From assembly GCA_041675285.1 (NCBI GenBank), contig JBAYTZ010000007.1, positions 1,480 to 65,479 of the forward strand: 64,000 nucleotides of DNA, given 5' to 3'. This stretch comes from Candidatus Delongbacteria bacterium (GTDB lineage: Bacteria; CAIWAD01). The position numbers and the translations under genes were made by a program. Of the stretch, positions 1 through 64,000 are shown piece by piece. Under the pieces are notes generated by a model, which worked only from the letters and a program-made list of their open reading frames with translations, did no database searches and was not told where the DNA came from. Numbering within the stretch: the stretch's first letter is position 1; each line of letters opens with the position of its first letter.

Positions 1-1967
1 CCAATGCCAACCTGGCGCGTATTGAGCTTCCCAGCCTGATCGCCGACAACCTCTTGCCCGAAACCAAGTTGGACTCGGCTTCCCAGGGCAAGCTGGCCGC
101 CCTGCGCACGGACGGTCGGGTTAGGGGCAACTTGGTGCAGGAAGATGCCGGCGCACCAGGTGGGGTCCGAACCTTGATCAACACGGCCACAGGCCAAGTG
201 ACCTCGGACCTGAAGGCTTCGGACGGCTCGGTCATCGACACGGTCATCCGCAATTCCGCTTCCTTGCACACCCGTGCCATTGCCGAGCCCTATGAGGACG
301 GCAACATCCCCGTTGGAAGCATCCACAGCGCTGGCGGCGGGGTCTACACCTACCGCTTGGGCTACCAGGCGGCGAGCGCGGCCATCAACATTGGCGAGTC
401 GGGTGATACCCTGGCCGGCCTCTTTGACCTGTTGAACTCGGCGGGCGGGGACCTGCTGGATTCGGGGGGCAACCCGGTCAGTGTGACGGGCATGTGCCTG
501 AACCAGAACGGTACGACGCCCATCTCCCCTGGGGATTCGCAATCAGGATCCAGTCTGGGTGCGGGCTGGTGGCTGAACGACGGTGGCGCCATTCCGCTCT
601 CCACGGTCTTCATCAAGCTCTCGGCGTTCCCCGCCGTGAGCGTGACCCACTTCGACGTGCTTTACAGCCGGCGCAACACGGTGGGGGCGCTGGGGCGCAA
701 TGCCCTGGTGAAGAAGGCTGTCGTCTCCGGCGAGGCGGATCCCAACCTCACCAACACGATCCACGACCTGAAGGGCACGGGGGATTGGAATACGCCCGTG
801 GCAACGGGCCGAAAGCTCATCGAGCTGACCGACTCTTCGGGGAACATCGCCCCGGGCAAGGTCAACACGGCCGCCATTGCGGATAGCGCCGTCAGCTCGG
901 GGAAGATTGCAGCGGGGGCCGTGGGCTCCACACAGATCGGCACGGGCGCGGTCGGCACCACGCAGCTGGGCACGAGCTCGGTGACGGACGCCAAACTGGT
1001 GGCGGGGGCTGTCACCGAGACGAAGCTGGACAACGCGGCGGTCACCAACGCGAAGATCGCCAACGGCGCTGTCTCCACGCCCAAGCTCGCCGACGCGGCC
1101 GTCTCCACAACCAAGATCGCCACGAACGCCGTGGACAACACAAGACTGGCCCAGGACAACGCCTCGCTGGGCAAGCTGACGGGCAACTCCCTGCAGCGCC
1201 AGGCGGACGGGTCGGTCGCCCTGGGTAGCGGCACGCCCTTGGTGCATCTGGCAGACGGGTCCACAGTGGTGACAAGCCAGGGCCTCATCGGGGCCGCCAA
1301 GGTGGCCGAAGGCGCTTTGCAGGACGCGGCGGTGACGGGCGGCAAGCTGGCCACGGGCGCGGTGACGGGTACGAAGCTCTCGGACGGCTCCGTCTCCGCG
1401 GCCAAGATCGTCGACGGATCGGTGGGGGCTTCCAAGATCGCCACGGGCGCCGTCACCAGCGGCAAGATCGCGGCAGGTGTGGTCGGCTCCACCGAGCTGG
1501 GCGCCAGCGCTGTGACAAGCGCCAAACTGGCCGATGGGGCGGTCACGGGAGCCAAGCTAAGCGCGGGGGCTGTGGGCTCCAGCAACCTAGCGGATGCGGC
1601 GGTGGGCACAGCGAAGCTGTCGGATGGCGCTGTCTCCCAGACCAAGATGGGCTCGGCCTCGGTGGGCCAGTCCCAGCTCATCGACGGGGCTGTCTCCACA
1701 GCCAAGATCGCCCCGGGCGCCGTGGCCACCGACCGGTTAGCGGACGGCGCGGTCTCGGGCACGAAGCTCGCTTCCGGGGCCGTGGGGGCCGGCCATGTGG
1801 GGGCAGGGGCCATCGGGACAAACCAGCTGGCCGCGGACTCCGTGACGGCGGCCAAGCTCGCCACCGGAGCCGTCACGCGCGACAAGGTCGACGCCGGCGT
1901 CTTCTCGGAGCTGTCCACCGTCAACTTGGTGATCAACGGCTCCTTCGAGACAGGAGTCTGGGTGTAA
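1..1967 (+). CDS. Phage tail-fibre-like repeat protein, 5'-truncated at the window edge (the reading frame is open from position 3 onward)
   Basis: Open frame continues upstream of the first ATG at 54. The protein is dominated by tandem ~11-aa repeats of the form (A/S)AVxxxKL(A/S)xG, typical of phage tail-fibre / surface-fibre repeat proteins. It is followed by a second fibre-like gene and a lysis cassette. Confidence 0.45.
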   Translation, partial: NANLARIELPSLIADNLLPETKLDSASQGKLAALRTDGRVRGNLVQEDAGAPGGVRTLINTATGQVTSDLKASDGSVIDTVIRNSASLHTRAIAEPYEDGNIPVGSIHSAGGGVYTYRLGYQAASAAINIGESGDTLAGLFDLLNSAGGDLLDSGGNPVSVTGMCLNQNGTTPISPGDSQSGSSLGAGWWLNDGGAIPLSTVFIKLSAFPAVSVTHFDVLYSRRNTVGALGRNALVKKAVVSGEADPNLTNTIHDLKGTGDWNTPVATGRKLIELTDSSGNIAPGKVNTAAIADSAVSSGKIAAGAVGSTQIGTGAVGTTQLGTSSVTDAKLVAGAVTETKLDNAAVTNAKIANGAVSTPKLADAAVSTTKIATNAVDNTRLAQDNASLGKLTGNSLQRQADGSVALGSGTPLVHLADGSTVVTSQGLIGAAKVAEGALQDAAVTGGKLATGAVTGTKLSDGSVSAAKIVDGSVGASKIATGAVTSGKIAAGVVGSTELGASAVTSAKLADGAVTGAKLSAGAVGSSNLADAAVGTAKLSDGAVSQTKMGSASVGQSQLIDGAVSTAKIAPGAVATDRLADGAVSGTKLASGAVGAGHVGAGAIGTNQLAADSVTAAKLATGAVTRDKVDAGVFSELSTVNLVINGSFETGVWV

Positions 1968-2989
1968 TGGCCACGGGCAGCGCCACTCAGTCCACCAATC
2001 GCGTCTTCCTGGGTGGCTTCACCATGCGCATCGAGGCCATAGGCGCCGACTTCTGGTGCGGCTGGTCCAACGCCATTGACGTGCAGCACTTCGCCACCTC
2101 GCTCATGCTCTCCTGTTGGGTGTCGGGCGAGACCTTCACCGGCGCCGCCAGTCTGAAGGCGGAGGTTCACTTCTTCAGTGTGCTGGGCACGGATCTGGGA
2201 TCCGAAGTCGTTTGGGCCGACCACGCGGGGCTGAGTGCGGACTTCACACAGTACATGGCCCAAGTGAAGAAGAGCGCCATGCCAGCCGGAACGCGCTTCA
2301 TCCGCCTGCGCTTCGGCATCACGGATGGCGTGGGCATGGCCACGGGCGTTGCATACGTGGATGCCGTGCAGGCAGTCCCGGGCGAGTGGCTGCCGGCCTG
2401 GACGCCCAGCCTGCTCGTGGAAGGAACCACGTTGGACGCCATTGCCGATGGTTCCACCTACGGTCGCGTGAGAAAGACCGCTCTGGATGGCACGGGGCAG
2501 CTCGATCTGGCGTCCACGGGCATCAAGAACCGCGGTGCGCTGGCCCTGAAGGACATGGTCTCAAGCAAAGAGATCGACAAGGATGCGGTGACGAGCGCAG
2601 TCATCCAGGACGGCGCGGTCATCCAAACCAAGCTCGGCGCCCTGGCGGTGGGCACGTCGCAGCTGGCCAACAGTGCCGTCACTTCCACCAAGATTGGCTC
2701 GGGCGCGGTGGGCGCCACGCAACTGGCCAGCAGCGTCAGCAGCCTGACCAAGGTCTCGGGCGGCATCCTGACGGGGTCCGGGAATGTGGCAACCTTACCC
2801 AGTGGCAAAACCCTGAACGCGGCGGCTGGCGTCGTCATGCTCAAGACCTTCACGTCCATGCCCACTGTTAGCCAGGTCATCGACGGGGAGTGGTTCGCCG
2901 TGACGATGGGCGGCAGTCGGGGGATCTACGTGCGCTCTGGGACGACAGCCTTCAATGGCGCAGGCATCGAGAGCGGGTTCAGTTCCTGA
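1967..2989 (+). CDS. Second tail-fibre-like protein; a non-repeat N-terminal domain followed by the same AVxxxKL-type repeats
   Basis: TAATG overlap with the upstream gene. The C-terminal half carries DGAVIQTKLGALAVGTSQLANSAVTSTKIGSGAVGATQLA repeats homologous to those of gene 1. Confidence 0.4.
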   Translation: MATGSATQSTNRVFLGGFTMRIEAIGADFWCGWSNAIDVQHFATSLMLSCWVSGETFTGAASLKAEVHFFSVLGTDLGSEVVWADHAGLSADFTQYMAQVKKSAMPAGTRFIRLRFGITDGVGMATGVAYVDAVQAVPGEWLPAWTPSLLVEGTTLDAIADGSTYGRVRKTALDGTGQLDLASTGIKNRGALALKDMVSSKEIDKDAVTSAVIQDGAVIQTKLGALAVGTSQLANSAVTSTKIGSGAVGATQLASSVSSLTKVSGGILTGSGNVATLPSGKTLNAAAGVVMLKTFTSMPTVSQVIDGEWFAVTMGGSRGIYVRSGTTAFNGAGIESGFSS

Positions 2990-3004
2990 CGAAGGGAGGA
3001 CGGA

Positions 3005-3445
3005 ATGCTGGGAGACACGGGACTGGCGACATGGGGCGGCTGGCTGTTCGGCGCTGTCACCCTTCTCGTGACCATCATCCTGGCCTATGTCATCAAGCCC
3101 ATCAGCGACCGGGGCCTGCGAACCGAGCGGGACCTGAAGACTCTTTCGCAAACACACGCCGACCGGCTGACCGAACTACGGCGGGAACAGGAGGGGCGCA
3201 TGGAAGCGCTGCGTGACGACCAGCGCGAGCGGTTGGAGGGGCTGGGCAAGAAGCAGGTGGAAACGGAGACCACGCTGCGCATCTACGTGGAGACCCAGGC
3301 CAAGATCCAGCAGGCCCTGGGCCGCATCGAGGGTGGTCTTTCCCAGGTGGTCGGTGCCCAAACGTCGCAGGCCGCATCCCTTTCCAGGCTGGAGGACGAG
3401 GTGGGCGAGATCCGGCGACTGCACATGAAGCGGGAGCCCGCATGA
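3005..3445 (+). CDS. Membrane-anchored coiled-coil protein; i-spanin (Rz)-like by architecture
   Basis: GGAGG RBS at 2995-2999. N-terminal TM segment (WLFGAVTLLVTIILAYVI) followed by a charged heptad-rich coiled coil. 146 aa. Sits in a lysis-module context. Confidence 0.35.
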   Translation: MLGDTGLATWGGWLFGAVTLLVTIILAYVIKPISDRGLRTERDLKTLSQTHADRLTELRREQEGRMEALRDDQRERLEGLGKKQVETETTLRIYVETQAKIQQALGRIEGGLSQVVGAQTSQAASLSRLEDEVGEIRRLHMKREPA

Positions 3446-4191
3446 AGCTCCGGGTGGTCCTGGGTCTGTTCCTGGCCCTCTTGGGCATCGTTGCCTGGCA
3501 GGAATGGCGGGTGCAAGAGGCGCAGGAGGCCGCTGGCGCTGTCAGGCGCGCGGCCGTCCAGGCCGAGGTCCCCCTGCAGGTGGACGACTCGACGACGGTC
3601 ACCCGCGGGCTGGAAGGCATTTTGCTGGAGCGGGATGCCAGCATCCGGCGACTGACGCGCGAGCTGAAGGCAACCAGCCGGGCCCAGTTGACCCTGGAAA
3701 TGATGCTGGACCTGCGAGACGTGGAGTTGGCGGAGGCCGAGCTGCAGCTGGAGCAGGTGCGGAGCGCGCCAGCGGACTCGGGCCTGACGCGCTACGAGGT
3801 CCCCTTCACTCTGGACCAGGGGGACAGCCTCGATGGCGTGCACCTGGCCGGGCACGTGGCCCTGGACCAGCCAGGCCCCGACTGGCTGCCCAGCCTGGCC
3901 GTCCGGCTGGACGTGCTGCAAAACCGGAGCCGGGTAGAGATCGACCTGGTGGAGGGCGAGGACGGCTGGCGGGCCATCACCCGCACGGGCAGCCCGGCGC
4001 TGACCGCCGACGTGACCCTAGCCGTGCAGCCGCGGGAGCTTGGCTTCTGGGAGCGCTTGCACCCGCTGGCTGGATTGGGCGTGCAGGATGGCCACCCGCG
4101 GGTTATTGCCGGCGCCCGGCTGGATCCTTGGGGCACAGCGGTATCCGCTGGCGCGGGGGCCGTGGGCGTCTACGTGTTCAGGGCATTCTGA
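3442..4191 (+). CDS. Signal-anchored protein with a coiled-coil segment; unknown function, lysis-module associated
   Basis: ATGA overlap with the upstream gene. N-terminal hydrophobic segment MKLRVVLGLFLALLGIVAW. Coiled-coil-like segment (LTRELKATSRAQLTLEMMLDLRDVELAEAELQLEQVR). Confidence 0.3.
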   Translation: MKLRVVLGLFLALLGIVAWQEWRVQEAQEAAGAVRRAAVQAEVPLQVDDSTTVTRGLEGILLERDASIRRLTRELKATSRAQLTLEMMLDLRDVELAEAELQLEQVRSAPADSGLTRYEVPFTLDQGDSLDGVHLAGHVALDQPGPDWLPSLAVRLDVLQNRSRVEIDLVEGEDGWRAITRTGSPALTADVTLAVQPRELGFWERLHPLAGLGVQDGHPRVIAGARLDPWGTAVSAGAGAVGVYVFRAF

Positions 4192-4203
4192 TAGGAGGGA
4201 TCC

Positions 4204-4419
4204 ATGTTCGATCAACTGGTGCGCGCGGCTGCGGTGAACCTGGGCTACACGGCCCTGATGGTTTTACTGGCCGTGGGCCTGTGGAAGGCCGCCGACTGCT
4301 GGCTCTTCCCGGGCATCGACTTCATCCCGGAGATCCGAAAGGGCAACGTGGCCGCGGCCATCCTGGCCGGCGTGCTGCTGCTCTTCTGCGCCCAGTTGGT
4401 GTCCTCGGGATTGAACTGA
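4204..4419 (+). CDS. Holin-like small membrane protein (71 aa, two predicted TM helices)
   Basis: Two hydrophobic stretches (YTALMVLLAVGLW and AAILAGVLLLFCAQLV). The TGATG stop/start overlap with the downstream SLT gene is the classic holin-endolysin arrangement. Confidence 0.4.
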   Translation: MFDQLVRAAAVNLGYTALMVLLAVGLWKAADCWLFPGIDFIPEIRKGNVAAAILAGVLLLFCAQLVSSGLN

Positions 4420-4997
4420 TGGGAGCGCCATTTATGGCATCGTGGTCAAGAATGGCACTGCTCGGTGTCGTCCTTTGCACGACACTGGCAGGGGCCGGGT
4501 GGACCACCCGGTTCGATCCCCACTTCCGGAAATACTCCAAGCGATACTTCGGGGCGGACTTCGACTGGCGCTGGTGGAAGGCCCAGGCAATCGCCGAGAG
4601 CGGTCTGGATTCGACGGCGAGAAGCTGGTGCGGAGCCCAGGGTCTGATGCAGATCATGCCGGGCACCTGGGCGGGCATCGCTCCTATACTGGGCGTCACC
4701 TCGCCCTGGCTGGTGAAGGACAGTATCCAGGCGGGGATCTACTACGACGCCCGCATGTGGGCGATCTGGAAGGCTCCGCGCCCGCTGATGGATAAGATCG
4801 CCTTCACCCTGGCCAGCTATAACGCCGGCCCGGGACACATCATCAAGGCCCAGACTATGGTGCCGGGCGGCCAATCAAGGGAGTGGGATCCGGTGGCTGC
4901 CCAGTTGCACAAAGTCACAGGTAGGCACGCTGAGGAGACGCGGAGCTACGTCGTCCGGATCGGTCGCTACTTCAAGGTCCTGCGAAGTGCAGAATAG
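4419..4997 (+). CDS. Soluble lytic transglycosylase (SLT domain) endolysin-like protein with N-terminal signal/SAR-like segment
   Basis: Catalytic region AIAESGLDSTARSWCGAQGLMQIMPGTW..AGIYYD..ASYNAGPG matches the SLT family (catalytic Glu in AES, GLMQIMP motif). The long ORF 3504..4997 is artefactual upstream of this start. Confidence 0.75.
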   Translation: MGAPFMASWSRMALLGVVLCTTLAGAGWTTRFDPHFRKYSKRYFGADFDWRWWKAQAIAESGLDSTARSWCGAQGLMQIMPGTWAGIAPILGVTSPWLVKDSIQAGIYYDARMWAIWKAPRPLMDKIAFTLASYNAGPGHIIKAQTMVPGGQSREWDPVAAQLHKVTGRHAEETRSYVVRIGRYFKVLRSAE

Positions 4998-5004
4998 ACC
5001 GCGT

Positions 5005-5220
5005 TCATCCTCCAGCAAGCTGAGTGGTAACGGTGATGTCCTCGGCTTCTAGGAGCATTGTCTCTGTGTAGTCATCAGGCTTTCCATCCCAGAATCGGCC
5101 ATCAACGTAGACCCACTTGCTTGAGGCGCTGAGACGCGCGAGTTCTTCCACGGCCTCCCAGACGGGCAGCGTCACCTCGCGGTGCCCTTCAATTGAGAAC
5201 ATTTTGTACGTGACCAACAT
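5005..5220 (-). CDS. Small hypothetical protein (71 aa)
   Basis: Strong RBS AAGGAGAGAG 5 nt upstream of the ATG. Lower-GC region. Product MLVTYKMFSIEGHREVTLPVWEAVEELARL... has no recognised domain. Confidence 0.4.
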   Translation of the reverse strand: MLVTYKMFSIEGHREVTLPVWEAVEELARLSASSKWVYVDGRFWDGKPDDYTETMLLEAEDITVTTQLAGG

Positions 5221-5869
5221 GATGCTCTCTCCTTCAAGACTTTGGCCCCGGGCAGGTATGCGGACGTGCCAGGGATTCGTTTGCAGGATCAAGGTGGACT
5301 GTGGCAATCTTGGGGATCCATGGTCCTGTCTCCTTTGGAAAGAGACGGGTGCCGAGCCAAGGAGACGGGGAGGAGACCGATAACGAAAAAGGGTCCCGCC
5401 TTTCGGCGGAGCCCTTTGTCCATCAAACGCACCCATGCCCGGTTCGGTTCCTCCTCAACGGCGCGGAAGAAGGCCGGCAGCTCATCCGGCATCAGGCGTC
5501 GGCTGCGTTTGGTTGCCCGGCAAAAGAGACCGAGGCTACGAGTTGCGGATCCGGCGATTGCATCTGGGGCTCAGCCACCCGCCCTAGCATTCATGCCGGG
5601 TGTCGTTTGAAATGTCCCACCGCCCCGTTACCATTGGTTCCGAGGTTCCCGGAGGCGACAACCGTGGGACGATTCACGAGATCAAATTGCTGATCGATGG
5701 CCCCCCGCCTGGGGGCCATTTTATTGATCTCATCCTCCTCTTCGGCGCTCTCTGGACATTTCGGTCACATGCCGGTCAAATGATTTTCCGTGACAGGGCC
5801 ATCACCGCCGGGAGTTTCCCAACACCTGACCATCTCGTAAGTCTTTGTCACAGCGCACTTACGGGAGCT

Positions 5870-5905
5870 TCCGGGAGAAAAACAGAGGAAGCCTTAGGCT
5901 TCCTC
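5870..5905 (-). terminator. Rho-independent terminator hairpin (9-bp stem GAGGAAGCC/GGCTTCCTC, 3-nt loop) followed by a U-tract on the minus strand
   Basis: Perfect inverted repeat at 5885..5905; the minus-strand reading continues CUGUUUUUCUCCC. No convincing minus-strand CDS lies upstream of it. Confidence 0.4.
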
Positions 5906-6113
5906 TGCTTGTCACTGGATCAGGAAAGACCGCTGAGCGCGGCATTGGAGGTTGGTGAAGGAGGCTGACCCCGCCAGCCGCGGGGCCGGTTTCGAAGTCA
6001 GGGCCCCTTATACCCGCGGAGCGGGTCGAGGTTCCAACCGGCGACAACTTTTTTGGACGCGGATTCGCTTCCGGGCGGCCCGGTGGATCCGCGGCCCGGT
6101 CCGGCCGGCGTCC

Positions 6114-6144
6114 GGGGCTGCCGATGGGCTGGCGCCCCTTTTTT
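6114..6144 (+). terminator. Rho-independent terminator (GGGGCtGCC...GGCGCCCC stem followed by TTTTTT) on the plus strand, just upstream of the 5'-nucleotidase gene
   Basis: GC-rich stem with a single bulge followed by a 6-T run at 6139-6144. No annotated plus-strand CDS ends nearby. Confidence 0.4.
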
Positions 6145-6188
6145 ACCTTCGGCCCGTCAGCCATCATCGCCAAAGCAAAGGCCGCCCC

Positions 6189-7694
6189 ATGATCCCCTTC
6201 GTTCGCCGCCCGCGGATGCTCCGCTGGACCCTGCTCGTTCTGGCCCTGGCCAGTCTGCCCTTCGGGTGCGGATCCCGGGAAAAGACGCTGATCATTCTAC
6301 ACACCAATGATATCCACTCCTGGTTTGCCGCCTATGACGGGCAGTTGGAAGGCGGCGAGCCCGCCCGCTTCGGGGGCGCGCCCGTCCTGGCCGGCCTGGT
6401 GCGCCAGTTCCGGGCGGACAATCCGGGCCAGGTGCTCTACCTGGATGCGGGCGACATCTTCCAGGGCACGCCCATCAGCACGCTGACCGAGGGCCGGGCC
6501 TGTGTGGAAGTGCTCAACCTGCTGGCCCCGGATGCCTTCGAACTGGGCAACCACGAATTCGACTACGGCATGGAGGCCCAGCGCAAGGCCTTGAGCAACG
6601 CCACCTTTCCCTATCTGCAGGGCAACGTGCGGATGGTCGGACACGCCCAGCCCTACTGCCCGTCGGATCTGTTGATCAACCGCAACGGCCTGCAGGTGGC
6701 CGTGCTGGGCCTGAACACGGACCAGCTCCACCGGGTCTGCGACCCGCGCCTGACCAGCGGCTTCAAGGTGGATTCCAGCCAGGCCGTGACCCGCAAGTGG
6801 CTGACCCGCGTGACGGCCGATGTGAAAATCCTGCTGTCCCACAACGGCTTCGAAGCCGACAGCCTGCTGGCCCTGGCCGTGCCCGGGATCGACCTGATCG
6901 TGGGCGGACACAGCCACACGGCGCTGGCCCAGCCCGTCAAGGTGGGCGGAACCTGGATCGTCCAGGCCGGCGACAAGGGCCGCTATCTGGGCGTGGACAC
7001 CCTCTGGGTCAAGCCGGGCAAGGGCGTGCAGCGCTGTTCGGGCCGTCTGGTGCCCGTGCTGGAGGGCGCCGCCGGGCCTGCCGCGGACGTGGCCGCCGTG
7101 GTGGAGGGCCACGAGCGGCAGGTCAACGAGCAGCTGGGCGGCCAGGTGGCCACCCTGCTGGGGGACTGGCCGGCGGACGCGCACAACGAATCGGCGCTGG
7201 GCAACTGGCTCTGCGCGGCCATCCGCCAGGAGAGCGGCGCGCAGATCGGGCTCTGGAACAGCGGCGGGATCCGCAAGGGCATGGTCGCCGGGCCGCTCCG
7301 GGTGCGGGACTTCTGGGAGATCTCGCCCTTCGGCAACGAGATCCTGGTGGCGCCCATGAGCGGCGGACAGCTGCGCAAGCTCTTCGTGGACGAGGTGGCC
7401 CGCGGCTCCCTGCACCTGCACTTCGACGGGTTGCGGGTGGGAGTGGACGAACAGGGCGGTGTGGGCAGCATCCTGGTGGGCTCGCAGCCCCTGGCCACCG
7501 ACAAGACCTACAGTGTGGCGCTCAGCGACTTCCTCTGGAACCAGTTCCGCCAGCCCGCGGACAGCCTGATCCGGCCCCGGCGCACGGGCGTGATCGACCG
7601 GGACATGCTGATCGCCCGGGCCCGGGCCGAACAGCAGATCCAGCCCCTGACCGACGGCCGCTGGGGGCCGGGCCGCAGCCATGACACCCCCTGA
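6189..7694 (+). CDS. Bifunctional metallophosphatase / 5'-nucleotidase (UshA-like), putative lipoprotein
   Basis: Signal peptide with a lipobox-like LPFGCGS. Metallophosphoesterase motifs: ILHTNDIHS, DAGDIFQGT, GNHEFD. C-terminal 5'-nucleotidase substrate-binding region. Confidence 0.7.
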   Translation: MIPFVRRPRMLRWTLLVLALASLPFGCGSREKTLIILHTNDIHSWFAAYDGQLEGGEPARFGGAPVLAGLVRQFRADNPGQVLYLDAGDIFQGTPISTLTEGRACVEVLNLLAPDAFELGNHEFDYGMEAQRKALSNATFPYLQGNVRMVGHAQPYCPSDLLINRNGLQVAVLGLNTDQLHRVCDPRLTSGFKVDSSQAVTRKWLTRVTADVKILLSHNGFEADSLLALAVPGIDLIVGGHSHTALAQPVKVGGTWIVQAGDKGRYLGVDTLWVKPGKGVQRCSGRLVPVLEGAAGPAADVAAVVEGHERQVNEQLGGQVATLLGDWPADAHNESALGNWLCAAIRQESGAQIGLWNSGGIRKGMVAGPLRVRDFWEISPFGNEILVAPMSGGQLRKLFVDEVARGSLHLHFDGLRVGVDEQGGVGSILVGSQPLATDKTYSVALSDFLWNQFRQPADSLIRPRRTGVIDRDMLIARARAEQQIQPLTDGRWGPGRSHDTP

Positions 7695-8790
7695 GGACCC
7701 GGGCATCCGCTTCAATCTGGCGCCGGGACCCTCGCGCCTGCTGCCCCTGATGCCCCGGGCCGCCGCCAACTTCCTGGAGTCCGGCCTGGGCGGCCTGCAT
7801 CACCGTTCGCCCGAACTGGGCGCACTCACCGGGCGGCTGGTGGAGCGCCTGCGGGCCTGCCTGGAGCTGCCGGCGGACTTTCAGGTCTGGTTCGTCTCCT
7901 CGGCCAGCTACGCCATGGAACTATGCGTGCGCAATCTGGTGCGCGATTCGTGCTCGGCCCTGGTGGCCGGCGCTTTCGGCGGGCGCTTCGCCCAGGTGGC
8001 CGAGTTGACCGGCCGCCGGGTCTGCGTGTCACGGAGCGCGCCCGGCACGGCCCCCACCGCCCCGCCGGAGGATCCGGCCTGGCGGTCCGGCGAGGCCTGG
8101 CTGCTCTGCCACAACGAGACGGCGACGGGCACGGCCCTGCCGCTGGAGCGCTGGCCCGCGCCGCGGCCCGGCGATCCCCTGCGGCTGGTGGACTGCGTCT
8201 CCAGCGCGGGCGCCCAGCGCCTGCCCTGGCAGCAAGGCGACCTGTGGTTCTTCAGCGTGCAGAAGGCCTTCGGCTGTCCGCCGGGCTTGGCCGTAATCCT
8301 GGCGGGCCCGCGGGCCGTGGCCCGGGCGCGCGAGCTGGAGGCGGAGGGCCGGGACACGGGGGCCTGGTTCTCCTTCGCGCGGCTGGCGGACAACGCCGCC
8401 CGGCGGCAATCCCCCTGCACGCCCAACAGCCTGGGCCTGCACCTCCTGTCCGAGGCCGCGGCCTGGCTGACGGAGCGCGGCCCCGCGGCGGTGGAGGCCC
8501 ACGTGCGCGACCTGCGCGCGGCCTGTCTGGACTGGCTGGAATCCCATCCCGCGCTGGTGGCGGCGGTGACGGATCCCGCGGCGCGCTCGCTGACGGTCAC
8601 GGCCCTGCGGCGGCGGGACGGCGGCGAGCTGACGACCCTGCAGCAGGCGTTGCGCGCGCAGGGCATCGTGGTGGGTGGCGGCTACGGCGACTGGCGCGGG
8701 ACCTCGCTGCGGCTGGCGCACTTCCCCGTCCACGAACGGGAGGAGCTGGCCACGGTCTGCGCGGCCATCGACCGGATCGTGCTCGCTTGA
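7681..8790 (+). CDS. Class V aminotransferase (serine-pyruvate / phosphoserine aminotransferase-like), PLP-dependent
   Basis: SVQKAFGCPPGLAV motif containing the PLP-lysine; size of 369 aa; overall class V pattern. Confidence 0.6.
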   Translation: MTPPEDPGIRFNLAPGPSRLLPLMPRAAANFLESGLGGLHHRSPELGALTGRLVERLRACLELPADFQVWFVSSASYAMELCVRNLVRDSCSALVAGAFGGRFAQVAELTGRRVCVSRSAPGTAPTAPPEDPAWRSGEAWLLCHNETATGTALPLERWPAPRPGDPLRLVDCVSSAGAQRLPWQQGDLWFFSVQKAFGCPPGLAVILAGPRAVARARELEAEGRDTGAWFSFARLADNAARRQSPCTPNSLGLHLLSEAAAWLTERGPAAVEAHVRDLRAACLDWLESHPALVAAVTDPAARSLTVTALRRRDGGELTTLQQALRAQGIVVGGGYGDWRGTSLRLAHFPVHEREELATVCAAIDRIVLA

Positions 8791-8836
8791 GTCCGATGAA
8801 CGCATGGTGCGGGCCCGTGGCGCGCCGGGAGGAAGA

Positions 8837-9418
8837 ATGAAGGACACGACGCACGGCCTCGCGCCGGACACTGGCGCGGCCGCGCTGCGCTACGTGCGCG
8901 AGCTGCTCCTGGCCGACCTGGAGCAGCGGCCGGAGCCGGAGCTGCCCGCCGGGCCGGAACTGGAGCGGCTGGCTGGGGCCTTCGTCAGCCTGCACAAGGC
9001 GGGTCATCTGCGCGGCTGCATGGGCTGGCTGGAGGCCGACCAACCGCTCAAGGCCGTGCTGCGCCACGTGGCGCGCAACGCGGCCTTCGACGATCCGCGC
9101 TTTCCCGCCCTGCGCCTGGAGGAGCTGGCCCAGTGCGCGGTGGAGATCACCGTGCTGGAGCCCGCCCGGCCGGTGGCGGGACCGGAGGAGATCCAGCTGG
9201 GTCGGCACGGCGTGATCCTGGCGGCGCGCGGCCGGCGGGCGGTCTTCCTGCCCCAGGTGGCTCCGGAACAGGGCTGGACGCTGGAGGAGACCCTCACCCA
9301 GCTGGCCCGCAAGGCCGGGCTGGCGGCGGACGCCTGGCGCCGGGAGGACTGTCGCCTGGAGGTCTTCGAAGCCCAGGTGCTGCGCGAGGACTCCGCGCCT
9401 CCCCCGCCCGGGCACTGA
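8837..9418 (+). CDS. AMMECR1 domain protein
   Basis: GGAGGAAG RBS. Motif [17 protein letters not shown] is characteristic of the AMMECR1 family. The long upstream extension of ORF 8675 is not supported. Confidence 0.6.
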
Positions 9419-9487
9419 GGCTGGGACGCCTGCTTTGCTACCTTGGCGGCGGATGGGCAGGAGGGACAGCGGCAGGAGGTGCGCGGC

Positions 9488-9892
9488 ATGAGCGGAATCA
9501 CGGACGAGGATCTGCTGGGCAAGGCCTGGGAGGCCCGCAAGGCCGCCCGCTGCGGCTACAGCGGATTCGCGGTGGGGGCGGCCCTGGAGGCCGCCGACGG
9601 TCGTGTCTTCAGCGGCTGCAACGTGGAATCCAGTTCCTACGGCCTGTCCTGTTGCGCCGAGCGCGTGGCGCTCTTCAAGGCGCTCTCCGAGGGAGCCGCG
9701 GAGTTCACGCGCATCGCCGTGGTGACGGACGCGCCCCAGGTCTGCCCGCCCTGCGGGGCCTGCCGCCAGCTGCTGGCAGACTACGCGCCCCGCGTCCGCG
9801 TGCTGATGGCCAACGCCCAGGAACGCCTGGATCTGCCCTTCGCCGACCTCTATCCCTACGGTTTCGACCAGCAGTTCCTGGCCCGCCCATGA
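9488..9892 (+). CDS. cdd: Cytidine deaminase
   Basis: Zinc-binding motifs CAERVA and PCGACRQ. About 134 aa. ATGA overlap with udk. Confidence 0.75.
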
Positions 9893-10515
9893 AGCGGCGC
9901 CCCATCCTCATCGGCATCGCCGGCGGCACGGGCTCGGGCAAGACCCTGGTGGCCCGGACCCTGGTGGAGCGGCTGGGCAGCGACCGAGTGGCTGTGATGG
10001 AGCAGGACAGCTACTACAAGGCCAACTGGGAGCTGCCCTTCGAGGAGCGCGCCAAGGTCAATTACGACCACCCCGACGCCTTCGACCACGACCTGCTGCT
10101 GGACCACGTGCGCAAGCTGCTCAAGGGCGACGGCGTGGACATGCCGGTCTACGACTACGTGCAGCACGCCCGCTGCCGGGAGCGCTCCATCCGGGTGGAG
10201 AACCACCTCTGCGTGATCCTCGAGGGCATCCTGGTGCTGCACGATCCCGTGCTGCGCCGCAAGATGGACATCAAGGTCTTCGTGGACACGGACGCCGACG
10301 TGCGCTTCATCCGGCGCCTGCGGCGGGACGTGAAGGAGCGCGGACGCTCGCTGGACGGGGTCATCGAGCAGTACGAGACCGTGGTGGCGCCCATGCACCT
10401 GCAGTTCGCGGAGCCCACCAAGCGCTTCGCCGACATCATCATCCCCCAGGGTGGCCAGAACCTGGTGGCCATCGACCTGCTGCAGACCAAGATCGCCAGC
10501 CTGCTCAAGGATTGA
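9889..10515 (+). CDS. udk: Uridine kinase
   Basis: P-loop [12 protein letters not shown]. Udk-family body ([13 protein letters not shown], VIEQY). Confidence 0.8.
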
Positions 10516-10600
10516 CGCCGCGCGCGCCGGCCCCTGGCGGACGTGCCAGCGCCCGGGCGGCCGGAACAGGTCAACAGAATCGATGCGGGAGAGGGACGGC

Positions 10601-11200
10601 ATGCTATTCATGAGGCCCGGCAGCGGCTGGATCGAAGTGATCTGCGGCAGCATGTACAGCGGCAAGACCGAGGAGCTGATCCGCCGGCTGCGCCTGGCGC
10701 GCATCGCCCGCAAGAGCGTGCAGATCTTCAAGCCCGAGCTGGACACGCGCTACTCGAGCACGGGCATCGTCAGCCACAACGAGCAGAGCCTGGGCAGCCT
10801 GGTGGTCGCGCGGGCCCGGCAGATTCCCGAGCTGGCCGGCGACGCCGAGGTGATCGGCGTGGACGAGGCCCAGTTCTTCGACGACGAGCTGGTGCCCGTC
10901 TGCGAGGAGCTGGCCCGGGCCGGCCGGCGCGTGGTGGCGGCCGGGCTGGACAAGGACTGGCGCGGCGAACCCTTCGGCCTGATGCCGCGGCTGATGGCCG
11001 TGGCGGAGTTCGTCACCAAGCAGCACGCCATCTGCGTGGTCTGCGGCAACCCGGCCAACTTCTCCCAGCGCAAGACCCTGGCCCGCGAGCAGGTGCTGCT
11101 GGGCGCGGGGGACGTCTACGAGGCCCGCTGCCGGCACTGTTTCCAGGTGCCCAGCGAGGAGCAGCTGCGGTTGTTCGACCACAGTCCGGAACTGGACTGA
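10601..11200 (+). CDS. tdk: Thymidine kinase
   Basis: P-loop CGSMYSGKTEELIRR. C-terminal zinc ribbon CVVCG...CRHC. GGAGAGGGA RBS. Confidence 0.8.
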   Translation: MLFMRPGSGWIEVICGSMYSGKTEELIRRLRLARIARKSVQIFKPELDTRYSSTGIVSHNEQSLGSLVVARARQIPELAGDAEVIGVDEAQFFDDELVPVCEELARAGRRVVAAGLDKDWRGEPFGLMPRLMAVAEFVTKQHAICVVCGNPANFSQRKTLAREQVLLGAGDVYEARCRHCFQVPSEEQLRLFDHSPELD

Positions 11201-11230
11201 TCCACTGGCGGAGCGGAACAAGGAGCGTCC

Positions 11231-12532
11231 ATGCTGGAACGTCTGATGAGCTTCGCGGGCATCTTCGCCCTGCTCGGCATCGCCTGGCTGATGTCCAACG
11301 ACCGCAAGCACGTGAAGGCGAAACCGATTCTCTATGGCATGCTGCTGCAGCTGGCGCTGGGCGGCCTGCTGCTGGCCTGGGCTCCCGGGCGGGCGGGTTT
11401 CCAGTGGTTCTCCGACGGCGTCGCCTCGTTCCTGGCGCTGTCCGACAAGGGCGCCGAGTTCCTGTTCGGCAACCTCACCCGGCCCGAGCACTTCTTTCCC
11501 GGCGGGGGTTTCTGGCCGGGCTTCGGCTTCCAGTTCGCCTTCAAGGTCCTGCCCACGATCATCTTCTTCTCGGCCGTGATGTCCATTATGTATTACCTGG
11601 GCATCATGCAGGTCATCATCAAGGGCATGGCCCGCGCCGTGCAGAAGGTGATGGGCACCAGCGGCTCGGAGACCCTGAGCTGCACGGCCAACATCTTCGT
11701 GGGCCAGACCGAGGCCCCGCTGCTGATCAAACCTTTCCTCGCGGGCATGACCAACTCCGAGCTGCTGACCGTGATGGTGGGCGGCTTCGCCACCATCGCC
11801 GGCGGCGTGATGGCCGGCTACATCGCCATGGGCGTCAACGCCGGGCACCTGATCGTGGCCAGCGTGCTGAGCTGTCCGGCGGCCCTGGTGGTGGGGAAGA
11901 TCATCCAGCCGGAGACCGGCGTCTCCCAGACCGCGGGCAGGACGGAACTGCCCGTCATCAACGTGGGCGACAACGTGGTGGACGCCGCCGCTCGCGGCAC
12001 CACCGACGGACTGAAACTGGCCGCCAACGTGGCCGCCATGCTCATCGCCTTCATCTCGCTGATCGCGCTGGTGGACTGGATGCTGGGCGGCGCGGACGCG
12101 CTGATCGACGGGCGGCTGCTGGGTGGCGCGGCGCTGCCCTCGGGCGAGTTCGCCGGCTGGTTCCCGGGCAGCCTGCGCACCTTCTTCGGCACGCTGCTCG
12201 CGCCGCTGGCCTTCCTGATGGGCGTGCCCTGGCAGGACGCCGGGGCCGTGGGCAACCTGCTGGGCATCAAGCTCAGCATCAACGAATTCGTGGGCTACTC
12301 CACCCTGGCGGAGTTGATCCAGACCCAGAGCATCACGCCGCGCGCGCAGGTGATCGCCACCTACGCCATGTGCGGCTTCGCCAATTTCAGCAGCATCGGA
12401 ATCCAGATCGGCGGGATCGGGGCGCTGGCGCCCGAGCGGCGCGGGGACTTGGCTCGGCTGGGGCTGAAGGCGATGTTCGGTGGCGCCATCGCCTCCTGGA
12501 TCACGGCCTGCATCGCCGGCATGATGATCTGA
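11231..12532 (+). CDS. nupC: Concentrative nucleoside transporter, NupC/CNT family
   Basis: Multi-TM protein with NupC family signature regions (GFANFSSIGIQIGGIGALAPERR, TELPVINVGDNVVDAAARG). Confidence 0.75.
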   Translation: MLERLMSFAGIFALLGIAWLMSNDRKHVKAKPILYGMLLQLALGGLLLAWAPGRAGFQWFSDGVASFLALSDKGAEFLFGNLTRPEHFFPGGGFWPGFGFQFAFKVLPTIIFFSAVMSIMYYLGIMQVIIKGMARAVQKVMGTSGSETLSCTANIFVGQTEAPLLIKPFLAGMTNSELLTVMVGGFATIAGGVMAGYIAMGVNAGHLIVASVLSCPAALVVGKIIQPETGVSQTAGRTELPVINVGDNVVDAAARGTTDGLKLAANVAAMLIAFISLIALVDWMLGGADALIDGRLLGGAALPSGEFAGWFPGSLRTFFGTLLAPLAFLMGVPWQDAGAVGNLLGIKLSINEFVGYSTLAELIQTQSITPRAQVIATYAMCGFANFSSIGIQIGGIGALAPERRGDLARLGLKAMFGGAIASWITACIAGMMI

Positions 12533-12626
12533 GTTCCCGTCGGATCGGACGCTGCGGAGTCGGCTGGATGTTGGCAATCACGGATCCCGGCCTCCGCCGG
12601 GATGACAGCGAAGGATCGGCATATCC

Positions 12627-13439
12627 ATGCATGAGCAGATCCGGCAGGCCGCCGCGTTCGTGAGACAAGAGCTGGGCGAGATCCCGCCGCGCGCCGTGGT
12701 GCTGGGCAGCGGGCTGGGCGTCCTGGTGGACCACATGGACGGGGCCCGGGAACTGTCCACGGCGGCGATTCCGCACTTCCCGGTCTCCACCGTGCCCGGC
12801 CACGCGGGCCGGCTGGTGGCCGGGCGGCTGGACGGCACGCCCGTGCTGGCGCTGAAAGGACGCGTCCACGCCTACGAAGGCTACAGCCAGGAGCAGGTGG
12901 TCTTTCCCATCCGCCTGTTCGCCGCGCTGGGCGTGAAGGCCCTGGTCACCACCAACGCCGTGGGCTGCGTCAACCGGCTGTTGCGGCCGGGGGACCTCGT
13001 GCTGCTGACAGACCAGCTCAACCTGATGTTTCGCAATCCCCTGCGCGGCCCCAACGACGATGCCCTGGGTCCGCGCTTCCCCGACATGAGCGCGGCCTAC
13101 GACCCGGGGCTGAACCAGTGCGCGCGCGAGACCGCCCGGGAACTGGGCCTGGACCTGAAGTGCGGCGTGATGGCCGGGCTGCTGGGCCCCAGCTACGAGA
13201 CGCCGGCGGAGATCCGCATGCTGGCGCGGCTGGAGGCCGACGTCGTGGGCATGAGCACCATCCCCGAGGCCATCGCGGCCCGCCACCTGGGCCTGCCCAT
13301 GGCCGCCATCAGCTGCGTGACCAACTACGCCGCCGGACTGGGCGCCGGGACGCTGAACCACGCCGAGGTCACGGACGTGGCCGAGCAGGCCCGCGAGCGC
13401 TTCTCCGCCCTCTTGTCCGCGCTGCTAGCCAGGATCTGA
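12627..13439 (+). CDS. punA: Purine nucleoside phosphorylase (trimeric PNP/MTAP family)
   Basis: GSGLG, VPGHAGRLV, ALVTTNAVGC and MSTIPE motifs of PNP family 2. Confidence 0.75.
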   Translation: MHEQIRQAAAFVRQELGEIPPRAVVLGSGLGVLVDHMDGARELSTAAIPHFPVSTVPGHAGRLVAGRLDGTPVLALKGRVHAYEGYSQEQVVFPIRLFAALGVKALVTTNAVGCVNRLLRPGDLVLLTDQLNLMFRNPLRGPNDDALGPRFPDMSAAYDPGLNQCARETARELGLDLKCGVMAGLLGPSYETPAEIRMLARLEADVVGMSTIPEAIAARHLGLPMAAISCVTNYAAGLGAGTLNHAEVTDVAEQARERFSALLSALLARI

Positions 13440-13440
13440 G

Positions 13441-14724
13441 ATGAGCGCGCGCTGGCTCCCCGCCTTGCTGCTGGCCTGCCTGGCCGCCCTGGCCCAGGAG
13501 GAGCCCGACGAGAGTGCGGGGCCGGCTCCGGGCGACTGGACCGAATGGCGCGTGCGCAGCCTGCACTGCACGGGCCTCATGCACACGGACTCCAGCGTCA
13601 TCCTGCGCGAGCTGGAGCTGCGGCCCGGCGTGGGCTACAGCGACCGGCTGCTGCAGGAGGACGCGCGCGCCGTCAAGAACACCAACCTGTTCGCGCGGCT
13701 GGTGGTCTCGGTCAACCCGGACAGCAGCGAAGAGGCGGTGGACATCGTCTACGCGGTCAGCGAGCGGCCGAGCTGGCTGGCCTATCCCATCCTGACGCCC
13801 ACCGATCGGCTGGGCTGGGTCTACGGCTTCGCCCTGATGAACCGCAACCAGGGCGGGATGGGGCGCCGGCTGGACCTGCAGGCCGAGTTCGGCGAACACC
13901 TCAGCTATTCTTTCTACCTGCAGGAACCCTGGTTCCTGGGACGACGCCAGCCGGTCTCGCTCTACGTCAACCGGCGCCGCAGCGACTCGGCGGACGGCGA
14001 CTACCGCAAGGTCAACAAGGAAGTGCGGCTGGGCTGGCAGCACTACTTCGACCGGGAGACGCTGTTGGGGGTCCATCCCTCCTGGCAGGAGGTCACCGTG
14101 CACGACCGCCGGCCGCTGGCGCAGCCGGCCACCAGCAATCCGCTGGGCGTGGACGTGTTCGGCGGGCTGGGACTGGTCGTGGAGCGCAACACCACGGACT
14201 ACCACGCCAGTCCGCGCACGGGCTCGGTGCAGAGCGCGGGGCTGAGCGCCTTCGGGCTGGGGGGGTCTGAGATGCCGGCGGGACTGGCCGCCGGGCTGTC
14301 CCTGAGCCGGTTCCAGCCCCTGGGCGACAACCTGGTGCTGGGCCTGCACAGCGCGGCCGACCTGCTGACGGGGCGGCGCGCGGACTACATGAAGCACTAT
14401 CTTGGCCAGCGGGGCCGAGTGCGGGCCGGCGGCGTGGACCAGTGGCCGGGCTGGAGCCTGTGGCACGGCAGCGCCGAGTTGCGGATGACCCTTCTGCCCA
14501 GGCAGGTCTTCTTCCAGCACGTGGACTTCGGGCTGGGCGCCGTGGCCTTCCTGGACGGGGGCCTGGTCTGGAGCGACGTGTTCCAGGGCCGGCGGCTGGC
14601 GGCGGGGGGCGCGGGCGTGGGTCTGCGCCTCTACGCGCCGTTCGTGGAGGTGGGACGGGTGGACCTGGCCTGGTCGCCCACGCATGGAGCCATGATCCAG
14701 ATCGGACAGGGGCATTCCTTTTGA
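13441..14724 (+). CDS. Omp85 / bacterial surface antigen (D15) family outer-membrane protein with a single POTRA domain
   Basis: Signal peptide. POTRA-like N-terminal region (VILRELELRPGVGYSDRLLQEDARAVKNTNLFARLVVSVNP...VDIVYAVSERP). C-terminal beta-barrel with aromatic-rich strands ending in F. Confidence 0.55.
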   Translation: MSARWLPALLLACLAALAQEEPDESAGPAPGDWTEWRVRSLHCTGLMHTDSSVILRELELRPGVGYSDRLLQEDARAVKNTNLFARLVVSVNPDSSEEAVDIVYAVSERPSWLAYPILTPTDRLGWVYGFALMNRNQGGMGRRLDLQAEFGEHLSYSFYLQEPWFLGRRQPVSLYVNRRRSDSADGDYRKVNKEVRLGWQHYFDRETLLGVHPSWQEVTVHDRRPLAQPATSNPLGVDVFGGLGLVVERNTTDYHASPRTGSVQSAGLSAFGLGGSEMPAGLAAGLSLSRFQPLGDNLVLGLHSAADLLTGRRADYMKHYLGQRGRVRAGGVDQWPGWSLWHGSAELRMTLLPRQVFFQHVDFGLGAVAFLDGGLVWSDVFQGRRLAAGGAGVGLRLYAPFVEVGRVDLAWSPTHGAMIQIGQGHSF

Positions 14725-16928
14725 ATCGACTTGCCACCCATCGCCTGCCCGTCTGGGCGGGATTGATCCTCCTCTGGCTGTTGATCCAGGGCGCGACCAG
14801 TCTGGCGGGACCGCAGCCGGGGCGCTCCCTGGCCGCCCCCAAGGACACGCTGGCCCGGGACAGCGCCCAGGTGGATCCCTTCCTGCCCTTGACCCGCCGG
14901 CCGGCGCCGGGCGGGCTCTTCATTTCCACCTTGGTGAATTCCGGCAAGGAATTGTGGGCGGTGGGCGACTCGGGCTTCATCGCCCGCGGGCCGTCGGACA
15001 GCCTGCTGCGGCGCGTGGCCCAACCCGGCCGGGCGGCCCTGCATTGCGCCGTCTGGTGGGACGAGGCCCTGGTCTGCGCCGGAGACAGCGCCCGCGTCCT
15101 GCGCGTGGCGGGCGGCCGTGTCACACGCGCCCAGCTGCCCGGCCAGCGCGCCGTGCGCGATCTCGATTTCAACGACCGGCTGGGCCTGCTGGGCGGGGAC
15201 GAGGGCCTGCTGGCCCGCTCCCTGGACGGCGGCGTGAATTGGGACACCCTGTCGGCCCCGCTGCCCATGCGCTTCCACGCCGTGCTCTGCCAGGACAGCG
15301 TCTGGTGGGCGGGGGGCGCGGGCGGACGCCTCTACCGCAGCAGCAATCTTGGCCTGGACTGGAGCGCGGCAGAAGGTTGCACCGGCGCCGTGGTGGATCT
15401 GGCCGAGCTGCCGGACGGCTCGCTGATGGTGCTGGAACGCTCCGGCGCCCTGCACGTGCGGGGACCGGGGGGCCGCCGCGAATTGGGTGTGGCGCCCGTG
15501 GGCGTGGCCCGGCACCTCTCGCCCGCACCCGGCGGCTGGGCCGTGGGCGGAGAGGGCGGTCGGCTGGCCCTGCTGGACCTGGCCACGGGTCAGTGGCTGG
15601 AGCAACGCCTGCCGCTGCCCACGGTGGTCTCCGGGATGCTGCCCTGGAAGGGCGGATTGCTGCTCAGCGGCGCCTGGAACACGCTGGCCCAGTGGCAGCC
15701 GGGCGGGACGGGGGCGCGCCTGCTGCAGCATTCCCTCTCCATCTCCCAGCCCGCCGCCGTGGAGGAGACCCGGCTGGGCGAGGGCGAGACCGCGCGGGCG
15801 GACTCCGTCGCGACCGCCGAAGTGGCGCTGGACGGCGCGCGCTATTTCCAGAATGTGCTGGACACGGACACGCGCTGCACCACGCCGCCCACGCGCTTGC
15901 GGCAGCTGGAGCGCTCCCTCAACCACATGCGCTGGCTGGGCGCTCCGGGGCGCGTGATGCTGGCCCTGGACGTGGATGCCCGCGGCACGCTGGACAGCGT
16001 GCTGGTGCTGGACGAGTGGCCCCCCGAGCTGGGTCTGGGCGAGCAGGCCCGCCGGCTGGCGGAGGGTCTGACCTTCACGCCGGGCTTCCGCAAATCCGGC
16101 ATGGTGCAGTCGCGCCTGCTCTTCCCGGTGGTGTTCGCCGGAGTGCCGGCGGACCATTTGAGCTGGGCCAAGGGTGAGAGCGAGGCCACCCACCTGCTGG
16201 ACAGCCTCTTGAAACGGCAGCCGCGGCCCTTCAGCCCGCTGGCGCCCAAGGCGCTGGTCAAGGCGCTGGGCTTCCCGCGCAAGGCCAAGCGCTTTGTCTG
16301 GGAAGGCGACGTGGCGCTGGAGTACGGGATGGACTCGTTGGGCGCCCTGCTGGAGCCGCGGGTGCTTTGGGAGTCCGACGAACGCTACGACTTCGGCGCC
16401 CACGCGCTGAAGGTCCTGCCCAAGCTGGGCATGCGCCTGCCCGACAGTCTGCGGATCGCTCCGGGCGACCATCTCCAGGTGACCCAGCGCCTGCGTTTCG
16501 ATCGCCGGCAGTTCCGGCGGGCGGCCAAGGCGATGGCCGAGGGCCTGCTGTTCAGCGAGGTGCTGAGCGCCGTCTCCGTGGCGGACTCGGCCCGCTACGA
16601 GCCCGGCCTGGCGCAGCTGGAGTGGCTGCTCAACGATTTCCAGAAGGCCGATGCGGCGGGCTGGCCGGAACTGGAGCTGGACCTGGTGCTGCGTCACGAC
16701 GGCCGGCCTCGCTCCTTCAACGCCCAGGTCCGCGCGGAAACCGGCGGGGCGCTGGACACGGAGATCCTGCGTAGCCTGGCCCTGCTCTTCACCTGGGGCC
16801 GGCCCTTGTCGGACACCCAGGACGGGCTGGACAGCCTCAGATTCACCTGGCGCCCACGGGCCTTCACGGCGGATTCCACCAACCGGCCGGCCAGCCTGAC
16901 CCGGCTGTTGCAGGGAGTGGTCTATTGA
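14721..16928 (+). CDS. BNR/Asp-box (Ycf48-like) beta-propeller protein fused to a TonB C-terminal-like domain; TTG start inferred
   Basis: Only an in-frame TTG at 14721, overlapping the upstream stop (TTGA), precedes the hydrophobic N-terminus (LPVWAGLILLWLLIQGATSLA). Asp-box motifs SLDGGVNW and SSNLGLDW. TonB-C-like segment LDVDARGTLDSVLVLDEWP...GMVQSRLLFPVVF. Confidence 0.4.
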   Translation: MNRLATHRLPVWAGLILLWLLIQGATSLAGPQPGRSLAAPKDTLARDSAQVDPFLPLTRRPAPGGLFISTLVNSGKELWAVGDSGFIARGPSDSLLRRVAQPGRAALHCAVWWDEALVCAGDSARVLRVAGGRVTRAQLPGQRAVRDLDFNDRLGLLGGDEGLLARSLDGGVNWDTLSAPLPMRFHAVLCQDSVWWAGGAGGRLYRSSNLGLDWSAAEGCTGAVVDLAELPDGSLMVLERSGALHVRGPGGRRELGVAPVGVARHLSPAPGGWAVGGEGGRLALLDLATGQWLEQRLPLPTVVSGMLPWKGGLLLSGAWNTLAQWQPGGTGARLLQHSLSISQPAAVEETRLGEGETARADSVATAEVALDGARYFQNVLDTDTRCTTPPTRLRQLERSLNHMRWLGAPGRVMLALDVDARGTLDSVLVLDEWPPELGLGEQARRLAEGLTFTPGFRKSGMVQSRLLFPVVFAGVPADHLSWAKGESEATHLLDSLLKRQPRPFSPLAPKALVKALGFPRKAKRFVWEGDVALEYGMDSLGALLEPRVLWESDERYDFGAHALKVLPKLGMRLPDSLRIAPGDHLQVTQRLRFDRRQFRRAAKAMAEGLLFSEVLSAVSVADSARYEPGLAQLEWLLNDFQKADAAGWPELELDLVLRHDGRPRSFNAQVRAETGGALDTEILRSLALLFTWGRPLSDTQDGLDSLRFTWRPRAFTADSTNRPASLTRLLQGVVY

Positions 16929-18148
16929 CGACGACGGCGCTCCCCCCCACGCGCGTCCTCTGGCTGGAGGACCGGCCCGCAGAGATCCGGGATCCGCTGC
17001 CCGAGGCCGTGGAGGCCGTGGTGGTGGGCGCCGGCCTGGCCGGACTTTCCGTGGCCCTGCACCTGCGGCGGCTGGGGGTGGAGGTCTGCGTGCTGGAGCG
17101 CGAGCATCCCGCGGCGGGGGCCTCCGGCCGCAACGCCGGCCATCTGCTGGCCGGGACCTCCGAGTACTACAACCGCGCCGTGGATTTGCTGGGGCGCGAG
17201 AAGGCCCGGGAGATCTGGGCCTTCACCGTGGCCAACCAGCAGGACTTCTCCGCCCACCTGCTCTCGCTGCCCGTGGAGACGGGCTACCAGCGCTGCGGCT
17301 ACCTGGCCTGCGCCACCACCGAGCACGAGCGTCGCGAGCTGGAGCAGACCGCCCAGTTGCTGCGCGAGGACGGGTTCGAGAGCGAGTTCTGGAGCGCCGA
17401 GCAGCTGGTGAAGCGCACGGGGCGCAGTCCCTTCCTGGGGGCGCGCTACTCGCCGGACGACGGACAGGTGCAGCCCGCCCGCGTGGTCTGGGCCCTGGCG
17501 GACGAGTTGCGCGCCGCCGGCGGCCGCTTGGCCTCGCGCACGGAGGTTCTGGCGGTGGAGAGCGACCCCGCGGGCTGGCGCCTGGAGCTGCGCACGCCGG
17601 AGGGCGCCCGCCGGCTGCGCGCCACGGTGGTGATCCATTGCACCAACGCCTGGACCTTCCAGCTGCTGCCCGCCTTCACGGACCTGATCAGCCCCGTGCG
17701 CGGCCAGATGCTGGCCACGGAGCGCCTGCACAAGGTGATTCCCATGGCCATGGCCGCCAACTACGGCTACGAGTACTGGCGCCAGGCCCCCAACGGCGAA
17801 GTGGTGCTGGGCGGCTGGCGCTGGTCCCAGCAGGAGCAGGAGATCGGCGTCCTGACGGAGACGCTCAACCCGGAGATCCACGCCGGGCTCTCCACCTTCC
17901 TGCAAGGCCACTTCCCCAAGCTCGAGGGCGCGGCCATCCGCTGCGCCTGGACCGGCGTGATGGGCTTCTCCCGGGACGGCCTGCCCTGGGTGGGCGAGGT
18001 GCCGGGTCGCCAGGGCCAGTACCTGGCGGCGGGCTTCACGGGGCACGGTTTCGGCCTGGCGTGGCGCTGCGCCCAGGGGCTGGCAGAAGAAATCGTCCAG
18101 GGCCGCCTCTGCGAAAATCTGCGCTGGTTCCGGCCGCGACGGGCCTGA
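16925..18148 (+). CDS. FAD-dependent oxidoreductase (DAO / glycine-oxidase-like)
   Basis: Dinucleotide-binding motif VVVGAGLAGLSVALHL...LE; ATGA overlap with the upstream gene. Confidence 0.7.
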   Translation: MTTTALPPTRVLWLEDRPAEIRDPLPEAVEAVVVGAGLAGLSVALHLRRLGVEVCVLEREHPAAGASGRNAGHLLAGTSEYYNRAVDLLGREKAREIWAFTVANQQDFSAHLLSLPVETGYQRCGYLACATTEHERRELEQTAQLLREDGFESEFWSAEQLVKRTGRSPFLGARYSPDDGQVQPARVVWALADELRAAGGRLASRTEVLAVESDPAGWRLELRTPEGARRLRATVVIHCTNAWTFQLLPAFTDLISPVRGQMLATERLHKVIPMAMAANYGYEYWRQAPNGEVVLGGWRWSQQEQEIGVLTETLNPEIHAGLSTFLQGHFPKLEGAAIRCAWTGVMGFSRDGLPWVGEVPGRQGQYLAAGFTGHGFGLAWRCAQGLAEEIVQGRLCENLRWFRPRRA

Positions 18149-18150
18149 GT

Positions 18151-18404
18151 CCACCTTTCTGCTGGCGCCGGTATGGTGGCCCAACGCCTGTCATCCCCCG
18201 GCTTGACCGGGGGATCCCAACCCTGATCAGTCATCCAGGCGGGGGCTGGGGTGCCATGTTTTCCACCTTTCTGCTAGCGCCGGTATGGTGGCCCAACGCC
18301 TGTCATCCCCCGGCTTGACCGGGGGATCCCAACCCTGATCAGTCATCCTGGCGGGGGCTGGGGCGCCATGTTTTCCACCTTTCTGCTTGCGCCAGAAAGG
18401 TGGA
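18151..18404. repeat. Tandem direct repeat of a 112-bp unit (two full copies ~97% identical plus a truncated third copy), ending in an 11-bp-stem hairpin
   Basis: Unit starts CCACCTTTCTGCT(G/A)GCGCCGGTATGGTGG at 18151, 18263 and 18375. Each full unit contains a perfect 9-bp-stem hairpin ATCCCCCGG-cttga-CCGGGGGAT (e.g. 18193..18215). The array ends with TCCACCTTTCT-gcttgcgcc-AGAAAGGTGGA (18374..18404). Confidence 0.8.
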
Positions 18405-18818
18405 GCCAAAGAGGCGCTTTTTCTCAGCGGCCAGAGTCAGGCCACCTCGCGGTGGCCTTCCGCTGGCCGGCGATTGGCCTTCCTGAAACCGTGTAGTTGG
18501 TTCCGCCTGACGGCGTCACCACCTGGTTCTGGTTCAGCCCTGTGGGCTTCACCTCACTCGATCAATGACTCCACCTGTCGCACGACTTCACTGTGCCTCT
18601 GTGACTCTGTGTTGAAGAGCCACACCGACCCCTCCAGCAACCACTTCGAGCCTTCGAACCTTCGTGTTCAAGGGCCTCACGGAATGGGCACCAAAACTCT
18701 CACGGCCGAGGAGAGCTGAGCGCCACAGATGAGCCGATCGCCACCCAAACTGAACGGCCTGGGGAGTTCCGGCTTTGGGGTGGCGCGCGATCCATATCAA
18801 CATAGAACGGGGTCGATT

Positions 18819-18871
18819 GAGTGACGCGAGAGTCACACGGGGACGCCGGAGTCACGTGGCCCTGGAGTCAC
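18819..18871 (+). promoter_or_regulatory. Cluster of GAGTCAC / GTGAC repeats (candidate regulator-binding array) in the long 5' region of the secreted-protein gene cluster
   Basis: GAGTGAC at 18819, then GAGTCAC at 18830, 18849 and 18865 (spacings 19 and 16 bp). The first pair forms the palindrome GTGAC-N7-GTCAC. It lies within a ~650-bp lower-GC non-coding region. Confidence 0.35.
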
Positions 18872-19056
18872 GCTTGCCGGGTGGGCGGTGGGACAGGTGG
18901 CGCCGGCAGGCTGCAGTGAGAGCGGAAGTGGTTGTTGTAGAATGGAATTATGCCCAATGGCGGCAGGGCGCCAGGTGCATCAAAACTGGCCCTGCCTTTG
19001 CATAGAGTTCCCCAGGATTCAACCTGTGACAATAACCCATCGAAGAGGAGTTCCCC

Positions 19057-19752
19057 ATGAAGAAATTGCTGACCCTCGCACTGACGGGCGTCCTGGCCGC
19101 CGCCGCTCTGGCCGTCGAGTCTGAGCCCTCCAACACCGTCGGCTTCATCAGCCGTTCCACCACCGCCGGTTCCTACACGGCCTTCAGCGCTTGCCCCAAG
19201 GGCCTGGGCGTTGACATGCCGGCCGTCAGCGTCCTGGGCACCCAGGGCTTCAACGGCGATCAGATCCTGGCTTATGACGGTGGCTGGCTGACCTACAGCT
19301 ACACGCCGGACAACACCTGGGGCGGCCTGACCCTGGACTACAACGGCATGTACATCTATCGCAACAACCACGGCGCCGCCGCCACCCTGGTCGTCGCGGG
19401 CGACGTCATCCCCGAAGGCACCAACGTGACCTTGGCCACCTTCCCGGGTGCCAATACCTACGTCGGCTTCGGCAACCCCCTGCCCATGGACGTGGATCTG
19501 GACACCAACGACCTGACGCTGGTCGCCGACGGCTTCAACACCGGCGACATCGTCCTGGAGTACAACGGTGGCTGGCTGACCTACGTGTACAGCGGCAGCT
19601 TCGGCTATGACCTGACCGCCGGTCGCTCCTACGTGATGCGCACGGGCGCCGCCTTCACCTGGGACTACACCATCCCCACGGGTGCTGTGGCCACCACGAG
19701 CACGGCTCCGATGAAGGTCGCCAAGGCTGCCACGTCGGTCGAGCTGAACTAA
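19057..19752 (+). CDS. Secreted protein with internal two-fold duplication; unknown function
   Basis: GAGGAG RBS. Signal peptide MKKLLTLALTGVLAAAALA. Two homologous halves (ILAYDGGWLTYSYT... and IVLEYNGGWLTYVYS...). No T9SS CTD. Confidence 0.55.
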   Translation: MKKLLTLALTGVLAAAALAVESEPSNTVGFISRSTTAGSYTAFSACPKGLGVDMPAVSVLGTQGFNGDQILAYDGGWLTYSYTPDNTWGGLTLDYNGMYIYRNNHGAAATLVVAGDVIPEGTNVTLATFPGANTYVGFGNPLPMDVDLDTNDLTLVADGFNTGDIVLEYNGGWLTYVYSGSFGYDLTAGRSYVMRTGAAFTWDYTIPTGAVATTSTAPMKVAKAATSVELN

Positions 19753-19798
19753 GCGCAACTGAAGCAAAAGCATCAATCATAACCCAAGGAGTTTACCC

Positions 19799-20839
19799 AT
19801 GAAGAAGATTCTGCTCGGAACTCTGGCCGTTGTCAGCCTGGCTTCCATCAGCTCGGCCAACCTGCAGCTCAATTTCCCCTCCACGAAGCTCGGCGTCGGC
19901 CCCGAGAACGTGGTGGGCAACGTGTCCGCTGACGCCATGTTGACGGTGGACGGCACGGATGTCGCCCGCGTCCCGGCCAACGTGATCTTCGAAGGCGGCA
20001 GCCCGCTGGCCGTCTCCCTGGTGTGGGCCTACGATTCGGATCCCGCCTACAACCTCGAGTTCCTGATCGGCGAGGAAGGTTCCTTCGTGGCCATCCGCGA
20101 CGTCAAGGTGTACCTGACCAGCTCCTGCGATCCGCCGCAGGTCCTGACCTATTCCCGTGGCGTGAGCAACCAGTATGCCTACAACCTGGGCACTCCCTTC
20201 CCGGGCACGCTGCCGACCTCCATGCCGGTCTTCGCCACCTTGGAGCCCTGCGGTCCGGCTTGCGAGCCTGGCTTCACCTTTGCGCCGGCTGGCTATGATT
20301 TCGGAACGGTGATCACCAATGTTCCGCAGACCACGACCTTCGAAATCTGCAACACGGCTGTTGGTGACTGCCCGCCCATCGGTGGCACGGTGACCGAGAA
20401 TTGCGCCGTCTTCTCCGTTGAGCCCCTGAACTACGTGCTGGCCCCGGGCGAGTGCCAGATCTTCACCGTGACCTTCACGGGCGTCCGTGGTGGACCGACG
20501 GTCTGTGACATCATCACCGACCATGGCGTGTTCACCTGCACTGTGGACGATCAGGTGGCCGGCACCGAGACCCCCGCGGTCTTCGCGCTGGGCGAAGCCT
20601 ATCCGAACCCCTTCAACCCCACCACCACCCTGAGCTACTCGGTGCCCGAGAATCAGGAAGCCGTGCTGAGCGTGTACAACACGAACGGCCAGCTGGTGAA
20701 GACCCTGGTGAACGGCATGGTCGAGCGTGGCGAGCACAAGGTTGTGTTCGACGCCAGCGACCTGGCCTCCGGTGTGTACGTCTACACGCTGAAGACCGCT
20801 TCCCAGAGCGCCATGCACAAGATGGTCCTGGTCAAGTAA
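19799..20839 (+). CDS. Secreted T9SS-CTD protein, paralog A: novel conserved N-domain, then a Cys-rich ASH/choice-of-anchor-like Ig domain, then a Por_Secre_tail C-terminal domain
   Basis: AAGGAG RBS. Signal peptide. N-domain ANLQLNFPSTKLGVGPENVVGNVSADAMLTVDG...SLVWAYDSD. Central YDFGTV...CN..G.CP...ENCAVFSVEP...GECQ motif. C-terminus NPFNPTTTLSYSVPENQEAVLSVYNTNGQLVKTLVNG...GVYVYTLKT matches the type-A T9SS CTD. Confidence 0.7.
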   Translation: MKKILLGTLAVVSLASISSANLQLNFPSTKLGVGPENVVGNVSADAMLTVDGTDVARVPANVIFEGGSPLAVSLVWAYDSDPAYNLEFLIGEEGSFVAIRDVKVYLTSSCDPPQVLTYSRGVSNQYAYNLGTPFPGTLPTSMPVFATLEPCGPACEPGFTFAPAGYDFGTVITNVPQTTTFEICNTAVGDCPPIGGTVTENCAVFSVEPLNYVLAPGECQIFTVTFTGVRGGPTVCDIITDHGVFTCTVDDQVAGTETPAVFALGEAYPNPFNPTTTLSYSVPENQEAVLSVYNTNGQLVKTLVNGMVERGEHKVVFDASDLASGVYVYTLKTASQSAMHKMVLVK

Positions 20840-20864
20840 GCTGCTTCACAGCCTGCTGATCCTG

Positions 20865-20896
20865 CGCCCCCCGCTTCGGCGGGGGGCGCTTTTTGT
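20865..20896 (+). terminator. Rho-independent terminator
   Basis: GCGCCCCCCG-cttcg-GCGGGGGGCGC followed by TTTTTG. Confidence 0.8.
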
Positions 20897-21043
20897 AGTG
20901 TGGTCGTAGTTGTGTTGGACGGAGCATTGACGGCACGCCGCTTCAGTTATCGAATGATTGGCCTTGTAATTGCTGCTGTTTCCGTAACCCAAGAGGGCTT
21001 TGCCCCAAGTGGATAAGCTCAACCTGTAGCAAGGAGACAAGAG

Positions 21044-22066
21044 ATGAAGCATGTGCTCGCAGCCTTGGCGCTATGCAGTTTGGCCACGACCAGTTCGGCC
21101 AACCTGCAGCTCAGTTTCCCCTCCACGAAGCTCGGCGTCGGCCCCGAGAACGTGGTGGGCAACGTGTCCGCCGACGCCATGTTGACGGTGGACGGCACGG
21201 ACGTCGCCCGCATCCCGGCCAACGTGATTTTCGAAGGCGGCAGCCCGCTGGCCGTCTCCCTGGTGTGGGCCTACGATTCGGACGCCACCTACAACCTCGA
21301 GTTCCTGATCGGCGAAGAGGGTGCCTTCGTGGCCATCCGCGACGTCAAAGTGTACCTGACCTGCCCGCACTACACAAATTATGTGTTCACGTATGCTCGT
21401 GGCGCAAATAATCAGTACGCTTACAACCTTGGAACTCCCTTCCCAGGCACCCTGCCGACCTCCATGCCGGTCTTCGCCACCCTCATGTGCGATCCGTTCC
21501 CGATCTGTGGCGTTGATGTCACCAGCCTTGACTTTGGCACCGTGTACAATCCTGCCCCCGTGCAGCAGAGCTTCCAGGTTTGCAACGTCGGTGGCGACAT
21601 CCTGGTGGGCACCGTGACCGAGAGCTGCCCGGCCTTCAGTATCGTAGCCGGCGCTGACTTTTTGCTGGCCGCTGGCGAGTGCCAGAGCGTCCTGGTCGAG
21701 TTCGTCGGCGACCACTCCGGCCCGATCGTCTGCGACCTGCTGCTGGGCGACTGCACCGTGACCTGCATCGTGAACGACATCGTGGCCGGCACCGAGACCC
21801 CCGCGGTCTTCGCGCTGTCCGAAGCCTATCCGAACCCCTTCAACCCCACCACGACCCTGAGCTACTCGGTTCCCGAGAATCAGGAAGCCGTGCTGAGCGT
21901 GTACAACACGAACGGCCAGCTGGTGAAGACCCTGGTGAACGGCATGGTCGAGCGTGGCGAGCACAAGGTTGTGTTCGACGCCAGCGACCTGGCATCCGGT
22001 GTGTACGTCTACACGCTGAAGACCGCTTCCCAGAGCGCCATGCACAAGATGGTCCTGGTCAAGTAA
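21044..22066 (+). CDS. Secreted T9SS-CTD protein, paralog B; mosaic relative to paralog A
   Basis: AAGGAGA RBS. The N-domain is ~95% nt-identical to paralog A (21097-21360 vs 19853-20116). The C-terminal ~280 nt plus terminator are identical to A. The central ~150 codons are divergent. Confidence 0.7.
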   Translation: MKHVLAALALCSLATTSSANLQLSFPSTKLGVGPENVVGNVSADAMLTVDGTDVARIPANVIFEGGSPLAVSLVWAYDSDATYNLEFLIGEEGAFVAIRDVKVYLTCPHYTNYVFTYARGANNQYAYNLGTPFPGTLPTSMPVFATLMCDPFPICGVDVTSLDFGTVYNPAPVQQSFQVCNVGGDILVGTVTESCPAFSIVAGADFLLAAGECQSVLVEFVGDHSGPIVCDLLLGDCTVTCIVNDIVAGTETPAVFALSEAYPNPFNPTTTLSYSVPENQEAVLSVYNTNGQLVKTLVNGMVERGEHKVVFDASDLASGVYVYTLKTASQSAMHKMVLVK

Positions 22067-22090
22067 GCTGCTTCACAGCCTGCTGATCCT

Positions 22091-22122
22091 GCGCCCCCCG
22101 CTTTGGCGGGGGGCGCTTTTTT
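22091..22122 (+). terminator. Rho-independent terminator (near-identical copy of the one at 20865)
   Basis: GCGCCCCCCG-ctttg-GCGGGGGGCGC followed by TTTTTTG. Confidence 0.8.
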
Positions 22123-22346
22123 GTGGCTGCTCGAGTTTGTCCGCCCCCGTTGCCCGTTGTCAACGGTCAGCTGTCCACTTGATCTGACAGAGTCGGGGCG
22201 CATTTCCTGACCCGCAGGATTCGGCTTGTGACCGGCACTTCCTGGTCCTATGTTGCGCCCGCCTACCTGGAAGTCCATCACCGTTAGACGCGCTGGCCAC
22301 TGGGCATGAGTCGATCCTATGTTCGTGTCGCCGGCAGGGGGGGACC

Positions 22347-23366
22347 ATGAAGAGTTGGAGTCTGTGGCTTGTGCTGCTGCTTGGGCTTGGTCTGGACAGC
22401 CGGGCCAACGTGCAGTTCAGCTTCCCGGTCGCGCGGCTGGGAACGGGACCCTACAACACCGTCCAAAACCTGAGTGCGGACGCCATTCTCGTGGTGGATG
22501 GCGTGGAAATCGCCGGGCGCCTGCCTGCCAACCAGATTTTCCAAGGGGGCAGTCCGGAGCAGGTGTCCTTGGTTTGGGCCTATGACAGCGACTTCGCGGA
22601 GTGGCTCGAGGGTGACGGTGCGCTGGTGCAACTGCGCAACATCCGCCTGACGCTCACCTGCCCGGACGGCAGCAACTCCCTCAGCCAGACCTGCGGGAGC
22701 AGTCCCATCCTCTACGAGCTAGGGTCCCATACCTGGTTTACGCAGTCCTGTCCGCCGCAAACCTTTCCAACCCTGGTATGTGGCTGCACGGGGCAATTGG
22801 CGCTTGCACCCTCCACGCTGGACTTTGGACGCGTCGGGCAGGCCGACCCGGTCAGCATGTCCTTCTGGATCTGCAATCCGGGACCCGTGGCCTGTCCACC
22901 GGTGGCGGGAAGCCTGGTGGCGGAATGCCCGGCCTTTTCCGTTTTCCCGGAAGAGTATCTGGTGCCAGGAGATTCCTGTCAGGAGGTGGTAGTCACCTTT
23001 GTCGGCAGCCATGCGGGTCCAACGAGTTGTGAAATCGTGACAACGCACGGTGTGGTGACCTGCGTCGTGGACGACGAAGTGGCTGCGACGGAAGGGCCCG
23101 CCGGGTTTGGGTTGGGCGAGGCCGTTCCCAATCCCTTCAACCCCACCACGACCCTGAGCTACTCGGTACCGGAGACCGAAGTCGTCACGCTGAAGGTGTA
23201 CAACACGCAGGGCCAGTTGGTGAGGACCCTGGTGAACGGCCTGGTGGAGCGAGGCGAGCACAAGGTGGTGTTCGACGCCGCTGAGCTGGCCTCCGGCGTC
23301 TACGTAAGCACGCTGACCTCGGCGACCCGGAGCGCCGCCGCGCGCAAACTGCTCTTAGTCAAGTAG
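22347..23366 (+). CDS. Secreted T9SS-CTD protein, paralog C (more diverged)
   Basis: Signal peptide. N-domain ANVQFSFPVARLGTGPYNTVQNLSADAILVVDG...VSLVWAYDSD. Central LDFGRV...CNPGPVACPP...ECPAFSVFP...GDSCQ domain. CTD NPFNPTTTLSYSVPETEVVTLKVYNTQGQLVRTLVNG. Confidence 0.65.
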   Translation: MKSWSLWLVLLLGLGLDSRANVQFSFPVARLGTGPYNTVQNLSADAILVVDGVEIAGRLPANQIFQGGSPEQVSLVWAYDSDFAEWLEGDGALVQLRNIRLTLTCPDGSNSLSQTCGSSPILYELGSHTWFTQSCPPQTFPTLVCGCTGQLALAPSTLDFGRVGQADPVSMSFWICNPGPVACPPVAGSLVAECPAFSVFPEEYLVPGDSCQEVVVTFVGSHAGPTSCEIVTTHGVVTCVVDDEVAATEGPAGFGLGEAVPNPFNPTTTLSYSVPETEVVTLKVYNTQGQLVRTLVNGLVERGEHKVVFDAAELASGVYVSTLTSATRSAAARKLLLVK

Positions 23367-23394
23367 GCGCCATCCCAACGCTGTCGAAACCGAA

Positions 23395-23419
23395 GCGCCC
23401 TCCCTCGGGGGGCGTTTTC
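23395..23419 (+). terminator. Rho-independent terminator
   Basis: GCGCCCTCCC-tc-GGGGGGCG followed by TTTTCG. Confidence 0.6.
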
Positions 23420-23609
23420 GCTCTGGCCGGATGACGCCGGCGTCTGCGCAGGCCCCCTGACCGCGGTGGACGGCGGGTTGTGCGGGTGCGGGTGCAGGGA
23501 TTCCGCGACCGCGCCTGACGGGTAGAGCGGGGCGACTTGGCTGGTGCGGCTGCGGCGAGAGTGCTTCCTTGCCGGCGCAGGGATTTCACGATGAGCGGGA
23601 GGAACGGCG

Positions 23610-24350
23610 ATGCGCATTCGACTGGGATGGCTGGGCCTGGGGCTGTGGGCGGCCAGCGCGCAGGCCAATCTGCAATTGAATTTCCCGCTGGAGCGCCTGG
23701 GCACGGGGGACTACAACGGCGTCGAGTTCCTGTCGGCGGACGCCCTGCTGGAGGTGGACGGCGTCGCCGTGGTCCGGCTGGCCGCCAATCAGCGGGTCGT
23801 GGGCGGCAGCCCGGTGATGGTGGGGCTGATCTGGGCCTATGATTCCGATCCCGCCCACCAGCTGGAAGAGCTGCTGAACCAGGGCGCCAGCGTGGTGCTG
23901 CGCGACGTCCAGCTGCGCCTGAGCTGCCCGGCCGGCAGCCCCGTCCTGAGCTGGTCCCGGGGCGTCAACTTCGCCTACCCCTACCAGCTCGGCACGCCCT
24001 TTCCCGTCAACCTGCCCGCCGCCATGCCTGTCTTCGACACCCTGGATTGTGACACGGCCCTGGAGGAGGGCGCCGCGCCCCAGGCCCTGAGCTTCGCCCT
24101 GGGGGAGGCCCAGCCCAACCCCTTCAACCCGACGACCAGTCTCAGTTACACGCTGCCCGCCAGCCAGGATGTCACTCTGCGAGTCTACAACCCCGGCGGC
24201 CAACTGGTGCGCACGCTGGCCCAGGGCCGGATGCCGCGCGGTGTCCACAACGTTCTGTTCGACGCCTCCCGGCTGGCCTCGGGCCTCTACTTGTGCCGGC
24301 TGGAATCCGACGGCCGGGCGGTCACGCGCAAGATCCTCTATCTGAAGTAG
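23610..24350 (+). CDS. Secreted T9SS-CTD protein, paralog D (short form lacking the central Ig-like domain)
   Basis: N-domain ANLQLNFPLERLGTGDYNGVEFLSADALLEVDG...GLIWAYDSD and the shared YQLGTPFPVNLPAAMPVFDTL motif, directly followed by the CTD NPFNPTTSLSYTLPASQDVTLRVYNPGGQLVRTL. Confidence 0.6.
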   Translation: MRIRLGWLGLGLWAASAQANLQLNFPLERLGTGDYNGVEFLSADALLEVDGVAVVRLAANQRVVGGSPVMVGLIWAYDSDPAHQLEELLNQGASVVLRDVQLRLSCPAGSPVLSWSRGVNFAYPYQLGTPFPVNLPAAMPVFDTLDCDTALEEGAAPQALSFALGEAQPNPFNPTTSLSYTLPASQDVTLRVYNPGGQLVRTLAQGRMPRGVHNVLFDASRLASGLYLCRLESDGRAVTRKILYLK

Positions 24351-24416
24351 GCTGGCGCGTCCCCCGGCGGGGCCGGTTCGCAAAGCCGCGCCAGTCCGTC
24401 CTAACCGCACAAAAAG

Positions 24417-24452
24417 AACCGGCCCCCTGCTTGCGCAGGGGGCCGGTTTGCA
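24417..24452. terminator. Bidirectional rho-independent terminator between convergent genes
   Basis: CAAAAAGAA-CCGGCCCCCTG-cttgcgc-AGGGGGCCGG-TTTG. A-tract upstream and T-tract downstream allow termination for both the + gene ending at 24350 and the - gene ending at 24473. Confidence 0.7.
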
Positions 24453-24472
24453 GTTGGCGCAGGCCGGGAGTC

Positions 24473-26116
24473 TTACTTCTCGGCGGTCACCACGTAGAAG
24501 GCGCGGCCGGTGGCCGGCAGGGTCACGGTGGTGTTGGTGGTGGTGGTCTCCAGCGTGGCCGGGGCGGGATAGCCGTCGATCTGGCTGTAGACGCGATAGC
24601 CCGTGGCCAGCGGCACGGCCGTCCAGCTCAGGGTCACCTGGCCGCTGGAGTAGACGATCTCCAGGTTGGGCGGGCAGAACCAGTCGTCCCAGGCGGTGGG
24701 CGGCAGGGTCATGTTGGGCGTGGCATCATCCAACGTGAAGGGCCGGTTGGTGATGTTGTCCTCCCAGTTCCAGGTGCTGCCGTCGGTGGTGAAGGCCGTC
24801 TTGTACTCCACGTCGAAGACGGAGCCGGCGGGGAAGGTCACGTCCGCTTCCCAGACGCCGTCCAGGTCGGCATCCGTCATGGGCATGCTGCCGGCCGTCC
24901 AGTCCAGCGGGGCCACGTTGCCCTGCAGGGAGACGCCGCTCACGGTGCCGATGCAGTTCATGTCCTGGCTGAAGTGCGCCGTGATGGGCACCGTGGTGCC
25001 CGCGGGCGGGACGTAGTTGCTGAAGAAGGCGTTGGGCAGGGCGGTGAAGCCGGGGGCCATGCAGAGCCGGCGATTGACGCCGTCCTCATAGGTCCAGGCC
25101 GTGCCGTCCGCACTCTTGAGGAATTTGTACTCCAGCGTGTTCAAGGTGCCGGCCGGGAAGATCACCATGCCCGAGAACAGGCCGGGATGGCCCACGTCGC
25201 TCAAGGCCAGGGTCGTATCCCAGTTGAGCGGGGCGCGCGTGCCGCGGATGCCCACGCCGCCGGCGTAGCTGGCGGGATCCTGGTGCTGCAGGTCCACGGC
25301 GAAGATCACCATGGCGTTGGCGCCCAGGGGAGCCTCGACGCAGGGGCACTCGGCTTCGTCGTTCCAGTAGCCGCTGTATTCGCCGGTGGTGGCGCCGGAG
25401 GGCACGGTGAACTCGCGGTTGGCGAAGGGACCGCCGGGCAGGCTTTCCCAGTCGGTGCCGTTGCGGAACTTGAACTCGATGGTCAGGGCGGAACCCGCCG
25501 GCCAGACGATGTCGGTGGCGTAGACGCGCGGGCTGACTTGGGTCATGGCCTGGTAGACCCAGCCGTTGAAGGAGCCGGAGATGCCGGGGCCCTGGCCGTT
25601 GTTGGTGACACAGTGGAAGTCGCCCACCACGTGCAGGGTGAAGTCCTCGGTGGTGGCGTTCTCCACCAGGTAGAAGGCCGGGGAGGCGGCGTTGAAGGTC
25701 GCCTCGGGGCTGCCCGGACGCGCCGTAAAGGCCGCCGCGCCGTCCACGTCGGCGAACTCGCAGTAGAAGAACACGCTGTCGCCGCTCAGGGCCGCCATGG
25801 GGATGTCGGCGAAATGCTCGTCCAGGGGATCGTAGCAGTCGCCGATGTTCAGCTGCATGGGCACGCTGGAGTAGGTGGTTTCGCCCTGGGCGCGGTAGAA
25901 CAGGGTCTTGGTCACGTCGGCGCATTCGGTGCTGTCACACGCACCCGAGCAGCCGGTTTTCAGGTAGCGGGCGTAGACCCGGACGTCGGCGCTGTTGGGC
26001 ACCGTGTCGCCGGACTCCTGCCACTGCAAGTAGCTCTGCTCCACCAGGGCCGCGGCGGGCTGGGCCAGCAGGGCCAGCAGGGCGGCGACGGCGGAAAGTC
26101 GGGGAAAGAGTTTCAT
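24473..26116 (-). CDS. Secreted protein with three CBM20-like starch-binding modules and a C-terminal FN3-like domain
   Basis: AAGAGG RBS. Signal peptide MKLFPRLSAVAALLALLAQPAAA. Three modules ending in the CBM20 hallmark (W...EFKF/EYKF...W..E...NR.FT.P), e.g. IEFKFRNGTDWESLPGGPFANREFTVP. C-terminal VTLSWTAVPLATGYRVYSQ...FYVVTAEK. Confidence 0.6.
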   Translation of the reverse strand: MKLFPRLSAVAALLALLAQPAAALVEQSYLQWQESGDTVPNSADVRVYARYLKTGCSGACDSTECADVTKTLFYRAQGETTYSSVPMQLNIGDCYDPLDEHFADIPMAALSGDSVFFYCEFADVDGAAAFTARPGSPEATFNAASPAFYLVENATTEDFTLHVVGDFHCVTNNGQGPGISGSFNGWVYQAMTQVSPRVYATDIVWPAGSALTIEFKFRNGTDWESLPGGPFANREFTVPSGATTGEYSGYWNDEAECPCVEAPLGANAMVIFAVDLQHQDPASYAGGVGIRGTRAPLNWDTTLALSDVGHPGLFSGMVIFPAGTLNTLEYKFLKSADGTAWTYEDGVNRRLCMAPGFTALPNAFFSNYVPPAGTTVPITAHFSQDMNCIGTVSGVSLQGNVAPLDWTAGSMPMTDADLDGVWEADVTFPAGSVFDVEYKTAFTTDGSTWNWEDNITNRPFTLDDATPNMTLPPTAWDDWFCPPNLEIVYSSGQVTLSWTAVPLATGYRVYSQIDGYPAPATLETTTTNTTVTLPATGRAFYVVTAEK

Positions 26117-29100
26117 CGAAGACCTCTTGAATTGGGTTGCGATTGGGTGTTGCCTGCCCGCACGACGAAGAAGCCGCTCGTGCCGGAGGGCGGGAGGATG
26201 AATTCGCTGGCGGGCGTCTCCGCCAGGGGGGTGGGCCCGGGCTCGTCCCAGGGCGCCGCGAGAGCGTAGATCCGATAGCTGAGGGCGCCGGCCACGGGCT
26301 CCCAGTCCAGCTTGAGCGTGCCGTCGGCGAGCAGCGTGACGCTGACCAGCGGCGCGGCCGGGGCTGTGGGCACGGGATTGTTGGGCGCCACGCCCATCCG
26401 GGGCATGGGTCCGTCCATGGGCGGCTGGGTGAAGGTGAACCAATTGCCGTAGGTGACGTTGGTCCCCACCGGATTGGCCTGGGGCCAGGCCAGCACGGTG
26501 ACCTGGCTGGCTTCCTGGGTGAAGCCCGCGCAGAGCGCCAGCTGGGTCGGGTTGCCTAGCTCGCTCCAGGGAATGCGCAGCTCGGTCAGCAGATTTCCGC
26601 TCCAGCCCTCGTAGCTGCTGCCCGAGTGGCTGCCGAAGGCCATGTAGGTCCAGGCCGCCCCCGTCCAGTGGTTGATCTGCATGCTGTTGCCGCCGCCTTC
26701 CACAGCGACGGAGTACTCGGGCCGGCGCGCGCTGCTGAAGCCGATCCGGCTCCAGGAGTCGCGCGGGGCGCCGCTGCCGGCCACGCCGTCCGTGTCCAGG
26801 TGGACGAAGAAATCGCCCGTGGCCAGGTTGCGGCCCCGGAAGGCCAGGTAGAGCGCCTGGGCGTCCCAGGTGAGGAAGAGGCTGTCCGCCCGATTCTCCA
26901 GCAGTTCCGTGGCGCGGATGAAGTCTTGCGCGCCATCCACCAGGGGCGTGTGCGGCGTGAGCCCGTTGGGCACGGCGAAGAGCGCCGTGTCGTGGGCCGG
27001 GTCCACGAGGTTGCCCGCCAGATCGGTCACGCCCGTGGCCGTGATGCTGCCGCCCACCCCGCCGGAGAGGCCGGCCAGCCGCAGGTGCACGCGCCGGGTC
27101 CAGGCCTGACGCTCCGCCGAGAGGATGCTGACGCCGCCGGGGAAGCCGCTCAGGCTCCAGTGGGCCGGGTTCTCCGCGCTGGCCTCGTCCACGGCTTCGC
27201 TGAAGTCCAGCACGGCCAGGTCGGGCGCCAGCCAGGGGGCGCTGTCCGCCAGCTCGGGACCCTTCACGTCCAGGTCTGTCAGCGCCAGGGACACCAGTTC
27301 CGGCACCTGACCCTGCGCGTCGGGAGCCGTGCTGCGCCCGGCGTAGAACAGGAAGCGGAAGCGGCCGTCGCCCTTGATCTCATCTCCCTTGACCAGCGTG
27401 CCCTGGAAATCACCGGCGTGCTGCGCGCCGCCGTTGCCCAGCACCAGGGCCGCCGTCCAGCCCGTGGTGGTGTTGCGCTGGCCCAGCCAGTCGCTCTGCG
27501 GCCAGGCGGCGCCGGGATCCCAGAGCCGCGTGGTGGAGCCGTTCCAGAGCAGATCCAGGTAGTCCGGCGTGAAACCGCTCTTGACGAGGGTCTCGCTGGG
27601 CGTGTCGTAGTCGCAGGTGATGAAAGGTTCGCCGGCGCGCAGGCTGAAGGTCTTCACCAGGCCCGAGGCGTGGCTGAGACGCACGCGCGCGAAGCCCACG
27701 CCGACGGAATCCACGCTCAGGGCGTAGGGATCGTTCTCCAGCAGCGGACTGACATCGCTGAACGCGGCCACGTGGTTGTTGGAGGAGCCGTCGTTGAAGT
27801 CGCCCTCGGTGTCCACCCAGTAGGCGCTGCAGCTGCCCACCAGGCTGGCGGCGTCCGTGGAATCCTTGGCGAAGATCCAGGGCGCGCGGCCGCCGGCGGG
27901 CTCGAAGACGGCCAGCACGCGGTCGCTGTGCAGGACCAGTTCCTCCACGCCGTCGGCGTCCACGTCCGCCAGCTGGGCGCCCGTGCCCTGCCAGGCCTGC
28001 CCGCCCCACCAGCGGCCCGCCTCGGCGTAGACGCGGGCGTTCTTGATATGGGAGGAATAGCGGTGGATCCAGCCGCTGATCTCGCCGCCGTCGTGCCAGC
28101 CCGTCTCGTAGACGTTGGTCATCAGCACGTACCAGGCCAGGGTGGAGAGCTTGTTGTCCGGGTTGCCCATCAGCCAGCTCCAGGCGTCGTTCCAGGCCTG
28201 GCCGTAGTTCCACTGCGGCACGTGCTGGTCGCTGTGCGCGGGCGCGCCGGCGAAGTGCCCGTACCACGAATTGGCCGTGCCGGGACTGAGCCAGTCGCTG
28301 CCGTAGCCGCCGCGTCCACCCAGCAGGCCGTAGGTGCCGTTCTGCAGGTTGATGGCCCCGCCGCCGAAACCGCCCAGGGCGGCGTCGAGCTTCATGGACT
28401 CCACGGAGCCGCCGCTGGCGGCGATCTGCTGCACGAGCCAGATCATGTTGTTGAGCGCGCTGGGGAACTGCCCGGCGAAGCCCGCCACCTCCGCGGCCAC
28501 CTCCCAGTCCGTGCCGTAGACCAGCAGCTCGTCCGGCGAGGTGCCCAGGATCATGTTCCAGGCCGCGCCGGCGTCGTGGTGGCAGTTGCCCGTGAACGAG
28601 CCGTTGATGGGGATGACGTTCAAGTCACCCTGGCCGGGCACGGGGATGGTGTAGATGTGGCGGTCGTTGGCCCAGTTGTTCTGGTAGTCGCAGTGCTCCT
28701 CCTGGTCCAGCAGGACGCCGTAGACGCCGTGGGGCAGCCAGTCGTCGCCGATCCAGTCCAGCACGTGGGCGGCGGTGTTCCAGGGGTTGCCGTCGTTGTC
28801 CTCGGGGCTGACCCAGACGCGCTCGGGCACCCAGGCCACGTGGGGCGTGTAGCCGTAGCGCCAGGCGGTCATCTGGCTGTGGGTGTGGACGGCCCAGTCG
28901 TTCATGCTGTCCTGGACGAAGGGCATGATATGCTGGGCGTAGGCGCTGGTGAGCATGCCGGCCCAGCCCTCGGTCACGCCGCGGGCCAGCCAGTCGTTCC
29001 AGCCCTCCACCGTGCCGTCCGGGTAGTACCACTGGGCCGCGCTCTGCAGCGGGCCGCTGACGTGGAAGTTGCCGGGCACGTCGAGCACGTCGTGCAGGCC

Positions 29101-29790
29101 CAGCAGCTCATCGAAACCGCGGTGCTCGCTGCCCGTGTCGAGGTACTCGCTCCAGTGCTGTTCGTGGGAATCGGCCTCGTCGCCCCAGAGCACGTCGGTC
29201 CAGGTGAGGCCCTGGTTGCCGTGGTGGACGAAAGCCACGTGATGATCGCTGCGCTCGCCCTCCCGGGCGGATTCCAGTTCGTCGGCCAGCGGCGCGCCGG
29301 CTCCGGCACGGGTGGCCAGGCTCAGTCCGGTGCCGGATTCCAGCAGGCGGCTCCAGAGGGTCCACTCCGCCGGCAGCCAGAGCTCCAGCACGGCCGCGCC
29401 GCGCTCCCGGCGAATCTCCGGGCGCACGCTGGCGAGGGTTTTCCAGATGCCAGCCGTCGACATCTGCCAGCTCAGACGCTCCCGTCCCTCCAGCACCAGC
29501 CGCTGACCGTCCGGGGCTTTCACTTCCAACCGGCCGTCTCCCCAGGGTGCCAGGCTGCCCAGCCGCAGCACGCCACGGCCCTCCCGCACGCCGGCGCAGG
29601 CCAGGCTGAGGTCGAGTGCCGGGGACATGCCGCCCTCGGCGGGATCCAGGGCCAGCAGCCGCAGTCCGGGGGTGAATCCCGCGGGCGGAGAGGCGGGGGC
29701 GGCCGGGGCACCGAGGGGCGCCAGGCAGAGTCCCGCCAGGGCCAGGGCCGGGGCGGTGAGCAGAGACAACTGGAATGGGCGCAGGAGCAT
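26113..29790 (-). CDS. Large secreted GH57-like alpha-glucan-active glycoside hydrolase with C-terminal FN3-like domain
   Basis: Signal peptide. N-terminal catalytic region with GH57-like conserved blocks (FVHHGNQ, NFHVSGPLQ, AWVPERVW, LLDQEEH). ATGA overlap with the downstream CBM20 gene. C-terminus LKLDWEPVAGALSYRIYAL...FFVVRAGN. Confidence 0.5.
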   Translation of the reverse strand: MLLRPFQLSLLTAPALALAGLCLAPLGAPAAPASPPAGFTPGLRLLALDPAEGGMSPALDLSLACAGVREGRGVLRLGSLAPWGDGRLEVKAPDGQRLVLEGRERLSWQMSTAGIWKTLASVRPEIRRERGAAVLELWLPAEWTLWSRLLESGTGLSLATRAGAGAPLADELESAREGERSDHHVAFVHHGNQGLTWTDVLWGDEADSHEQHWSEYLDTGSEHRGFDELLGLHDVLDVPGNFHVSGPLQSAAQWYYPDGTVEGWNDWLARGVTEGWAGMLTSAYAQHIMPFVQDSMNDWAVHTHSQMTAWRYGYTPHVAWVPERVWVSPEDNDGNPWNTAAHVLDWIGDDWLPHGVYGVLLDQEEHCDYQNNWANDRHIYTIPVPGQGDLNVIPINGSFTGNCHHDAGAAWNMILGTSPDELLVYGTDWEVAAEVAGFAGQFPSALNNMIWLVQQIAASGGSVESMKLDAALGGFGGGAINLQNGTYGLLGGRGGYGSDWLSPGTANSWYGHFAGAPAHSDQHVPQWNYGQAWNDAWSWLMGNPDNKLSTLAWYVLMTNVYETGWHDGGEISGWIHRYSSHIKNARVYAEAGRWWGGQAWQGTGAQLADVDADGVEELVLHSDRVLAVFEPAGGRAPWIFAKDSTDAASLVGSCSAYWVDTEGDFNDGSSNNHVAAFSDVSPLLENDPYALSVDSVGVGFARVRLSHASGLVKTFSLRAGEPFITCDYDTPSETLVKSGFTPDYLDLLWNGSTTRLWDPGAAWPQSDWLGQRNTTTGWTAALVLGNGGAQHAGDFQGTLVKGDEIKGDGRFRFLFYAGRSTAPDAQGQVPELVSLALTDLDVKGPELADSAPWLAPDLAVLDFSEAVDEASAENPAHWSLSGFPGGVSILSAERQAWTRRVHLRLAGLSGGVGGSITATGVTDLAGNLVDPAHDTALFAVPNGLTPHTPLVDGAQDFIRATELLENRADSLFLTWDAQALYLAFRGRNLATGDFFVHLDTDGVAGSGAPRDSWSRIGFSSARRPEYSVAVEGGGNSMQINHWTGAAWTYMAFGSHSGSSYEGWSGNLLTELRIPWSELGNPTQLALCAGFTQEASQVTVLAWPQANPVGTNVTYGNWFTFTQPPMDGPMPRMGVAPNNPVPTAPAAPLVSVTLLADGTLKLDWEPVAGALSYRIYALAAPWDEPGPTPLAETPASEFILPPSGTSGFFVVRAGNTQSQPNSRGLR

Positions 29791-30002
29791 GGGGGGCTGC
29801 CTTTCTGGGTTCCTTCAGCCTACGCTGTAGAGCAAAAATAGCGCCAGCCCGATCCAGCTGTTGATCCTTTGATATTCAACGTGATGCAATGGAAGCAAAC
29901 CCGTACTGATTCCACCGGGTTGCCCATCCCGCCGGAAATTGGACAGGCTGCCGGGCTTCAGGACTGGCCTCCAGAGGCAAGGCGGAGGTCCCGACGCTGG
30001 AA

Positions 30003-30977
30003 TCAGCGGGTGGAGCGGGCCGCCGGGCGGAACAATTCCAGCCAGCCGGCGAGCAGTCCCGCCGCCAGGGCCAGTCCGGGTCGATGGGCCGCCAGGGCCA
30101 ATAGCAGGGCGGCCGCGCAGCACCAGAGCGGGAGAGGGCCCAGCGGTCGGGGCTGCGCGTCGGGCAGCGGGCGCCGGTGCCAGAGCAGCGTAAGCACCAG
30201 CAACTCGGCGCCGGCCAGCAGCGGCAGGACGCCCGGCCAGAAGACCATGGGTTCCAGCACGAGGGCGGGCAGGCGGTGGACGTGGACCAGCCAGGTCAGG
30301 TCGAGGGCCCAGGCCAGCCCGCAGCCGGCCACCACGGCCTGTCCCAGCCACGCCGGGTGTTCGAGCAGCCGGGCGGAGAGGGCCGGGCGTCCGAAGCGGC
30401 GCCAGAGCACGGCCAGCATCAGCACGAGCAGCCCGGGGACGGCCTCCCTGCCCAGCGGGTAGGGATGGCGGTCCAGGCCCAGCCAGCCGGGATTCAACAC
30501 CGGGGCGCTGAGGGCCAGGAAGCTCAGGCTGCGCGAGGCCGGCAGCCAGGCGGGCGCGCCGGACCAGTCCCGCTCCACCCGTCCGCGCACCCAGCGCAGG
30601 GCGGCCGCCAGCACCAGGGACGCGCACACCAGCAGGGCGGCCAGAATCCCCAGCCAGAGCGCGAGGAACAGCCGCTCAGGGTCGCTCGCGCCGAGGGCCA
30701 GCCACCCGGCCGTGCCCGCAGAGCCCAGCGCGCCGGTCAGGCAGGCCCAGGCCCAGCCCTTGAGGTGCCGCCGCAGGGTCAGGCCCCGCCAGGGGACCAG
30801 CCGACAGCCCTGCCAGAGCAGCAGGAAGATGGCGAGCAGGCCCCAGAGGTCGGGGTGGCCCCGGTCGCCCAGCGGCCCGGCCACGCACACGATCCAGCCC
30901 AGCAGCAGGAACAGGGCGAAGGAGTGCCCGCGGTCGCCGCTGGAGTTCTGGCCCTGGCTGGTGGCGGCGGTGGTCAT
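30003..30977 (-). CDS. Polytopic membrane protein of unknown function, co-oriented with the upstream ABC permease genes
   Basis: AGGAGA RBS before the ATG at 30977. Seven or more hydrophobic segments. The upstream part of ORF 30003..31322 is not supported. Confidence 0.45.
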   Translation of the reverse strand: MTTAATSQGQNSSGDRGHSFALFLLLGWIVCVAGPLGDRGHPDLWGLLAIFLLLWQGCRLVPWRGLTLRRHLKGWAWACLTGALGSAGTAGWLALGASDPERLFLALWLGILAALLVCASLVLAAALRWVRGRVERDWSGAPAWLPASRSLSFLALSAPVLNPGWLGLDRHPYPLGREAVPGLLVLMLAVLWRRFGRPALSARLLEHPAWLGQAVVAGCGLAWALDLTWLVHVHRLPALVLEPMVFWPGVLPLLAGAELLVLTLLWHRRPLPDAQPRPLGPLPLWCCAAALLLALAAHRPGLALAAGLLAGWLELFRPAARSTR

Positions 30978-31132
30978 GCGCGGGTCTCCTGTGGTGTCAC
31001 ACGAAGGCTGTGGTCTGGGGGGATGCCGGGAGCAAGGTATCGAAGGGCCGAGGGTTTGGCGCGGTTTCGTGAGCACGCGCAACGGGAAGAGCCGGCGCGG
31101 GGCCGGCTCTTCGACTGTGTCACGGGTTCGGG

Positions 31133-32215
31133 TCAGGCTTCTTCGCGCCAGCGCAGCAGCCAGGTGGAGGCGTAGAGCAGCGCCAGGCCCACCAGCACGC
31201 CGCCGGCCAGGTCCGGCCACGAGACGACTGATTCCTCCGCCAGTTGCATGGCCTCCACGTAGACGTCGCCCTGCGGCCCGCGGAAGGACCAGCCCGGCGG
31301 GACGATGTGGCGGGTGATCCACTGGGCCAGTTCACCACCCGTCAGGTAGAGCCGGTCCAGCATGGCCAGGCCCGCCACGGCCACCAGCGCCGCGAAGCGC
31401 CGGGAGGAGTGCCAGGTGTTGAGCGCGTAGCAGAAGCCCAGCGCGGGCAGGAAGAGCAGGAAGTCCAGCAGCAGCTCGCGGGCCATCTGTCCCCAGATCT
31501 GCGCCAGCGGGGCCGGCTGCCAGAGCAGCGGGACGGGGTTCATCCCGTGGACCAGGGCGGCGCCGGACAGCACCAGCAGCGGAATCAGCTGGGCCGCCGC
31601 GGCCGTGGCGAGCATCAGGACCAGCAGGAGCGGCCCGTTCACCAGGGCCTTGGCCAGCACGGCCTCGCCTTCGGTGAGCGGCATGGACTTGAAGAAGTAG
31701 ATGCTGCGGTTGGCCGCCTCCTGACGGAACATGTTCAGGGTCAGGAGGGCCGCCATGAAGCCCAGCGGCAGCAGCGTGAACTTGCCGATGACCAGCAGGA
31801 CCAGCAGCAGCATGTGCGAGCGCACCTGCACGGGCAGACGCCCGAAGAAGTCCAGTAGGTTGGCCACGGTGACGTCGCCCAGTTCCACCACGATCCCGCT
31901 GTCGCCCAGTCCCGGGATCAGGCGGGCCAGGTTGCTGTGGGAGCCGTGGAAGCTAAGGCTGTCGCGCCATTCGGTGGGCGGCTCGCTGTCCGAGCCGTTG
32001 AAGTGGATGGTGGACTGGTTGGAGCGCAGGTTGGCGTCGATGCGTCCCGGCAGCACCAGGGCCAGCAGGCTGCCCGCCAGCACCAGGCTGGTCAGGATCA
32101 GCGGCAGCATCCAGATGGGCCGGTGCTCCCAGAGTTCGCGGCGCATCAGCATGCCCAGGCGCCGCAACTTGCCGCGGAAGTGCGGATTGACGGGGGTGTC
32201 GGTTTGAGCCGTCAT
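31133..32215 (-). CDS. ABC-2 family transporter permease
   Basis: AAGGGAG RBS. Paralogous to the next gene (shared RRELWEHR, FFKSMP/FFQSMP and DRLYLTGG motifs). Six-TM ABC-2-type topology. Confidence 0.55.
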   Translation of the reverse strand: MTAQTDTPVNPHFRGKLRRLGMLMRRELWEHRPIWMLPLILTSLVLAGSLLALVLPGRIDANLRSNQSTIHFNGSDSEPPTEWRDSLSFHGSHSNLARLIPGLGDSGIVVELGDVTVANLLDFFGRLPVQVRSHMLLLVLLVIGKFTLLPLGFMAALLTLNMFRQEAANRSIYFFKSMPLTEGEAVLAKALVNGPLLLVLMLATAAAAQLIPLLVLSGAALVHGMNPVPLLWQPAPLAQIWGQMARELLLDFLLFLPALGFCYALNTWHSSRRFAALVAVAGLAMLDRLYLTGGELAQWITRHIVPPGWSFRGPQGDVYVEAMQLAEESVVSWPDLAGGVLVGLALLYASTWLLRWREEA

Positions 32216-32245
32216 GAGTCATCTCCCTTCGGTCGCGCGAACGGT

Positions 32246-33292
32246 TCAGCGCTCTTCGCGCCAGTGCAGGACCTTGACCGCGGCCGCCATCATCAGCAGG
32301 CCGAGGAGCACGCCGCTCCACAAATCCAGCGGACCTCCTCTACCCGCCGGCGCGCCCAACCAGGCGGACGTGGACTCCAGTCCGCGCCAGCTCCAGGAGA
32401 ACCCGACGGGCAGCAGGTGATGGAGCAGCCAGGCCATGAGCCCGCCCCCTGTCAGGTAGAGGCGGTCCACCATGACGGCGGCGAACAGGCCTGCGCCAAT
32501 CCACATGCCGTTGCGCTGGCCCCGCCGGGCGTTGACACCCAGGCTGCCCAGCAGCAGGGTCCAGCCGATGCCCGGCAGGTACCACAGGGTGTCCACGACC
32601 ATCTGCGCGGCCAGCACGGACCAGCCCGCCGGGAACTGGGCGGGGCGCCAGAACAGGTCGAGGGCGGAGTGGCCGTGGGCCCAGGCCGCCGCGCTGAACA
32701 CCAGCAGCCAGACCAGTTGGGACAGTACGATGGTGAGCCAGAGCAGGGCCAGGCCCAGTGGCACGGCGGTGAGCAGTTTGGCGCCCAGGTACTCCCACGG
32801 TCCCAGCGGCATGGATTGAAAGAACAGGCTGCTGCGGGTCTGCTGCTCCCGGCTCTGCATGCGCCCCAACAGGATGAGGAGCAGAAAGCCGCCGATGGCC
32901 AGGGTCACCCGGGCGTGGCCCATGGACACCTCGCGCAGGAACTCCCCGCGCTCGGCCACCGGCGTGTGGGACGCCACCATCAGCAGGCCGGAGAGGTTCA
33001 TCGTCTCCCAGTCCACGCGGCGTGTCACGGTGGTTGGCGCGGGCTTGCGCCCAGGGTCGGAGGAGTCCTCGAAAAGGTCTCCGTCGCTCGCCTGGACGAA
33101 CTCGATGTTGCCGTGCAGGTGCTGGGGCAGCACCAGCGCCGCCAGCGCCAGACCCAGGTGCAGGAGGCCGATCACCACGGGCACCCAGAGCAGCTCCCGA
33201 TGCTCCCACAGTTCGCGCCGCACCAGGATGGCCAGGCGCCGCCAGCCGCCCTGATACTCGGGGTTGGCGGTGGCGACGGGGACTGCGCTCAT
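32246..33292 (-). CDS. ABC-2 family transporter permease (paralog)
   Basis: ATGA overlap with the ATPase gene. Same motif set as 31133..32215. Confidence 0.55.
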   Translation of the reverse strand: MSAVPVATANPEYQGGWRRLAILVRRELWEHRELLWVPVVIGLLHLGLALAALVLPQHLHGNIEFVQASDGDLFEDSSDPGRKPAPTTVTRRVDWETMNLSGLLMVASHTPVAERGEFLREVSMGHARVTLAIGGFLLLILLGRMQSREQQTRSSLFFQSMPLGPWEYLGAKLLTAVPLGLALLWLTIVLSQLVWLLVFSAAAWAHGHSALDLFWRPAQFPAGWSVLAAQMVVDTLWYLPGIGWTLLLGSLGVNARRGQRNGMWIGAGLFAAVMVDRLYLTGGGLMAWLLHHLLPVGFSWSWRGLESTSAWLGAPAGRGGPLDLWSGVLLGLLMMAAAVKVLHWREER

Positions 33293-34149
33293 GCCGCGCC
33301 TCCCTCGCCCATCAGGCCGACGAACAGGTCCGCCACCCCGGGGGTGCGCAACTCGCCCAGGGGCGCCAGTCGCTCCCGTGACACACCGTCGTAGAGGAAC
33401 ACGTGGCGGCCCAGCAGCGACTCCTCCCGCAGCGGCGCAAGCTCCCGCGCCGCCGCGGCGCTGTCCGGCCCGCACACCAGCTGGGCGAAGCGTCCGGGCA
33501 CCTCGTCCATGGGCAGGTTCAGCACGATGCGCCCCTGGCGGATGAACAGCAGGTCCGTGAGGATGTGCTCCACCTCCTCCACCTGGTGCGTGGAGATGAG
33601 GATGGTGCGCTCCTCGTCGAAGAAGTCCGTCACCAGACTGCTGTGGAAGGCCTTGCGGTAGAGGATGTCGAGCCCCAGCGTGGGCTCGTCCAGCACCAGC
33701 AGCCGCGCGTCGATGGCCATCACCAGCGCCAGGTGCAGCTGGGTCTTCATGCCCTTGGAGAGCCGCGCCACCTTGAAATCGGGCTTGAGCTCGGTCTTGG
33801 CCAGGAAGGCCTCGGCCTTCTCACGGCGGAAGCGCGGATGGACCTGCGAGCAGTACTCCAGCAGCTGGTGAACACGGATCCAGTCGGGCAGCGTGGCCAC
33901 GTCCGCGATGTAGGAGACCTGCTCCAACATGGCGGCGCGTTCGCGGTGCGGGTCGAGGCCCAGCACGGTCAGCTCGCCGTCGAAGCGCAGCAGACCGAGG
34001 ATGCTCTTCAGCAGGGTGGACTTGCCGGCGCCGTTGGGACCGATCAGGCCCACGATGCGACCGGCCGGGATGCTCAGGTTCAGGTCCGTCAGGGCCTGGA
34101 CGCGCCCGTAGCGCTTGCCCAGGCCGGCGGCGTGGATCAGCTCAGGCAT
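33289..34149 (-). CDS. ABC transporter ATP-binding protein
   Basis: Walker A GPNGAGKST; signature LSKGMKTQ; Walker B LLVLDEPT; H-loop STHQ. Confidence 0.8.
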   Translation of the reverse strand: MPELIHAAGLGKRYGRVQALTDLNLSIPAGRIVGLIGPNGAGKSTLLKSILGLLRFDGELTVLGLDPHRERAAMLEQVSYIADVATLPDWIRVHQLLEYCSQVHPRFRREKAEAFLAKTELKPDFKVARLSKGMKTQLHLALVMAIDARLLVLDEPTLGLDILYRKAFHSSLVTDFFDEERTILISTHQVEEVEHILTDLLFIRQGRIVLNLPMDEVPGRFAQLVCGPDSAAAARELAPLREESLLGRHVFLYDGVSRERLAPLGELRTPGVADLFVGLMGEGGAA

Positions 34150-34540
34150 GTCGTGCGCCCTCCCCTTGGCCGACAGCCGGCGCGGCAGGCGCCGCGGCGG
34201 CCAGCAGCTCGCCCGTGCTCAATCCCAGGGCCTGGATCCGTTGCCGGATGCGCGGCCACTCCACCTCCAGGAACTGCTTGCGCTCCTGCGCCAGCAGCCG
34301 CTCGCGGGCTCCCGCCTGGATGAACATGCCCAGTCCCCTCCGTTTTTCCAGCACGCCCTCGTCCGCGAGGAGCTGGTAGGCCTTCATGACCGTGATCGGG
34401 TTGACGGCGTATTCGGCCGCCACCTGGCGGACCGAGGGCAGCTGCTCCTCGGTTTTGAGCGCGTCCCCCAGCACCATCCGCACGATCAGGTCGCGGATCT
34501 GCAGGAAGATGGGGTCCCGCTCGTTCCAGTGTTGTTGCAT
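34142..34540 (-). CDS. GntR-family transcriptional regulator (YtrA-like short form)
   Basis: Winged-HTH region LPSVRQVAAEYAVNPITVMKAYQLL. 132 aa. 8-nt overlap with the ABC ATPase gene. The GntR / ABC / ABC-2 permease arrangement is classic. Confidence 0.75.
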   Translation of the reverse strand: MQQHWNERDPIFLQIRDLIVRMVLGDALKTEEQLPSVRQVAAEYAVNPITVMKAYQLLADEGVLEKRRGLGMFIQAGARERLLAQERKQFLEVEWPRIRQRIQALGLSTGELLAAAAPAAPAVGQGEGARHA

Positions 34541-34556
34541 GGCCTCACCATTGATT

Positions 34557-34577
34557 TGGTGTTGTATCAGACTACAC
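34557..34577. promoter_or_regulatory. Palindromic candidate GntR operator GGTGTtGTAtcagACtACACC immediately upstream of the GntR gene
   Basis: Dyad symmetry with GT...AC cores typical of GntR-family operators. Located 17-37 bp upstream of the regulator's start codon in an AT-richer stretch. Confidence 0.35.
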
Positions 34578-34736
34578 CACTAAACCACGCAAACACCCAG
34601 GAGAGAGTCAAGCCCCTGGAGCAAGTTTTTTCCACTGCATGAAGTTTCAATCCGGGGCCGCTCTCCGCCGGGCCTGTCGTTCTGGCTGGACGGGGAAACA
34701 GCAGGCGGGGCGGTTATCCACGGATTGACGACATGC

Positions 34737-34923
34737 GGTGCCAGGCCGGTGCCAGGCCGGTGCCAGGTCGGTGCCAGGCCGGTGCCAGGTGGGTGCCAGG
34801 TCGGTGCCAGGTCGGTGCCAAGTGGGTGCCAGGTGGGTGCCAGGTGGGTGCCAGGTGGGTGCCAGGTGGGTGCCTGGTGGGTGCCAGGTCGGTGCCAGGT
34901 CGGTGCCAGGTCGGTGCCTGGCG
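34737..34923. repeat. Tandem array of 17 copies of an 11-bp unit GGTGCCAGG(C/T)(C/G/T)
   Basis: CCAGG recurs with strict 11-bp period from 34737 to 34923. It lies between the stop of the YiiX-like gene (34931) and the GntR operon promoter. The unit length of 11 is not divisible by 3. Confidence 0.85.
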
Positions 34924-34930
34924 CGCTTCG

Positions 34931-35551
34931 TCAGAATCGGGCCACCAGCTCCAGCTCGGGGCTGTCGAACATGTCGCCGGGGGAGATCACGGTTTCCTCC
35001 AGGGGCAGGGAGGCGCCGTAGCGCTCGCGCAGTTTGGCCTGCACGGGCGGGGAGGTGAGGTCGAAGTCGCGCAGCTTCTGCAGTCGGCCGATGCGCACGC
35101 CGGCGCCGCGCTCGTAGATCTTCCAGACCAGTTCCAAGCAATAGATGCGCTCGTCGGACCAGGCGAAAGCCAGATCGTAGGGCCGGCCCTCCAGCGCGCG
35201 CGCCACTTCCCACATGCGCTCCCGCGCCTCGGGCGTCAAGCGCCGGTCGGCGTGGCGCAGGCGTTTGACCACGAAGTGTCCGTCCCGGCCGCGGGCGGCG
35301 AACTCCTCGAGGGGCGTGGCCTGGACGGACTCCGCCGCCTCCAGGACGAAGGGCTGGCCGTCCCGGTGGAAGATCAGCCCCTCGTGGCTGTAGCGCGAGC
35401 CCGTGGCCGCCTGGATGGCGCGACTCTGGCCGGAGAGGGAGATCTGGAAGATGAGGTCGCCGTCCTGGAGCGGACGATTGGCGGTCCGTCCGCACGAGAT
35501 CGCTCCGCAGAGGGCGAGCAGCAGCAGGAGTCGCCAGGTTCGCCGCGTCAT
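34931..35551 (-). CDS. YiiX/YebB-family permuted papain-like (NlpC/P60 superfamily) protein, putative lipoprotein
   Basis: Signal peptide with lipobox-like LLALCGAISCG. Motifs YSHEGLIF and ERIYCLELVWKIY as in the DUF830/YiiX family. Confidence 0.55.
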   Translation of the reverse strand: MTRRTWRLLLLLALCGAISCGRTANRPLQDGDLIFQISLSGQSRAIQAATGSRYSHEGLIFHRDGQPFVLEAAESVQATPLEEFAARGRDGHFVVKRLRHADRRLTPEARERMWEVARALEGRPYDLAFAWSDERIYCLELVWKIYERGAGVRIGRLQKLRDFDLTSPPVQAKLRERYGASLPLEETVISPGDMFDSPELELVARF

Positions 35552-35580
35552 GGAATTCCCCCGCGTGTCCTGATCCGACC

Positions 35581-36096
35581 TCAATAGACGTAGGGAATCA
35601 GCTTGCTCACCTGGCGCTGGTAGTGGGCGTACTCCGGGTACTTGGCGAGCAGCCAGGTCTCTTCGCGCCGGGATTTCAGGTCCAGGAAGAGGAAGAGCAG
35701 CAGCGTGTAGCCCAGGGTCAGCCAGCCCTGCACGCAGCAGGTCCAGCCCAGCGCGAGGATCAGCCCGCCGCTGTAGATGGGATGGCGCACCAACGCATAG
35801 GCGCCGGTGCGGACGAAACGCGCCGCGGGCCGGGGATAGGGCAGGGGCGTCAGGGCTGGTCCCAGCCGCAGCGCCGCCGCGAAGAGCAACAGTCCGCCGG
35901 CGGCCATCAACACGCAGCCCAGCGGCAGGAAGAGGCGCGCTTGGACCCAGTGCGGCCAACCAGGCAGGGTACGTGGGCCCAGGAAGACCAGGGCCATCAG
36001 CACGACCTGTCCCAGCACCCAGGCCTCGCCGCGACTGCCGCGCCACCACGGCTCCCGCGGGGCGGACGACCGGCGCGCGGAACGCGGGCGGCTCAC
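35581..36096 (-). CDS. Isoprenylcysteine carboxyl methyltransferase (ICMT/PEMT) family membrane methyltransferase; GTG start
   Basis: C-terminal motif FVRTGAYALVRHPIYSGGLILALGW...EE..L...Y..Y typical of the ICMT family. The GTG at 36096 overlaps the upstream stop (GTGA). Confidence 0.55.
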   Translation of the reverse strand: MSRPRSARRSSAPREPWWRGSRGEAWVLGQVVLMALVFLGPRTLPGWPHWVQARLFLPLGCVLMAAGGLLLFAAALRLGPALTPLPYPRPAARFVRTGAYALVRHPIYSGGLILALGWTCCVQGWLTLGYTLLLFLFLDLKSRREETWLLAKYPEYAHYQRQVSKLIPYVY

Positions 36097-36548
36097 GCCG
36101 GCACCGTGGCGCGGGGCGGCAACAGGTCCACCAGCAGTTCGGCCGCGATGCGGACAGCGGGCGCGCAACGGGTGGCGAACAGATCCTGGGCGCGGGCCTG
36201 CTCCAGCCCCGCGGGAGTGCGCACGTCGCAGCCCAGGATGTCCGGACAATCCAGCGCGCCCACGCGCTCCCGGAAGCGCCGCGTGAACTCGCCCGTCACC
36301 TCGGCCAGCCGGTTGCGGCCTTCCTTGGTGACACAATCCGGGCCGGCCAGGGCCAGCCCCAGCACCAGGAAGGCGCCGCTGGCCGCACCGCAGATTCCGC
36401 CCTGGCGCATGCCGCCGGCGAAGCCCGCCGCGAGCCGTTGGGCCGTCTCCAGCTCCAGGCCGTACTCTGGCGCGAAGGCCTCCAGCACGGCCTGGGAGCA
36501 GGCGTGGCCTGCCTGATGCGCCTGCAGGGCGCGCTCGATGGGATTCAT
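36093..36548 (-). CDS. C_GCAxxG_C_C family redox-active protein
   Basis: GGAGGA RBS. Cysteine pattern HACSQA...GICGAASGAF...DCPDILGC matches the C-GCAxxG-C-C family. Confidence 0.55.
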   Translation of the reverse strand: MNPIERALQAHQAGHACSQAVLEAFAPEYGLELETAQRLAAGFAGGMRQGGICGAASGAFLVLGLALAGPDCVTKEGRNRLAEVTGEFTRRFRERVGALDCPDILGCDVRTPAGLEQARAQDLFATRCAPAVRIAAELLVDLLPPRATVPA

Positions 36549-36595
36549 GGGGTCCTCCGGTTGCACGCAGGGTAACGCTTGGGCGCCGGACCGAT

Positions 36596-38323
36596 TCAGA
36601 CGGGTGGCCGCAGGCGCGCGGCCAGACCTGAACAGCGCACCGCCCGCCGCCCCGCCGCCAGCCGCAGGGCATCCTCGGAGGCCACGATCACCAGCCGCCG
36701 CCGGGCGCGGGTGGCGCCCGTGTAGAGGAGTTCGCGGCAAAGCAGGGAGGACGGGGCCTCCGGCAGGATGAGCAGCACGTGGTCCCACTCGGAGCCCTGG
36801 CTCTGGTGCACGGTGAGGGCCCAGGCGGGGGCCCAGCCCGGCAGTTGGGCCAGACGCAGCTCGCGCGGCCCGGCGCCGCCGGACAGCAGGCAGCGGGCGC
36901 CCTCGCCGGCACGCCCTTCCAGCAGACCGCCGTCGCCGTTGAACACGCCCAGCCGCGCGTCGTTGGCCGTCACCAGGAGCGGGGCGCGCACCGCGGGAAC
37001 GGGGCCGCCGCGCCAGCGCCGCTCGCACCAGAAGTTGAGGCCCTCCACGCCCAGCCGGCCCCGGCGCTGGCCGCAGAGCACGCGGAAGCGTCCCAACGCC
37101 GCCAGCGCCGCTGCGGCGGACTCCGCGGCGACCAGCGGCTCATAGCCGGACTCCAGCTCTTCCTCGAGCCGGCGGTTCCAATCCGGTCCACCCGGCGGAA
37201 GCCACAGCAGATCCGGCCGACCCGCGCGCAGCAGCTCCGGCAGCTCGTGCGCGCGACCCTCGCGCAGCAGGGCCGTCAACCCGCCGATGCCGCTGTCCGG
37301 GGCGAAGCGCCGGCTGCCGCGCAGGCGCACCACCACAGGCAACGGGTCGACGGATGTCGGCTCCTCCAGCCCGGCGCAGAGTTCCTCCAGCACGGCCCCG
37401 GCCTCCACGGAGGCCAGCTGGTCGGGATCCCCCACCAGCAGCAGGCGGGCCTCGTCCGGCAGGGCGGCCAGCACGCGGGCCATCAGGGGCAGATCGGCCA
37501 TGGAGGCCTCGTCCACGACCAGCCAGTCCAGCTGGCGCAGCCGGCCCCGGGGATCCGCCTCCTGCAGCAGGCGGTGCAGAGTGGAGGCCGGCGGCAACTC
37601 GCGCAGCCGGCGGGCCGTCGCGTCGGGAAGGCGCTCCAGCTGACCGGCCAGCGCTTCCTGCAGGCGCGCGGCGGCCTTGCCCGTGGGTGCGGCCAGGCGC
37701 AGGCGCAGGTCGGGCCGACGCTCCAGGGCCAGACCCAGCAGCAGGGCCACGGTGGTGGTCTTGCCGCTGCCAGGTCCGCCGGTGAGCAGCAGGAGGCGGC
37801 GCTGGAAGGCCGCCCGCAGCGCCGTGCGCTGCTCCGGATCCTCCGTGAGCGCGTCGATTCCGTCCGGGTCGGCGGGCGCCTCATCCAGGGACAGGCGGGC
37901 CAACACCTGCCTGGCGACCTGGCACTCGGCACTCCAGAGGCGCTCCAGGTACAGGTGGTCGTTCTCCAGCACCAGCGGCCGATCCTCCTCGCCGGCGGCG
38001 GCCACCACGGGACTGGAGACCAGCCACGCTTGCCAGTCGTCCAGTGAAGGGATCCGCTCTCCCCAGGGTGCGTCGGCCGCGGTGGGCAGCTGCTGGCCGG
38101 CCACGTGAGCCAGGGGCAGGCAGCTGTGCTGATGCCGGCGCCAGGCGCTGCAGAGCGCGGCGGCCAGCCCGATGGCGGGGGCAGCCGCCGGGCGGCCGTC
38201 CAGGCGGGCCAGCAGGCGGCCGAGCTCCAGGTCCAGGGTTCCCAGCCCTTCCTCCCGCACCAGTTCAAGCATGGGATCCCCCATGGACGACCTCGGGTCT
38301 GCGTGTGTCACGGCGTCAGTCAC
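36596..38323 (-). CDS. recD: Exodeoxyribonuclease V alpha subunit RecD
   Basis: Walker A LTGGPGSGKTTTV; VVDEASM; TVHQSQGSEWD. The GTG start at 38323 overlaps the recB stop; the alternative ATG at 38284 cannot be excluded. Confidence 0.8.
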   Translation of the reverse strand: MTDAVTHADPRSSMGDPMLELVREEGLGTLDLELGRLLARLDGRPAAAPAIGLAAALCSAWRRHQHSCLPLAHVAGQQLPTAADAPWGERIPSLDDWQAWLVSSPVVAAAGEEDRPLVLENDHLYLERLWSAECQVARQVLARLSLDEAPADPDGIDALTEDPEQRTALRAAFQRRLLLLTGGPGSGKTTTVALLLGLALERRPDLRLRLAAPTGKAAARLQEALAGQLERLPDATARRLRELPPASTLHRLLQEADPRGRLRQLDWLVVDEASMADLPLMARVLAALPDEARLLLVGDPDQLASVEAGAVLEELCAGLEEPTSVDPLPVVVRLRGSRRFAPDSGIGGLTALLREGRAHELPELLRAGRPDLLWLPPGGPDWNRRLEEELESGYEPLVAAESAAAALAALGRFRVLCGQRRGRLGVEGLNFWCERRWRGGPVPAVRAPLLVTANDARLGVFNGDGGLLEGRAGEGARCLLSGGAGPRELRLAQLPGWAPAWALTVHQSQGSEWDHVLLILPEAPSSLLCRELLYTGATRARRRLVIVASEDALRLAAGRRAVRCSGLAARLRPPV

Positions 38324-41300
38324 GGCTCGCTCCCAGTCGGCCGTCCAGCTCGAGGATCAGCTCCAGCGGCGGACGGTCCTCGAAGCAGCCCTGCCCCGGG
38401 TGCTCGGCCTGCACGCCGCGCAGGAAGAGATAGCGCAGACCGCCCAGGTGTTCGCCGGGCTGGTAGCCGGGGAGCGTGCGCGCCAGGTGGCGGTGCAGGG
38501 CCACCAGATAGAACAGGCCCTGGATGAAGTAGCCGGAGCGCGCCATCTCGTCGGCCAGGGCGCGGCGTGGATAGGCCGCGGCCGTGGCGCCCAGCCGGTT
38601 GGACTTCCAGTCCAGCACCCACCAGCGGCCGTCCTGGCAGTGGATCTGATCGATGTAGCCCTTGAGGAAGCCCGCCGGCAGGTCGCCGGGCAGCGGCGGC
38701 GGACTGGCAGGCCAGGGCGGCGCCAGCCCCAGCCGAGTCGCGGAGAAGAGGCCGTGGCGCTCCAGCAGCGCGCGGAACTCCGCCGCCGGCAGCGGGGCGG
38801 CGCAGAGGTGGAACTCCAGCTCGGACACGCGCTGCCCGTCCCCCAACGCGGAGAGCCGGAAGCCCCGGGCCGTTAGCGGTGTGTCCAGGATCTCCTCCAG
38901 CCAGCGGGCGGTGCCCGGGGCGAGGGCCTCGTCCAGGCCGTGGGCACGCAGCTGTCGCCGGCAGTGGTTCTCCAGCTGGGCGGATCCGCGGCCGGGGTTG
39001 AAGTCCACCAGCTCCAGCAGCTTGTGCAGGCAGGTGCCGGCGGTGGCTCCGCGGGGAAAGCGCCCGCGCCAGTCCTCGGGCTCGCCGGGCGCCGGCTCCG
39101 CCGCCGGGGCCGCGCCCGCGAACCACTCGTCCAGCCGCTCGTCGGCGTGGGCGTCGGTGAGCAGGCTGGAGAAGGAACTGAGCCGCGCGCCCGCCAGAAT
39201 GCGACCCGTGAAGGGCCGGATCCGCGGGGGTTCCGCGGCGGTGGACCGCGTATCACCCGTCGCCGGGGCAGGTGGAAGTTCCAGTGCCTCCACGCCCAGC
39301 ACTCCGGGCCGGGCGAGTTCCTCCCAGGCCCACCGCTGGGGTCCGGGACCCTCAGCCCACAGCGGTCTCCAGGACTCCCCGGCGCCGGGCGCGTCCTCCG
39401 GGAGCCGGCGCGCGAGCAGCAGCCAATCCAGCGCGCTGGGCCGCCGCCGGCTCGCCGGACTGGGCGCCACGCTGTAGAGCAGGGTGTGGTGGCGGGCGCG
39501 GGTGAGGCCCACGTAGGCCAGCCGCAGGCTCTCCGCCAGCTCCTCCTCCTGCCGGGCGGCGCGCCGGGCGTCCGACAGGGGCCGGGCCTTGGACCAGGCC
39601 ACCAGCTCCGGCCGCTCCTCCCCGTCGTGCAGGAGGGTCGCGCCGAACTCGTCCCGCCGCCCGCTCTCGTCCCAGAGGAAGGGGCAGACCACCAGCGGGA
39701 ACTCCAGCCCCTTGCTCTTGTGCAGCGTCAGCACGCGCACCAGGTTGTCCTCGCTCTCCAGCCGCAGCTCGGCCGCCGCGCTCTCCTGATCGCGACTCCA
39801 TTCCAGCCGCAGGGCCAGCTCGTCCGGGGTCAGGCCACCGGGGCCTTCCAGCCCTGGCAACAGCTCCAGCAACTGCAGCCAGTTGGTGAGCCGGCGCTCG
39901 CCCCGGCGCAGACCCAGCAGGGCCTCCGGCAGACCGAGCTCCTCGAAGAGCCCGCGCAAGGCCCGGCTGGAGCCCAGCCGCCGGGCCGTCTGCAGGGCCG
40001 CGTGGAGGCGCTCCTGCAGCTCCTCCTGGAGGGGCGCCGAACCCAGCGCCGCCTGGGGGTCCGAGCCCAGCGCGAGAGCCAGCGGGCCGGCCAGCACCGT
40101 GCGCAGGCGCCGCGTGTCGTGGGGGCGCGCCAGGGCCAGCAGCAGGCGTTGCAGGTCCACGGCCTCGAGGCTCTGCAGGACGGAGCGCGGGCTGAGCTGC
40201 ACGCAGGCCAGTCCCAGTTCCGCCAGCGCGTCCGCCACCAGCGTGCCCTGGCGGTGGCTGCGCACGAGCACGGCCACGTCCCGGCCTTCGACGGGCACCA
40301 GGCCATCGGGTCCCAGCCAGCCCGTGCGCTGTCCGGAGGCCGGGCGCAGCAGACGGGCCAGCAGGCGCGCCAGATGCCGGGCCACCCGTCGTCCGGCCAG
40401 GGGCCGGTTCAGGTCGGGCACGTCCTCTTGCAACACGCGGAAGGGCGGCAGCGCCCGGCCGTCCAGCCAGAGCTCCCGTTCCACCACCTGTCCCGACGGC
40501 TGCAACTCCGCCGCGTGGATGTCCGGGCGCAGGAACGCGCCGCGCTGCGCGGGAAAGCGCCCAGCGTCGAACAGGGCGTTGACCGCCCTCAGCAGGCCGG
40601 CTCCGGAGCGCCAGTTGGTGCGCAGTTCCTCGCGCCGCCCGGCTGCCCGGGCCGCCGCCAGGTAGGCGTGCAGGTCGGCGCCGCGAAAAGAATAGATGGA
40701 CTGCTTGGGGTCGCCCACCAGGATCAGCGGCAGACCCTCGGCCTGGAAGACGCGCTGGAAGATGCCGGCCTGCAGCGGGTCGGTGTCCTGGAACTCGTCC
40801 ACCAGCGCCGCGCGCCAGCGCCGGCCCAGCGCCCGGGCCAGCTCCGCGCCGCCCGGGCCGGCCAGCCCCTCGGCCACCAGGCTGAGCAGGTCGCTGAAGT
40901 CCAGCCGCCGGCTCTCCAGCCGCAGTCGCGCGGCCGCGGCGGGCCAGTCCCGGAGCGCCGCGTGTTGCAGCTGTTCCAGCACGGAGGTGTAGGCCGCGCC
41001 CACTTGGTCGTCCAGCTCCAGCAACGCTGCCAGGGCCTCGAACACCGGATGCTGCGGGCACGTGCCGCCCTTGGTCAACTTGGTGGACAGGATGGCGGGC
41101 GTGAAGCGGCGCGCGTCGGGACAACCCTGTGGCGTGGCGCCCAGCTCCAGCCAGTCCCGGATCCAGCCCAGCCACTTGGTGACGCTGGCCGGACGGTAGG
41201 AGTTCTTGTTCAGGCTGGAGGCGGCGATCAAGCCAGCCAGATCCTCGATCCCCACAGCCAGCAAGGTGGCCAAGGCCCAACGGGCGGACTCTGCGTGCCG

Positions 41301-41969
41301 GTGCTCCAGCTCCGGCAGGCCGGCCAGCGGAGCGTCCAGGTTGACGGGCGGCAGCGCGGGACCGGGATGCCGCCGGCCCAGTTCGGCCAGGTGGAGCCAG
41401 GGACCGGGATCCAGCAGGCCGCCCTGGCTGCGCAGCCAGTCCAACAGGCCGGGCGGGAAGGCCTGCCACAGGCGGCGCAACTCGTCCAGCCCCACCTGCC
41501 GCAGGGAGTCGACGGAATCCTCGCCCAGCTCCAGCTCCGCCGGCAGTCCCAGGGCCACGGCCCGTTCGCTCAGCACGCGCTTGCAGAAGCCGTGGATGGT
41601 GAAGATCGAGGCCTCGTCGAAGGACATCAGCGCCATGCGCAGCTGGCGCAAGGCCCGCGCGTCGTCCCAACGGCCGGCCGCCCGCAGGTGGGCGCGCAGT
41701 TCTTCCAGGAAGGGATCCGCTGGCGGACCATTGGCCTCCAGCGCCCGGCGGGCCTCTTCCAGCCGCTGGCGCAGCCGGTCGCGCAACTCGGCGGTGGCGG
41801 CCTCGGTGAACGTGAGCACCAGCAGCGAGGGCAGTTCCAGCCCCTCTTCCAGCAGAAAGCGCAACACCAGCGCGCCGATGGTCCAGGTCTTGCCCGTGCC
41901 CGCGCTGGCTTCCACCAGCAGGGTCCCCAGGAGCGGCACGCGGACGGGATCATGCACGGGGTGGTTCAT
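38316..41969 (-). CDS. recB: Exodeoxyribonuclease V beta subunit RecB (UvrD-like helicase + PD-(D/E)xK nuclease)
   Basis: EASAGTGKTWTI Walker A. C-terminal nuclease motif GYIDQIHCQDGRWWVLDWKSN. ATGA overlap with the recC stop. The upstream 144 codons of ORF 38316..42401 are not supported. Confidence 0.8.
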   Translation of the reverse strand: MNHPVHDPVRVPLLGTLLVEASAGTGKTWTIGALVLRFLLEEGLELPSLLVLTFTEAATAELRDRLRQRLEEARRALEANGPPADPFLEELRAHLRAAGRWDDARALRQLRMALMSFDEASIFTIHGFCKRVLSERAVALGLPAELELGEDSVDSLRQVGLDELRRLWQAFPPGLLDWLRSQGGLLDPGPWLHLAELGRRHPGPALPPVNLDAPLAGLPELEHRHAESARWALATLLAVGIEDLAGLIAASSLNKNSYRPASVTKWLGWIRDWLELGATPQGCPDARRFTPAILSTKLTKGGTCPQHPVFEALAALLELDDQVGAAYTSVLEQLQHAALRDWPAAAARLRLESRRLDFSDLLSLVAEGLAGPGGAELARALGRRWRAALVDEFQDTDPLQAGIFQRVFQAEGLPLILVGDPKQSIYSFRGADLHAYLAAARAAGRREELRTNWRSGAGLLRAVNALFDAGRFPAQRGAFLRPDIHAAELQPSGQVVERELWLDGRALPPFRVLQEDVPDLNRPLAGRRVARHLARLLARLLRPASGQRTGWLGPDGLVPVEGRDVAVLVRSHRQGTLVADALAELGLACVQLSPRSVLQSLEAVDLQRLLLALARPHDTRRLRTVLAGPLALALGSDPQAALGSAPLQEELQERLHAALQTARRLGSSRALRGLFEELGLPEALLGLRRGERRLTNWLQLLELLPGLEGPGGLTPDELALRLEWSRDQESAAAELRLESEDNLVRVLTLHKSKGLEFPLVVCPFLWDESGRRDEFGATLLHDGEERPELVAWSKARPLSDARRAARQEEELAESLRLAYVGLTRARHHTLLYSVAPSPASRRRPSALDWLLLARRLPEDAPGAGESWRPLWAEGPGPQRWAWEELARPGVLGVEALELPPAPATGDTRSTAAEPPRIRPFTGRILAGARLSSFSSLLTDAHADERLDEWFAGAAPAAEPAPGEPEDWRGRFPRGATAGTCLHKLLELVDFNPGRGSAQLENHCRRQLRAHGLDEALAPGTARWLEEILDTPLTARGFRLSALGDGQRVSELEFHLCAAPLPAAEFRALLERHGLFSATRLGLAPPWPASPPPLPGDLPAGFLKGYIDQIHCQDGRWWVLDWKSNRLGATAAAYPRRALADEMARSGYFIQGLFYLVALHRHLARTLPGYQPGEHLGGLRYLFLRGVQAEHPGQGCFEDRPPLELILELDGRLGASRD

Positions 41970-44900
41970 GCGAGGGCCTCCTGCAGCGGGGCGCCCAGCC
42001 GCAGCGCCCACTCCGCCAGTCGGGGCGCGATCCCCGGGTGGGTGAAGGGATCCGCGCCGCCCAGCACGGTCTGCAGCCACGGATCCTCCCAGAGGTACTC
42101 GCGCTGCCGGTACCACTCTTTCTCCAGATCGGGCTCGCGCCCCTCGCCCTGCGCCTGCAGGCACTCCAGGGCCAGCGACTCGCTGACGGCGGGCAGCCAC
42201 GGCAGCCAAGCCCGCTGTCCCAGTCGCCAAGCCTCCAGCCACTCCCGCAGCCGCGCGCGGGGGTCCGCCACGACGGGCAACTCCAGCTCCTCGTCCAGGA
42301 AGATCAAGCGTGTGACACCGGCGCCGCCCTGGGCGCTCCAGGCCAGATGGCGCAGCCAGGGCGTGCCAAGGGCCGAGCCGGCGCGACGCCGGGCCCAACA
42401 CTCCACGCGGCGGGGCGCGGGAGCCGGCAGGCTGGCCCGCAGCATGAACCCATCAATCCGCAGCTCCACGTCGCGGACCTCCGGCAGGACCTCGCCCTGC
42501 AGGACCAGCGTGCGGCGCGCCAGCAGATCCTGCACCTCGCGCCGCCCGGCCAGCAACTCGGCGCGGCCGGGATGGCCCCAGGGCAGCAGGCCGGCGGCCC
42601 GCAGCCTGGGCTCCTGCTCATCCTCCGGCAGTCCCTGCCCGGCCCAGCGGAGCAGGGTGTGGCGCAGTCGCCCCAGCGTGGGGCGGTCGCTGGCGAAGGG
42701 TTCCTCCTCGGCCGGATGGCCGCCGTCCCAGGGCAGGCTGAGCCCCGCCCGGCGCAGCAGGCTGCGGGCTGGATTCGTCTGGAAAGCCTCCAGTTCCTCC
42801 AGCGTGAGCTCGGCGGCGGGTTCGGGCAGATCCAGCTCACCCAGCAGCGGATGGCTGGCCCGCAGCTCCGCCGGTTCGCGCCGGGCCCGGTCCAGACGCA
42901 GGGCGGCCCGGCCCCAGCCGGGATGGTGGCCCGCCGGCCGGGCCTGCGGGGAGAAGGCCGCGGGGCTGAAGGCCTGCAGGGCGTGCTCACGCACGCGCCC
43001 GGCGGGATCGCCCAGCAGGTCCAGCAGCTCGCTGACCACCGTGGAGGGCGGCCGGCGGCGATTCTCCTGCACGTCGCGTCCGGTCCAGAACAGCAGCAGG
43101 TTGTCCCGCGCGCTGCCCAGCGCCTCCAGGAAGAGCGCGCGGTCCTGCAGCCGGGGCTGGCGATCCCCCCGCCGCGCGGCGCCCAGGCAGAGGTCCAGCT
43201 CATCCCGGCGGCTGGGACGCGGAAAGACCGTGTCGTCCAGGCCCAGCAGCACGACCACCCGGGCGGGCAGGCCGCGGCAGGCCAGCATGGGGGCCAGGGT
43301 CAGCCGGCCGTCGAAACCGCCGCCGCGGATGCCCTCGTCCCCGGCCAGGGTGCGGAGCAGGAAGTCCCGGGCACAGGCGAAGGGCAGGACTTCGGCGGCC
43401 CCACCGGCCCGCGCGGCGGCCTCGCCGGCCAGCAGGCGCTCGCGCAGCTCCTGCAGTTCGCGCTCCTCGTCCTCGTCCGGGGAGAAGAAGCGCGGCAGCC
43501 ACTCCAGCAGCCAGCGCGTCCAATCCTCCGGCGTGCGGGGGGATTCGCTCCCGGCCTCGAAGCGGCGCAAGACCTGCAGCCACTCGAGGAAAGCCTGCAG
43601 GCGCTCGGGCTGCTCGCCGGCGGCCGGCAGGGCCACCAGACCTTCCACCAGACTGTCCCGGGACATGGCGTAGCCCAGCAGCAGGCGATCCAGGCCGGCG
43701 CGCCAGCCGTGTTCGTCCACCGCCGGCAGCCCCAGCCGCCCGCGGGCCTCGGCATCCCAGCCCCAGCGGATGCCCGCCGCGCGACACCAGTCCAGGGCCA
43801 GGGCCAGAGCGTCCCCGTCCAGCCCCTGGCGCCGGCGCAGCGCCGCGCATTGCAGCGGGGCGAGCACGCGCCCGCTCTCCCAGCGCCCGCCGGCCAGCTG
43901 CAGCAGTTCGGCCAGCACCACGCCCAGGCCACGCCCCGCGGCGGGTCCCAGGACGCGCCAGGGGATCTGCCGCGTGGGTTCCTGGCTGGAGAAGACCGCC
44001 TCGAAAGCCGGCCGGACGCTTTCCAGCTCGGGGCAGAGCACCAGGATGTCGCCCGGGCTGAGCCCGGGCTCGCGCTCGAACAGGTCCAGCAGGCAGTCCA
44101 GCAGGACCTCCGCCTGGCGCTGGGGCGAGTGGCAGGAGTGGAATTGCAGGCTGTCATCCCGGGGCGGCGGATCGGGCAGCGGACTCACGTGGAACAGGCT
44201 GGACTGCAGGTGCTCCAGCAGGGTGCGCGGGGCCGGCGGCTCGTCCCGCGGGCCGCTGAACTCGGCGTCGCGCTCGAGCAGCTCGTCGATCCAGGCTCCC
44301 AGCTCGCTGCCGCAGGTGGCCAGCAGGGGTGCGCGCCCCTCGGCCTCGTCCAGGGCCTGGCGGGGCCGGCGGCCCGGCAAGTCGCCCCAGTACTCGCGGG
44401 AGGGATTGAGCAGGTAGAGGCGCACGGGCAGGTGGCGGGCGAGGGCCTCGAACAGGTCCAGCTGGGCGGGGGGCAGATTGCCCAGGGCGAACAGGCTCAG
44501 GCGCGGCGGCAGTCCGGCGGGCGGGCCAGAGCGCTCGAGGGCGGCCAGCCAGTCCGCCTGCAGGTTGGCGCGGTGGGGCTGGGCCAGCGCCCGGCGCAGG
44601 CGCCGCCAGAGCTGGCGCTGCCAGATCAGCGTGGGCGAGTCGGGCGGCGACTCCCCGCCGGGCAGGCGCGCGGCGTCGGGGTGACCTTCCCAGTCCAGCA
44701 GCCAGCGCGGCCGGTAGACGAGGTACTGGTCGAAGAGGCCGGCCAGGCGGCGGGCCAGCCCGTGGCGCAGGCTGCCGGTCCGGTCCCGCTCCAGCAGCCG
44801 GGCGACGGCCTCGGAACCCGGACCCTCCAGGCAGGCGGGCAGCAGGGCGGCGATCCGCCAGGCGAGGGCCTCGGGCTCCCAGGGCGAGCGCGCGTCATCG

Positions 44901-45136
44901 GCCGCACCGGCCGGGTGCAGGAGCTCCTCCCAGAGGAAGCGGGCCGGAAAAGGCGTGTGCAGGCCGGCCACTCCACCCAGGCGGGCGGCCAGCTCCAGCG
45001 GCAGGCGCCGGGCCATGCCCACGGATTCGACGATCACCACCTCCCGGGCGGCGGGCCCGGGCGGCGCGGCGGCCAGATCCTCGGCCAGGCGGTCGAAGAG
45101 GGATTCACCGCGGGCTTCCTGCACCACGTGGATCAT
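41966..45136 (-). CDS. recC: Exodeoxyribonuclease V gamma subunit RecC
   Basis: Size of 1056 aa and position immediately upstream of recB in a recC-recB-recD operon. No helicase Walker motifs, as expected for RecC. Confidence 0.7.
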   Translation of the reverse strand: MIHVVQEARGESLFDRLAEDLAAAPPGPAAREVVIVESVGMARRLPLELAARLGGVAGLHTPFPARFLWEELLHPAGAADDARSPWEPEALAWRIAALLPACLEGPGSEAVARLLERDRTGSLRHGLARRLAGLFDQYLVYRPRWLLDWEGHPDAARLPGGESPPDSPTLIWQRQLWRRLRRALAQPHRANLQADWLAALERSGPPAGLPPRLSLFALGNLPPAQLDLFEALARHLPVRLYLLNPSREYWGDLPGRRPRQALDEAEGRAPLLATCGSELGAWIDELLERDAEFSGPRDEPPAPRTLLEHLQSSLFHVSPLPDPPPRDDSLQFHSCHSPQRQAEVLLDCLLDLFEREPGLSPGDILVLCPELESVRPAFEAVFSSQEPTRQIPWRVLGPAAGRGLGVVLAELLQLAGGRWESGRVLAPLQCAALRRRQGLDGDALALALDWCRAAGIRWGWDAEARGRLGLPAVDEHGWRAGLDRLLLGYAMSRDSLVEGLVALPAAGEQPERLQAFLEWLQVLRRFEAGSESPRTPEDWTRWLLEWLPRFFSPDEDEERELQELRERLLAGEAAARAGGAAEVLPFACARDFLLRTLAGDEGIRGGGFDGRLTLAPMLACRGLPARVVVLLGLDDTVFPRPSRRDELDLCLGAARRGDRQPRLQDRALFLEALGSARDNLLLFWTGRDVQENRRRPPSTVVSELLDLLGDPAGRVREHALQAFSPAAFSPQARPAGHHPGWGRAALRLDRARREPAELRASHPLLGELDLPEPAAELTLEELEAFQTNPARSLLRRAGLSLPWDGGHPAEEEPFASDRPTLGRLRHTLLRWAGQGLPEDEQEPRLRAAGLLPWGHPGRAELLAGRREVQDLLARRTLVLQGEVLPEVRDVELRIDGFMLRASLPAPAPRRVECWARRRAGSALGTPWLRHLAWSAQGGAGVTRLIFLDEELELPVVADPRARLREWLEAWRLGQRAWLPWLPAVSESLALECLQAQGEGREPDLEKEWYRQREYLWEDPWLQTVLGGADPFTHPGIAPRLAEWALRLGAPLQEALA

Positions 45137-45280
45137 GGGAGTCCTGTGCGCTGGGGGTTGGCGGGAGCGCCGGCGCGGCGCTCGCTCGAGGCACAAGATA
45201 CAAGGAGGCTGGACGGCGGGCGCGATTTCCCGGCCCCCTCGCGTCCCCTACATTCAAGGCGGTTCAACGAAGGAAGCCCC

Positions 45281-47032
45281 ATGCCCCGCCGCAGCCTCAC
45301 CCGCCTGCTCCGCGACGAATTCGCCGGCTACAACCTCGGCATCTTCCGCCTGGACCTGATGGCCGGACTCACCGTGGCCGCGGTGGCGCTGCCGCTGGCC
45401 CTGGCCTTCGGCGTGGCCTCGGGCGCCTCGGCGGCGGCGGGCCTGGTCACGGCCATCCTGGCCGGCCTGGTGATCGGCGGACTCTCCGGCGCGCCCTACC
45501 AGATCAGCGGTCCCACCGGCGCCATGAGCGCCGTGCTGATCCTGCTGGCCCAGCGCTACGGGCTGGAGGGCGTCTGGCTGGCCGGCCTGCTCTCGGGCGC
45601 GCTGCTGCTGATCATCGGCCTGCTGCGGATGGGACGCTTCATCGCCTTCATCCCGGCGCCGGTGATCACGGGCTTCACCAGCGGCATCGGGCTGATCATC
45701 GCCATCGGGCAGCTGGACAATTTCCTGGGCACCCAGACGCCGGCTCACGAGAATTCCCTGCTCAAGCTGCTGGGCTACTTCCAGGGCGGCTGGAGCCCCG
45801 ACCTGCCCACGCTCTTCCTGGGCCTGCTGGTGACGGGCCTGATGCTGTTCTGGCCCCAGCGCTGGGGCGCGCGCGTGCCCGCCAGCCTGGTGGGGCTGGT
45901 GGCGGCCACGGGTCTGGCCTGGCTCTTCAACTGGCAGGTGGCGACCATCGGGGTCATCCCCACCTCGCCGCTGCTGCCCGAGCGACTCAGCCTGGCCAAC
46001 ATCCCCTGGGAGCACCTGTCGGACTTCATCTACCCCGCGCTGACCATCACGGCGCTGGGGGCCGTGGAATCGCTGCTCTGCGGGATGGTGGCCTCCAACA
46101 TGACCGGCGTGCGCCTGCAGGCCAACCAGGAACTGGTGGCCCAGGGAGTGGGAAACCTGCTGATCCCCTTCCTGGGCGGCGTGCCCGCCACGGCGGCCAT
46201 CGCGCGCACCAGCGTGGGCATCAAGTCCGGCGGGCGCACGCGCATGACCAGCATCGTGCACGCCGTGGGCCTGCTGCTCAGCATGCTCCTGCTGGCGCCG
46301 CTGATGGCCCGGGTGCCGCTGGCGGCGCTCTCCGGCGTGCTGCTGGTCACCGCCTGGCGGATGAACGAATGGGGCGCCATCCGCTTCATCTTCGGGCGGC
46401 GTTTCAAGACGGCCATGCTGGCCTATTCGGTGACGCTGGTGGCCACCATCTCGCTGGATCTCACCCAAGCCATTGTGATCAGCACCTTCATGGCCGGGGC
46501 GATCTTCCTCAGCCAGATCGCCAGCCTGGACATCGAAGTGCAGCCGGTGGATCCTGACAAGCTGCGCGCCCGGGGCATCGAGGTCTCAGGCAGGTGCCAG
46601 CACGTGCGCGTGGCTTTCGTGACAGGTCCGCTCTTCTTCGCGGCGGTGGGCAACTTCAACGAGGCCTTCGCCGGACTGGGCCCGACCCAGACCCTGATCC
46701 TCTCCATGCGCGGCGTGCCGCTCATCGACACGGCGGGACTGGAGGCCATCACCCACGTGCGTGAACACCTGCGCAAGACCGGCGGGCAGCTGATGCTGGC
46801 GGGCGTGCACGACCGGGTGCGCGTCATGATGGAGCGCGGCGGGGTTCTGGACCAGATCGGCCGGGAGAACCTCTTCTGGAGCAGCGACCAGGCCATCATC
46901 GAGGCCGAGCGCCGCGGCTGTCCCTATTGCGCCCGGCCGGCCGTCTGGACCTGGCGCGGCGCGCCGGACCGGCGGCTCTACGAGGAAGGCCCCGACGACA
47001 GGGAGCTGCTGGACGACGACGACGAGTCGTAG
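45281..47032 (+). CDS. SulP-family anion (sulfate/bicarbonate) permease with C-terminal STAS domain
   Basis: AGGAAG RBS. SulP signature region PYQISGPTGAMSAV...ITGFTSGIG. STAS domain near the C-terminus. The long ORF 42038..47032 is artefactual upstream of 45281. Confidence 0.8.
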   Translation: MPRRSLTRLLRDEFAGYNLGIFRLDLMAGLTVAAVALPLALAFGVASGASAAAGLVTAILAGLVIGGLSGAPYQISGPTGAMSAVLILLAQRYGLEGVWLAGLLSGALLLIIGLLRMGRFIAFIPAPVITGFTSGIGLIIAIGQLDNFLGTQTPAHENSLLKLLGYFQGGWSPDLPTLFLGLLVTGLMLFWPQRWGARVPASLVGLVAATGLAWLFNWQVATIGVIPTSPLLPERLSLANIPWEHLSDFIYPALTITALGAVESLLCGMVASNMTGVRLQANQELVAQGVGNLLIPFLGGVPATAAIARTSVGIKSGGRTRMTSIVHAVGLLLSMLLLAPLMARVPLAALSGVLLVTAWRMNEWGAIRFIFGRRFKTAMLAYSVTLVATISLDLTQAIVISTFMAGAIFLSQIASLDIEVQPVDPDKLRARGIEVSGRCQHVRVAFVTGPLFFAAVGNFNEAFAGLGPTQTLILSMRGVPLIDTAGLEAITHVREHLRKTGGQLMLAGVHDRVRVMMERGGVLDQIGRENLFWSSDQAIIEAERRGCPYCARPAVWTWRGAPDRRLYEEGPDDRELLDDDDES

Positions 47033-47946
47033 TCGCCCGGGCAGTCCAGTCGGACGCGCCACTCCCGCTCCAGGGCCGACAGGCGCCGACCGCGCTGGAA
47101 GGCGCTCTCCTCGGCCGGCTCCAGGGTGGCCAGCACCTCCAGGCGAAAGGCCGCCGCCCCTTCCCGACTCCAATCCTCCTGCAGGGCCGCGCAGCGGTGC
47201 AGTCCCAGTTCCAGCTGGGCGCGCTGGGAGCGCAGCCGGCTCTCCACGCCGCTGGCCCGGGCGATGAAGCGCCGACCGCTGGCCAGGTGCGTGATACAAT
47301 ACACGCCGGCGGCGGCCGGCCCCGCCTCCGGGTTCCGGGCCGGGGCGGGTCCGGCGGCCATCTCCCGCAGCCAGGACGGTCCCGCCGGGGTCCAGGCCGG
47401 ATTGAGCCGGTAGACCTGCTGCTCGCGCAGCAGCAGTCCGGCGTCCACCAGCTCCCGTCGCACGGTGCAGTAGTCGGCGTGGTGGACGGCGAACAGCTCG
47501 TTCAGCGCGCGCTCCGGATATTCGCGCCCCGGCTCCAGCAGCGCGGCGAACTCCTCCAGCAGCAGCCGGCGCTTTTTCTGCTGGACGGGCAGGCGCTCCA
47601 CCCGGCCCGCGGGGGCGAAGGTCTGCAGCACGCGCCGGCAATAGCCGGCCAGGCGCTCGCGCTCCCGGCGATCCGCGCCCTCGCCGCCGGTGACCAGCTC
47701 GAGCAGCGGCCGCTCCAGCGGGGGCCAGCAGACCGAGTACATGCTGAAGTACTGCTCGCGGCTTTTGCTCACCAGGCCCGCCTCCTCCAGCTTTTTCAGA
47801 TGGAAGACCAGGGTGGAGGCGGCCAGGCCCAGCCGTCCGGCCAGTTCCTCGACGTAGTGGGGACGCTCCAGCAGCGCGCGCAGGACCGCCAGACGCGCCG
47901 GGTCGGCCAGGGCCCGCGCCACGATCAGACCGGTGGATTCCGTCAT
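46978..47946 (-). CDS. ArsR-type wHTH / DUF2087 protein with a C-terminal GIY-YIG-like domain
   Basis: ArsR HTH VARALADPARLAVLRALLERPHYVEELAGRLGLAASTLVFHLKKLEEAGLV. C-terminal GVYCITHLASGRRFIARASGVESRLRSQ...EDW...E resembles a YhbQ/SLX1-type GIY-YIG core. The 3' end overlaps the SulP gene by 55 bp and ends in a Ser-run read antisense to the SulP Asp-run. Confidence 0.45.
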   Translation of the reverse strand: MTESTGLIVARALADPARLAVLRALLERPHYVEELAGRLGLAASTLVFHLKKLEEAGLVSKSREQYFSMYSVCWPPLERPLLELVTGGEGADRRERERLAGYCRRVLQTFAPAGRVERLPVQQKKRRLLLEEFAALLEPGREYPERALNELFAVHHADYCTVRRELVDAGLLLREQQVYRLNPAWTPAGPSWLREMAAGPAPARNPEAGPAAAGVYCITHLASGRRFIARASGVESRLRSQRAQLELGLHRCAALQEDWSREGAAAFRLEVLATLEPAEESAFQRGRRLSALEREWRVRLDCPGDYDSSSSSSSSLSSGPSS

Positions 47947-47960
47947 GCTCCGCTCCAGAA

Positions 47961-47984
47961 TTGATTCGGGATCCATAGAATCAA
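47961..47984. promoter_or_regulatory. Inverted repeat TTGATTC-N10-GAATCAA in the divergent promoter region upstream of the ArsR-like gene (candidate autoregulatory operator)
   Basis: 7-bp perfect arms located 15-38 bp upstream of the ArsR-like start codon. Confidence 0.3.
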
Positions 47985-48109
47985 ACTGAGAGCGGGAGTG
48001 CAAGTCCGTTTCAAGAATCATCGAAATGAATTGACGCGGCGACGGCGCTCAATCGGTTGTCGAGGGCGGTCGATGAGTGGCTCAGCCACCCCTGGGAAGG
48101 AGAGCCGAG

Positions 48110-48751
48110 ATGGTGCGGACAGGAAGACGACTGATCCTGCTGGGAGTGATGATCGGACTGCCGGGGCTGTCCTTGGCCGCCCGGCCCTTCGCCACCCAGG
48201 ATGCCGGAACCACGGGGGGCGGCACGGAGCTCGAGGCCGTGCTGGACGTGGCCGGGGCGCAGCTCTGCAGCGGACTGGGGTTCACCCAGGGCCTGGGGCC
48301 CCGGCTGGATCTGGCGCTGGGCGTCTGCTTCACCCACGCGCCGGCGGGCGAGCGCTCCTTCGACGGCACGGTGCTGGGGGCCAAGTTCGCCCTGCTGCCG
48401 GGCCTGCTCAGCCTGGCGGGCGGCGGCGAGGCCGGGCGGGCGGCGCGCAATCTGGAACTGGCCTGCACCCGGGAGTTGGCCGGCCTGACCCTGGACCTGA
48501 GCGCCGGCGCAGCCTGGGAGCTGTCGCGGGAGCCCGAGCCGGTCTGGGGCCTGGCGCTTTGCCGCCCCGGGCGCGCGCTGGATCTGGGGTTGGAGCTGGG
48601 AGGCGATCTGAAGCGGACCCAGAACTGGCTGGTGGGCCTGCGGCGGTCCATCGGCACAGCCTCGCTGGATGCGGGGTTGGGCGGCGCGTTCGGCGACGGG
48701 TCGAGCCTGGCCGTCACCGCCGGTCTCACGCTGGGGCTGGCCGCTCACTGA
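48110..48751 (+). CDS. Putative outer-membrane beta-barrel protein (MetA-pathway / transporter-family-like)
   Basis: GGAAGGAGA RBS. Signal peptide. Mature N-terminus RPFATQDAGTTGGGTELEAV resembles this family. Alternating amphipathic strands and a C-terminal aromatic-poor barrel, so confidence is low. Confidence 0.35.
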   Translation: MVRTGRRLILLGVMIGLPGLSLAARPFATQDAGTTGGGTELEAVLDVAGAQLCSGLGFTQGLGPRLDLALGVCFTHAPAGERSFDGTVLGAKFALLPGLLSLAGGGEAGRAARNLELACTRELAGLTLDLSAGAAWELSREPEPVWGLALCRPGRALDLGLELGGDLKRTQNWLVGLRRSIGTASLDAGLGGAFGDGSSLAVTAGLTLGLAAH

Positions 48752-49210
48752 TCAGCGGCCGAAGGCGATCTCGTCGGAGAGTTCGTTGCGGTCGTCGCTC
48801 TGGTAGGGGAAGTACTCGGCCAGTTTTCCGCCCACCCGGTTCACGGCCTCCGCCAGCCCGTCCCCGAAGCGGTCGGCGGCGAAGTGGGTGGACATGTCTT
48901 GGGCGATCTCCCGCCAGAAGGCGTCCCCCACGTGCTGGTGCAGGGCCTCGTCCCCCACGATGGCGAAGCGCTGGGAGCGGGTGGCCAGGTAGACCAGCAC
49001 GCCGTTGCGCTCCGCCGTGGCGTGCATGCCCAGCCGGCCGAAGATCCGCCGGGCGCGCCGGTAGGGATTGCGGCCGAACCAGGGGATGCTCCCTTCCAAG
49101 TAGACGCGGATCTCCCCCGAGGTGAGCCGCTCCGCGTGTTCCACCGCCTGCTTGACCTGCTCCTGTTCAGCCTCGGTCAGGAAGGCCGCCGGTTTGCTGT
49201 CGCGTGCCAT
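48752..49210 (-). CDS. TPM (TLP18.3/Psb32/MOLO-1) domain protein
   Basis: EAEQEQVKQAVEHAERLTSGEIRVYLE...NGVLVYLATRSQRFAIVGDEALHQHV matches the TPM phosphatase-like domain. Follows the YgcG-like gene in an operon. Confidence 0.5.
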   Translation of the reverse strand: MARDSKPAAFLTEAEQEQVKQAVEHAERLTSGEIRVYLEGSIPWFGRNPYRRARRIFGRLGMHATAERNGVLVYLATRSQRFAIVGDEALHQHVGDAFWREIAQDMSTHFAADRFGDGLAEAVNRVGGKLAEYFPYQSDDRNELSDEIAFGR

Positions 49211-49211
49211 C

Positions 49212-49967
49212 TCACCACCCTCCACTGGCGCCGCCGCCGCCGGAGAAGCCTCCGCCGCCGGAGAACCCGCCGCCGCCGAATCCGCCGCCCCCACCGCCGC
49301 CGCCGCCCCGCAGGGTGGAGCCCAGGATGCTGCCGATGATGAAGGGCGCCATGCCGCCGCCACGTCGACCGCCGCCAAAGATGCCCAGGAGGGCCAGCAG
49401 TCCCACCAGTCCCAGCAGTCCCAGGCCCTGGGGGCGTTTGGTGCGCTGGGGACGCGCCGCGGGCAACTGGCCCTGGGCCAGCGGATCGTCCGGCGCGATG
49501 GCCTGGGCCACGCGGATCATCACGAACTGCAGGCGGGCCGCCGCCGGATCGCGGGGAATCTCTTTCATCTCGCGCAGGATGCGTCCGGCGCTGATGTCGG
49601 GCAGCGCCTCTTCCAGCCCGTAGGCCACTTCCAGCCGGGAGGCGCGCTGATTGGGCAGCACCAGGAACAGCACGCCGCGCTTGTTCTTGGCGTCGCCGAT
49701 CTTCCAGTGCGCGAACAGGCGGTTGCCGTAGTCTGCGATCTCCGCGTCCGCCTCGGGCAGCACGGCCACCACGAACTGGATGCCCGTGCGCTGTTCGAAG
49801 GCGTAGAGCTGCTCGGCCAGCAGGTCGGCCTCCGGCGCGGAGACCAGGCCGGCCTCGTCCACGAAGTGACGGGCGGGCGGGTCGGGCAGTTGCTGGGCCT
49901 GGAGCAGGCCCGTGGTCAGGAAGAGCAGCAGGATGCACAGCCAGAGCCGGGAACGCAGGCGGAACAT
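49212..49967 (-). CDS. TPM domain protein YgcG-like with TM segment and Gly-rich C-terminal tail
   Basis: Signal peptide. TPM core (FVDEAGLVS...IQFVVAVLP...GVLFLVLPNQRASRLEVAYGLE). TM helix followed by GGGGGGGGFGGGGFSGGGGFSGGGG. Confidence 0.6.
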   Translation of the reverse strand: MFRLRSRLWLCILLLFLTTGLLQAQQLPDPPARHFVDEAGLVSAPEADLLAEQLYAFEQRTGIQFVVAVLPEADAEIADYGNRLFAHWKIGDAKNKRGVLFLVLPNQRASRLEVAYGLEEALPDISAGRILREMKEIPRDPAAARLQFVMIRVAQAIAPDDPLAQGQLPAARPQRTKRPQGLGLLGLVGLLALLGIFGGGRRGGGMAPFIIGSILGSTLRGGGGGGGGGFGGGGFSGGGGFSGGGGASGGW

Positions 49968-50024
49968 GGGCTCCTCCGGGGTTGGGGGGGACCGCCACGC
50001 TCCAGCGTGGCGGTCCGGGGCAGC

Positions 50025-50630
50025 TTACTTGCCGAAGTCCACCTTGGGAGCCTGCTCGGCGCCCTCGGCCGCCTCGAAGTAGGCGTGCTTCTGCAGCCCG
50101 GCGATGCCGGCGATCAGCGAGGCCGGGAAGCGCCGGATGCCGGCGTTGAACTCCTTGGCCAGGTCGTTGAACATGCGGCGCTCCACGGCGATGCGGTTCT
50201 CCGAGCCTTCCAACTGGGTCTGCAGGTCCAGGAAGTTCTGGTTCGCCTTCAGGTCCGGATACTTCTCCACCACCACCATCAGGCGGGCCAGCGCGCTGGA
50301 GAGCTCACCCTGGGCGGCCTGGAACTTGGCCAGGGTCTTGGGATCGTTCATGGCTTCCGGCGTGAGCTGGGCGGTCACCTGGGTGGCCTTGGCGCGGGCC
50401 TCGATCACGCCGGTGAGCGTCTCCTGCTCGTGGCTGGCGTAGCCCTTCACCGTCTCCACCAGGTTGGGGATCAGGTCGGCCCGGCGCTGGTAGACGTTCT
50501 CCACGTTGCCCCACTGGCTTGTGACGCCTTCCTCCTGGGTGACCAGGCGGTTGTAGGTTCCGACGGAACTGAGCACCGCCCAAAGCAGCACGGCCGCGAC
50601 GACGGCCAGGATGATCCAGGTCTTCTTCAT
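50025..50630 (-). CDS. lemA: LemA family protein
   Basis: AAGAGG RBS. N-terminal TM segment. LemA core YNRLVTQEEGVTSQWGNVENVYQRRADLIPNLVETVKGYASHE. Confidence 0.75.
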   Translation of the reverse strand: MKKTWIILAVVAAVLLWAVLSSVGTYNRLVTQEEGVTSQWGNVENVYQRRADLIPNLVETVKGYASHEQETLTGVIEARAKATQVTAQLTPEAMNDPKTLAKFQAAQGELSSALARLMVVVEKYPDLKANQNFLDLQTQLEGSENRIAVERRMFNDLAKEFNAGIRRFPASLIAGIAGLQKHAYFEAAEGAEQAPKVDFGK

Positions 50631-50745
50631 GTCAACACCTCTTTGCTTCTCGCGTGGGGACCCAATATCAGCAATGGCGGGCGGATGAGAGTCACGGCCG
50701 CCGGCTCGCGCCGTCCGCTGGATCCGCGCCGGTGGGAAGGGGGAA

Positions 50746-51165
50746 TCAGGCCAGCTTGTGGTCCAGCAGGCGCAACAGCGGCTCCAGCTCCGCGCCGGGT
50801 CGCAACTCCAGCCGCAGGCCGCGGCCTTCCGCATAGGCTTTGCTGTCGGCCAGGGTCTGACGCAGGGCCGGCGGAAGGCCCGCATCCGCCAGGGCGGCGG
50901 CGCTGGCGCGCTCCCCGAGCACGATGCCCGCCCAAAGGAAGCCCTGCTGGGGCGTGAGGTAGAGCAGCACGCGCTCCTTGAGCTTCAGGCGCAGGGACCA
51001 GCCGAAGGACTTTCCCGGGTGCTTCCACTCCTCCTGCAGAGGCCCGTGGGCGGCTTCCGCCCGGCGGCGCAGCTCGCCCCAGAGGGCCGCCGCGGGACCG
51101 AGGGCCGCGGCCAGCTCCGCCGCGTCCGGCGGCCGGGAGTTGTCTGCGAAGCAGCTGAGGGCCAT
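50746..51165 (-). CDS. DUF3788 family protein
   Basis: 139-aa protein with the DUF3788 family pattern (FGWSLRLKLKERVLLYLTPQQGFLWAGIVLGE). Confidence 0.45.
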   Translation of the reverse strand: MALSCFADNSRPPDAAELAAALGPAAALWGELRRRAEAAHGPLQEEWKHPGKSFGWSLRLKLKERVLLYLTPQQGFLWAGIVLGERASAAALADAGLPPALRQTLADSKAYAEGRGLRLELRPGAELEPLLRLLDHKLA

Positions 51166-51203
51166 GGATCACCCCTGTTTGCCTGTGGCACGAGCGGGAT
51201 GAA

Positions 51204-51647
51204 TCAAGCCGGCGGGTCGCACCGGGCCGTCCGCCCCTGCCCCAGCCGGCGCCAGAACCAGCGGTGCAGCGCGTGCAGGCCGCGCACCGGCTCCAGGTGC
51301 AGCAGCAGGCACTGGCCGGCCACCAGCTCCAGTCCCAGTTCGCGGCCCAGGGCCGCGGCCTCCGGGCTCTCGGAGCCTTGCTGCAGCCAGACCCGGGGGA
51401 TTCCAGCGGCGAGCGCCTCGCGCAGCAGCCCGGGCACCTGCGCGGGAGGCACGCAGAGCACCAGCGCCTCCACGGGCTCGGTCAGCGCGGCCAGACTGGA
51501 CGCGCACGGCAACCCCTCCAGCTCGCCGGCGTGGGGATGGACGGGCGTCACCGCCAGCCCCCGGGAGCGGAGCTCGCGCAGCAGGGTGTTGCCGAATTTG
51601 CGCCCGCCGCGGGACGCCCCCACCAGGGCGTAGCGCCGCGCTGTCAG
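51204..51647 (-). CDS. CoA-binding domain protein (YccU-like); start codon unresolved and possibly disrupted
   Basis: RYALVGASRGGRKFGNTLLRELRSRGLAVTPVHPHAGELEGLPCASSLAALTEPVEALVLCVPPAQVP matches the CoA-binding (YccU) fold. No in-frame ATG/GTG/TTG lies between the homology start and the upstream Lys-rich micro-ORF. The 5' end given here is the first homologous codon (CTG). Confidence 0.4.
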   Translation of the reverse strand: MTARRYALVGASRGGRKFGNTLLRELRSRGLAVTPVHPHAGELEGLPCASSLAALTEPVEALVLCVPPAQVPGLLREALAAGIPRVWLQQGSESPEAAALGRELGLELVAGQCLLLHLEPVRGLHALHRWFWRRLGQGRTARCDPPA

Positions 51648-51682
51648 GAACCCGGCGGGTGCGCACTCCCCGCCTTGCGGGC

Positions 51683-51793
51683 TCAGACTTTCTTGACCTG
51701 CTTGTCGGCCTTCTTCTTGTCCTTCTGGTCGTGCTTGGCCACGTCCTGCTTCTTGGCCTTGTCCTTGTCCTTCTTGCCGCCCTTGTCGCCCAT
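51683..51793 (-). CDS. Lys-rich 36-aa micro-ORF (MGDKGGKKDKDKAKKQDVAKHDQKDKKKADKQVKKV)
   Basis: Perfect RBS AGGAGGA 6 nt upstream of the ATG. Markedly AT-richer codon usage (AAG/AAA/GAC) in a ~70% GC genome. Stop lies 36 nt upstream of the CoA-binding homology in another frame. Confidence 0.4.
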   Translation of the reverse strand: MGDKGGKKDKDKAKKQDVAKHDQKDKKKADKQVKKV

Positions 51794-51859
51794 GATGTCC
51801 TCCTGGTGTCGAAACCCGGCGGGTGCAGCGCCCGCCGCCGCTGGGGCATCCACCCCGAA

Positions 51860-52378
51860 CTAGGAAATCAGCTTTTGACCGATGCTGCGGAACTCGCGCA
51901 CGAACAGCTCCAGCCGCTCCTCCACGGCCGGGTTGGCCAGCACGCCGTCGCGAAAGTCGCCGTCGTGGGCGTAGACCACCCGGGGCAGCTGCAGCATGCG
52001 CCACTCGTTCATGCACATCTGGGTGAGGTGCATGGTGCTCAAGTAGCTCTTCTCGCCGCCCGCCGCACAGAGGATGCCGAAGAACTTGCCTTCGCAGCCC
52101 TTCATGCAATTGTCCAGCACCAGCTTCAGCCCGTCGTTGATGCTGTAGCAGTGCACGCCCATTCCAAAGATGTAGTTGTCCGCCAGCGCGATCCGTTCCG
52201 CCAAGTCCCGCATGGAGGGCGTCTTGCCCAGATGGCAGGGGCGTAGCTCCACCTCGCGCAGGTCCACGAAATCCAGCTCCACCCCGGGCTCGGCGGCCAG
52301 GGCCTCCGCCACGCGGCGACACAGCTGACGGGATTGGGACGTGGGGCTCAGGGAACTGGACAACAGCAGAGTTCTCAT
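51860..52378 (-). CDS. NAD(P)H-dependent FMN reductase (flavodoxin-like fold)
   Basis: AAGGGA RBS. MRTLLLSSSLSPTSQSRQL...ADNYIFGMGVHCYSINDGLKLVLD pattern of the NADPH-dependent FMN reductase family. Confidence 0.6.
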   Translation of the reverse strand: MRTLLLSSSLSPTSQSRQLCRRVAEALAAEPGVELDFVDLREVELRPCHLGKTPSMRDLAERIALADNYIFGMGVHCYSINDGLKLVLDNCMKGCEGKFFGILCAAGGEKSYLSTMHLTQMCMNEWRMLQLPRVVYAHDGDFRDGVLANPAVEERLELFVREFRSIGQKLIS

Positions 52379-52628
52379 GGGTTTCCCTTTGGGTGAGGGG
52401 TCGGGCCACCGTGCCATGGCCGCAGGACAGCATAAAATAGCTCATGAAACGGCATAAGGGTCAAGCCTAAGTTTGTTCTGAAAACGCCATGGTTAGAAAC
52501 TAAACTTTCCAGACTTGATGAATGTCCTGCGAACTTTGCGGGCGGCGGTTCATTTTTCAACCGTGACCGCCAGCGTCCCGCGCGCCGCGCGGCGGACAAA
52601 TGGTCCCAGAACCCGACGGGAGGAACGC

Positions 52629-54665
52629 ATGCCGCAGCAAATCCCAGGTCCGCACGCACTCTTCGCCGCCGCCCGGGGCTGGCTCCTGGCCCTGCTGCTG
52701 CTCGGGAGCCTGTCCGCCGCCCGCGCGACGGAAGTCTACTCCCAGCCGCACACCGGCACGGGCGCCATCCACCTCTCGTCCTGGTGGGATCCGGACGGCA
52801 GCGACTACGATCAGGTGGTCTGGGACAGCTTCCAGCTCAGTGCCGACCAGGCCATCACGGAGATCCGCTGGCGGGGCGGGCACGATCCCGCCTACGCCTA
52901 CTGGAGCTCCCCCGTGCTGGACTTCACCGTCTCCATCTGGGCCAACAACGGCACGCTCTGGCAGCCGGACGTGATCCACGTGCCGCTGGCCGAGTACCAG
53001 GCCGAGAGCACGTGCGGCGAGACCCCGGCGGGAAGTTTCGGCGGCGTGGCGCTGAGCGACTACCACTACACCCTGCCTTCGCCTTTCCAGGCGGCGGCGG
53101 GCACGCGCTACTGGGTCCAGATCATCGCCTGGATGCACGGCATCCCCGACTGGGGTTTCGCCACCGGCAGCGGGGGCAACGGCTCGCACTTCCGCAAGCT
53201 GCCGGAGGGCCAGTACCAGTCCATCACGGGCGACCTGGTCTTCAGCCTGCACACGTCGGCGGCACCCACGGCCACCATCGATGCCAGCGCCCTGCCGGTG
53301 GACGCGGGCACGGTTTTCGGGGCAGGGGTGTATCCGCTGGGCTCCAGCGCCACGCTGACGGCCACGCCGGGTCCCGGCTTCGGCTTCGAGCGTTGGACGG
53401 AGAACGGCGCCGAAATCAGCGTCAATCCGCAGTACACGATCCAGGTGAGCGGTGACCGCAGCCTGGTGGCCCACTTCGTGCCGGCCTGCGCCGTCACGCT
53501 GGAGGGCTGGCCGGCGCTGGGTGGACAACTCGCCGGGGCCGGCAGCTACAACGCGGGCACCCCGGTGACGGTGACGGCCACGCCCAGCCTGGGCTACGCC
53601 TTCACAGGCTGGCTGGAGTGGGGGGCCACCCTGGTCAGCACCTCGCCCAGCTACACGTTCACGGCCACGACGGACCTCCTGCTGGTCGCCCAGTTCGAGC
53701 AGCTTCCCCTGGCCGCCACCTTCGACTTCGACACCGGCTCGCCACCCTGCCAGCCCTACCAGTCCATGCCGGCCCTGCAGACCCAGAACGGGTTGACGGT
53801 CCAGTTCAGCGCGCCCACCAGCAGTTGGTCGGTGCAGAACACGCTCTGGGGCTACGTGCCCGGCGTCTTCTCGGGCAACTTCCTCTTCCCGTCGGGCTAC
53901 TTCACCAACTCCCTGCAGCTCCGGTTCGACCATTGGCTGAGCGACGTCTCGGTGGCCTTCTGCACGGGGGACTACGAATCGGTGACGGACATCCCGACGC
54001 AGGTCCGCCTGCGGGCTTACGTGGACAACACGGACAACCCGCCCGTGGCCGAAGCCGTGGTGCGCGGGGAGTGGATCATCCTGGTCTATCCGGAGGGCAT
54101 TGCGCGGCTGAGCTCGCCCGTGCCCTTCAACTTGGTGGTGCTGGACATTCCGCCCGGCCAGGGTCCCAACTCCACCACGATCTTCTACGCGGACAACTTC
54201 ATCGCCCTGCGCACGGCCCCGCCCCAGGTCCAGCTCACCACGGCGGCCTGGCCGCCCGAGGGCGGCACGGCCAGTGGCGCGGGCAGCTACGACCTCGGCG
54301 CCAGCGCGGGGCTCGAGGCCCTGCCCGCAGCGGGCTTCACGTTCGGGCACTGGGAGGACAACGGCGTGAACATCGGCGGCGGGCCGCTGCTGGATGTGTT
54401 CATGGATGGCGACCACGCCCTGACCGCGGTCTTTGCCCCCGTGCTGACGGTGGAGTACGATTCCGCCGTGGACCCTGCGGTGGCCACCCTGAGCTGGCCC
54501 TGGCCCTGCGAAGGATTCGTGCTACGCGAACGGGGCATGCAGTCCGGCGCCCTCTGGCAGGATTCCACCTTGCCCGTCGAGGTCGTGAATGGCCGCAACG
54601 TGGTGCGTCCGCCCGTGGTGGATGGCGCGCCCCGCCAGGTTGAATTCTTCTTGTGGCACCTGTAG
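52629..54665 (+). CDS. Secreted protein with three bacterial (InlB B-repeat / Listeria-Bacteroides type) repeat domains
   Basis: GGGAGGA RBS. Signal peptide. Repeats LTATPGPGFGFERWTENGAEISVNPQYTIQVSGDRSLVAHF, VTVTATPSLGYAFTGWLEWGATL...LLVAQF, LEALPAAGFTFGHWEDNGVNIGG...ALTAVF. Confidence 0.55.
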   Translation: MPQQIPGPHALFAAARGWLLALLLLGSLSAARATEVYSQPHTGTGAIHLSSWWDPDGSDYDQVVWDSFQLSADQAITEIRWRGGHDPAYAYWSSPVLDFTVSIWANNGTLWQPDVIHVPLAEYQAESTCGETPAGSFGGVALSDYHYTLPSPFQAAAGTRYWVQIIAWMHGIPDWGFATGSGGNGSHFRKLPEGQYQSITGDLVFSLHTSAAPTATIDASALPVDAGTVFGAGVYPLGSSATLTATPGPGFGFERWTENGAEISVNPQYTIQVSGDRSLVAHFVPACAVTLEGWPALGGQLAGAGSYNAGTPVTVTATPSLGYAFTGWLEWGATLVSTSPSYTFTATTDLLLVAQFEQLPLAATFDFDTGSPPCQPYQSMPALQTQNGLTVQFSAPTSSWSVQNTLWGYVPGVFSGNFLFPSGYFTNSLQLRFDHWLSDVSVAFCTGDYESVTDIPTQVRLRAYVDNTDNPPVAEAVVRGEWIILVYPEGIARLSSPVPFNLVVLDIPPGQGPNSTTIFYADNFIALRTAPPQVQLTTAAWPPEGGTASGAGSYDLGASAGLEALPAAGFTFGHWEDNGVNIGGGPLLDVFMDGDHALTAVFAPVLTVEYDSAVDPAVATLSWPWPCEGFVLRERGMQSGALWQDSTLPVEVVNGRNVVRPPVVDGAPRQVEFFLWHL

Positions 54666-54701
54666 GCTGATCCCATCTACCAACGGTTCCGGGAGGACTC
54701 C

Positions 54702-55979
54702 ATGAGCACGAACGCACGGACTCGGATACCTGGCTTGCGGCGTTTGTCGCGGCTGGCCCTGTTGCTGGTCTGCCTGGCCTGGCTGCCCGCGGCCCGGGCC
54801 CAGAGTTGGGACAGCGTGGGCGGCGGCCTGCCCTACTGGGTGCACGCGCTGACCCAGTACAACGGCCAGTTGGTGGCCGGCGGCGAGGCGCCGGACTATC
54901 TGCGCCGCTTCGACGGCGTCAACTGGCAGCCCTTGGGCGGCGGCGTGGACGGCCAGGTCAACGCGCTGGCCATCTACAACGGCGAGCTGATCGCCGCCGG
55001 GCACTTCTTCACGGCCTCGGGCCTCGAGGTGGGCTACATCGCCAAGTGGGACGGCACCCAGTGGCTGGACCTGGAGGGCGGCGCCAACAGCATCGTCACC
55101 TCGCTGGCCGTCTACAACGGCAACCTGATCGCCGCCGGCTACTTCACGGAGTGCAACGGCCCGGCCAACTACATCGCGCAGTGGGACGGCGAGAACTGGG
55201 ATCCGCTGGGCAGCGGCCTGAACAGCCAGGTGATGGCCCTCACCGTCTACAACGGGGAGCTGATCGCCGCGGGCTTCTTCACCACCGCCGGCGGCCAGCC
55301 GGCCCCGCACATCGCCCGGTGGAACGGCAGCAGCTGGTCGGGCCTGGGCGCCGGGATCTCGTGGATCACCTACGCCCTCACCGTCCACAACGGCGACCTG
55401 ATCGCCGGCGGCCTGTTCTCCCAAGCGGGGGACGTGGCGGCGCGCCGGGTGGCCCGCTGGGACGGGACGGCCTGGTCGGCGTTGGGCGGCGGCGTGGGCG
55501 GCGGACCCTACGGTTACGTGCTGGCGCTCTGCAGCTGGAACGGGCGCCTGATCGCCGGTGGGATCTTCGACGACGCGGAGGGCCAGCCGGCCGAGCACGT
55601 CGCGCAGTGGGACGGTTCTGCCTGGTCGCCCCTGGGCGGACTCTACGGCGGCGGCTCCACCTCGGCCGTCTTCGCGCTGCTGCCCCGCGCGACGGATTGC
55701 GTGGCCGGCGGGATCTTCTTCGGCAATGTGAGCGCCTGGACCGAGGCCGGCCCGACCCCGGATCCCGTCGTCGACCTGAGCATCAGCGCCAGTGGACCGG
55801 ACGCCGTCCTGAGCTGGACGCCCACGGGCGCGCCGGAGTACAACGTCTACTGCGGCGAGCTGCCCGCCGGACCCTTCGCCACCTGGCTGGGCACCTCCTA
55901 CGACGGGCAGTTCACGGACGCGGACGTGTTGGGCGCCACCCCGGCCCGCTTCTACCAGGTCCGGGCCGCCACGCCCTGA
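54702..55979 (+). CDS. Secreted seven-blade beta-propeller-like repeat protein with C-terminal FN3-like domain
   Basis: Signal peptide. About seven ~46-aa repeats W(D/N)GxxW..LG.G.N..V.AL.VYNGELIAAG.F. C-terminus LSWTPTGAPEYNVYCGE...FYQVRAATP. Confidence 0.55.
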   Translation: MSTNARTRIPGLRRLSRLALLLVCLAWLPAARAQSWDSVGGGLPYWVHALTQYNGQLVAGGEAPDYLRRFDGVNWQPLGGGVDGQVNALAIYNGELIAAGHFFTASGLEVGYIAKWDGTQWLDLEGGANSIVTSLAVYNGNLIAAGYFTECNGPANYIAQWDGENWDPLGSGLNSQVMALTVYNGELIAAGFFTTAGGQPAPHIARWNGSSWSGLGAGISWITYALTVHNGDLIAGGLFSQAGDVAARRVARWDGTAWSALGGGVGGGPYGYVLALCSWNGRLIAGGIFDDAEGQPAEHVAQWDGSAWSPLGGLYGGGSTSAVFALLPRATDCVAGGIFFGNVSAWTEAGPTPDPVVDLSISASGPDAVLSWTPTGAPEYNVYCGELPAGPFATWLGTSYDGQFTDADVLGATPARFYQVRAATP

Positions 55980-56124
55980 GTCCGCTTCCGCATTCTGACC
56001 GACCATTCATCCTGGGGGCGGGCTGGAATCCAGACGCCCCCAGTCCTCTTTTTGCACTTCCCGCGGCTTGACTGCTTGCGAGCCCGTTCTGCGAGTTCTA
56101 CCTTGTTCATCAAGGACTAAAATC

Positions 56125-56141
56125 AGAACCTGAACGGTTCT
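56125..56141. promoter_or_regulatory. Perfect palindrome AGAACC-TGAAC-GGTTCT upstream of the Rrf2 regulator gene (candidate Rrf2/IscR-type operator)
   Basis: Located 17-33 bp upstream of the GTG start of the Rrf2 gene that heads the suf operon. A TTGACT -35-like hexamer lies at 56060. Confidence 0.4.
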
Positions 56142-56157
56142 ACTTTTGGAGGGCGCC

Positions 56158-56648
56158 GTGCTGCGCATCACCAAACAAACAGATTACGGCATCGTGCTCA
56201 TGACCCTGTTCGCCACCCGGCGCAACGGCGAGGCGCGGAGCGCGCGGGACCTAGCCCTGGAGACGGGTCTGCCCCTGCCCATGGTCGGCAAGATCCTCAA
56301 GCTGCTGGTGCGCGATGGCCTGCTGGCCAGCCAGCGCGGGGCGCGGGGCGGTTATCGGCTCGGTCGACCAGCCGGCCTGATCTTCGTGGCCGACATCGTG
56401 CGCGCGCTGGAAGGCCCCATCGCCATCACGGAGTGTGTGGAGACGGGGCCCGGGGAGTGCCGCTTCCTGGCGGGCTGCTCGCTGCAGCCCAACTGGGTGC
56501 GGATCAACCAGGCCATCCAGCAGGCGCTGCAGGGGATCAGCCTGGAGGACATGGCCCCGGCCGAGGGCGATGGTTGCGGCGCCATGGCCTGTGGCGGCGG
56601 CGTGTCGAAGTCGGCCCAGGCGTTGCGGCAGCTGGCGGAGGGCGCGGC

Positions 56649-56652
<4 letters not shown>
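56158..56652 (+). CDS. Rrf2-family transcriptional regulator (IscR/SufR-like, putative Fe-S-sensing)
   Basis: GGAGGG RBS before the [17 protein letters not shown]...[40 protein letters not shown] wHTH. Three spaced Cys ([15 protein letters not shown]) fit an Fe-S-ligating Rrf2. Confidence 0.7.
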
Positions 56653-58091
<1,439 letters not shown>

Positions 58092-58249
58092 GGGTGGATT
58101 CCGCGGACGGCCACACAGGGCTGGACGCGGAGCGATAACCGCGAAGAGAAGCGCGTGCGGTCCCGGGGCCGGCGAAGGTCGGCGGGGAGCGTGCGGAAGA
58201 GGCTGGAGGCGGCGTGCCGACGCGACCCGGCGCGCAGACAGGAGCGACG

Positions 58250-58998
<749 letters not shown>

Positions 58999-59002
<4 letters not shown>

Positions 59003-60311
59003 ACAGGGCCCGCACCCTGACGGGTTGGCTGACGGATCCGCCTGACGACGCCGGGCTGGTGGCTGGCGAAGCGCGCGCGCGCCTGGCCCGGCGAGCCCTG
59101 GAGCTGGGCCTGCCCACGGCCCGCGACGAAGCCTGGCGCTACTCGCGGCTGGAGGGCCTGGCCGAGGAGGAACTGCTCCTGGCCGGCGAGGGCCCGGCGC
59201 CCACGGCCCCGCAGCTCACGGCCCTGACGCCCGAGGGCGTGCGCGTGGACCGCGTGGTGGTGGTCAACGGCCGCCTGATGCCCGAACTCTGCGAGATCGG
59301 TCCGTTGCCCGCCGGCGTGGGCTTCGGCAGCCTGCGGGCCATGGCCCGGGCCGCCCAGGGGGGACTGAAGGAGGCGGCGGACCTGCTGGAGCGGCTGGAC
59401 AGCCTCTGCCGGCCCGACCAGCGCATGTTCAGCGCCCTCAACACCGCCCTGGCCGGCGACGCCACGGGGCTCTGGGTGCCCGACGGCGTCCGGCTGGAGC
59501 GCCCCCTGCTGGTGATCTCCCTGGTGCTGCCGGGGGCGGACGCGCTGCTCACCCAGCCGCGCCTGCTGGTGATCACCGGCCGGGAGAGCCAGGCCAGCGT
59601 GATGGAGGCCCACGGCGGCTTCGGCCCCACGCCCTACTTCTGCAACGCAGTGAGCGAATTCCACCTGGGCGCGGGCGCCACCCTCGAGCACCTGCGCGTG
59701 CAGCGCGACAGCCCGGCGGGCCGGCGAGTCTCCGGCGCCTTCCTGCGCGTGGAGGCCGGCGCGCACCTGCGCTCCCACACCTTCACCACCGGCGGACGCA
59801 GCGTGCGCAACGAGTTCCAGCTGGAGCTGGCCGGCGCGGGCGCGCGCGGCGAGGTCAACGGCCTCTCCCTCCTGAGCGGCGAGAGCGTGGTGGACAACCA
59901 CACCCACGTGACGCACCTGGCGCCGGACTGCGAGAGCCGCCAGACCTTCCGCTCCATCCTGGCGGAGCGCAGCCGCGGCGTGTTCACGGGCCGCATCCTG
60001 GTGGCCCGGGACGCCCAGCGCACGGACGCCGTGCAGTCCTTCGCCGGCCTGCTGCTCTCCGACACGGCCCGGGCGCTGGCCCGGCCGCAGCTGGAGATCC
60101 TGGCCGACGACGTGAAGTGCACGCACGGCGCCACCGTGGGCAGCCTGGACCCGGACAGCCTGTTCTACCTGCGCAGCCGGGGCATTCCCAAGGCCCTGGC
60201 GCGCCGACTGCTGATCCACGCCTTCTGCTCGGACCTGCTGGGCCGCGTGCGCACCTCGGAGATGGTCAATCCGCTGGACCGCCTGGTGACCCGCACCCTG
60301 GCGGAGCAGGC

Positions 60312-60315
<4 letters not shown>
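58999..60315 (+). CDS. sufD: Fe-S cluster assembly protein SufD
   Basis: ATGA overlap with sufC. SufB/D-family C-terminal region ([27 protein letters not shown]...KCTHGATVG). Confidence 0.8.
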
Positions 60316-61541
<1,226 letters not shown>

Positions 61542-61552
61542 TTCACGGGGAT

Positions 61553-61732
61553 CGCACCACGAAGCACGGGAAGGGGAACGAAGACCACGAAGAGTTTGAT
61601 GGATGGATGCCGTTGTCCGGGTGAGTCAGGCGCTGGCGGTCATTTCAGCGCTGGACTTCATGCGGGTGGTTGGGAGTCTCCTTCAAGCGTTCGGCTTCGT
61701 GTTCTTCTGCGGACTTCGTGCCCTTCGTGGTG
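61553..61732. promoter_or_regulatory. Long imperfect inverted repeat built from CACGAAG heptamers (3 direct copies at 61555-61594, 3 inverted copies at 61695-61732) in the sufS-sufT intercistronic region
   Basis: CACCACGAAG...ACGAAG..CACGAAG versus CTTCGTG...CTTCGTG..CTTCGTGGTG, separated by ~100 nt. Could fold into a long-range RNA stem. Confidence 0.4.
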
Positions 61733-61760
61733 AAACGGGTTGAACGGTAGGAGCAGAAAC

Positions 61761-62075
61761 ATGCTGGACAAGCAGGCCCTGGAAGAGCGGATCGTCGCGG
61801 CGCTTAAGACGGTCTTCGACCCGGAGATCCCGGTGGACATCCACTCGCTCGGGTTGATCTACGGCGTGGACATCGCCGACGACGGCTTCGTGCAGGTGAG
61901 CATGACCCTGACCACGCCCAACTGCCCCGAAGCCGAGGCCCTGCCCGGGCGGGTCACCGAATGCGTGCTGGACGTGGACGGCGTGCAGGGCGTGCACGTG
62001 GACCTGGTCTGGGAACCCACCTGGACCAAGGACATGATGAGCGACGCGGCGCGCTTGCAGCTGGGCTTCTTCTGA
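61761..62075 (+). CDS. sufT: SUF-associated Fe-S assembly protein, DUF59/MIP18 (SufT-like)
   Basis: GGTAGGAG RBS. FDPEIPVDIHSLGLIYGVDI...TLTTPNCP motif of the DUF59 family. Confidence 0.6.
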   Translation: MLDKQALEERIVAALKTVFDPEIPVDIHSLGLIYGVDIADDGFVQVSMTLTTPNCPEAEALPGRVTECVLDVDGVQGVHVDLVWEPTWTKDMMSDAARLQLGFF

Positions 62076-62731
62076 TGATCAATCTGGACCCCGCCCTGGG
62101 CGGCCGGGTGGCGGCGGCCTGGCTGGAACTGGAAGATGTGTGCGTGGCCCCGGCCGGGGCCGAGCAGGCGACGGCCTTCGCCGGGCTGGAGTGCGAGCTG
62201 CTCAGCCTCTACGGCGGCCGGACGCCGGCGGAGATCGAGGGTCTGCAGGCCGCGCGGCGCTTGTATCACGCCGCCGGGGTGGATCCCACCCGCACGCGGC
62301 CCTCCTCCGAGGCCCTGCTGCGGCGCGTGCTCAAGGGCCAGGGCCTGCCCGCCGTGAACAACGCCGTGGACGCGGGCAACGAACTCTCGCTGCGCACCCT
62401 GCTGCCGCTGGGCCTCTACGACGCCGGGCGGATCGAGGGCGCGGTGGAGCTGCGGCGGGGCCGGCCGGGGGAATCCTACCCGGGCATCCGCAAGGAGGAG
62501 GTCCACCTGGAGGGCCGGCTGGGCCTCTTCGACGCCGCCGGTCCCTTCGGCAGCCCCACCAGCGACAGCCCGCGCACGGCGGTGACGGAGGCCAGCCGCC
62601 GCCTGCTGCTGGTGCTGTTCGCGCCCGGCGACCTGCCCGCGGCCCGGCTGGACGGCGCGCTGGAACTGGGCGCGGAGCTGTTCGGCCGCTGGTGCGGTGC
62701 GCGGCCGGGCCGCAGCGGGCGCCTGGCCTGA
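62075..62731 (+). CDS. B3/4 domain-containing protein (tRNA-binding fold, PheT-B3/B4-like)
   Basis: TGATG overlap. Pattern LPAVNNAVDAGNELSLRTLLPLGLYD typical of B3/4 domain proteins. Confidence 0.45.
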   Translation: MINLDPALGGRVAAAWLELEDVCVAPAGAEQATAFAGLECELLSLYGGRTPAEIEGLQAARRLYHAAGVDPTRTRPSSEALLRRVLKGQGLPAVNNAVDAGNELSLRTLLPLGLYDAGRIEGAVELRRGRPGESYPGIRKEEVHLEGRLGLFDAAGPFGSPTSDSPRTAVTEASRRLLLVLFAPGDLPAARLDGALELGAELFGRWCGARPGRSGRLA

Positions 62732-62794
62732 GCCGCCCTTTCTCCCCGGGGATCCTGTTCGCTACCTTGCAGCCAGGGAAGGAACAGGAACACC

Positions 62795-63877
62795 ATGCCA
62801 CTCAGCTTCCATCTTGAATCGGAGGGGGTCCCCGCACCCTCTCACCCCGGGGTCCGGCTCTACGTGGACGGCACGAGCCACGGCATCCGCGAAGACCGGG
62901 ACATCGAACTCAGCCACTGGAATCCCAGCACCACGCCGGAGATCTACCAGGCCGACAGCTCCACGGAGATCGCCCTCAATTTCCTCGTGTTCGGCCGGCT
63001 GCCGGCGGAGGGACTGGTGATCAACAACCACCTGGACGTGGACGGCATCCTCTCGGCCTTCGCCCTGCTGGAGCCCGCGACAGCTCTGGCGCATCGCGAG
63101 CAGCTGGTGGCCGCGGCGGAAACGGGGGATTTCTGGGCCTGGGCGGATGACGGGGCGCTGGGCCTCTACGAGTCGCTGGTGGAGATCCTCGCGGCCGGCC
63201 GCGCCGCCGGCCGGGACGAGCTGCAGTTGCACCACGACTGTTTCCAGGCGCTGCCCGGCCTGCTCAAACAGGACTTGTCCACCCGCGTGCCCGTCGCCCT
63301 GGGCGAGACCGTGCAGCGGCTAAAGGCGGGTCGCCTGCGTCGCCAGCTGCACCACCAACGCTTCGTGGCCTTCGAGATTCCTGCCGCCCTGCACGAGGGC
63401 CGGCTGACGGACGCCCTGCGCGTGAACGAGTTCAACGCCTCCCTGGACGACGGCAGCCTGCTGCACTCCGTGGCGCGCAATCGGCTGGACCGCGAGCGCG
63501 TGCAACTGGTCTCCGTGGAGGGCGCGGGCGGTTGGTATCACGACCTCTGCTATCCGGGCCACATGTGGGCGCTGACGGTGAACCGCTGGCGCGCGCCGGG
63601 CTTCTGGGAAGGCGAGACCAGCAACACCTGGTACTACCGCTTCGCCCCGCTGGAGGAGGCGCTGGCCCGCCTGCAGGCCCGGGAGGGTGGCGGCGGCCGC
63701 TGGCAGAGCGCCGAGGAGCTGACGCCCTTCGCCAGCGTGCTGGGACGCGCCTTTCCCGTGGTGGCCTGCTGCCTGGGCGAGGACGACACGCCGGCGGTCT
63801 CCAGCCTGACGCCGGACGAGGTGGCGCGCGAGCTGCGCGCGGCCTTCACCTGGGACCTGACCGGCAGCCGGGGATGA
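62795..63877 (+). CDS. Hypothetical protein
   Basis: 360-aa ORF with GC3-rich codon usage consistent with its neighbours. No recognised motif. Confidence 0.4.
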   Translation: MPLSFHLESEGVPAPSHPGVRLYVDGTSHGIREDRDIELSHWNPSTTPEIYQADSSTEIALNFLVFGRLPAEGLVINNHLDVDGILSAFALLEPATALAHREQLVAAAETGDFWAWADDGALGLYESLVEILAAGRAAGRDELQLHHDCFQALPGLLKQDLSTRVPVALGETVQRLKAGRLRRQLHHQRFVAFEIPAALHEGRLTDALRVNEFNASLDDGSLLHSVARNRLDRERVQLVSVEGAGGWYHDLCYPGHMWALTVNRWRAPGFWEGETSNTWYYRFAPLEEALARLQAREGGGGRWQSAEELTPFASVLGRAFPVVACCLGEDDTPAVSSLTPDEVARELRAAFTWDLTGSRG

Positions 63878-64000
63878 TCCACGCCGTCGAGGCCACGCTC
63901 TGCTACGTGGAGCGCGCGGGCCAGGTGCTGATGCTGCGCCGCGACAAGCGCCCGGACGATTACCACTACGGTCGCTGCAACGGCTTGGGCGGCAAGCTCG
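63874..64000 (+). CDS. NUDIX hydrolase (MutT-like), 3'-truncated at the window end
   Basis: ATGA overlap. N-terminus LCYVERAGQVLMLRRDKRP...GRCNGLGGKL is the start of a Nudix box. Confidence 0.5.
   Translation, partial: MIHAVEATLCYVERAGQVLMLRRDKRPDDYHYGRCNGLGGKL

Follow-up and report, generated by a model that had tools for sequence, protein, structure and literature searches.

The 112-bp tandem repeat that directly follows a gene for a FAD-dependent oxidoreductase in this Candidatus Delongbacteria genome arose by the recent duplication, within this locus, of junk-like intergenic DNA around a CGTC-tagged REP palindrome and half of a terminator hairpin. The reading that we favor, with a probability of roughly 0.8, is that the whole array represents a non-coding mosaic of the REP/BIME kind in the 3' UTR of the oxidoreductase operon, in which a lineage-specific tandem duplication has recently taken place. 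The array is most likely neutral or selfish DNA. A REP/BIME-like element was among the candidates named in a preliminary description of this locus, and it is the one upheld by the analysis: the palindrome fits the definition of the CGTC-tagged REPs, and it is reiterated in tandem together with its flanking DNA.

The window, i.e., the complete stretch of 64,000 nucleotides that was analysed, corresponds to ENA contig ERZ27247358:k141_1128737 of a short-read metagenome assembly. Tandem Repeats Finder (TRF) places the array at 18150-18393, with a period of 112, 2.2 copies, 96% matches and a score of 460, and a repeat search assigns to the partial third copy the first 30 nt of the unit, at 18374-18403. 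The preliminary description counted 2.3 copies and let the repeat begin at 18151; the repeat itself stands, with its start one base earlier, and so does the estimate of about 97% identity between the first two copies, which differ at three sites (18164 G/A, 18237 A/T and 18252 T/C). The TGA codon of the oxidoreductase occupies 18146-18148, hence the array starts 2 nt past the stop codon, right behind it as originally reported. The oxidoreductase protein is an exact match of MFA7331126.1, from a Candidatus Delongbacteria MAG. The spacer that separates its gene from the next real gene (18149-19056, 908 bp) has no coding signal: GC3 is about 0.6 in every frame, versus 0.85-0.94 in the real genes here, and the earlier view that the array lacks coding capacity agrees with the absence from it of the codon-position GC pattern of those genes. 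The next gene, at 19057-19752 on the plus strand, codes for a signal-peptide protein and is followed by genes for paralogous proteins with T9SS sorting tails. No tRNA or tmRNA is found in the window. Elsewhere in the window, the segment 34736-34918 contains 16.6 copies of an 11-bp unit (CGGTGCCAGGT) at 93% identity, with overlapping ORFs on both strands. The coordinates of the main features are collected in Table 1.

Table 1. Features of the repeat locus and of the loci compared with it; positions are those of the window unless another contig is named
Feature	Position	Strand	Evidence or remark
DAO-family FAD-dependent oxidoreductase gene, 407 aa	16925..18148	+	Pfam PF01266, E 8.6e-65; GC3 0.94
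Tandem unit, copy 1 (modules A-B-C-D)	18150..18261	+	TRF and repeat search
Tandem unit, copy 2	18262..18373	+	TRF and repeat search; 109/112 identical to copy 1 (97%)
Module A, degenerate copy of terminal hairpin A' (TCCACCTTTCTGCTGGCGCCGGTATGGTGG)	18150..18179, again 18262-18291	+	repeat search; nhmmer
CGTC-type REP palindrome 1, tGTC-ATCCCCCGG-CTTGA-CCGGGGGAT-CCC	18189..18218	+
CGTC-type REP palindrome 2	18301..18330	+	identical to palindrome 1
Head-only REP remnant GTCATCC (GTCATCCAGGCG...) in module D	18230..18253, again 18342-18365	+	40 nt past the REP head
Hairpin A' (partial third copy), perfect 12-bp stem TCCACCTTTCTG-cttgcgc-CAGAAAGGTGGA, 7-nt loop	18374..18404	+
Composite terminator-like structure: outer stem GGCGCC (18362-18367) / GGCGC (18413-18417) around hairpin A', then TTTTTCT (18418-18424)	18362..18424	+
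Dispersed element E, ~200 bp, several hairpins	18358..18560	+	first ~13 nt also end each tandem unit
Conserved regulatory region of the next gene: four GAGTCAC/GTGAC repeats (18819-18871) and sigma-54-like box TGGCCC-N5-TTGCA (18987-19002)	18819..19002	+	conserved in L124, L126, L139, L145
Third REP of the window, tGTC ATCCCGGC ggag GCCGGGAT CCG, 8-bp stem, 4-nt loop	12581..12607 (12582-12606)	-	95-nt spacer between nucleoside transporter and PNP genes
Locus L138	same assembly, ENA ERZ27247358 contig k141_741719		spacer after acyl-CoA dehydrogenase gene

Each unit of the repeat is a mosaic of four modules, designated A (30 nt), B (a 10-nt linker), C and D. The relationship of module A to the terminal hairpin A' is also seen in nhmmer searches, in which the profile of the dispersed element E (see below) matches 18248-18296 (E 7e-6) and 18150-18183. 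Module C is a palindrome preceded by an unpaired tGTC and followed by CCC; its perfect 9-bp stem with a 5-nt loop occupies 18193-18215 in the first copy and 18305-18327 in the second, so that the perfect 9-bp stem ascribed to every full unit is indeed there. Both palindromes lie on the same strand, head-to-tail and 112 bp apart, and the 31-mer around them occurs in only two places in the window, both within the array, and in none of 100 shuffles. In module D there is a further GTCATCC head, which lacks a matching stem, and the module ends with GGGGYGCCATGTTTT, the same sequence that precedes hairpin A'; the junctions D-to-A and D-to-A' differ. The truncated third copy does close into a hairpin, as proposed, with a stem of 12 rather than 11 bp. 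The array starts with TCCACCTTTCTG and ends with its exact inverse, CAGAAAGGTGGA. Conserved copies of hairpin A' are seen in L124/L125, of the sister lineage, and also at L138, an unrelated locus.

The superfamily of CGTC-tagged REPs was described by Di Nocera, De Gregorio and Rocco (2013, BMC Genomics 14:522; PMC3733652). Its members consist of an unpaired CGTC tag (often TGTC, and TGTC or CCTC are allowed), a stem of 8-9 bp in which positions 1 and 2 are complementary A/T, a loop of 4-5 nt, and a short unpaired tail of 3 nt with the consensus CCA. They are extragenic, lie near the 3' end of the upstream ORF, form families of tens to thousands of units per genome, and have been reported without a dedicated transposase; the hosts are mainly alphaproteobacteria, and also Chlorobi, Bacteroidetes, Spirochaetes and Thermotogae (PMC3733652). 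Most of these REPs are found as inverted head-to-head pairs, head-to-tail arrangements being negligible and clusters rare, and clusters have been described as tandemly reiterated together with flanking DNA (PMC3733652).

In the DNA studied here, the tag is TGTC in the three copies of the window and CGTC in two copies at L138. Stem and loop measure 9 bp and 5 nt in the array, and 8 bp and 4 nt (GGAG) in the third REP of the window. The tail is CCC in the array and at L138 and CCG in the copy at 12582, so that its first two bases fit CCA and the third differs, and every REP copy is located in a non-coding spacer. Inclusion of the palindrome in the CGTC-tagged superfamily is thus supported at the level of sequence. 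The array palindromes correspond to the 9-bp-stem, 5-nt-loop type of families 3-4 in the published classification, and the one at 12582-12606 is of the 8-bp, 4-nt type seen in family 1 (Di Nocera 2013, PMC3733652). Like the known members, the array is extragenic, sits near the 3' end of the upstream ORF between genes of the same direction, and has no transposase gene nearby. Unlike them, it belongs to a host phylum, Candidatus Delongbacteria, that is absent from the five phyla listed (PMC3733652), its copies are head-to-tail and clustered where head-to-head dimers predominate in the published set, and its tails read CCC or CCG in place of CCA.

These palindromes are far more frequent than expected by chance. 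The pattern GTCATCC-N(5-30)-GGATCC has three matches in the window, versus 0.07 expected, and canonical REPs amount to five copies at three loci in about 85 kb of the assembly (64 kb + 20 kb), versus 0.1 in shuffles; several head-only fragments accompany the five canonical copies at the same three loci. We also scanned reference genomes for the bare palindrome with the loop left free, a loose pattern, and most of the at least 120 loci recovered are unrelated. Among the matches listed, 36 of 129 bare-palindrome occurrences have both the C/TGTC head and the CC tail, compared to a chance expectation of about 0.25. These tagged copies, again among the matches listed, have the tail CCA in 32 of 36 cases and almost always the loop CTTGT or CTTGA, come mostly from alphaproteobacteria (Xanthobacter, Acetobacteraceae, Micavibrio, Parvibaculaceae) with some MAGs of other phyla, and frequently form inverted pairs 80-110 bp apart. 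The 28-mer of the array is found in identical form in Xanthobacter, Micavibrio and other genomes; a scan of IMG/VR for it gave 0 matches. In Xanthobacter tagetidis (L120, 6361-6958, and L110, 5405-6697), the REP family of the array is likewise multiplied in tandem along with the DNA beside it, both as a repeat of 285 bp (2.1 copies, at 97%) and as nested arrays with periods of 151, 315 and 467 bp. The units there are composite, and the palindromes alternate in orientation.

The second constituent of the mosaic is element E, which is present at three unrelated loci and whose 5' end is made of hairpin A' and the adjoining U-tract. Its nhmmer profile matches only the window locus, the orthologues L124/L125, locus L138 and, on the reverse strand, locus L126, and nothing else in the window. 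At L126, the reverse-oriented E lies upstream of PNP, in the same nucleoside transporter-PNP spacer that in the window holds the third REP. Comparison of the four sequences shows that several hairpins of E have been kept by way of compensatory changes. Locus L138 was reached through six-frame translations of the repeat compared with predicted proteins, which led to one spurious ORF, P0136. Its spacer contains an identical REP with a CGTC head and a compensatory variant of it (ATCCACCGG/CCGGTGGAT), several head-only REP fragments spaced by 22 nt, a further module designated X, and a copy of hairpin A' with the U-tract, continued by about 150 more bases of E. The two E sequences are 83.7% identical (window 18361-18553, L138 10083-10273), and the REP of the window, taken together with its head-only remnant, shares 87.5% identity with L138 10372-10419 over a length of 48 nt. 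Several short-read contigs end inside one of these modules, L127 in the REP, L128 in X, L125 in E and L001 in the unit, and the start of L123 also falls within E; such behavior is expected of multi-copy repeats in assemblies and counts as indirect evidence of them.

Directly after the REP/X/E mosaic, the L138 contig (68% GC) has an island of 43% GC at 10730-14400. It contains small ORFs, including SLFN_AlbA_2 and a VapB/PIN pair, and, between the ORFs, four attC-like imperfect palindromes of about 110 nt (11732-11842, 12468-12559, 13545-13635 and 14273-14382). The island looks like an integron cassette array with no integrase nearby.

The history of the site can be read from orthologous loci. 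In the sister lineage (L124/L125), the oxidoreductase is 98% identical, and the flanks have a nucleotide identity of 92% as far as the stop codon and of about 81% once E begins; between these two points, where the two units take up 215 bp in the window, the sister lineage has 165 bp of unrelated sequence, composed of a REP-like left arm and module X. The 112-bp duplication is therefore younger than the split from the sister strain. In relatives whose protein is 86%, 79% and 69% identical, the spacers are 303, 260 and 241 bp long, are devoid of REP, X and E, and have the conserved regulatory region of the downstream gene at their very start, from which we conclude that the mosaic is a lineage-specific insertion. 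A relative at 84% has a different CGTC-type palindrome directly 3' of the stop codon, where its contig ends. Taken together, the orthologues indicate quick turnover of the site just past the stop codon.

As for the complete 112-bp unit, it has no second locus in the window, its specific 24-mer has 0 matches in JGI metagenome contigs, the 28-mer scan of IMG/VR did not reveal it either, and a protein-guided scan of the JGI contigs recovered distant homologues only, at 43% identity or less. Among predicted proteins, the whole unit was not found and a longer chimeric query had no match; P0136 matches itself alone in the representative library. In the preliminary description, a unit confined to this locus, with no transcript ends and no copy-number variation, was taken as a sign of a chance local duplication. 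In the searches above, the whole unit is confined to this locus, but its parts are dispersed repeats.

The conserved regulatory region lies outside the repeat and sets its right-hand limit. The sigma-54-like -24/-12 box is found about 120 nt past the GAGTCAC/GTGAC repeats and 55 nt before the ATG at 19057, and both elements are kept in every orthologous locus, mosaic-free ones included. A second sigma-54-like box, at 20959-20974, precedes the paralogue that starts at 21044. These motifs suggest control of the secreted-protein cluster by an enhancer-binding protein and sigma-54. The cluster includes four paralogous genes with Por_Secre_tail (T9SS sorting) domains in a row, at 19799-24344; the first two are 90-96% identical in nucleotide sequence over long stretches and are followed by near-identical canonical terminators (20864-20889 and 22091-22116).

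These observations can be accommodated by the following course of events. A lineage-specific block of about 600 bp extends from the stop codon to the conserved regulatory region downstream and consists of dispersed modules, namely REPs and E. Within this block, the segment A-B-REP-D, flanked by A and A', two diverged copies of the E hairpin of about 30 nt each, has recently been duplicated in tandem, most likely because A and A' recombined unequally or allowed replication to slip from one to the other, with the outcome A-B-REP-D / A-B-REP-D / A'. Module A is closer to the E hairpin of the L126 type (CGGATAGGTGG) than to A', and for this reason looks like an older, separate fragment of E rather than a recent copy of A'.

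The end of the array deserves separate consideration. The composite structure formed by hairpin A', the outer stem and the T-run folds as RNA with -37.1 kcal/mol (z -2.9), and its copy at L138 with -34.5 kcal/mol (z -3.6). Its loop exceeds 8 nt, which is why it is not called by a simple scan for the terminator consensus; in predicted fold it looks like a long-stem intrinsic terminator. In the sister strain, the same module carries a 13-bp tandem duplication, GCCAAAGAGTCAA / GCCAAAGAGGCGC (L124, 5888-5913), and a weakened stem (ACCGCTTTCTG), and thus varies between close strains. REPs and BIMEs of E. coli have established roles as exonuclease barriers, pause sites and terminators. By analogy with them, if the array is transcribed with the upstream gene, its two GC-rich REP hairpins would act as barriers to 3' exonucleases or as weak pause sites, and transcription would terminate at hairpin A' and its U-tract. 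A role of the RNA in the 3' UTR does not, however, predict that the minus strand of 18140-18440 folds better than the transcribed plus strand (z -4.3 versus -2.4), a difference that comes from CCCAGCCC/GGGUUGGG, which can pair via G-U on the minus strand alone. This counts against the preferred reading, as do the head-to-tail order of the REPs and their CCC/CCG tails.

Several other explanations of the array have to be weighed against a REP mosaic with a recent duplication. One is that it is a structured non-coding RNA, either a family of sRNA genes or a cis-regulatory leader of the downstream sigma-54-type cluster, with the repeats as repeated RNA domains. In favor of it, the region 18140-18440 folds better than its shuffles on either strand (z -2.4 for plus, -4.3 for minus), and the adjoining E retains hairpins through compensatory changes, as described above. 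On the other hand, one unit taken by itself does not surpass its shuffles in plus-strand folding (z -0.6), and no promoter-like site is seen inside or ahead of the array. The Rfam search suggested at the outset gave no match at gathering thresholds anywhere in the window and no family match even at E<=10, where the best match in 18000-19200 has E 0.51 and 17 bits, compared to a gathering score of 60. The sister strain does without the array, the other relatives do without the whole mosaic and yet keep both flanking genes and the regulatory region, and E occurs in either orientation relative to neighboring genes. The sRNA gene family put forward earlier thus has no support, given the lack of an Rfam match and of a promoter and the absence of the sequence from the orthologous loci, and a structured non-coding RNA is improbable here. 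Least credible of all is a stacked terminator or insulator, selected to shield the downstream sigma-54-type promoter from read-through. The strong composite hairpin and T-run at the end of the array would suit this role, as would the fact that, in mosaic-free relatives, no hairpin intervenes from the stop codon to the repeats that resemble upstream activator sites. But only the last, partial copy has a U-tract, which is absent from the internal REP hairpins, and the canonical terminators of this genome are of a different make, simple GC stems running straight into T-runs, none of which is called in the region. Moreover, the terminator module is present in the sister strain even though the tandem units are missing there, and the duplication therefore adds nothing obvious to it. 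The stacked terminator of the preliminary description, accordingly, survives for the final partial copy and not for the REP hairpins that precede it.

It is also unlikely that the tandem arrangement was produced by metagenome assembly, with a single true copy behind it and strain variants, or the short A/A' repeats, misjoined. The source is indeed a short-read assembly, and direct repeats of about 20-30 nt that flank the unit can make cycles in an assembly graph. Yet the copies differ at three sites, the two kinds of junction are not the same, and an independent k=31 assembly of SRR6484325 joins the copy-1 variant to the stop codon and breaks at 18194; this is the point where k-mers with the copy-1 G (18164) end, which suggests a second left context in the reads. 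No better prospects can be given to a mobile miniature element, of the MITE or REPIN-like sort, in which the 112-bp unit or the entire 255-bp array would have been inserted twice at a preferred target. The inverse sequences at the two ends of the array, the dispersal of its parts, and the contig ends inside modules are what such an element might leave. There is, however, no target-site duplication (the flanks read ...CTGAG and GCCAAAG), and the inverse sequences at the array's ends amount to nothing more than the conserved hairpin A', which is present without units in L124 and L138. The unit has no inverted REP partner and as a whole is not found elsewhere in the searches above, and a tblastn comparison of the window and L138 with an approximate query sequence, which is a weak test, gave no IS200-like transposase.

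Among described repeat systems, the BIMEs of E. coli are members of the GTAG superfamily in which defined linker motifs join REPs of alternating orientation (Y/Z). Going by what is generally known of them, the array shares with BIMEs the mosaic of REPs and short motifs, tandem reiteration, intergenic location after a stop codon and a copy number that differs between close strains; it differs from them in that the linkers are unrelated and both array REPs are on one strand, in direct orientation, so that a BIME of the E. coli type proper is rejected. The arrangement seen in the array and at L138 is also like that of Neisseria dRS3 and mosaic intergenic regions and of Rhizobium RIMEs, with the distinction that the partner repeats here are E and X; dRS3 is a target of phage or IS integration, and nothing of that kind is seen at the array locus. 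REPIN/RAYT systems likewise involve short palindromes that spread within genomes, and the inverted pairs formed by the alphaproteobacterial 28-mer, among the matches listed, resemble them. The array unit, in contrast, has neither an inverted partner nor a GTAG tag, and no RAYT gene was seen, nor any transposase among the genes called over 9057-29752; this class was therefore discarded. Three more classes were considered and rejected. A CRISPR array would have unique spacers of similar length between its repeats, whereas the stretches of 84 nt that separate the palindromes share 97% identity, and no cas domains are found in the neighboring genes. A MITE could account for the 12-bp inverted repeat with which the array begins and ends, but direct repeats do not flank the array, and the window and the JGI metagenome contigs yielded no further complete copy. 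An attC or att site was rejected on anatomy, and the duplication of an att or recombination site, raised in the preliminary description, found no support.

For annotation, the proposed origin accounts for a conspicuous repeat and for several contig breaks, and no new mechanism is indicated. An unlikely but more novel variant is that REP, X and E together constitute an intergenic cassette of Delongbacteria that is still active, spreads block-wise and carries its own terminator, or that E is an undescribed family of structured RNA. If the mosaic is such a cassette, the head-to-tail clusters, i.e., the 22-nt-spaced fragments at L138 and the 112-bp duplication itself, would be footprints of the propagation of CGTC REPs; and either an active cassette or a new structured RNA could bear on the way in which these transposase-less REPs propagate.

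The preferred reading, a REP mosaic with a recent local duplication, adds Candidatus Delongbacteria, a phylum close to the FCB group, to the hosts of CGTC-tagged REPs, with a core identical to that of the alphaproteobacterial copies. It adds to the question of how CGTC REPs spread and stay uniform without a dedicated transposase. Related genomes, in which the same site is empty, filled with a different sequence, or occupied by the tandem duplication, provide a natural comparison that may be used to study REP turnover and its effects on the 3' UTR.

Follow-up and report, generated by a model that had tools for sequence, protein, structure and literature searches.

A tandem array of predicted type IX cargo genes in Candidatus Delongbacteria, with a mosaic pair that points to gene conversion between paralogs

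Four tandem genes in a 64-kb stretch of Candidatus Delongbacteria DNA (referred to here as the window) encode small proteins with a type IX secretion system (T9SS) sorting domain, and two of them, copies A and B, are mosaics of recently homogenized and long-diverged segments. We favor the explanation that the region is a Delongbacteria locus carrying an array of T9SS cargo, that this cargo displays a binding module, and that A and B have undergone gene conversion between paralogs. As a whole, this explanation has a probability of about 0.6 in our estimate. The features are collected in Table 1.

Table 1. Features of the array and its surroundings (window positions)
Feature	Position	Strand	Details
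231-aa secreted-protein gene, head of locus	19057-19752	+	Internally duplicated, with a signal peptide; lacks a CTD and Pfam matches
Copy A	19799-20839	+	346 aa; MFA7331128.1 at NCBI, "T9SS type A sorting domain-containing protein"
A, signal peptide	19799-19855	+	
A, N-domain	19856-20251	+	
Putative conversion tract 1	19856-20119	+	A aa 20-107; B 21098-21361; 95% nt identity, dS 0.11
Unconverted 16-codon patch	20120-20167	+	A aa 108-123; B 21362-21409; 50% nt, 31% aa identity
A, A-type HYDIN-like Ig	20252-20554	+	
A, T9SS type A CTD	20555-20836	+	
Putative conversion tract 2 (CTD + terminator)	20555-20894	+	B 21782-22121; 98-99% nt identity, dS 0.04
A, intrinsic terminator	20864-20894	+	11-bp all-GC stem, UUCG loop, T5
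Copy B	21044-22066	+	340 aa
B, own signal peptide	21044-21097	+	
B, N-domain	21098-21490	+	
B, B-type Ig	21491-21781	+	
B, CTD	21782-22063	+	
B, intrinsic terminator	22091-22122	+	Differs from A's by one loop base and an additional T
Copy C	22347-23366	+	339 aa
C, N-domain	22404-22781	+	
C, Ig	22782-23081	+	
C, CTD	23082-23363	+	
C, weaker terminator-like hairpin	23391-23420	+	Fold z = -0.96, indistinguishable from shuffled sequence
Copy D	23610-24350	+	246 aa, short form without Ig
D, N-domain	23664-24050	+	Followed by 14-aa linker
D, CTD	24093-24347	+	
GC hairpin	24417-24448		15 bp, between D and convergent CBM20-like gene; T-run on minus strand
CBM20-like protein gene	24473-26119	minus	Convergent with D
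1225-aa protein gene	26113-29790	minus	

The four reading frames begin where a preliminary description of this DNA had placed them, according to the ORF list with translations. Read by eye, all four copies have a Shine-Dalgarno-like site and, as described earlier, a signal-peptide-like N terminus that begins rich in K/R, continues into a hydrophobic core, and ends in small residues before a conserved mature ANLQ or ANVQ. The absence of an Ig module from copy D was also borne out. Because short-form orthologs of D exist (P0001/L007_243 and L010_247), the architecture of D is long established and did not arise by a recent deletion. Copy C was about 50% identical in amino acids to A and B along its whole length, without recent conversion, and had an ortholog (L005_316) with 66% identity. 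No additional copy of the family was found elsewhere within the window.

The C-terminal domains (CTDs) of all four copies exceeded the curated cutoffs of TIGR04183 (46.0, 45.6, 31.5, and 33.5 bits for A to D; cutoff, 23) and PF18962 (Por_Secre_tail; 42.7, 42.7, 30.3, and 29.4 bits; cutoff, 27), in agreement with the earlier assignment. The matches stopped 3 to 4 residues short of the C terminus (e.g., 268 to 343 of 346 in A). No gene for T9SS machinery (PorU/PorV/SprA/GldKLMN) was found among the ORFs scanned in the window, so that T9SS export and surface anchoring are predicted from the CTD. Export would begin with Sec, after which the T9SS would recognize the CTD of each product; by analogy with characterized type A cargo, the CTD would be removed and the mature protein attached to the surface or released. 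The mature proteins are without a catalytic domain. We found no paper naming Delongbacteria together with type IX secretion, and to our knowledge this phylum is known from metagenomes only.

The mosaic of A and B was resolved by measuring synonymous divergence per segment. The dS was 1.85 in the signal peptide, 0.11 and 0.59 in segments N1 and N2 of the N-terminal domain (N-domain), 1.07 in the Ig module, and 0.04 in the CTD, and synonymous sites were saturated in the 16-codon patch. This heterogeneity was far above chance, with Fisher P values from 1e-12 to 7e-6 across contrasts (CTD versus Ig, P = 1.4e-12; N1 versus Ig, P = 4.6e-9). The mosaic identity pattern reported in the preliminary description is real, and its dimensions needed correction. 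The identity of about 95% given for the N-domain holds for aa 20 to 107 and fails for the patch (Table 1) and for aa 124 to 148 (88% in nucleotides, 100% in amino acids). The last 282 coding nucleotides, said to be 100% identical, are 98% identical, with 5 differences, and the next 55 nt, terminator included, differ at one loop base. The center, described as about 450 nt of completely different sequence, is about 310 nt long, with 56% nucleotide and 42% amino acid identity, and is still a clearly homologous Ig domain. Tract 1 begins at the boundary between signal peptide and mature protein, and the patch maps to a loop connecting beta-strands in the modeled N-domain.

The mosaic ancestry of the pair was equally visible in module identity matrices, where each A/B module had a different nearest relative. 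The signal peptide of A was 100% identical to that of L005; the N-domains of A and B were 88% identical to each other and only 47 to 65% identical to the L005 and L007 orthologs; the A-type Ig was 71% identical to that of L007 and the B-type Ig 71% identical to that of L005, as against 45% between A and B. The segments were incongruent in their relationships to orthologs in other genomes, both in these matrices and when the flanks of L005, L006, and L007 were mapped. The A-type and B-type Ig modules are stable, old paralog lineages. Since these lineages are old and have 71%-identical orthologs, the flanks were homogenized by gene conversion and the core is no hypervariable cassette. Gene conversion or recombination, as proposed earlier, is supported by these relationships and by the segmental dS; its proposed confinement to a variable core is not, the cores being conserved and the flanks being the recently overwritten part. 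A hypervariable Ig core between strains was also rejected on the ortholog identity and on dN/dS (~0.43, with 0.25 to 0.41 in neighboring genes).

We propose an old paralog pair, A and B, in which the mature N-domain (aa 20 to 107) and the CTD with its terminator would have been recently overwritten from copy to copy. Separate A and B ancestry would have been retained in the signal peptide, in a single surface loop, and in the Ig spacer. Copy number would vary among relatives through unequal crossing-over. The single gene of L005, with an A-like upstream flank and a B-like downstream flank, has the pattern expected of an unequal-crossover hybrid, and the tandem pair of L013, with ~560 nt at 100% identity amid divergent signal peptides and flanks, is a second, unrelated instance of the mosaic in a second genus; both are short-read metagenome contigs, in which a chimeric join or repeat collapse is possible. 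L005 and L006 also have the tract 2 block, at 97.8% identity. In the CTD block, 0 of ~70 synonymous sites differed between the window and L005, against a baseline dS of 0.20 in neighboring genes, and within-genome conversion alone leaves this low divergence unexplained.

A recent tandem duplication, after which the Ig core diversified rapidly under positive selection, would also produce near-identical flanks, the copies being young, and the sister lineage L005 does have one gene in place of A and B. However, positive selection is unable to raise dS, which was 1.07 in the core versus 0.04 to 0.11 in the flanks. Moreover, B has its own, highly diverged signal peptide and a unique upstream spacer of 150 nt, and both core types have orthologs in other genomes and a neighbor-like dN/dS. 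We regard this scenario as largely refuted and very improbable.

It is similarly hard to credit that an assembler joined strain variants across repeats and so created the A/B mosaic or the tandem order. The contig comes from a MEGAHIT-style metagenome assembly (record k141_1128737), and a related MAG contig breaks within the array. The longest exact A/B runs, however, are 122 and 109 nt, and because these are shorter than the assembler k of 141, A and B are not an assembly collapse. The A-B spacer, B signal peptide, and B Ig are unique sequence and necessarily real in some genome, and the adjacencies of the 231-aa gene with the A signal peptide and of the B Ig, B-C spacer, and C were independently present in L005, L006, and L007. 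Elsewhere, the L002 MAG contig begins inside the array and that of L014 ends in it; short-read assemblies fragment or collapse at arrays of this kind, so copy numbers in MAGs are unreliable.

Tandem paralogs that are predicted to lie at the surface, are mosaic in their identity, and differ in copy number and composition among relatives might also suggest programmed antigenic or phase variation, with exchange between expressed and silent cassettes or expression switching through dedicated recombination. Yet all four copies are complete (start codon, Shine-Dalgarno site, signal peptide, CTD, and terminator or hairpin), and the cores are conserved between genomes. No silent or partial donor cassette was found beside the array, no inverted repeat between positions 18000 and 25000, and no recombinase, invertase, or reverse transcriptase among the scanned neighbor genes. 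We consider programmed variation highly unlikely; conversion is an ordinary evolutionary route for such families and not a programmed variation system.

Expression of the copies was judged from terminators and spacers. Strong terminators of their own, attributed earlier to every copy, were found for A (fold energy, -35.7 kcal/mol; z = -4.6) and B; that of C is weak, and the hairpin behind D is common to the convergent gene and is followed on the plus strand by UUUG only. An AT-richer promoter region does not precede every copy, the C-D spacer being 72% GC. Because the 46-nt gap between the 231-aa gene and A contains no terminator, A is probably cotranscribed with that gene, and independent expression of each copy is only partly tenable.

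The 231-aa gene lies directly upstream of T9SS-CTD genes in L005, L007, L012, L013, L015, and L016, and the 37 homolog clusters of its product are all annotated "hypothetical." The array is neighbored by genes for DAO, TonB_C, Omp85, the CBM20-like protein, and an unknown protein, and across Delongbacteria the conserved locus order is DAO, the 231-aa gene, and one to four small T9SS proteins. This synteny defines a conserved locus in Delongbacteria that has two parts, the gene for the 231-aa secreted protein and those for small T9SS cargo; the region would be its local version, with a birth-and-death array of type A cargo behind the 231-aa gene.

The N-domain is shared by all four copies, as described, at a length of ~130 aa instead of ~110 aa and with pairwise identities of 48 to 87%. 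It had no match in Pfam or NCBIfam even at an E value of ≤1, and its profile had no match in PDB below an E value of 0.12, so that its placement outside described families stood. Its rarity was plain: when 1.84e9 representatives were searched exhaustively with its profile, 11 matches were returned, about 8 of them genuine. Remote homology to domains at the same locus position elsewhere was detected (hhalign probability, 96.6%; E = 5.7e-10). The N-domain is modeled as a lineage-specific beta-sandwich and defines an uncatalogued domain family in Candidatus Delongbacteria.

A, B, and C each contain one Ig domain of the HYDIN/VesB/ASH clan. PF22544 (HYDIN/CFA65/VesB-like Ig; gathering cutoff, 25.5 bits) was passed by A (26.3 bits) and by homologous modules (L007_343, 31.1; P0010, 32.6; P0003, 240.8) and fell short in B (23.9) and C (18.0). 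The module had been likened to ASH and choice-of-anchor D domains: clan membership holds through PF22544 in A, but neither family does individually. Choice-of-anchor D (NF012200; cutoff, 45 bits) scored 19.4 bits in A and 13.6 in C without a match in B, and ASH (PF15780; cutoff, 27 bits) scored 12.8 bits in A. The ASH cutoff was reached only by the giant relative P0003 (79.1 bits), which matched PF22544 over 10 repeats and DUF1573 at 147.6 bits. Such giant paralogs, unlinked to the locus in relatives, carry the same N-domain on 8 to 13 Ig repeats, an arrangement suggestive of a stalk anchored at the surface with a binding module at its far end.

With the anchor at the C terminus, the N-domain forms the distal end. 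Most likely it serves in binding, as an adhesin or lectin-like module, and would be displayed at differing heights, on no (D) or one (A to C) HYDIN/ASH-type Ig spacer and on 8 to 13 in the giants. A narrower proposal, that it is a carbohydrate-binding module (CBM) recognizing alpha-glucan or a similar polysaccharide and that the array acts with the CBM20-like and 1225-aa proteins in polysaccharide capture, seems unlikely; the known modules closest to this proposal are the starch-binding CBM20, CBM41, CBM25, and CBM26, and the N-domain had no sequence match to a starch-binding CBM family (CBM20/41) in the same Pfam and PDB searches. We are about as doubtful that the N-domain and the 231-aa protein form a new Delongbacteria surface-display system with graded spacers, selectively kept conversion tracts, and a portable CTD-terminator handle. 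If it were true, a new, possibly glycan-binding module would be shown at 0, 1, or 8 to 13 Ig spacers from the cell; conversion would keep tip and sorting signal uniform and leave the spacers free to differ; and the CTD-terminator block, ~98% identical between genomes whose neighboring genes are ~88% identical, would be a recombination handle moving modules between copies and strains. On our preferred reading, neither variation nor secretion works here by a new mechanism, and protein function is predicted from sequence. The array offers a clean, quantifiable case of bacterial surface-protein genes evolving in concert.

Several known systems resemble the array in part. Interlocus gene conversion in general likewise gives segmental dS heterogeneity and module-specific phylogenies, but here the tract limits match functional boundaries (the signal-peptide cleavage region on the 5' side and a point just beyond the terminator on the 3' side), which recur in the second genus (L013). 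The T9SS type A cargo of the FCB group, such as the gingipains and HagA of Porphyromonas gingivalis, likewise has a signal peptide and a C-terminal sorting domain of ~80 aa; in rgpA, kgp, and hagA, too, the adhesin and C-terminal segments are nearly identical, for which recombination among the paralogs is held responsible. Unlike these, the array products are small (246 to 346 aa), tandem, from a different candidate phylum, and without a catalytic or "cleaved adhesin" domain, and their N-domain is unrelated to any described T9SS cargo domain. HYDIN, ASH, DUF1573, and choice-of-anchor D repeats form one clan with the modules of A to C and the repeats of the giants, but the module here is unusually Cys-rich (6 to 7 Cys). 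Stalked adhesins (Flavobacterium SprB/RemA and the RTX/Lap type) also combine a tip, an Ig-repeat stalk, and a cell anchor; in the window copies, by comparison, the repeats number 0 to 1, the tip is N-terminal, the anchor is a T9SS CTD, and adhesion is a prediction.

The four tandem genes A to D encode T9SS cargo of a new family, so far uncatalogued, at a locus conserved in Delongbacteria and shaped by ordinary concerted evolution. NCBI assigns the 211.7-kb metagenome contig that contains the window, ERZ27247358 k141_1128737, to 'Candidatus Delongbacteria bacterium', and the only name it gives to the four products is 'T9SS type A sorting domain-containing protein' (MFA7331128.1 to MFA7331131.1). 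ORF calling recovered all four genes at the starts named in a preliminary description (see the table), each, as read by eye, with an SD-like site and a signal-peptide-like N terminus; no further copies were found in the window. Protein alignment divided the products into four modules: a signal peptide, an N-domain of about 130 aa that begins at a conserved mature 'ANLQ/ANVQ' and finishes at a conserved Cys, a Cys-rich Ig-like module of about 100 aa (A to C; D has a 14-aa linker instead), and a C-terminal sorting domain (CTD) of about 85 to 94 aa. The CTD assignment held, with the curated thresholds of both TIGR04183 and PF18962 exceeded in 4 of 4 proteins. The middle module had been likened to ASH or choice-of-anchor D domains, but both models scored below cutoff in A to D, so the resemblance is at the clan level. 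In HMM searches, its family was HYDIN/CFA65/VesB-like Ig, for which the pass mark was 25.5 bits. A passed marginally (26.3 bits), B and C fell under the cutoff, and homologous modules in relatives passed clearly, with 240.8 bits over 10 repeats in P0003, a giant paralog. When the full-length model (pLDDT, 67.6) was searched for similar folds, all matches were of a generic Ig or CTD kind. The lower GC content of the array (0.62 versus about 0.70) was not taken as a sign of horizontal transfer because GC3 was still 0.78 to 0.90; the drop came mostly from codon positions 1 and 2.

Coordinates of the array, its neighbors, and related features in the window and in related contigs (L numbers)
Feature	Location	Strand	Remark
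231-aa gene	window 19057-19752	+	secreted protein
Copy A	window 19799-20839	+	ORF call
Copy B	window 21044-22066	+	ORF call
Copy C	window 22347-23366	+	ORF call
Copy D	window 23610-24350	+	ORF call
Secreted 548-aa protein	window 24473-26119	-	weak repeated CBM_20 matches; convergent with array
Secreted 1225-aa protein	window 26113-29790	-	no Pfam or PDB sequence match
CTD-plus-terminator block	window 20534-20894; L006 169-529; L005 gene 1
112-nt tandem unit	window 18150-18403
~227-nt segment	window 18513-18725; L002 217-443; L005 3482-3708; L006 1779-2005
Frameshifted D ortholog	L002 541-1270; L005 3806-4054; L006 2103-2351
Tandem T9SS pair	L013 6740-7408 / 7786-8454		two 222-aa genes; contig CAIWAD01
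~174-193-aa secreted protein	L007 3841-4401; L012 8679-9230; L013 9474-9998; L015 7607-8188; L016 8784-9335
Giant paralogs	L001 9944-12772; L004 9944-14245; P0003		943, 1433, and 1333 aa

A and B were then compared codon-aligned, per segment. Amino acid identity and dS were 56% and 1.85 for the signal peptide, 94% and 0.11 for N1 (aa 20 to 107, the N-domain ahead of a 16-codon patch), 31% and saturated for the patch (aa 108 to 123), 100% and 0.59 for N2 (aa 124 to 148, the N-domain after the patch), 42% and 1.07 for the Ig module (aa 149 to 252), and 99% and 0.04 for the CTD (aa 253 to 346). Over the 55 nt past the stop codon, which include an 11-bp GC terminator stem, A and B differed by a single base, and similarity then stopped. 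The contrast in synonymous differences gave a P value of 1.4e-12 for the CTD versus Ig, 4.6e-9 for N1 versus Ig, and 7e-6 for N1 versus the signal peptide. The mosaic pattern reported previously is thus real, with its numbers corrected. Since protein-level selection cannot yield a 25-fold range of dS, the segments are, judged by their synonymous distances, of different ages, and the intermediate dS of N2 suggests more than one conversion event. Assembly collapse of A and B was rejected because their exact shared runs, of 122 nt at most, are shorter than the assembler k-mer.

The relatives used to tell which part had changed were L005 and L006, from a sister lineage with neighboring genes at a dS of 0.20 to 0.26 to the window; L007, which is farther away (dS, 0.40); and L003 and L010, carriers of further family members. 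According to module-by-module identities, the Ig module of A was 71% identical to that of the first gene of L007, and the Ig module of B was 71% identical to that of the first gene of L005, versus only 45% between A and B; both cores therefore predate the lineage split. The dN/dS of the Ig cores was about 0.43, which we take as no higher than that of the adjacent 231-aa gene (0.41). Between A and B, the N-domain was 88% identical, versus only 47 to 65% when compared with those on the orthologous cores, so the flanks, not the core, were recently homogenized. As read from these comparisons, A and B are two old paralogs that recently became alike in the mature N-domain and in the CTD and terminator. 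Gene conversion, as proposed in the preliminary description, is retained in this form, but the cassette exchange or antigenic variation of a variable core proposed with it is not, given the age of the cores, their orthologs, and their dN/dS. Hypermutation or exchange of the core was rejected in favor of gene conversion (concerted evolution) of the flanks. The locus and the neighbors scanned yielded no silent cassette, no inverted repeat, and no recombinase gene, and a programmed variation system is therefore unsupported. Recent copying of the A/B N-domain from any of the giant paralogs examined, all from relatives, was also rejected, since the dS to the L004 giant was about 0.6 despite 85% protein identity.

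The single first gene of L005 combines the exact signal peptide and upstream flank of A with the Ig module and downstream spacer of B, as would be expected if A and B had undergone unequal crossing-over inside the homogenized N-domain. Array copy number was 4 in the window, 3 in L005, and 3 in L007. In the sister lineage, the D ortholog is frameshifted after '...AYDSDPA', giving a called product of 82 aa and another of 166 aa; in L002, the ORF of the 82-aa fragment reaches 108 aa from an upstream start. Because the frameshift is found in three assemblies, this ortholog is probably a real pseudogene there. L007 has an N-domain-only gene of 163 aa, a decayed copy. With its varying copy number and decayed copies, the array evolves by birth and death.

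The CTD-plus-terminator block of A was 97.8% identical to that of L005/L006; adjacent genes were about 88% identical between the same genomes. The 94 codons of the block had 0 synonymous differences between the window and L005/L006, versus about 12 expected from the 231-aa gene (P of about 1e-6); set against a baseline dS of 0.20, 0 changes in about 70 synonymous sites gave a P of about 1e-5. Since within-genome conversion does not slow divergence between genomes, this conservation suggests either that the two populations recombined recently or that the nucleotide sequence itself is constrained.

The N-domain had been described as belonging to no recognized family, in agreement with our searches: there was no match in Pfam or NCBIfam even at an E value of ≤1, and its profile found nothing better than an E value of 0.12 among PDB sequences. 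A word-indexed homolog search with the N-domain of A gave zero matches, missing even A itself, and an HMM run exhaustively against 1.84 billion cluster representatives, used in its place, found 11 proteins. P0002, P0005, and P0011 were rejected as unrelated repeat proteins; the remaining hits were short N+CTD forms, N+Ig+CTD forms, and one giant of 1333 aa containing about 12 Ig repeats. The domain was carried by only 1 MAG among 185,579 species-representative genomes and by one JGI metagenome contig as well. In L012, L013, L015, and L016, the N-terminal regions of the T9SS-CTD proteins were barely detected by a single HMM, but when profiles were compared with each other they matched the N-domain over its whole length (hhalign probability, 96.6%; E = 5.7e-10; 114 columns). 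Because of this end-to-end match, the N-domain is not an orphan but the local version of a domain that evolves fast and is present at the locus in 5 of 5 additional Delongbacteria contigs examined.

The 231-aa protein is internally duplicated, carries a signal peptide but no CTD, and had no Pfam or PDB sequence match; its 37 homolog clusters are all annotated 'hypothetical.' On the long contigs L012, L013, and L015, its gene has the neighbors that it has in the window (nucleoside transporter, PNP, Omp85, TonB_C protein, and the oxidoreductase DAO), and different genes lie upstream in L016. On each of the four contigs, one or two genes for T9SS-CTD proteins of 222 to 349 aa come next, after 34 to 50 nt. 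The L013 tandem pair has divergent signal peptides and flanks around a stretch of about 560 nt, from the mature protein through the CTD and terminator, with 100% identity, a second, independent conversion of the A/B kind or, possibly, an assembly effect. In other Delongbacteria, a conserved secreted protein of about 174 to 193 aa ('...HIEVITVVGEVDPPF.DGDDRIQ...') follows the array, with a T9SS protein of about 720 aa next to it; both are missing from the window. Between the end of the DAO gene and the array, the window has a 112-nt tandem unit (about 2.3 copies, 97% identity) with a GC hairpin in each unit and no Rfam match. An intergenic segment of about 227 nt upstream of the 231-aa gene was found inverted, at 77.5% identity, in the sister lineage, where it separates the C-like gene from the D-like gene; a small element that is mobile or has been relocated, or a local rearrangement, could account for this. 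The DYSB01 MAG (L001 and L002) has a syntenic locus about 90% identical to the window in nucleotide sequence over 6.5 kb and is labeled 'Acetofilamentum sp.' (Bacteroidaceae), in conflict with the Delongbacteria label of the window, so one of the two labels is probably wrong. Our literature search found nothing specific on T9SS in Delongbacteria or on gene conversion between T9SS paralogs.

Each copy had been credited with its own strong terminator, an AT-richer upstream region, and independent expression. Strong intrinsic terminators follow A (-35.7 kcal/mol; z, -4.6) and B (-34.6 kcal/mol; z, -3.8), but the hairpin after C resembled shuffled sequence (z, -0.96), and the 15-bp hairpin past D has its T-run on the opposite strand. 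The A-B, B-C, and C-D spacers had GC contents of 56%, 63%, and 72%, which makes the A-B spacer the only one that is clearly AT-richer. The Bacteroidota-type promoter motif (TTTG..TAnnTTTG) was absent anywhere in the window, a scan for sigma-70-like promoters returned just 3 weak sites, and Rfam detected no known RNAs in the window. Independent expression is plausible for B, C, and D, whereas A, which starts 46 nt after the 231-aa gene with no terminator between them, is probably on one transcript with that gene.

The products of A to D consist of beta-sandwich modules followed by a T9SS type-A CTD, without a catalytic domain. In characterized systems, this CTD type directs outer-membrane export, PorU cleavage, and attachment to the cell surface. 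A dedicated model of the N-domain was weakly similar in fold to CBMs and adhesins, which, together with the CBM20-like 548-aa neighbor, would be compatible with a glycan ligand without being evidence of one; this neighbor is missing in the distant relatives L012, L013, L015, and L016. Both the 548-aa and the 1225-aa proteins, encoded convergently to the array, end in an Fn3-like region, not a CTD. In L002 and L010, their genes are likewise syntenic with the array, but this does not extend to more distant relatives. The unconverted 16-codon patch forms a loop in the N-domain model, and, speculatively, it might tune specificity. In the giant paralogs (L001, L004, and P0003), the N-domain lies at the opposite end from the C-terminal anchor with 8 to 13 Ig repeats between them, and an additional domain of about 150 aa precedes the CTD. 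Their lengths vary with the number of Ig repeats (about 8 to 13), counts that may reflect assembly collapse. From the modules and the layout of the giants, we infer that the N-domain of A to D would likewise be a distal binding module. The giant paralogs have the layout of a stalked adhesin, with the distal N-domain as the putative binding module.

Follow-up and report, generated by a model that had tools for sequence, protein, structure and literature searches.

The REP and BIME elements of enterobacteria are dispersed, extragenic sequences located at gene 3' ends or between convergent genes, in both orientations, and a protein-binding role at the DNA level has been proposed for them; gyrase and IHF act at these elements. 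REPs are imperfect palindromes of 20–40 bp, clustered in alternating orientation and linked to RAYT (IS200/IS605-like) transposases. In contingency loci, the repeat tract is found inside an open reading frame or between promoter elements. Direct repeats of 11 bp are known from parC of plasmid R1, where ten of them are bound by ParR and the array is located beside the par genes, overlapping the par promoter. Finally, the STRR sequences of cyanobacteria are short units in tandem that recur at numerous dispersed non-coding positions within one lineage and for which there is no consensus on function (PMC2670836).

Here, we analyzed an array of 17 tandem units in a stretch of 64,000 nucleotides (referred to as the window) and compared it with these systems. 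Like the STRR sequences, it belongs to a family of short tandem units dispersed over non-coding sites, probably of one lineage, but STRRs are built from 7-bp units and occur in filamentous cyanobacteria, whereas the present unit has 11 bp, a GGCAC core and a palindromic head, and carries the label of another candidate phylum, Candidatus Delongbacteria. With REP/BIME elements the family shares its dispersed and extragenic position at gene 3' ends in both orientations. It differs from them in that it consists of direct 11-bp repeats, of which only the first unit is palindromic and whose single strands show no more tendency to fold than shuffled sequences, instead of a stem-loop-forming imperfect palindrome of 20–40 bp, and in that no RAYT-like gene is present among the examined neighbours. 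The resemblance to iteron centromeres of the parC type is given by direct repeats of about one helical turn, placed on the same face as would suit cooperative protein binding, but the GGCAC arrays are chromosomal, dispersed and unlinked to a partition gene. In common with variable-number tandem repeats (VNTRs) and contingency loci, the array consists of short head-to-tail units without spacers, and near-identical genomes differ by whole units (9 versus 7). In contrast to contingency loci, however, it follows a stop codon, with the nearest promoter-like hexamer 124 bp away, and unlike in ordinary VNTRs, its unit recurs at many loci. The array is consequently filed with the dispersed short repeats, but in neither the STRR nor the REP/BIME class, as unit length, unit structure and lineage differ.

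The genes around the array are all encoded on the minus strand, and the gene coordinates agree with the first-pass annotation in placing the repeat between a YiiX-like gene and a GntR-ABC operon. The local order, read along the direction of transcription, is as follows:

34931 to 35551, minus strand: yiiX-like lipoprotein gene (Peptidase_C92, 206 aa), from the gene calls
34913 to 34925, no strand assigned: head of the array on the yiiX side, GGTGCCTGGCGCG, a degenerate GGTGCC(W)GGCACC palindrome with two mismatches
34736 to 34922, minus strand: tandem array of 17 x 11 bp, from TRF, the unit listing and the motif register
34541 to 34735, minus strand: spacer of 195 bp from the array to the GntR start codon
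34142 to 34540, minus strand: gene of a GntR-family regulator (132 aa), first of the operon, from gene calls and homology search
33289 to 34149, minus strand: ABC ATPase gene, 3' of the GntR gene
32246 to 33292, minus strand: membrane-protein gene (permease), 3' of the GntR gene
31133 to 32215, minus strand: another membrane-protein gene (permease), 3' of the GntR gene
31133 to 34149, minus strand: whole block of the ABC ATPase gene and the two membrane-protein genes, from the gene calls

Cutting the sequence in 11-base steps yielded 17 gap-free units at 34736–34922, starting 8 nt past the TGA stop codon of yiiX (34933–34931); the frame of 34737–34923 given earlier describes the same 17-copy array shifted by one base. 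TRF reported a single array at 34736–34918 with a period of 11, 16.6 copies, 93% matches and 0% indels, and its score of 282 is the highest among the short-period repeats of the window. The earlier view of a strictly periodic, non-coding sequence can thus be upheld: no called gene covers the stretch, and the long open frames running through it, in a genome of 70% G+C, either use another frame than yiiX or are antisense to it. Allowing at most one mismatch, the 9-mer GGTGCCAGG matches 17 times in exact 11-bp register inside the array and 38 times at scattered positions elsewhere in the window, both strands counted. On the minus strand, which is C-rich, the array reads (A/G)CC(T/A)GGCACC(G/C), and this C-rich strand (CCTGGCACC) is the sense strand of yiiX. 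GGCAC is present in all 17 units; TGGCAC, which had been ascribed to every minus-strand unit, is found in 15 of them and missing from the remaining two. Within the array, identical variant units form internal blocks, as is typical of slippage. An assembly artefact can be dismissed, because the array sits inside a contig of 211 kb and relatives that were assembled independently have an array in this position too. In four Logan contigs from other samples, the sequence breaks off within the array.

Two of these relatives, the metagenome-assembled genomes (MAGs) GCA_020726405.1 (L116) and GCA_973787295.1 (L119) from NCBI, like all assemblies used here derived from short-read metagenomes, are about 85–87% identical to the window at the DNA level and encode a GntR protein of 92% identity. 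At the orthologous site, flanked by the stop codon of a fragmented yiiX on one side and by GCATGTCGTCAATCCGTGGATAACC on the other, they hold 9 (L116) and 7 units (L119), compared to 17 units in the window, so that the repeat number, earlier suggested for comparison among related strains, turned out not to be fixed. L116 and L119 are 99.58% identical to each other over 6155 bp and differ by 4 substitutions and one 22-bp gap equal to two units, although the difference of 9 versus 7 between two short-read MAGs could be an assembly effect. Taken as it stands, one 22-bp gap against 4 substitutions indicates that copy number changes faster than point substitution. The 17 units of the window comprise a different mix of variant units from those of L116 and L119, and the array has persisted across about 13–15% DNA divergence. 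In both relatives (L116, 1935–2696; L119, 1957–2718) the genes for C_GCAxxG, PEMT and YiiX are broken into short open reading frames, apparently pseudogenes, with the array retained. In the spacer, the 30 nt adjoining the array (34706–34735) are 100% identical in L116 and L119, while the surrounding DNA is about 87% identical; this block includes TTATCCACG (34714–34722, plus strand), a DnaA-box-like 9-mer with 8/9 matches. A further contig (L122) shows the same synteny from RecD to PEMT as the window, but has neither yiiX nor the array. The array thus goes with the 3' flank of yiiX and not with the operon. It is not a general feature of yiiX loci either, since 36 loci with yiiX homologues in reference genomes (at most 62% identity) showed no comparable array.

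The first-pass annotation had placed the array at the promoter of the GntR-ABC operon. We collected orthologous operons by homology search, fetched their contigs and aligned the upstream regions (alignment A2). Five upstream regions (window, L116, L121, L122 and L123) align only in the last ~100 bp before the ATG, where a conserved block comprises an A-run, TTGAC(T/A) and GTGTTTGCGTGTTTTAGTGGTGTAGTCTGATACAACAC, including a palindrome typical of a GntR-type operator. The corresponding positions in the window are:

34558 to 34631, minus strand: probable promoter/operator block of the GntR-ABC operon, conserved in five orthologous operons with differing upstream neighbours
34626 to 34631, minus strand: A-run, part of the conserved block
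34606 to 34611, minus strand: TTGACT, part of the conserved block
34558 to 34578, minus strand: palindrome GGTGTAGTCTGATACAACACC, part of the conserved block

In the window and L116, the block is preceded by yiiX and the array. In three operons without an array, its upstream neighbour is PEMT with no yiiX (L122), a cytochrome c gene (L121) or a divergent polyphosphate kinase gene (L123). Because the block persists in these three orthologous operons, we infer that the promoter and operator of the GntR-ABC operon lie in the spacer and not in the array, and 34558–34631 is probably the autoregulated promoter and operator of the GntR operon, which speaks against the placement made earlier. A scan of the GntR upstream region for sigma-70 consensus promoters yielded nothing, and the spacing of 21 nt between TTGACT and TTTAGT is not typical of sigma-70 promoters. 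Measured from its near edge, the array lies 124 bp upstream of TTGACT and about 196 bp upstream of the GntR ATG.

Next, we looked for the same unit at other sites. The 64-kb window itself holds one array only, and the multi-copy nature of the repeat is inferred from related contigs of one sample. JGI metagenome contigs were searched for three consecutive units (GGTGCCAGG-NN x3), a pattern which fixes the 9-mer core and gives equal weight to all nine core positions. This search revealed 76 metagenome loci with at least three units. In sample Ga0172380, the unit of the window was found at 22 loci (~20 distinct arrays) on 14 contigs with 2.18 Mb in total, equivalent to ~1 array per 100 kb. The two linker bases vary by contig group and are AA/TT, CG/CC (the type of the window), CA or TG. 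With regard to the host, the exact GntR protein of the window is labelled Candidatus Delongbacteria at NCBI. On a contig with an AA-linker array (L043), one neighbouring protein carries a T9SS sorting domain and another has its best named relative in Candidatus Delongbacteria with 57% identity. The family therefore looks lineage-specific rather than universal, the lineage probably being Candidatus Delongbacteria, a label for which one array-neighbour protein was checked and which leaves a few loci of lower G+C unplaced. No viral contig matched the three-unit pattern, no Rfam family matched the array region or the whole window, and the spacer had no counterpart in the plasmid collection. When the literature was searched for the unit or for intergenic repeats of 11 bp, only unrelated primer matches came up, with no description of the family.

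The position of the arrays relative to genes was assessed with crude, GC3-based gene calls, counting identical arrays once. By this heuristic, the flanks comprise 47 gene 3' ends versus 9 gene 5' sides, 17 arrays begin within 25 nt of a stop codon, and five lie between two gene 3' ends. Relative to the adjacent gene, the C-rich strand is sense in 22 cases and antisense in 25. The family thus combines, as far as crude gene calls can tell, the extragenic position, the 3'-end bias and the use of both orientations that are seen in STRR- and REP-like repeats. No transposase or target duplication was seen at the arrays. Among the examined genes adjoining arrays or the structured elements described below, which are ordinary genes, no repeat-associated or RAYT-like gene was found.

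In the variant units, 19 of 100 mismatches fall in the five GGCAC positions, with none at the first G; mismatches accumulate at positions 1, 3 and 9 of the core, and the linker bases vary as well. Directly before the first unit, GGTG is present in 24 of 73 arrays, creating the palindrome GGTGCC(W)GGCACC, compared to a background of 27 among 7683 CCWGG sites (0.35%) outside arrays, which amounts to a ~90-fold enrichment. A second class of heads has GTGC preceding TCTGGCAC. Solo palindromes are nearly absent outside arrays. An abundant solo palindrome as the seed of the arrays was accordingly discarded, because 606 kb of sequence outside arrays contained a single solo GGTGCCWGGCACC and the window no more than expected by chance. 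At 8 locus pairs shared between samples, short arrays of 3–6 units show no differences, as expected if slippage rises with array length. Several contigs contain inverted pairs of arrays ~90 bp apart (L049, 736–957; L054, 5992–6213; L087, 2493–2669; L107, 61–237; L044/L055), in which the GGTGCC(W)GGCACC palindrome opens each arm at its outer end. Further short tandem arrays occur in L073, L081, L094 and L103, for example of the 7-mers GTCGTTA, GACCAAC and CCTAAAC, as well as other 11-mers in L103, indicating that an abundance of short tandem repeats is a general trait of some of these genomes.

A structured intergenic element of ~215 nt, present in multiple copies, directly adjoins ~10 arrays in sample Ga0172380, following the 11-bp GGCAC arrays. 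Fifteen copies support 46 predicted pairs, of which 12 show compensatory changes, and it is also found in L060, L068, L069, L077, L082, L083, L086, L108, L109, L113 and L115. It has no Rfam match, no plasmid match and no transposase nearby. The window contains the following copy:

18366 to 18557, plus strand: copy of the ~215-nt element, preceded by a 112-bp tandem duplication and not by an 11-bp array

This duplication (18150–18393; 2.2 copies, 96% identical), each copy of which starts with the first ~45 nt of the element (TCCACCTTTCTGC...), takes the place held by 11-bp arrays in related contigs. The 17-unit array, in turn, is a solo array: nhmmer with --max found no ~215-nt element near 34.5–35 kb. 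A REP-like hairpin, GTCATCCCCCGGCTTGACCGGGGGATCCCA, is present at ~18186–18222 and ~18298–18334 of the window and in the Ga0172380 contigs L060, L082 and L108 (alignment A1). Between ~18819 and 18872, four copies of GAGTSAC are spaced 11–19 nt apart just upstream of the next open frame.

Several physical properties were considered for the array. Helically phased repeats had been proposed to create curved DNA, and an in silico prediction was performed with a wedge model whose angles are reportedly those of Bolshoy et al. from 1991. The predicted curvature of 10.7 degrees per turn exceeds that of the genome (5.35 ± 0.95, maximum 9.7 in 400 random windows), but 28% of random genomic 11-mers repeated 17 times equal or exceed it, and A-tract controls reach 20–26 degrees. 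The curvature is thus a generic outcome of the 11-bp period and not exceptional. A G-quadruplex was rejected (G4Hunter mean 0.52, maximum 1.16, no G3 motif), as was a stable hairpin or terminator, since shuffled sequences fold at least as well as either single strand and a search for intrinsic terminators was negative. The flanks TGACGA...TCGTCA at this locus suggested an array grown in the loop of a terminator hairpin; across 65 arrays, however, flanking inverted repeats were found in 10 cases versus 8.9 expected, which equals the level of controls, and the idea was discarded as a general rule. Some units contain the Chi-like CCAGGTGG, and recBCD is located nearby, but the motif is restricted to units with the CCCA linker and absent from most arrays of the family, which points to coincidence. 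Dcm deamination as a source of the variant units found no support, as C-to-T changes are rarer at the second C of CCWGG (7 variant types) than at the first (22).

Altogether, we consider it reasonably probable (roughly 60%) that the array belongs to a lineage-specific family of 11-bp minisatellites found at dispersed sites, is prone to slippage, lies in the region 3' of yiiX and has nothing to do with the GntR promoter. Changes in its length come in whole units, most simply explained by slipped-strand mispairing, and make it a variable-number tandem repeat. Any selected role would be expected to act on double-stranded DNA, because the orientation of the arrays relative to genes is random. The likeliest role of this kind may be that of a one-face platform on which a putative protein reads one GGCAC per turn of the helix, similar in kind to REP/BIME elements; failing that, the array would have no function.

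The reading put forward by the first-pass annotation was a phase-variation switch, in which the GntR-ABC operon is switched on and off through changes in promoter geometry as units are gained or lost. Unit number does vary (7, 9 and 17), as this proposal assumed, and the array is located upstream of the operon and co-oriented with it. The part of the proposal that concerns promoter spacing did not hold, since the TTGACT block lies outside the array, 124 bp away, and slippage cannot alter the spacing from -35 to -10. The tract follows the yiiX stop codon instead of lying within an open reading frame or between promoter elements, and the conserved promoter/operator block, 124–196 bp downstream of the array, is intact in array-less relatives. 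Steps of 11 bp moreover keep the helical face almost constant, so that helical phase would be preserved, and the array follows yiiX and not the operon, being missing where yiiX is missing (L122). Many arrays of the family are located at gene 3' ends, with no promoter there to switch. We regard phase variation as most improbable. Hardly better are the chances of a row of overlapping sigma-54 promoter-like sites facing the GntR operon, used as a promoter or as a sink or roadblock for the holoenzyme. No -12 partner had been seen for the -24-like TGGCAC; this needs correction, as the next unit supplies a GC in the GG-N10-GC spacing, and 13 unit junctions match TGGCAC-N5-TTGC with one mismatch, always TGGC for TTGC. 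The 11-bp period itself sets GC exactly 10 nt after GG, both dinucleotides belong to the invariant GGCAC of the family, and the total of 16 sigma-54-like matches in the window was reached by none of 100 shuffles. The best such site outside the array is TGGCGCTATTTTTGC (29832–29846, minus strand), with one mismatch to TGGCAC-N5-TTGC. Against sigma-54 stand the -12 element, which reads TGGC in every unit, and the position of the arrays, mostly at gene 3' ends, five of them with 3' ends on both sides, and in both orientations. The window and the array-bearing loci, which represent limited sequence, showed neither an enhancer-binding protein (GAFTGA) nor an RpoN box, and the conserved TTGACT block of the operon is kept in relatives without the array. 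A promoter or sink for sigma-54 is thus very unlikely. The C-rich transcript at the yiiX locus could instead act as a Rho entry (rut) site, ending yiiX transcripts and shielding the autoregulated GntR-ABC operon from read-through. The sense RNA (48.7% C, 25.7% G) contains an unbroken chain of 17 YC dimers with N9 spacing, in line with the descriptor [(YC)N9-13]n of Rho-dependent terminators (PMC6144790). Its predicted folding is weaker than that of shuffled sequences (z = +1.86), 197 of 200 of which form structures that are as stable or more so, and it thus resembles rut sites in being C-rich, G-poor and weakly structured with YC dimers every 11 nt (PMC6144790). At this locus the array starts 8 nt past the yiiX stop in sense orientation, and the search for intrinsic terminators gave none between yiiX and the GntR gene. 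However, rut sites are not exact repeats and work in sense orientation only, whereas about half of the family is antisense to the adjacent gene (22 sense versus 25 antisense), so Rho loading cannot be the general role. Every unit also contains TGG and GGC, which correlate negatively with Rho termination (PMC6144790), and the G-rich strand has a YC chain of equal length, so that this measure does not separate the strands. Overall, a Rho entry site at this locus appears improbable. More generally, the random orientation of the family argues against any strand-specific general function, be it as promoter or in Rho loading.

A role that is independent of the strand would be a protein-binding platform, in which a putative dimeric or oligomerising protein nucleates on GGTGCC(W)GGCACC and spreads along GGCAC half-sites one turn apart; the platform would label or insulate the 3' ends of genes or absorb supercoils at these sites. 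As a separate explanation of the array, this remains tentative and rather unlikely. The near-invariance of GGCAC, while positions 1, 3 and 9 and the linker vary, is consistent with it, as are the ~90-fold enriched head palindromes, the strict 11-bp period without indels and the preference for 3' ends independent of the orientation of the neighbouring gene. Because solo palindromes are almost absent outside arrays, head and array appear to form one unit. At the same time, no repeat-associated gene was seen among the examined neighbours of the arrays, the head in the window is degenerate with two mismatches, the predicted curvature is generic for 11-bp arrays, and the constraint on the core could stem from the copying mechanism instead of protein binding. 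Judged from sequence patterns, the constrained GGCAC together with the head palindrome nevertheless argues against a purely neutral repeat and points to recognition of double-stranded DNA at each helical turn, which the minisatellite reading outlined above would accommodate.

For genome annotation, labelling this array as a promoter repeat of the GntR-ABC operon is tempting but probably wrong, and changes in its length should not be read as phase variation of the operon. Assemblies of these organisms are, moreover, known to break at the arrays. The repeat family, with units of one helical turn, a constrained GGCAC, a palindromic head in one third of the arrays and a strong preference for 3' flanks, is undescribed in the literature searched and belongs to a barely studied candidate phylum. 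In a bolder and unlikely version, Delongbacteria may carry an undescribed system of phased GGCAC arrays that are nucleated by a palindrome behind genes and read by a putative dedicated oligomerising protein or by the sigma-54 holoenzyme to organise DNA or insulate transcription units; in some genomes, it would be coupled to the ~215-nt structured, multi-copy RNA-like element without Rfam match. If the constraint does reflect protein binding, the array could serve as bait in pull-down experiments and would offer a route to a DNA-organising factor in an uncultured lineage; if the arrays are not bound by protein, they would still be useful as markers for strain typing.
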